From the NCBI GenBank assembly GCA_000004985.1, contig GG739502.1: a stretch of 1,207 nucleotides of DNA, one strand, 5' to 3'. A model generated the notes under the pieces. It had not been told where the DNA came from and made no database searches. It was given only the letters and a program-made list of their open reading frames with translations. Origin of the DNA: Naegleria gruberi. Taxonomy: Eukaryota. Of this stretch, positions 1 to 1,207 are shown in pieces; within the stretch, counting starts at the first letter, position 1, and each line of letters opens with the position of its first letter. A program made the position numbers and the translations under genes.

Positions 1-148
1 ATCATCATATAATTGGTCGACACACAGAAATTTAAATAAACAAAATTAACAAGAATAAAAGCAAATCCTACATAGAGTTGGAGAACGGGAAATGAAATTC
101 CCAAATTAAATTGAGAAACACAATCACAATAATTCATACTATCAAAAT

Positions 149-193
149 GAATTGAACCCTGGTCGCCGTATTCTACCACTAAACCATCGACGC
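149..193 (-). other. tRNA-like relic, either a degenerate tRNA pseudogene or a SINE-head fragment. It has A-box- and B-box-like motifs but no complete cloverleaf.
   Basis: The minus strand reads GCGTCGATGGTTTAGTGGTAGAATACGGCGACCAGGGTTCAATTC. TGGTTTAGTGG (forward 176-186) fits the Pol III A-box TRGCNNAGTGG with one mismatch, and it sits in a D-arm-like GTTT/AGTGGTA/GAAT context. GGGTTCAATTC (forward 149-159) resembles the B-box/T-loop GGTTCGANTCC. The spacing between the boxes is about 17 nt too short. No anticodon stem or closing acceptor stem can be paired. Confidence 0.3.
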
Positions 194-194
194 A

Positions 195-261
195 TTATGA
201 CATACTCTTACCAACGTGATTTAAAATTATCAAAAATAATATTTGATAAAAAAAATAGACG
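195..261 (+). promoter_or_regulatory. AT-rich 5' flank, the presumed 5' UTR or core promoter of the ankyrin-kinase gene.
   Basis: It includes an A-rich run (aaaaaaaatagacg) directly before the ATG at 262 and an in-frame TAG at 256-258. I could not recognise any specific promoter element with confidence. Confidence 0.2.
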
Positions 262-471
262 ATGGCGACCTGTAAAAACATTTGGCTACAAGCAGCAGAG
301 GCTATAAAACAAGGAGACCTGTCAATCTTACAAAGTCTCGACCTTGTATCTGTCATTAACAATAATTATGATGAAGCAACGTTACTATCAATAGCTTGTG
401 GTCAAAACAAATGTTGTCCTGAAATTATCCAATTATTATTGGCAGTTCCGACCATTGATTTGAACAAAAAT
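262..471 (+). CDS. Exon 1 (70 codons) of an ankyrin-repeat protein kinase gene. It starts at the ATG at 262 and ends ...TIDLNKN.
   Basis: The ATG at 262 is the first in-frame ATG after an in-frame TAG at 256-258. The track ORF 262..489 is this exon read through into the intron (NVSMLL*). The translation contains a partial cap-like repeat (AAEAIKQGDLSILQSLDLVSVINNN) and a full ankyrin repeat (YDEATLLSIACGQNKCCPEIIQLLLAVPTIDLNKN), which matches the TPLHxAxxxGHxxxVxxLLxxGAdxN consensus. The exon ends exactly at a consensus 5' splice site (AAT|GTAAGC). Confidence 0.7.
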
Positions 472-511
472 GTAAGCATGTTATTGTAATAAGCGAATAA
501 TATTTAAATAG
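472..511 (+). other. Spliceosomal micro-intron 1, 40 nt, GTAAGC...AAATAG, phase 0.
   Basis: It starts with the GTAAGC donor and ends with a TAG acceptor. It carries in-frame stops (TAA at 473-475 in the exon-1 frame, TAG at 509-511 in the exon-2 frame). Its length is not a multiple of 3, so removing it shifts the frame from that of exon 1 to that of exon 2. The junction rebuilds an uninterrupted ankyrin repeat (...DLNKN|SPLAIACFKG...). Alternative acceptors at 492-493 or 526-527 run straight into stops. Confidence 0.65.
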
Positions 512-598
512 TCACCGCTGGCAATAGCTTGTTTCAAAGGTAACAAAGAAGCTGTAAAGCTGCTATTGGATCAATCATTAATTGATATTCACAGGAGG
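512..598 (+). CDS. Exon 2 (29 codons): SPLAIACFKGNKEAVKLLLDQSLIDIHRR, a textbook ankyrin repeat.
   Basis: The frame is open from the acceptor at 511/512 to a consensus donor at AGG|GTACGT (598/599). The sequence fits ankyrin consensus positions (PLxxAxxxGxxxxVxLLLxxxxxDxx). Read without splicing, this frame hits TGA TAG at 635-640. Confidence 0.7.
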
Positions 599-640
599 GT
601 ACGTTCAATTAATTTACAGAAATACTCATTTCAATGATAG
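599..640 (+). other. Spliceosomal micro-intron 2, 42 nt, GTACGT...TGATAG, phase 0.
   Basis: It has a GTACGT donor, a TACTCAT branch-like motif at 623-629 and an ATAG acceptor. It contains tandem in-frame stops TGA TAG (635-640) immediately before a long open frame. Its length is a multiple of 3, so only excising it, not reading through it, gives a continuous protein. The alternative acceptor at 618-619 (21-nt intron) leaves the stops in frame. Confidence 0.62.
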
Positions 641-1207
641 AACGAAGAAGAAAGAACACCACTTCAGATAGCAAAATCAGAGAAAAACATTGAAATTATT
701 AAGTTATTACTTGGTAAAATATTTATTGATGACCTTAAAGATATCGACAAGTATACCACATCCAATGATGGTGAAATGATATTAATAGGATCAGAAAACG
801 ATCCTTCCATTTCGAAAAGTATATCTGAATATTTGAAGAATCGATCATTGGTTTATGGAAATGATCAGTATAATACTTTTTCAAAAGAGGATATTCCATT
901 GAAAGAAACATTCAATTCGTTAGAAGATTACATTCTTAGCCATTTGATTTCAAATTCTGTTGCTCCAAAATATCAATATAAACCGAGAGTAACACCTGTA
1001 CTAGACGATCCAGTTATTGACAGATCAGAGAGAACACTTTTTACCAGAAGTGGCGGTAATGGAGTAGTTTCAAAGGTTTCACTAAATGGAAAACCAGTTG
1101 CTGAGAAGCTTTCAACTGCTTTCATAGATTTAGAGCTCTACAAAAAAATCAGTGAACATCCTGGTATAGTTGAAATATTACATCATTATGAATCTGAGGA
1201 TGGCATA
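641..1207 (+). CDS. Exon 3 (189 codons, 3' partial, continues beyond the window). It encodes a third ankyrin repeat, then a linker, then the start of a protein-kinase catalytic domain.
   Basis: The frame is open with no stop from 641 to the window edge. The track does not list it, presumably because it has no stop in the window. NEEERTPLQIAKSEKNIEIIKLLLGKIFIDDL is an ankyrin repeat. Residues encoded from about 1028 read ERTLFTRSGGNGVVSKVSLNGKPVAEKLSTAFIDLELYKKISEHPGIVEIL. This matches kinase subdomains I-IV: a Gly-rich loop xGxxGxV, the beta3 Lys in VAEK (VAIK-like), an alphaC Glu in DLELY, and HPGIV (HPNIV-like). Confidence 0.72.

What the first reader, a model, noticed from the sequence alone, without database searches (positions are those of the whole stretch)
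262..1207. The ORF caller sees a 75-aa orphan, but the sequence encodes a three-exon ankyrin-repeat protein kinase gene with two ~40-nt introns
Two short segments (472..511 and 599..640) each begin GTA(A/C)G and end ATAG. Each contains in-frame stop codons and sits exactly where the ankyrin-repeat reading frame breaks. Removing both gives a single 288-codon frame across the window with three consecutive, well-formed ankyrin repeats and then a kinase N-lobe. Both interruptions show GT-AG boundaries, a frame correction by the first one (40 nt), and restoration of the repeat consensus across both junctions. That combination is very unlikely for a frameshifted bacterial pseudogene. This also means the window is eukaryotic (or from an intron-bearing nucleocytoplasmic virus).
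Basis: partly seen in the sequence, partly recalled or inferred. Interest (0 to 1): 0.7.

Follow-up and report, generated by a model that had tools for sequence, protein, structure and literature searches.

The report
Naegleria ankyrin-kinase gene, two short introns

Summary
Segments 472-511 (40 nt, GTAAGC..ATAG) and 599-640 (42 nt, GTACGT..ATAG) contain the frame break and the stops. Removing them gives one 288-codon frame, 262-1207.

The spliced product scores 83.6 bits on Pfam Ank_2; the three exons alone score 14-18 bits.

The kinase claim is supported only by homology. Pfam and PDB do not recognise the 59 N-lobe residues present. An exhaustive search finds two full-length protein kinases that align through the Gly-loop, VAEK and the alpha-C Glu. 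One of them is from N. gruberi.

The window is eukaryotic. RefSeq XP_002667991.1 ("predicted protein, partial [Naegleria gruberi]", on a 1207-nt contig) maps 100% to 262-471 + 641-1162.

That annotated model has a single 169-nt intron (472-640) and skips 512-598. The skipped 87 nt are open, exon-like in GC, bounded by AG and GT, and encode an ankyrin repeat that 0 of 3000 shuffles match. The two-exon model scores only 35.3 bits.

Biologically this is an ordinary spliced eukaryotic gene that a prokaryotic ORF caller misread. Interest is low. RNA-seq junction reads (PRJEB23822) would settle it.

The parts
1..261 (+). 5' flank (promoter and 5' UTR region, not characterised). There is an in-frame TAG at 256-258, two codons before the ATG.
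   Evidence: No ORF of note, no tRNA and no Rfam family. GC 29.5%.
262..471 (+). Exon 1: ATG start plus 70 codons, encoding an N-terminal capping helix pair and ankyrin repeat 1. It ends in phase 0.
   Evidence: Identical to residues 1-70 of RefSeq XP_002667991.1. Part of the Ank_2 hit. The context acgATGg has A at -3 and G at +4.
472..511 (+). Intron 1: 40 nt, GTAAGC...AAATAG, phase 0. It shifts the reading frame from 1 to 2 and contains the TAA TAA that ends the 75-aa ORF.
   Evidence: It is the only GT..AG pair that keeps both DLNKN and SPLAIAC. GC 22.5%. The donor at 472 is also used by the RefSeq model.
512..598 (+). Exon 2: 87 nt, 29 codons, phase 0-0, encoding ankyrin repeat 2 (SPLAIACFKGNKEAVKLLLDQSLIDIHRR). 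The RefSeq model skips it.
   Evidence: Alone it scores Ank 19.2 bits, E 0.0015. Including it raises Ank_2 from 35.3 bits to 83.6 bits. Its score against an independent ankyrin consensus is 46, and 0 of 3000 open dinucleotide shuffles reach that (mean 15.8, max 37). GC 39.1%. Real ankyrin proteins align across it without gaps.
599..640 (+). Intron 2: 42 nt, GTACGT...TGATAG, phase 0. Its length keeps the frame, but it carries TGA TAG at 635-640.
   Evidence: GC 26.2%. The acceptor at 640 is also used by the RefSeq model. The paralogue locus L005 has a GTATGT donor at a closely equivalent position, in the loop before the last ankyrin repeat.
641..1207 (+). Exon 3 (partial; it runs off the window): ankyrin repeat 3 (641 to about 730), a family-specific linker (about 731-1030) and the start of the protein kinase domain (about 1031-1207).
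   Evidence: 641-1162 equals residues 71-244 of XP_002667991.1. 1163-1207 continues the alignment to the paralogous kinases (HPGIVEILHHYESEDGI against HDGVVKLLHHYNQDGI).
902..1030 (+). Pre-kinase segment conserved among the Naegleria paralogues (KETFNSLEDYILSHLIS...). It matches no known domain.
   Evidence: Aligned to P0007 residues 111-155 and P0008 residues 20-64. No Pfam hit.
1031..1207 (+). Kinase N-lobe, first 59 residues. It contains the Gly-rich loop RSGGNGVV (about 1049-1066, with the first Gly replaced), the beta3 motif VAEK (1097-1108; Lys codon 1106-1108), the alpha-C Glu in IDLELY, and HPGIVEILHH.
   Evidence: Homology to P0007 and P0008, whose Pkinase hits start at the aligned position. 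V, A, E, K, the Glu and HH are invariant columns in alignment A1. The A1 profile weakly hits kinase N-lobes in the PDB: YabT 0.037, SYMRK 0.062, BMPR2 and IRAK4. Pfam Pkinase does not detect it directly.

Best explanation
The window is a 1207-nt unplaced scaffold of the Naegleria gruberi (Heterolobosea) nuclear genome. It carries the 5' part of a protein-coding gene, RefSeq XP_002667991.1.

The pre-mRNA is processed by the ordinary U2-type spliceosome. Two short phase-0 GT-AG introns (472-511, 40 nt; 599-640, 42 nt) are removed, joining exon 1 (262-471), an 87-nt exon 2 (512-598) and exon 3 (641 to beyond 1207).

The product starts with a capped stack of three ankyrin repeats, continues with a roughly 100-residue family-specific linker, and then enters a eukaryotic protein kinase domain. 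Only the first 59 residues of that domain lie in the window.

By analogy with other ankyrin-kinase proteins, the repeats would act as a protein-binding module that targets or regulates the kinase in signalling.

Shown here: the source organism, the exon and intron arithmetic, the ankyrin domain, and homology of the C-terminal part to kinases.

Inferred: actual splicing at both introns, catalytic competence, and the role of the ankyrin module.

The '75-aa orphan' is an artefact of running a prokaryotic ORF caller on eukaryotic DNA in a metagenome assembly.
For: Source:
- The 75-aa ORF clusters with XP_002667991.1 / EFC35247.1 [Naegleria gruberi], which sits on a 1207-nt contig. Its 244 aa map 100% to 262-471 + 641-1162.
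- The same DNA is in ENA sample ERR1078381 (L001 is identical to window 157-859). That sample also holds contigs encoding proteins 100% identical to N. gruberi proteins.
- GC is 32.1%, against 33% published for N. gruberi (PMC8040595).

Introns: the ankyrin score gain from splicing, the comparison of alternative splice models, the low intron GC and the chance control on exon 2 are given in the observation check and under the exon 2 part.

Other short GT..AG interruptions of 43-54 nt are inferred, from frame continuity and Pfam score gain only, in same-sample contigs:
- L002 kinase paralogue, 300-353.
- L002 G-alpha gene, 1740-1782 and 1814-1865. Its G-alpha score rises from 71 to 93 bits on approximate hand-splicing.
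- L005, from 94 to 139 or beyond.

Kinase.
Against: - No transcript data were available, so splicing is inferred from sequence only.
- The RefSeq/JGI model joins 471 to 641 directly. That junction gives a canonical ankyrin loop length (N-to-T spacing of 8), whereas junction 1 of the three-exon model leaves a loop about 5 residues short. Exon skipping is therefore structurally tolerable.
- Pfam Pkinase does not reach significance on the window's product, and the last 81 aa alone find no kinase in the PDB.
- The first glycine of the GxGxxG loop is replaced.
- The alternatives 603-647 and 603-650 for intron 2 score almost as well on Ank_2.
Confidence: 0.8

Rival explanations
1. The RefSeq two-exon model is the true and only mRNA. 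On this view 472-640 is one 169-nt intron, and 512-598 is a dead or never-used exon remnant inside it.
For: This is the annotated structure of XP_002667991.1. 169 nt is 1 mod 3 and joins the frames. The 471|641 junction gives a canonical ankyrin loop (DLNKN|NEEERTPL). The product still passes Ank_2, at 35.3 bits.
Against: The segment is an intact 29-codon frame bounded exactly by AG and GT, with the highest GC of any segment (39.1%). It encodes a repeat that 0 of 3000 shuffles match. Including it adds 48 bits of Ank_2 score. The same RefSeq model also stops at 1162, although homology continues to 1207, and a sister RefSeq model (XP_002674560.1) also appears to lack an upstream ankyrin-like exon. 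So these automated models are not reliable at this level of detail.
Confidence: 0.1
2. Exon 2 is an alternatively spliced cassette exon. Both the 3-repeat and the 2-repeat isoforms are made, which adds or removes exactly one ankyrin repeat.
For: The exon is symmetric (phase 0-0, 87 nt). Both inclusion and skipping give open frames and acceptable ankyrin arrays. Exon skipping and intron retention have been detected in N. gruberi transcriptomes (PMC6142364).
Against: There is no transcript evidence either way. Exon skipping is reported to be rare outside animals (PMC6142364). With introns of 40-42 nt, each intron would be expected to be recognised and removed on its own; this last point is my inference.
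Confidence: 0.12
3. The window is a bacterial ankyrin pseudogene broken by a frameshift and nonsense mutations, or an ankyrin gene of an intron-bearing giant virus.
For: A prokaryotic caller produced a 75-aa ORF from it. Giant viruses of amoebae are AT-rich and rich in ankyrin genes (general knowledge).
Against: The sequence is an N. gruberi genome scaffold with a RefSeq gene. Its closest specific relative lies on a 371-kb N. gruberi scaffold. A related kinase gene in the same sample sits beside an intron-bearing G-alpha gene, a eukaryotic signature. There was no exact match in IMG/VR viral contigs. Both interruptions have GT-AG ends and low GC, and they restore the domain when removed.
Confidence: 0.02

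Closest known systems
RefSeq XP_002667991.1 / GenBank EFC35247.1, 'predicted protein, partial [Naegleria gruberi]' (the annotation of this same locus)
   Same: Same DNA, same ATG (262), same first donor (472), same last acceptor (640) and same reading frame 641-1162. Identity is 100% over 244 aa.
   Different: It skips the 87-nt exon 512-598, and with it one ankyrin repeat. It stops at 1162 instead of reading on to the scaffold end. It carries no functional name; the ankyrin and kinase assignments were made here.
XP_002674560.1 'protein kinase [Naegleria gruberi]' (P0007) and the same-sample kinase P0008
   Same: These are the best and only specific relatives of the window's non-ankyrin part: 38-41% identity across the pre-kinase segment and the N-lobe. 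The ankyrin-like exon(s) lie upstream of one large exon that encodes the last repeat, the linker and the kinase.
   Different: They are divergent relatives, presumably paralogues, not orthologues. For L005 the upstream exon is only sub-threshold ankyrin (19-20 bits). L002 has an intron after the last ankyrin repeat, where the window has none.
Ankyrin-repeat protein kinases of other eukaryotes with N-terminal ankyrin repeats followed by a kinase or pseudokinase domain, such as ILK and TNNI3K (named from general knowledge)
   Same: Domain order: N-terminal ankyrin stack, then a kinase domain. The presumed logic is a protein-binding module attached to a kinase.
   Different: There is no evidence of orthology. 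The paralogue's kinase domain matches many kinase groups about equally (CDPK, PLK3, ASK1, RIPK1; 50-60 bits), and neither ILK nor TNNI3K is among the top 60 solved structures. The roughly 100-residue linker is specific to this Naegleria family.
Canonical U2-type GT-AG spliceosomal introns of short-intron protists
   Same: GT..AG ends, GTAAG- or GTACG-type donors, AT-rich content, in-frame stops, phase 0. Their size is similar to the other 43-54-nt interruptions inferred in same-sample contigs.
   Different: Nothing unusual was detected. The branch point and the polypyrimidine tract were not assessed rigorously.

Membership tests
U2-type spliceosomal intron | GT at the 5' end and AG at the 3' end | tested here: met
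   472-473 GT and 510-511 AG; 599-600 GT and 639-640 AG.
U2-type spliceosomal intron | Removal restores one continuous reading frame and an intact protein domain | tested here: met
   A 288-codon open frame. Ank_2 is 83.6 bits spliced, against 14-18 bits for the separate exons. It is the best of 8 alternative models.
U2-type spliceosomal intron | The host organism has spliceosomal introns | tested here: met
   The window is an N. gruberi scaffold. RefSeq itself annotates an intron here. N. gruberi is described as intron-rich (PMC6142364).
U2-type spliceosomal intron | Spliced transcripts joining the flanking exons | not testable with these tools
   No RNA-seq access. N. gruberi RNA-seq exists under PRJEB23822 (PMC6142364).
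U2-type spliceosomal intron | Branch-point motif upstream of the acceptor | not tested
   Only inspected by eye (for example TACTCAT in intron 2). No Naegleria branch-point model was available.
Ankyrin repeat domain (Pfam PF12796 Ank_2 / PF00023 Ank) | Score above Pfam's gathering cut-off | tested here: met
   Ank_2 83.6 bits (cut-off 27.3), Ank 43.6 bits (cut-off 21.1) and Ank_4 41.5 bits on the spliced product.
Ankyrin repeat domain (Pfam PF12796 Ank_2 / PF00023 Ank) | Tandem units of about 33 residues with the xPLxxA motif and a LLL helix | tested here: met
   ATLLSIAC at 39, SPLAIAC at 71 and TPLQIAK at 105, so spacings of about 32 and 34 residues. Each is followed by (I/V)xLLL.
Eukaryotic protein kinase (Pfam PF00069 Pkinase) | Score above Pfam's gathering cut-off | tested here: not met
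   No Pkinase hit even at E <= 10 on the spliced product or the C-terminal fragments. Only about 59 of about 260 domain residues lie in the window, so the test has little power here.
Eukaryotic protein kinase (Pfam PF00069 Pkinase) | Significant homology to proteins with a complete kinase domain, aligned over the N-lobe | tested here: met
   P0007 E 2.3e-8 and P0008 E 2e-5 against 1.84 billion representatives. Both pass Pkinase, at 119 and 113 bits. The alignment covers their Pkinase start.
Eukaryotic protein kinase (Pfam PF00069 Pkinase) | N-lobe motifs: Gly-rich loop, beta3 VAxK lysine, alpha-C glutamate | tested here: met
   VAEK, the Glu and two of the three loop glycines are invariant in alignment A1. 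The first loop Gly is replaced in the window (RSGGNG).
Eukaryotic protein kinase (Pfam PF00069 Pkinase) | Catalytic loop (HRD), DFG and APE motifs | not testable with these tools
   These lie beyond the window end. In the paralogues they read HND/HYD..KPxN, DFD and APE.
ILK / TNNI3K-type ankyrin kinases | Kinase domain specifically closest to those families | tested here: not met
   The top 60 PDB matches of paralogue P0008 are CDPK, PLK3, ASK1, RIPK1 and others, not ILK or TNNI3K. The resemblance is one of architecture only.

The most novel reading that the evidence does not exclude
The 87-nt, phase-0/0 exon 2 is a regulated cassette exon. On this reading Naegleria would make two isoforms of this kinase that differ by exactly one ankyrin repeat, both of them structurally plausible. 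It would be a rare case of domain-level exon skipping in a deeply branching, short-intron protist.
Probability: 0.12. Interest if true: 0.3.

Novelty: already known. Interest (0 to 1): 0.1.

Why it matters
It matters little for biology and somewhat for method.

- The finding shows that short eukaryotic contigs in metagenome assemblies, here an N. gruberi scaffold, produce 'orphan' ORFs when run through prokaryotic gene callers. Reading for GT..AG-bounded frame breaks can recover the true gene.
- It yields a concrete annotation correction for XP_002667991.1: add exon 512-598, extend the CDS to 1207, and name it an ankyrin-repeat protein kinase.
- It hints that the N-terminal ankyrin exons of this Naegleria kinase family are under-annotated in general.

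Tried and rejected
- The word-index homologue search with the spliced product returned only generic ankyrin hits. The exhaustive search did not return the RefSeq model either. This first suggested that the gene was unannotated. The likely cause is that the RefSeq protein sits in a cluster represented by the 75-aa fragment.
- Exact-match scans for an exon-3 49-mer found nothing in JGI metagenome contigs or IMG/VR.
- The search for related loci in JGI metagenomes gave only L006, an unrelated glutaminase with C-terminal ankyrin repeats.
- P0001's locus L004 is a TARA ocean contig. It was not pursued.
- Literature searches for PRJEB11402 found nothing. The Naegleria genome paper (PMID 20211133) is not held, so no published intron-length distribution could be cited.
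- The upstream part of L002 could not be resolved into a convincing ankyrin exon chain.
- A tRNA-like look of 153-197 on the minus strand was not confirmed.
- The bacterial-pseudogene and giant-virus origins were rejected once the window was identified as an N. gruberi scaffold.

Full report
**Observation**

The window (1207 nt, 32.1% GC) has an ATG at 262 that opens a frame-1 ORF of 75 codons, ending at TAA 487-489.
- 472-511 is GTAAGC...AAATAG, 40 nt.
- 599-640 is GTACGT...TGATAG, 42 nt.

Frame 2 opens directly after the TAG at 509-511 and is interrupted only by TGA TAG at 635-640. Deleting both segments gives 864 nt, 288 codons, open to the last base of the window. The segments are AT-richer (22.5% and 26.2% GC) than the three coding pieces (35.7%, 39.1% and 32.1%).

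**Is it more than chance?**

- On Pfam, the spliced product scores 83.6 bits on Ank_2 (E 1.5e-23). It also passes Ank, Ank_3 and Ank_4.
- The three pieces on their own score 15.6, 18.4 and 14.4 bits, all below the 27.3-bit cut-off.
- I enumerated every GT..AG pair of 20-150 nt that keeps the frame open. The proposed pairs are the shortest, keep the most coding sequence and have the best donors.
- I scored eight alternative models on Pfam. The proposed one is best, at 80.4 bits on a 139-aa N-terminal construct. Most alternatives drop to 33-55 bits. Only 603-647 and 603-650 come close (78.9 and 77.5 bits), and both need a poor GTTCAA donor.
- Real ankyrin proteins align without gaps across junction 2 (HRR|NEEERTPL).
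- Junction 1 (DLNKN|SPL) leaves a hairpin loop about five residues shorter than canonical.

**Kinase claim**

Pfam Pkinase does not hit the window's product. The last 81 residues alone find no kinase among solved structures.

An exhaustive phmmer search of 1.84 billion representatives with the non-ankyrin part (window 713-1207) returned three hits:
- P0007, E 2.3e-8, and P0008, E 2e-5. Both are bona fide kinases (Pkinase 119 and 113 bits).
- P0009, an immunoglobulin-repeat protein. I take this to be noise.

The alignments (38-41% identity) cover a shared pre-kinase segment, then the Gly-rich loop, VAEK, the alpha-C Glu and the HH(Y/L) strand. A three-sequence profile of this region weakly matches kinase N-lobes in the PDB at the right positions: YabT 0.037, SYMRK 0.062, BMPR2 and IRAK4.

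So the last 59 codons (about 1031-1207) are the start of a kinase domain by homology, not by direct profile detection. The first glycine of GxGxxG is replaced (RSGGNG). The catalytic motifs lie beyond the window. In the paralogues they read HND/HYD, DFD and APE.

**Source organism**

- The 75-aa ORF is on record in an ENA metagenome assembly (ERZ929261 / ERR1078381). Its 703-nt contig is identical to window 157-859.
- P0007 is XP_002674560.1, 'protein kinase [Naegleria gruberi]'.
- A 476-aa protein from the same ENA sample is 100% identical to P0007 over all 452 residues. The neighbouring ORF on that contig (L005) is 100% identical to another N. gruberi protein, XP_002674639.1.
- Decisive point: the 75-aa ORF clusters with XP_002667991.1 / EFC35247.1, 'predicted protein, partial [Naegleria gruberi]', 244 aa, on a contig of 1207 nt. 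That protein maps at 100% to 262-471 + 641-1162 of the window.

The window is therefore a small N. gruberi NEG-M scaffold. Its GC content agrees with the published 33% (PMC8040595). The bacterial-pseudogene and giant-virus alternatives fall away.

That makes a single 169-nt intron and skips 512-598.

Evidence that the skipped 87 nt are a real exon:
- They form an intact 29-codon frame bounded exactly by AG and GT.
- They have the highest GC of any segment (39.1%).
- They encode SPLAIACFKGNKEAVKLLLDQSLIDIHRR, which scores 46 against an independent consensus ankyrin repeat. The consensus was recalled from the literature, so this is only a supplement to Pfam. None of 3000 stop-free dinucleotide shuffles reaches 46 (mean 15.8, SD 3.6, maximum 37).
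- Including them raises Ank_2 from 35.3 bits (RefSeq model) to 83.6 bits.

The RefSeq model also stops at 1162, although the paralogues align on to 1207.

The sister model XP_002674560.1 starts at an internal Met. L005 shows an upstream ankyrin-like exon (NPLKVACRNCDIEIVKHLINAPSIKID...) followed by a GTATGT...AG segment, in the loop before the last repeat. That is a position closely equivalent to the window's intron 2. This exon is only sub-threshold on Pfam (19-20 bits).

I conclude that the three-exon model is better supported than the annotation. One caveat remains. The 471|641 junction also gives a canonical ankyrin loop, and exon 2 is symmetric (phase 0-0). A cassette exon therefore cannot be excluded without transcripts.

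**Context on intron style**

In same-sample contigs I infer further short GT..AG interruptions, from frame continuity and Pfam score gain only:
- L002, 300-353 (54 nt, GTTTGT..AAATAG), after the last ankyrin repeat of the P0008 gene.
- L002, 1740-1782 (43 nt) and 1814-1865 (52 nt), in a neighbouring G-alpha gene. Its Pfam G-alpha score rises from 71 to 93 bits on approximate hand-splicing.
- L005, from 94 to 139 or beyond.

Introns of 40-42 nt thus fit the local pattern. I could not obtain a published intron-length distribution for N. gruberi.

**Mechanism**

The gene is transcribed and two short phase-0 U2-type introns are removed. The mRNA encodes an N-terminal capped stack of three ankyrin repeats, a family-specific linker of about 100 residues, and a protein kinase domain.

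By analogy with other ankyrin-kinase architectures, the repeats would provide protein-protein docking that targets or regulates the kinase (general knowledge; inference). N. gruberi is reported to have about 265 protein kinases and extensive G-protein signalling (PMC9928731). This gene belongs to a divergent lineage-specific subfamily whose kinase domain matches no particular kinase group.

**Verdict**

- The object is an ordinary spliced eukaryotic gene that is already in RefSeq.
- What is added here is an annotation refinement (a missed 87-nt ankyrin exon, a 3' extension and domain names) and an explanation of the 'orphan' ORF as a prokaryotic-caller artefact.
- Interest is low.
- The decisive test is junction reads from N. 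gruberi RNA-seq (PRJEB23822, cited in PMC6142364).

Noticed in passing
window 472-640 and 1163-1207: RefSeq XP_002667991.1 treats 472-640 as one 169-nt intron, skipping an 87-nt ankyrin exon. It ends its CDS at 1162, although homology to the paralogous kinases continues to the scaffold end.
   Followed up: yes
L005 1-180 (N. gruberi locus of XP_002674560.1): The RefSeq model starts at an internal Met (MDLNS...). Upstream lies an ankyrin-like exon (NPLKVACRNCDIEIVKHLINAPSIKIDPSIS, Ank 19-20 bits, sub-threshold), followed by a GTATGT...AG segment. The N-terminal ankyrin exons of this kinase family may be systematically under-annotated.
   Followed up: partly
L002 531-1538 and 1611-2632: A full-length kinase relative (P0008) and an adjacent intron-bearing G-alpha gene occur in the same sample as the N. 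gruberi contigs. P0008 is recorded only from ENA and Logan, not NCBI, and has no relative closer than 29% identity in the word-index search. Either these genes are missing from, or hidden in, the N. gruberi annotation and its clustering, or the sample holds a second Naegleria-like genome.
   Followed up: partly
P0007 and P0008 (paralogues; beyond the window end): Both paralogous kinases have non-RD catalytic loops (HND / HYD instead of HRD) and DFD instead of DFG, while keeping VAEK and APE. This is an unusual but not unprecedented motif set for a presumably active kinase.
   Followed up: no
window 153-197, minus strand: By eye, GCGTCGATGGTTTAGTGGTAGAATAC...GGTTCAATTC resembles a tRNA 5' half plus a T-loop with the anticodon arm missing. 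ARAGORN at default settings and Rfam (whole window, and 120-240) find nothing. Relaxed ARAGORN gives only a poor 94-nt model. It may be a decayed tRNA-derived fragment or chance.
   Followed up: partly
window 420-438 and 691-709: A 19-nt direct repeat at 84% identity. It corresponds to the EIIQLLL and EIIKLLL helix-coding parts of ankyrin repeats 1 and 3, a trace of internal repeat duplication.
   Followed up: no
cluster of P0106 / P0107 (database behaviour): The 244-aa RefSeq protein is filed in a 90% cluster whose representative is the 75-aa prokaryotic-caller fragment. Both large protein searches therefore missed the existing annotation of this locus.
   Followed up: yes

What the first reader, a model, noticed from the sequence alone, without database searches (positions are those of the whole stretch)
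1028..1207. Kinase N-lobe with non-canonical motifs fused downstream of ankyrin repeats (ILK-like or TKL-like architecture)
The Gly-rich loop reads TRSGGNGVV, so the first Gly of GxGxxG is replaced. The beta3 motif is VAEK, not VAIK. The spacing from the alphaC Glu (DLELY) to HPGIV is short. Ankyrin repeats N-terminal to a kinase domain occur in integrin-linked kinase and in several protist and fungal TKL kinases. Whether this is an active kinase or a pseudokinase cannot be judged, because the catalytic loop, the DFG motif and the APE motif lie beyond the window.
Basis: partly seen in the sequence, partly recalled or inferred. Interest (0 to 1): 0.55.

Follow-up and report, generated by a model that had tools for sequence, protein, structure and literature searches.

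The report
Ankyrin-repeat protein kinase gene from Naegleria
The window holds the 5' part of an ordinary spliced gene from a Naegleria gruberi-like amoeba that encodes ankyrin repeats, a linker and the start of a divergent Naegleria-specific protein kinase domain; it is not an ILK relative.

Summary
Nt 1028-1207 encode (T)RSGGNGVV, VAEK, DLELY and HPGIV in the open frame of a three-exon gene (262-471, 512-598, 641-1207+). Exons 1-3 encode 3-4 ankyrin repeats (Pfam Ank_2, E 1.5e-23).

The 60-residue kinase-like stretch matches no kinase model or solved kinase on its own. A search of 1.84 billion proteins found two real relatives, both Naegleria gruberi proteins with complete Pkinase domains (E 2e-34 and 3e-32). 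The window aligns to their linker and N-lobe at 41-45% identity. One relative, XP_002671040.1, also carries N-terminal ankyrin repeats.

Window 157-859 is 100% identical to an ENA metagenome contig from a sample that also holds a 97% copy of that N. gruberi gene. The source is therefore a Naegleria.

VAEK is a family trait. Loss of the first loop glycine is specific to this copy. The short segment is beta3-to-alphaC, not alphaC-to-beta4. The paralogs keep the catalytic residues (HND/HYD, DFD, APE), so the family looks active.

ILK scores only 10 bits against the family profile. The best solved matches are STE20-type kinases, with CAMK and TKL close behind, so the kinase group is unresolved. 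This copy's catalytic core lies beyond the window and I could not recover it. This is a new member of a known kind, of low interest.

The parts
262..471 (+). Exon 1. ATG at 262, aa 1-70. Holds an N-terminal capping half-repeat and ankyrin repeat 1 (aa 35-70, nt 364-471).
   Evidence: ORF from ATG 262. It ends at the GTAAGC donor. The Pfam Ank_2 match over aa 42-125 runs through the junction. The N-terminus resembles that of N. gruberi P0005.
472..511 (+). Intron 1. 40 nt, GTAAGC...TAG, phase 0, 23% GC.
   Evidence: The reading frame switches from frame 1 to frame 2, with stops in between. GT-AG ends. Removing it gives a continuous ankyrin match. This is inferred; no transcript data were available.
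512..598 (+). Exon 2. 87 nt, aa 71-99, ankyrin repeat 2 (SPLAIACFKGNKEAVKLLLDQSLIDIHRR).
   Evidence: Pfam Ank at aa 69-100, E 2.5e-11.
599..640 (+). Intron 2. 42 nt, GTACGT...TAG, phase 0, 26% GC.
   Evidence: In-frame stops lie between 599 and 640 in the coding frame. GT-AG ends. The alternative acceptor at 618-619 would give an in-frame TGA. This is inferred.
641..1207 (+). Exon 3. aa 100-288, open at the window end. Holds ankyrin repeat 3 (653-718), the linker, and the kinase N-lobe.
   Evidence: 189 codons without a stop. tblastn against paralog locus L001 gives E 1.9e-12 over aa 154-288.
719..1027 (+). Linker between the ankyrin repeats and the kinase domain (aa 126-228). It contains the family-conserved helix FNSLEDYILSHLIS (911-952).
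   Evidence: F190, S192 and Y196 are invariant with P0004 and P0005. AF2 predicts a helix at aa 193-204. No Pfam family matches.
1028..1207 (+). Kinase N-lobe, subdomains I-IV (beta1 to beta4), aa 229-288. This is the finding itself.
   Evidence: BLASTP to the kinase domains of P0005 (E 6e-13) and P0004 (E 4e-7). phmmer library hits. The AF2 secondary structure is strand-strand-strand-helix, as in an N-lobe.
1043..1069 (+). Gly-rich loop TRSGGNGVV. The first Gly of GxGxxG is replaced (T234 or R235, depending on gap placement). The second and third Gly (G237, G240) and the following Val are kept.
   Evidence: Alignments. The paralogs read GKGGYGTV and GNGANGAV.
1097..1108 (+). Beta3 motif VAEK, with the ATP-anchoring Lys K255 (1106-1108).
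   Evidence: Invariant V252, A253, E254 and K255 in all three family members. The motif aligns with the AxK column of 30 other kinases.
1127..1141 (+). AlphaC helix core DLELY. The candidate salt-bridge acid is D262 (1127-1129) or E264 (1133-1135).
   Evidence: HMMER alignment to STK10 and MAFFT alignment to 30 kinases put the alphaC Glu column on D262. E264 is invariant in the family. AF2 predicts a helix at aa 260-269.
1157..1186 (+). HPGIVEILHH. The alphaC-beta4 turn and beta4 strand, ending in the family-specific LHH.
   Evidence: It aligns with the HPNIV column of other kinases. G274, V276, L279, H280 and H281 are invariant in the family.

Best explanation
The window is the promoter-proximal 5' part of a nuclear gene of a Naegleria gruberi-like heterolobosean amoeba.

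The gene has three exons, of which the last is cut by the window end. It encodes:
- 3-4 ankyrin repeats;
- a linker of about 100 aa with a conserved helix;
- a eukaryotic protein kinase domain, of which only beta1 to beta4 fall inside the window.

It is a third, apparently unannotated paralog of a small, fast-evolving kinase family known so far only from Naegleria. The other known members are XP_002671040.1 and XP_002674560.1.

The family traits are VAEK in beta3, a very short beta3-alphaC connection, an EIEIL-like alphaC and LHH in beta4. In the complete paralogs there is also a non-RD catalytic loop (H-N/Y-D-I-K-P-x-N), DFD instead of DFG, and a normal APE.

Inferred mechanism: the ankyrin repeats dock the protein on a partner or substrate, or on its own kinase domain. 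The kinase domain then transfers phosphate to Ser/Thr, as the DIKPxN-type loop suggests. As in other non-RD kinases, this would happen without activation-loop phosphorylation.

This copy has lost the first loop glycine and may have Asp in place of the alphaC Glu. It may therefore bind ATP less well than its paralogs. I put about 0.55 on it being active and about 0.3 on it being weakly active or a pseudokinase.

Shown here: the gene structure by sequence logic, the ankyrin repeats, homology to full kinases, and the source organism. Inferred: that the missing C-terminal part exists, catalytic activity, and the role of the repeats.
For: - Gene model and ankyrin repeats.
- Homology: P0001 at E 2.3e-8 and P0002 at E 2e-5 in a library of 1.84 billion proteins.
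- Both relatives are Pkinase proteins (E 2.3e-34 and 2.9e-32). They carry HNDIKPPN/HYDIKPNN, DFD and APE.
- The 61 aa of the finding align inside those kinase domains.
- P0005 (N. gruberi XP_002671040.1) has Ank_2 at aa 27-95 plus Pkinase at aa 204-451, so it has the same architecture.
- Similarity extends through the linker.
- Window 157-859 is 100% identical to ENA contig ERZ929261 k127_39157. The same assembly holds a 97% identical copy of N. gruberi P0005.
- GC of about 32-34% and 40-42 nt GT-AG introns fit a eukaryotic nuclear gene.
- AF2 on aa 188-288 with a 37-sequence alignment gives pLDDT 81.8 and N-lobe-like beta-beta-beta-alpha.
Against: - The fragment alone matches no kinase HMM and no PDB kinase.
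- The catalytic loop, DFG and APE of this particular gene were not seen. The window ends at beta4, and the only other contig found (703 nt) is shorter than the window.
- Foldseek hits to kinases are not significant (E >= 0.23). The model was also built from an alignment made of kinases, so it is not independent evidence.
- The introns are inferred without RNA evidence.
- Only three family members are known, so 'family trait' rests on a thin sample.
- This copy could be a truncated or decaying paralog.
Confidence: 0.85

Rival explanations
1. It is an ILK-type scaffold: ankyrin repeats fused to a catalytically dead pseudokinase that works only by protein binding.
For: The N-to-C order of ankyrin repeats then kinase-like domain is the same as in ILK. 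This copy has lost the first loop Gly, and its alphaC acid may be Asp.
Against: - ILK scores 10 bits (E 3.6) against the family HMM, against 68.8 bits for STK10.
- hhalign aligns only the generic C-lobe.
- ILK is not in the top 60 of 703 PDB hits.
- Both paralogs keep the beta3 Lys, catalytic Asp and Asn, DFD Asp and APE.
- The window keeps K255 and two of the three loop glycines.
Confidence: 0.07
2. It is a member of the TKL group (an LRRK/Roco, RIPK, MLK or IRAK-like ankyrin kinase), as in Dictyostelium, Entamoeba or Rhizophagus ankyrin-TKLs.
For: The best PDB hits of P0004 alone are Roco4 and IRAK4. RIPK1, DLK and MLK1 appear among the profile hits. The top Foldseek kinase hits are TAK1 and IRAK4, though not significant. 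There is a weak ANK_LRRK2 Pfam hit (E 0.0014, below cutoff).
Against: - Pfam Pkinase outscores PK_Tyr_Ser-Thr in both paralogs (119 vs 63 bits, and 113 vs 92 bits).
- The best matches of the family profile are STE20-type STK10, SLK and MAP2K5 (about 5e-18 to 1e-17), followed by CDPK and CaMKK2.
- All groups lie within about 13 bits of each other, so no group assignment is justified.
Confidence: 0.2
3. The kinase-like motifs are a coincidence, or a decayed remnant. The gene is only an ankyrin-repeat protein with an unrelated or pseudogenised C-terminal tail.
For: There is no Pfam or PDB kinase hit for the fragment itself. The contig ends inside the domain. The protein is absent from all annotated protein sets searched.
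Against: - Library-wide E-values of 2.3e-8 and 2e-5 to two full kinases, aligned in register with their N-lobes and linkers.
- 189 codons stay open in an AT-rich genome, where stops are frequent in the other frames.
- Key residues (G237, G240, V242, K255, E264, H280-H281) are conserved.
Confidence: 0.05

Closest known systems
Naegleria gruberi XP_002671040.1 (EFC38296.1, NAEGRDRAFT_73958, 'predicted protein', 474 aa; P0005), with its 97% identical metagenomic copy P0002
   Same: - It has the same architecture: N-terminal ankyrin repeats, a linker with an FxSLxEY helix, then a kinase domain.
- It is 45% identical over the N-lobe.
- It shares VAEK, an EIEIM/DLELY alphaC, EH(D/P)G(V/I)V, LHHY and DGI.
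   Different: - It has a canonical GNGANG loop.
- It is 2 residues longer between beta3 and alphaC.
- Its annotated ankyrin region is shorter, and it has an intron after the last repeat.
- Overall identity to the window protein is only about 33%.
- Its full catalytic core is known; the window's is not.
Naegleria gruberi XP_002674560.1 (EFC41816.1, 'protein kinase', 452 aa; P0001, with longer form P0004)
   Same: It is the best library hit (E 2.3e-8, 41% identity over 101 aa). It shares the linker helix, VAEK, EIEIL, LHH, and a non-RD HND loop with DFD and APE.
   Different: - No ankyrin repeats are detected in the annotated model. The model possibly lacks 5' exons.
- It has a canonical GKGGYG loop.
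- It has a long insert in the C-lobe.
STE20-type kinases STK10/LOK and SLK (PDB 4bc6, 2j51)
   Same: They are the best solved matches to the family profile (E about 5e-18 for STK10, 2e-16 for SLK). They share the EIEIL alphaC motif, HP.IV, and GT..YMAPE.
   Different: - Only generic kinase-level similarity.
- They have HRD and DFG.
- Their beta3-alphaC segment is 16 residues.
- They have no ankyrin repeats.
- CAMK and TKL kinases score nearly as well.
Integrin-linked kinase (ILK, PDB 3kmu/3f6q)
   Same: The domain order is the same: ankyrin repeats N-terminal to a kinase-fold domain.
   Different: - There is no specific sequence relationship (10 bits).
- ILK is a pseudokinase without the catalytic residues, which the Naegleria paralogs keep.
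- ILK has no long linker like the one here.
Ankyrin-repeat kinases of other protists, for example the expanded Nek kinases with ankyrin repeats in Giardia (PMC3218828; title and abstract only, seen)
   Same: They show lineage-specific expansion of kinases combined with ankyrin repeats in an excavate protist. The combination is therefore common and recurrent.
   Different: They belong to a different kinase family (Nek), and in many of them the repeats lie C-terminal to the kinase domain (this point is from my own knowledge). I did not test homology beyond the generic kinase fold.

Membership tests
Eukaryotic protein kinase superfamily (Pfam PF00069 Pkinase) | Significant match to the kinase domain model | tested here: inconclusive
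   The window fragment alone gives no hit at E<=10; only about 60 of about 260 domain residues are present. Its two homologs score 119 and 113 bits against a cutoff of 31.7. The fragment aligns in register with their domain starts.
Eukaryotic protein kinase superfamily (Pfam PF00069 Pkinase) | Gly-rich loop GxGxxG | tested here: inconclusive
   The window reads x-S-G-G-N-G. The first Gly is replaced by T or R; the second and third Gly and the following Val are present.
Eukaryotic protein kinase superfamily (Pfam PF00069 Pkinase) | Beta3 Lys (VAIK) and alphaC acidic partner | tested here: met
   K255 in VAEK is invariant. Both candidate alphaC positions are acidic (D262, E264). Which one pairs with the Lys is unresolved.
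Eukaryotic protein kinase superfamily (Pfam PF00069 Pkinase) | Catalytic loop HRD...N, DFG and APE | not testable with these tools
   These lie beyond nt 1207. The only other contig holding this locus is shorter than the window. The paralogs have HND/HYD-IKPxN, DFD and APE.
Ankyrin repeat (Pfam PF12796/PF00023) | Significant match to ankyrin repeat models, tandem repeats of about 30-33 aa | tested here: met
   Ank_2 E 1.5e-23 (83.6 bits, cutoff 27.3) over aa 42-125. Ank E 2.5e-11. Ank_4 E 1.5e-10.
Naegleria ankyrin-kinase paralog family (XP_002671040.1 / XP_002674560.1) | Specific similarity over linker and N-lobe: FxS(L/W)xEY helix, VAEK, short beta3-alphaC, (E/D)(I/L)E(I/L), LHH | tested here: met
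   These are the only real hits in 1.84 billion proteins. There are 38 invariant columns across the three proteins. tblastn gives E 1.9e-12. Outside this family, the next relative of P0005 is only 29% identical.
Integrin-linked kinase (ILK) | Specific sequence similarity of the kinase-like domain to ILK | tested here: not met
   ILK scores 10.0 bits (E 3.6) against the family HMM. hhalign aligns the C-lobe only. ILK is absent from the top 60 PDB hits. I verified the ILK sequence used against PDB 3kmu and 3f6q.
Integrin-linked kinase (ILK) | Pseudokinase: loss of the catalytic Asp and degenerate DFG | not testable with these tools
   This region is not in the window. The paralogs retain the catalytic Asp, Asn and DFD Asp, which argues against it.
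TKL kinase group | Closest similarity to TKL families, with PK_Tyr_Ser-Thr (PF07714) scoring at least as high as Pkinase | tested here: inconclusive
   PF00069 outscores PF07714 in both paralogs. The profile's best PDB hits are STE20-type, but TKL members (DLK, RIPK1, Roco4, IRAK4) are within about 13 bits. I did not build a phylogeny.

The most novel reading that the evidence does not exclude
The window protein and its two N. gruberi relatives may define an undescribed kinase family found so far only in Naegleria. Its traits are an unusually truncated beta3-alphaC segment (7-11 residues against about 16-19), VAEK, a non-RD HxD loop and DFD, coupled to ankyrin repeats through a conserved helix. 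The window copy, missing from the protein sets searched, has lost the first loop Gly and possibly changed the alphaC Glu to Asp. It could therefore be a paralog on its way to becoming a pseudokinase regulator of its active siblings.
Probability: 0.25. Interest if true: 0.3.

Novelty: new member of a known kind. Interest (0 to 1): 0.15.

Why it matters
It matters little beyond annotation. It adds an apparently unannotated paralog to a small, very divergent ankyrin-kinase family of Naegleria, and it suggests that the N. gruberi gene models of this family are incomplete. For kinase specialists, the family's very short beta3-alphaC link with a non-RD/DFD catalytic core is a minor curiosity. Ankyrin-plus-kinase proteins are common in protists. 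Nothing here opens a long-standing question.

Tried and rejected
- Pfam on the 80-aa fragment found no kinase hit.
- PDB sequence search with the fragment returned only chance hits: uL24c and an endopeptidase.
- The word-indexed protein search with aa 124-288 found nothing.
- The same search with alignment A1 returned only P0001.
- IMG/VR viral contigs and JGI metagenome contigs held no relatives. This argues against a giant-virus origin and means there is no longer contig in those collections.
- Rfam and ARAGORN found no RNA gene.
- The promoter/terminator scan was at chance level and is not applicable to a eukaryote.
- P0003 (an Ig-repeat protein, E 5.6e-5) is rejected as a repeat-inflated spurious hit.
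- AF2 on the full 288 aa with 3 sequences gave pLDDT 37 and is unusable.
- Looking up P0001 on contigs found no record.
- Looking up the 75-aa exon-1 ORF gave a 703-nt contig identical to the window but shorter, so no downstream extension was possible.
- A literature search for the ENA accessions and for a Naegleria ankyrin-kinase family found nothing specific.
- The minus-strand ORFs are short (<=58 aa) and have no support.

Full report
**What is in the window**

The 1207-nt window is AT-rich (27-39% GC). It has no long ORF on the minus strand. On the plus strand, an ATG at 262 opens a frame that ends in stops after nt 471. The next frame is open from 512 to 598, and again from 641 to the window end.

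Both interruptions begin with GT and end with AG: GTAAGC...TAG (472-511, 40 nt) and GTACGT...TAG (599-640, 42 nt). Both are phase 0, and both are more AT-rich than the exons.

Splicing them out gives a 288-aa open protein. Residues 42-125 match Pfam Ank_2 at E 1.5e-23, and the match runs across both junctions. This is the evidence that the introns are real; I had no RNA data. A 19-nt direct repeat (420-438 and 691-709) is simply the PEIIQLLL and IEIIKLLL helices of two ankyrin repeats.

**Checking the observation**

- ERTLF at 1028-1042
- TRSGGNGVV at 1043-1069
- VAEK at 1097-1108
- DLELY at 1127-1141
- HPGIV at 1157-1171

Taken alone, the stretch is not demonstrably a kinase. Pfam gives no kinase hit even at E<=10. 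phmmer against all PDB sequences, which include thousands of kinases, returns only chance hits. The word-indexed protein search, IMG/VR and JGI metagenomes also gave nothing.

**Homologs settle it**

An exhaustive phmmer of aa 124-288 against 1.84 billion representative proteins found three hits. One of them, P0003, is an Ig-repeat protein and is spurious. The other two have complete kinase domains:
- P0001: E 2.3e-8, 41% identity, Pkinase E 2.3e-34.
- P0002: E 2e-5, 44% identity, Pkinase E 2.9e-32.

Cluster look-up identifies P0001 as N. gruberi XP_002674560.1 ('protein kinase'). P0002 is a metagenomic copy, 97% identical, of N. gruberi XP_002671040.1 (P0005, 474 aa).

The 61 aa of the finding alone align to P0005 residues 207-260 (E 6e-13) and to P0004 residues 186-239 (E 4e-7). 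Both ranges lie at the start of the Pfam-defined kinase domains. Similarity also runs back through the linker, including a conserved FxS(L/W)xEY helix.

P0005 carries N-terminal ankyrin repeats as well (Ank_2 E 1.4e-5, aa 27-95). The ankyrin-linker-kinase architecture is therefore shared.

**Source organism**

The 75-aa exon-1 ORF is recorded on ENA contig ERZ929261 k127_39157 (run ERR1078381, project PRJEB11402). That contig is 100% identical to window 157-859. The same assembly holds L001, the 97% copy of the N. gruberi gene. The window therefore comes from a Naegleria gruberi-like amoeba.

That contig is shorter than the window. The window protein was found in none of the protein collections searched. 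I could not recover the downstream part of the gene.

**The motifs in the light of the family**

Three alignments agree on the following points.

- *Gly-rich loop.* The first Gly is lost in this copy only. The paralogs read GKGGYGTV and GNGANGAV. The second and third Gly and the Val are kept.
- *VAEK.* It is invariant in all three proteins, so it is a family signature. The Lys is present.
- *AlphaC.* HMMER alignment of the family profile to STK10 and a MAFFT alignment with 30 other kinases place the canonical alphaC Glu on the first acid of EIEIL. That position is D262 in the window. Which acid pairs with the Lys is unresolved.
- *What is actually short.* It is not alphaC-to-beta4, which differs from canon by one residue either way. 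It is beta3-Lys-to-alphaC: 7-9 residues in the window, 9-11 in the paralogs and 16 in STK10. This is a gap of about 13 columns against ordinary kinases.

The complete paralogs have HNDIKPPN or HYDIKPNN, which retain the catalytic Asp, Lys and Asn but are non-RD. They also have DFD, which keeps the metal-binding Asp with Gly replaced by Asp, and GTL.YMAPE. On residues, the family looks catalytically competent and Ser/Thr-type.

**Structure**

AF2 on the whole 288 aa with three sequences was useless (pLDDT 37).

With aa 188-288 and a 37-sequence alignment, the model reached pLDDT 81.8. It shows a linker helix (aa 193-204), three strands (225-232, 240-247, 250-256) and a short helix (260-269). 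This is an N-lobe-like order with a short alphaC.

Foldseek against the PDB returned mostly kinases (TAK1, IRAK4, HCK, MET, PAK1, CDK2). All were at E >= 0.23. This is consistent with a kinase N-lobe but not significant. It is also not independent evidence, because the alignment consisted of kinases.

**Comparison with known families**

*ILK.* I verified the human ILK sequence against PDB 3kmu and 3f6q. It scores 10 bits (E 3.6) against the family HMM. By hhalign it aligns only over the generic C-lobe. It is not among the top 60 of 703 PDB hits. The ILK likeness is domain order only.

*Kinase group.* The family profile's best solved matches are STK10 (about 5e-18), MAP2K5 (1e-17) and SLK (2e-16). 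Next come CDPK, CaMKK2, DLK, ASK1, PhK and RIPK1. Singly, P0004 prefers Roco4 and IRAK4, while P0005 prefers CDPK and ASK1. Pkinase outscores PK_Tyr_Ser-Thr in both. No group can be assigned, and TKL is not favoured.

*Family size.* Outside its own near-identical copy, the next relative of P0005 found is only 29% identical. This is a small and very divergent family. I found no paper on it.

**Verdict**

The evidence is homology, not the motifs themselves. The ILK label is wrong, and the TKL label is unproven.

The feature is an ordinary, apparently unannotated member of a Naegleria ankyrin-kinase family. Its own catalytic status remains open, because the rest of the gene could not be retrieved.

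Noticed in passing
window 146-195, minus strand: GCGTCGATGGTTTAGTGGTAGAATACGGCGACCAGGGTTCAATTC reads by eye like the acceptor/D-arm half of a tRNA joined directly to a T arm, with the anticodon arm missing. It lies about 70 nt upstream of the ATG. ARAGORN at default settings and Rfam at E<=10 find nothing. Relaxed ARAGORN gives only a poor tRNA-Ile call at c[137,230]. It is probably a decayed tRNA relic.
   Followed up: partly
L001 183-299 (ENA ERZ929261 k127_375723): An ankyrin-like exon (RKGEAPFEIAKTNNFTKIMRLLIAHHLIK, followed by a GTTTGT...TAG intron) lies just upstream of the kinase exon of the N. gruberi XP_002671040.1 orthologue. It is absent from that reference protein. The reference gene model probably misses an ankyrin exon.
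   Followed up: partly
window 472-511 and 599-640: Both introns are very short (40 and 42 nt) and phase 0. Both fall in the loops between successive ankyrin repeats, so exon 2 (87 nt) encodes almost exactly one repeat. This pattern is suggestive of repeat gain by exon duplication.
   Followed up: no
window 420-438 and 691-709: A 19-nt direct repeat at 84% identity. It corresponds to the second-helix motifs PEIIQLLL and IEIIKLLL of ankyrin repeats 1 and 3.
   Followed up: yes
P0001 vs P0004 (N. gruberi XP_002674560.1 and an ENA variant): The ENA member of the cluster is 24 aa longer at the N-terminus. Its start (…NHIEIIQLLNTSVDI) looks like the tail of an ankyrin repeat. The annotated N. gruberi 'protein kinase' may therefore also lack upstream ankyrin exons.
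   Followed up: no
L001 1871-2632: A second open reading frame (254 aa, running off the contig end) lies downstream of the paralogous kinase gene. I did not examine it.
   Followed up: no
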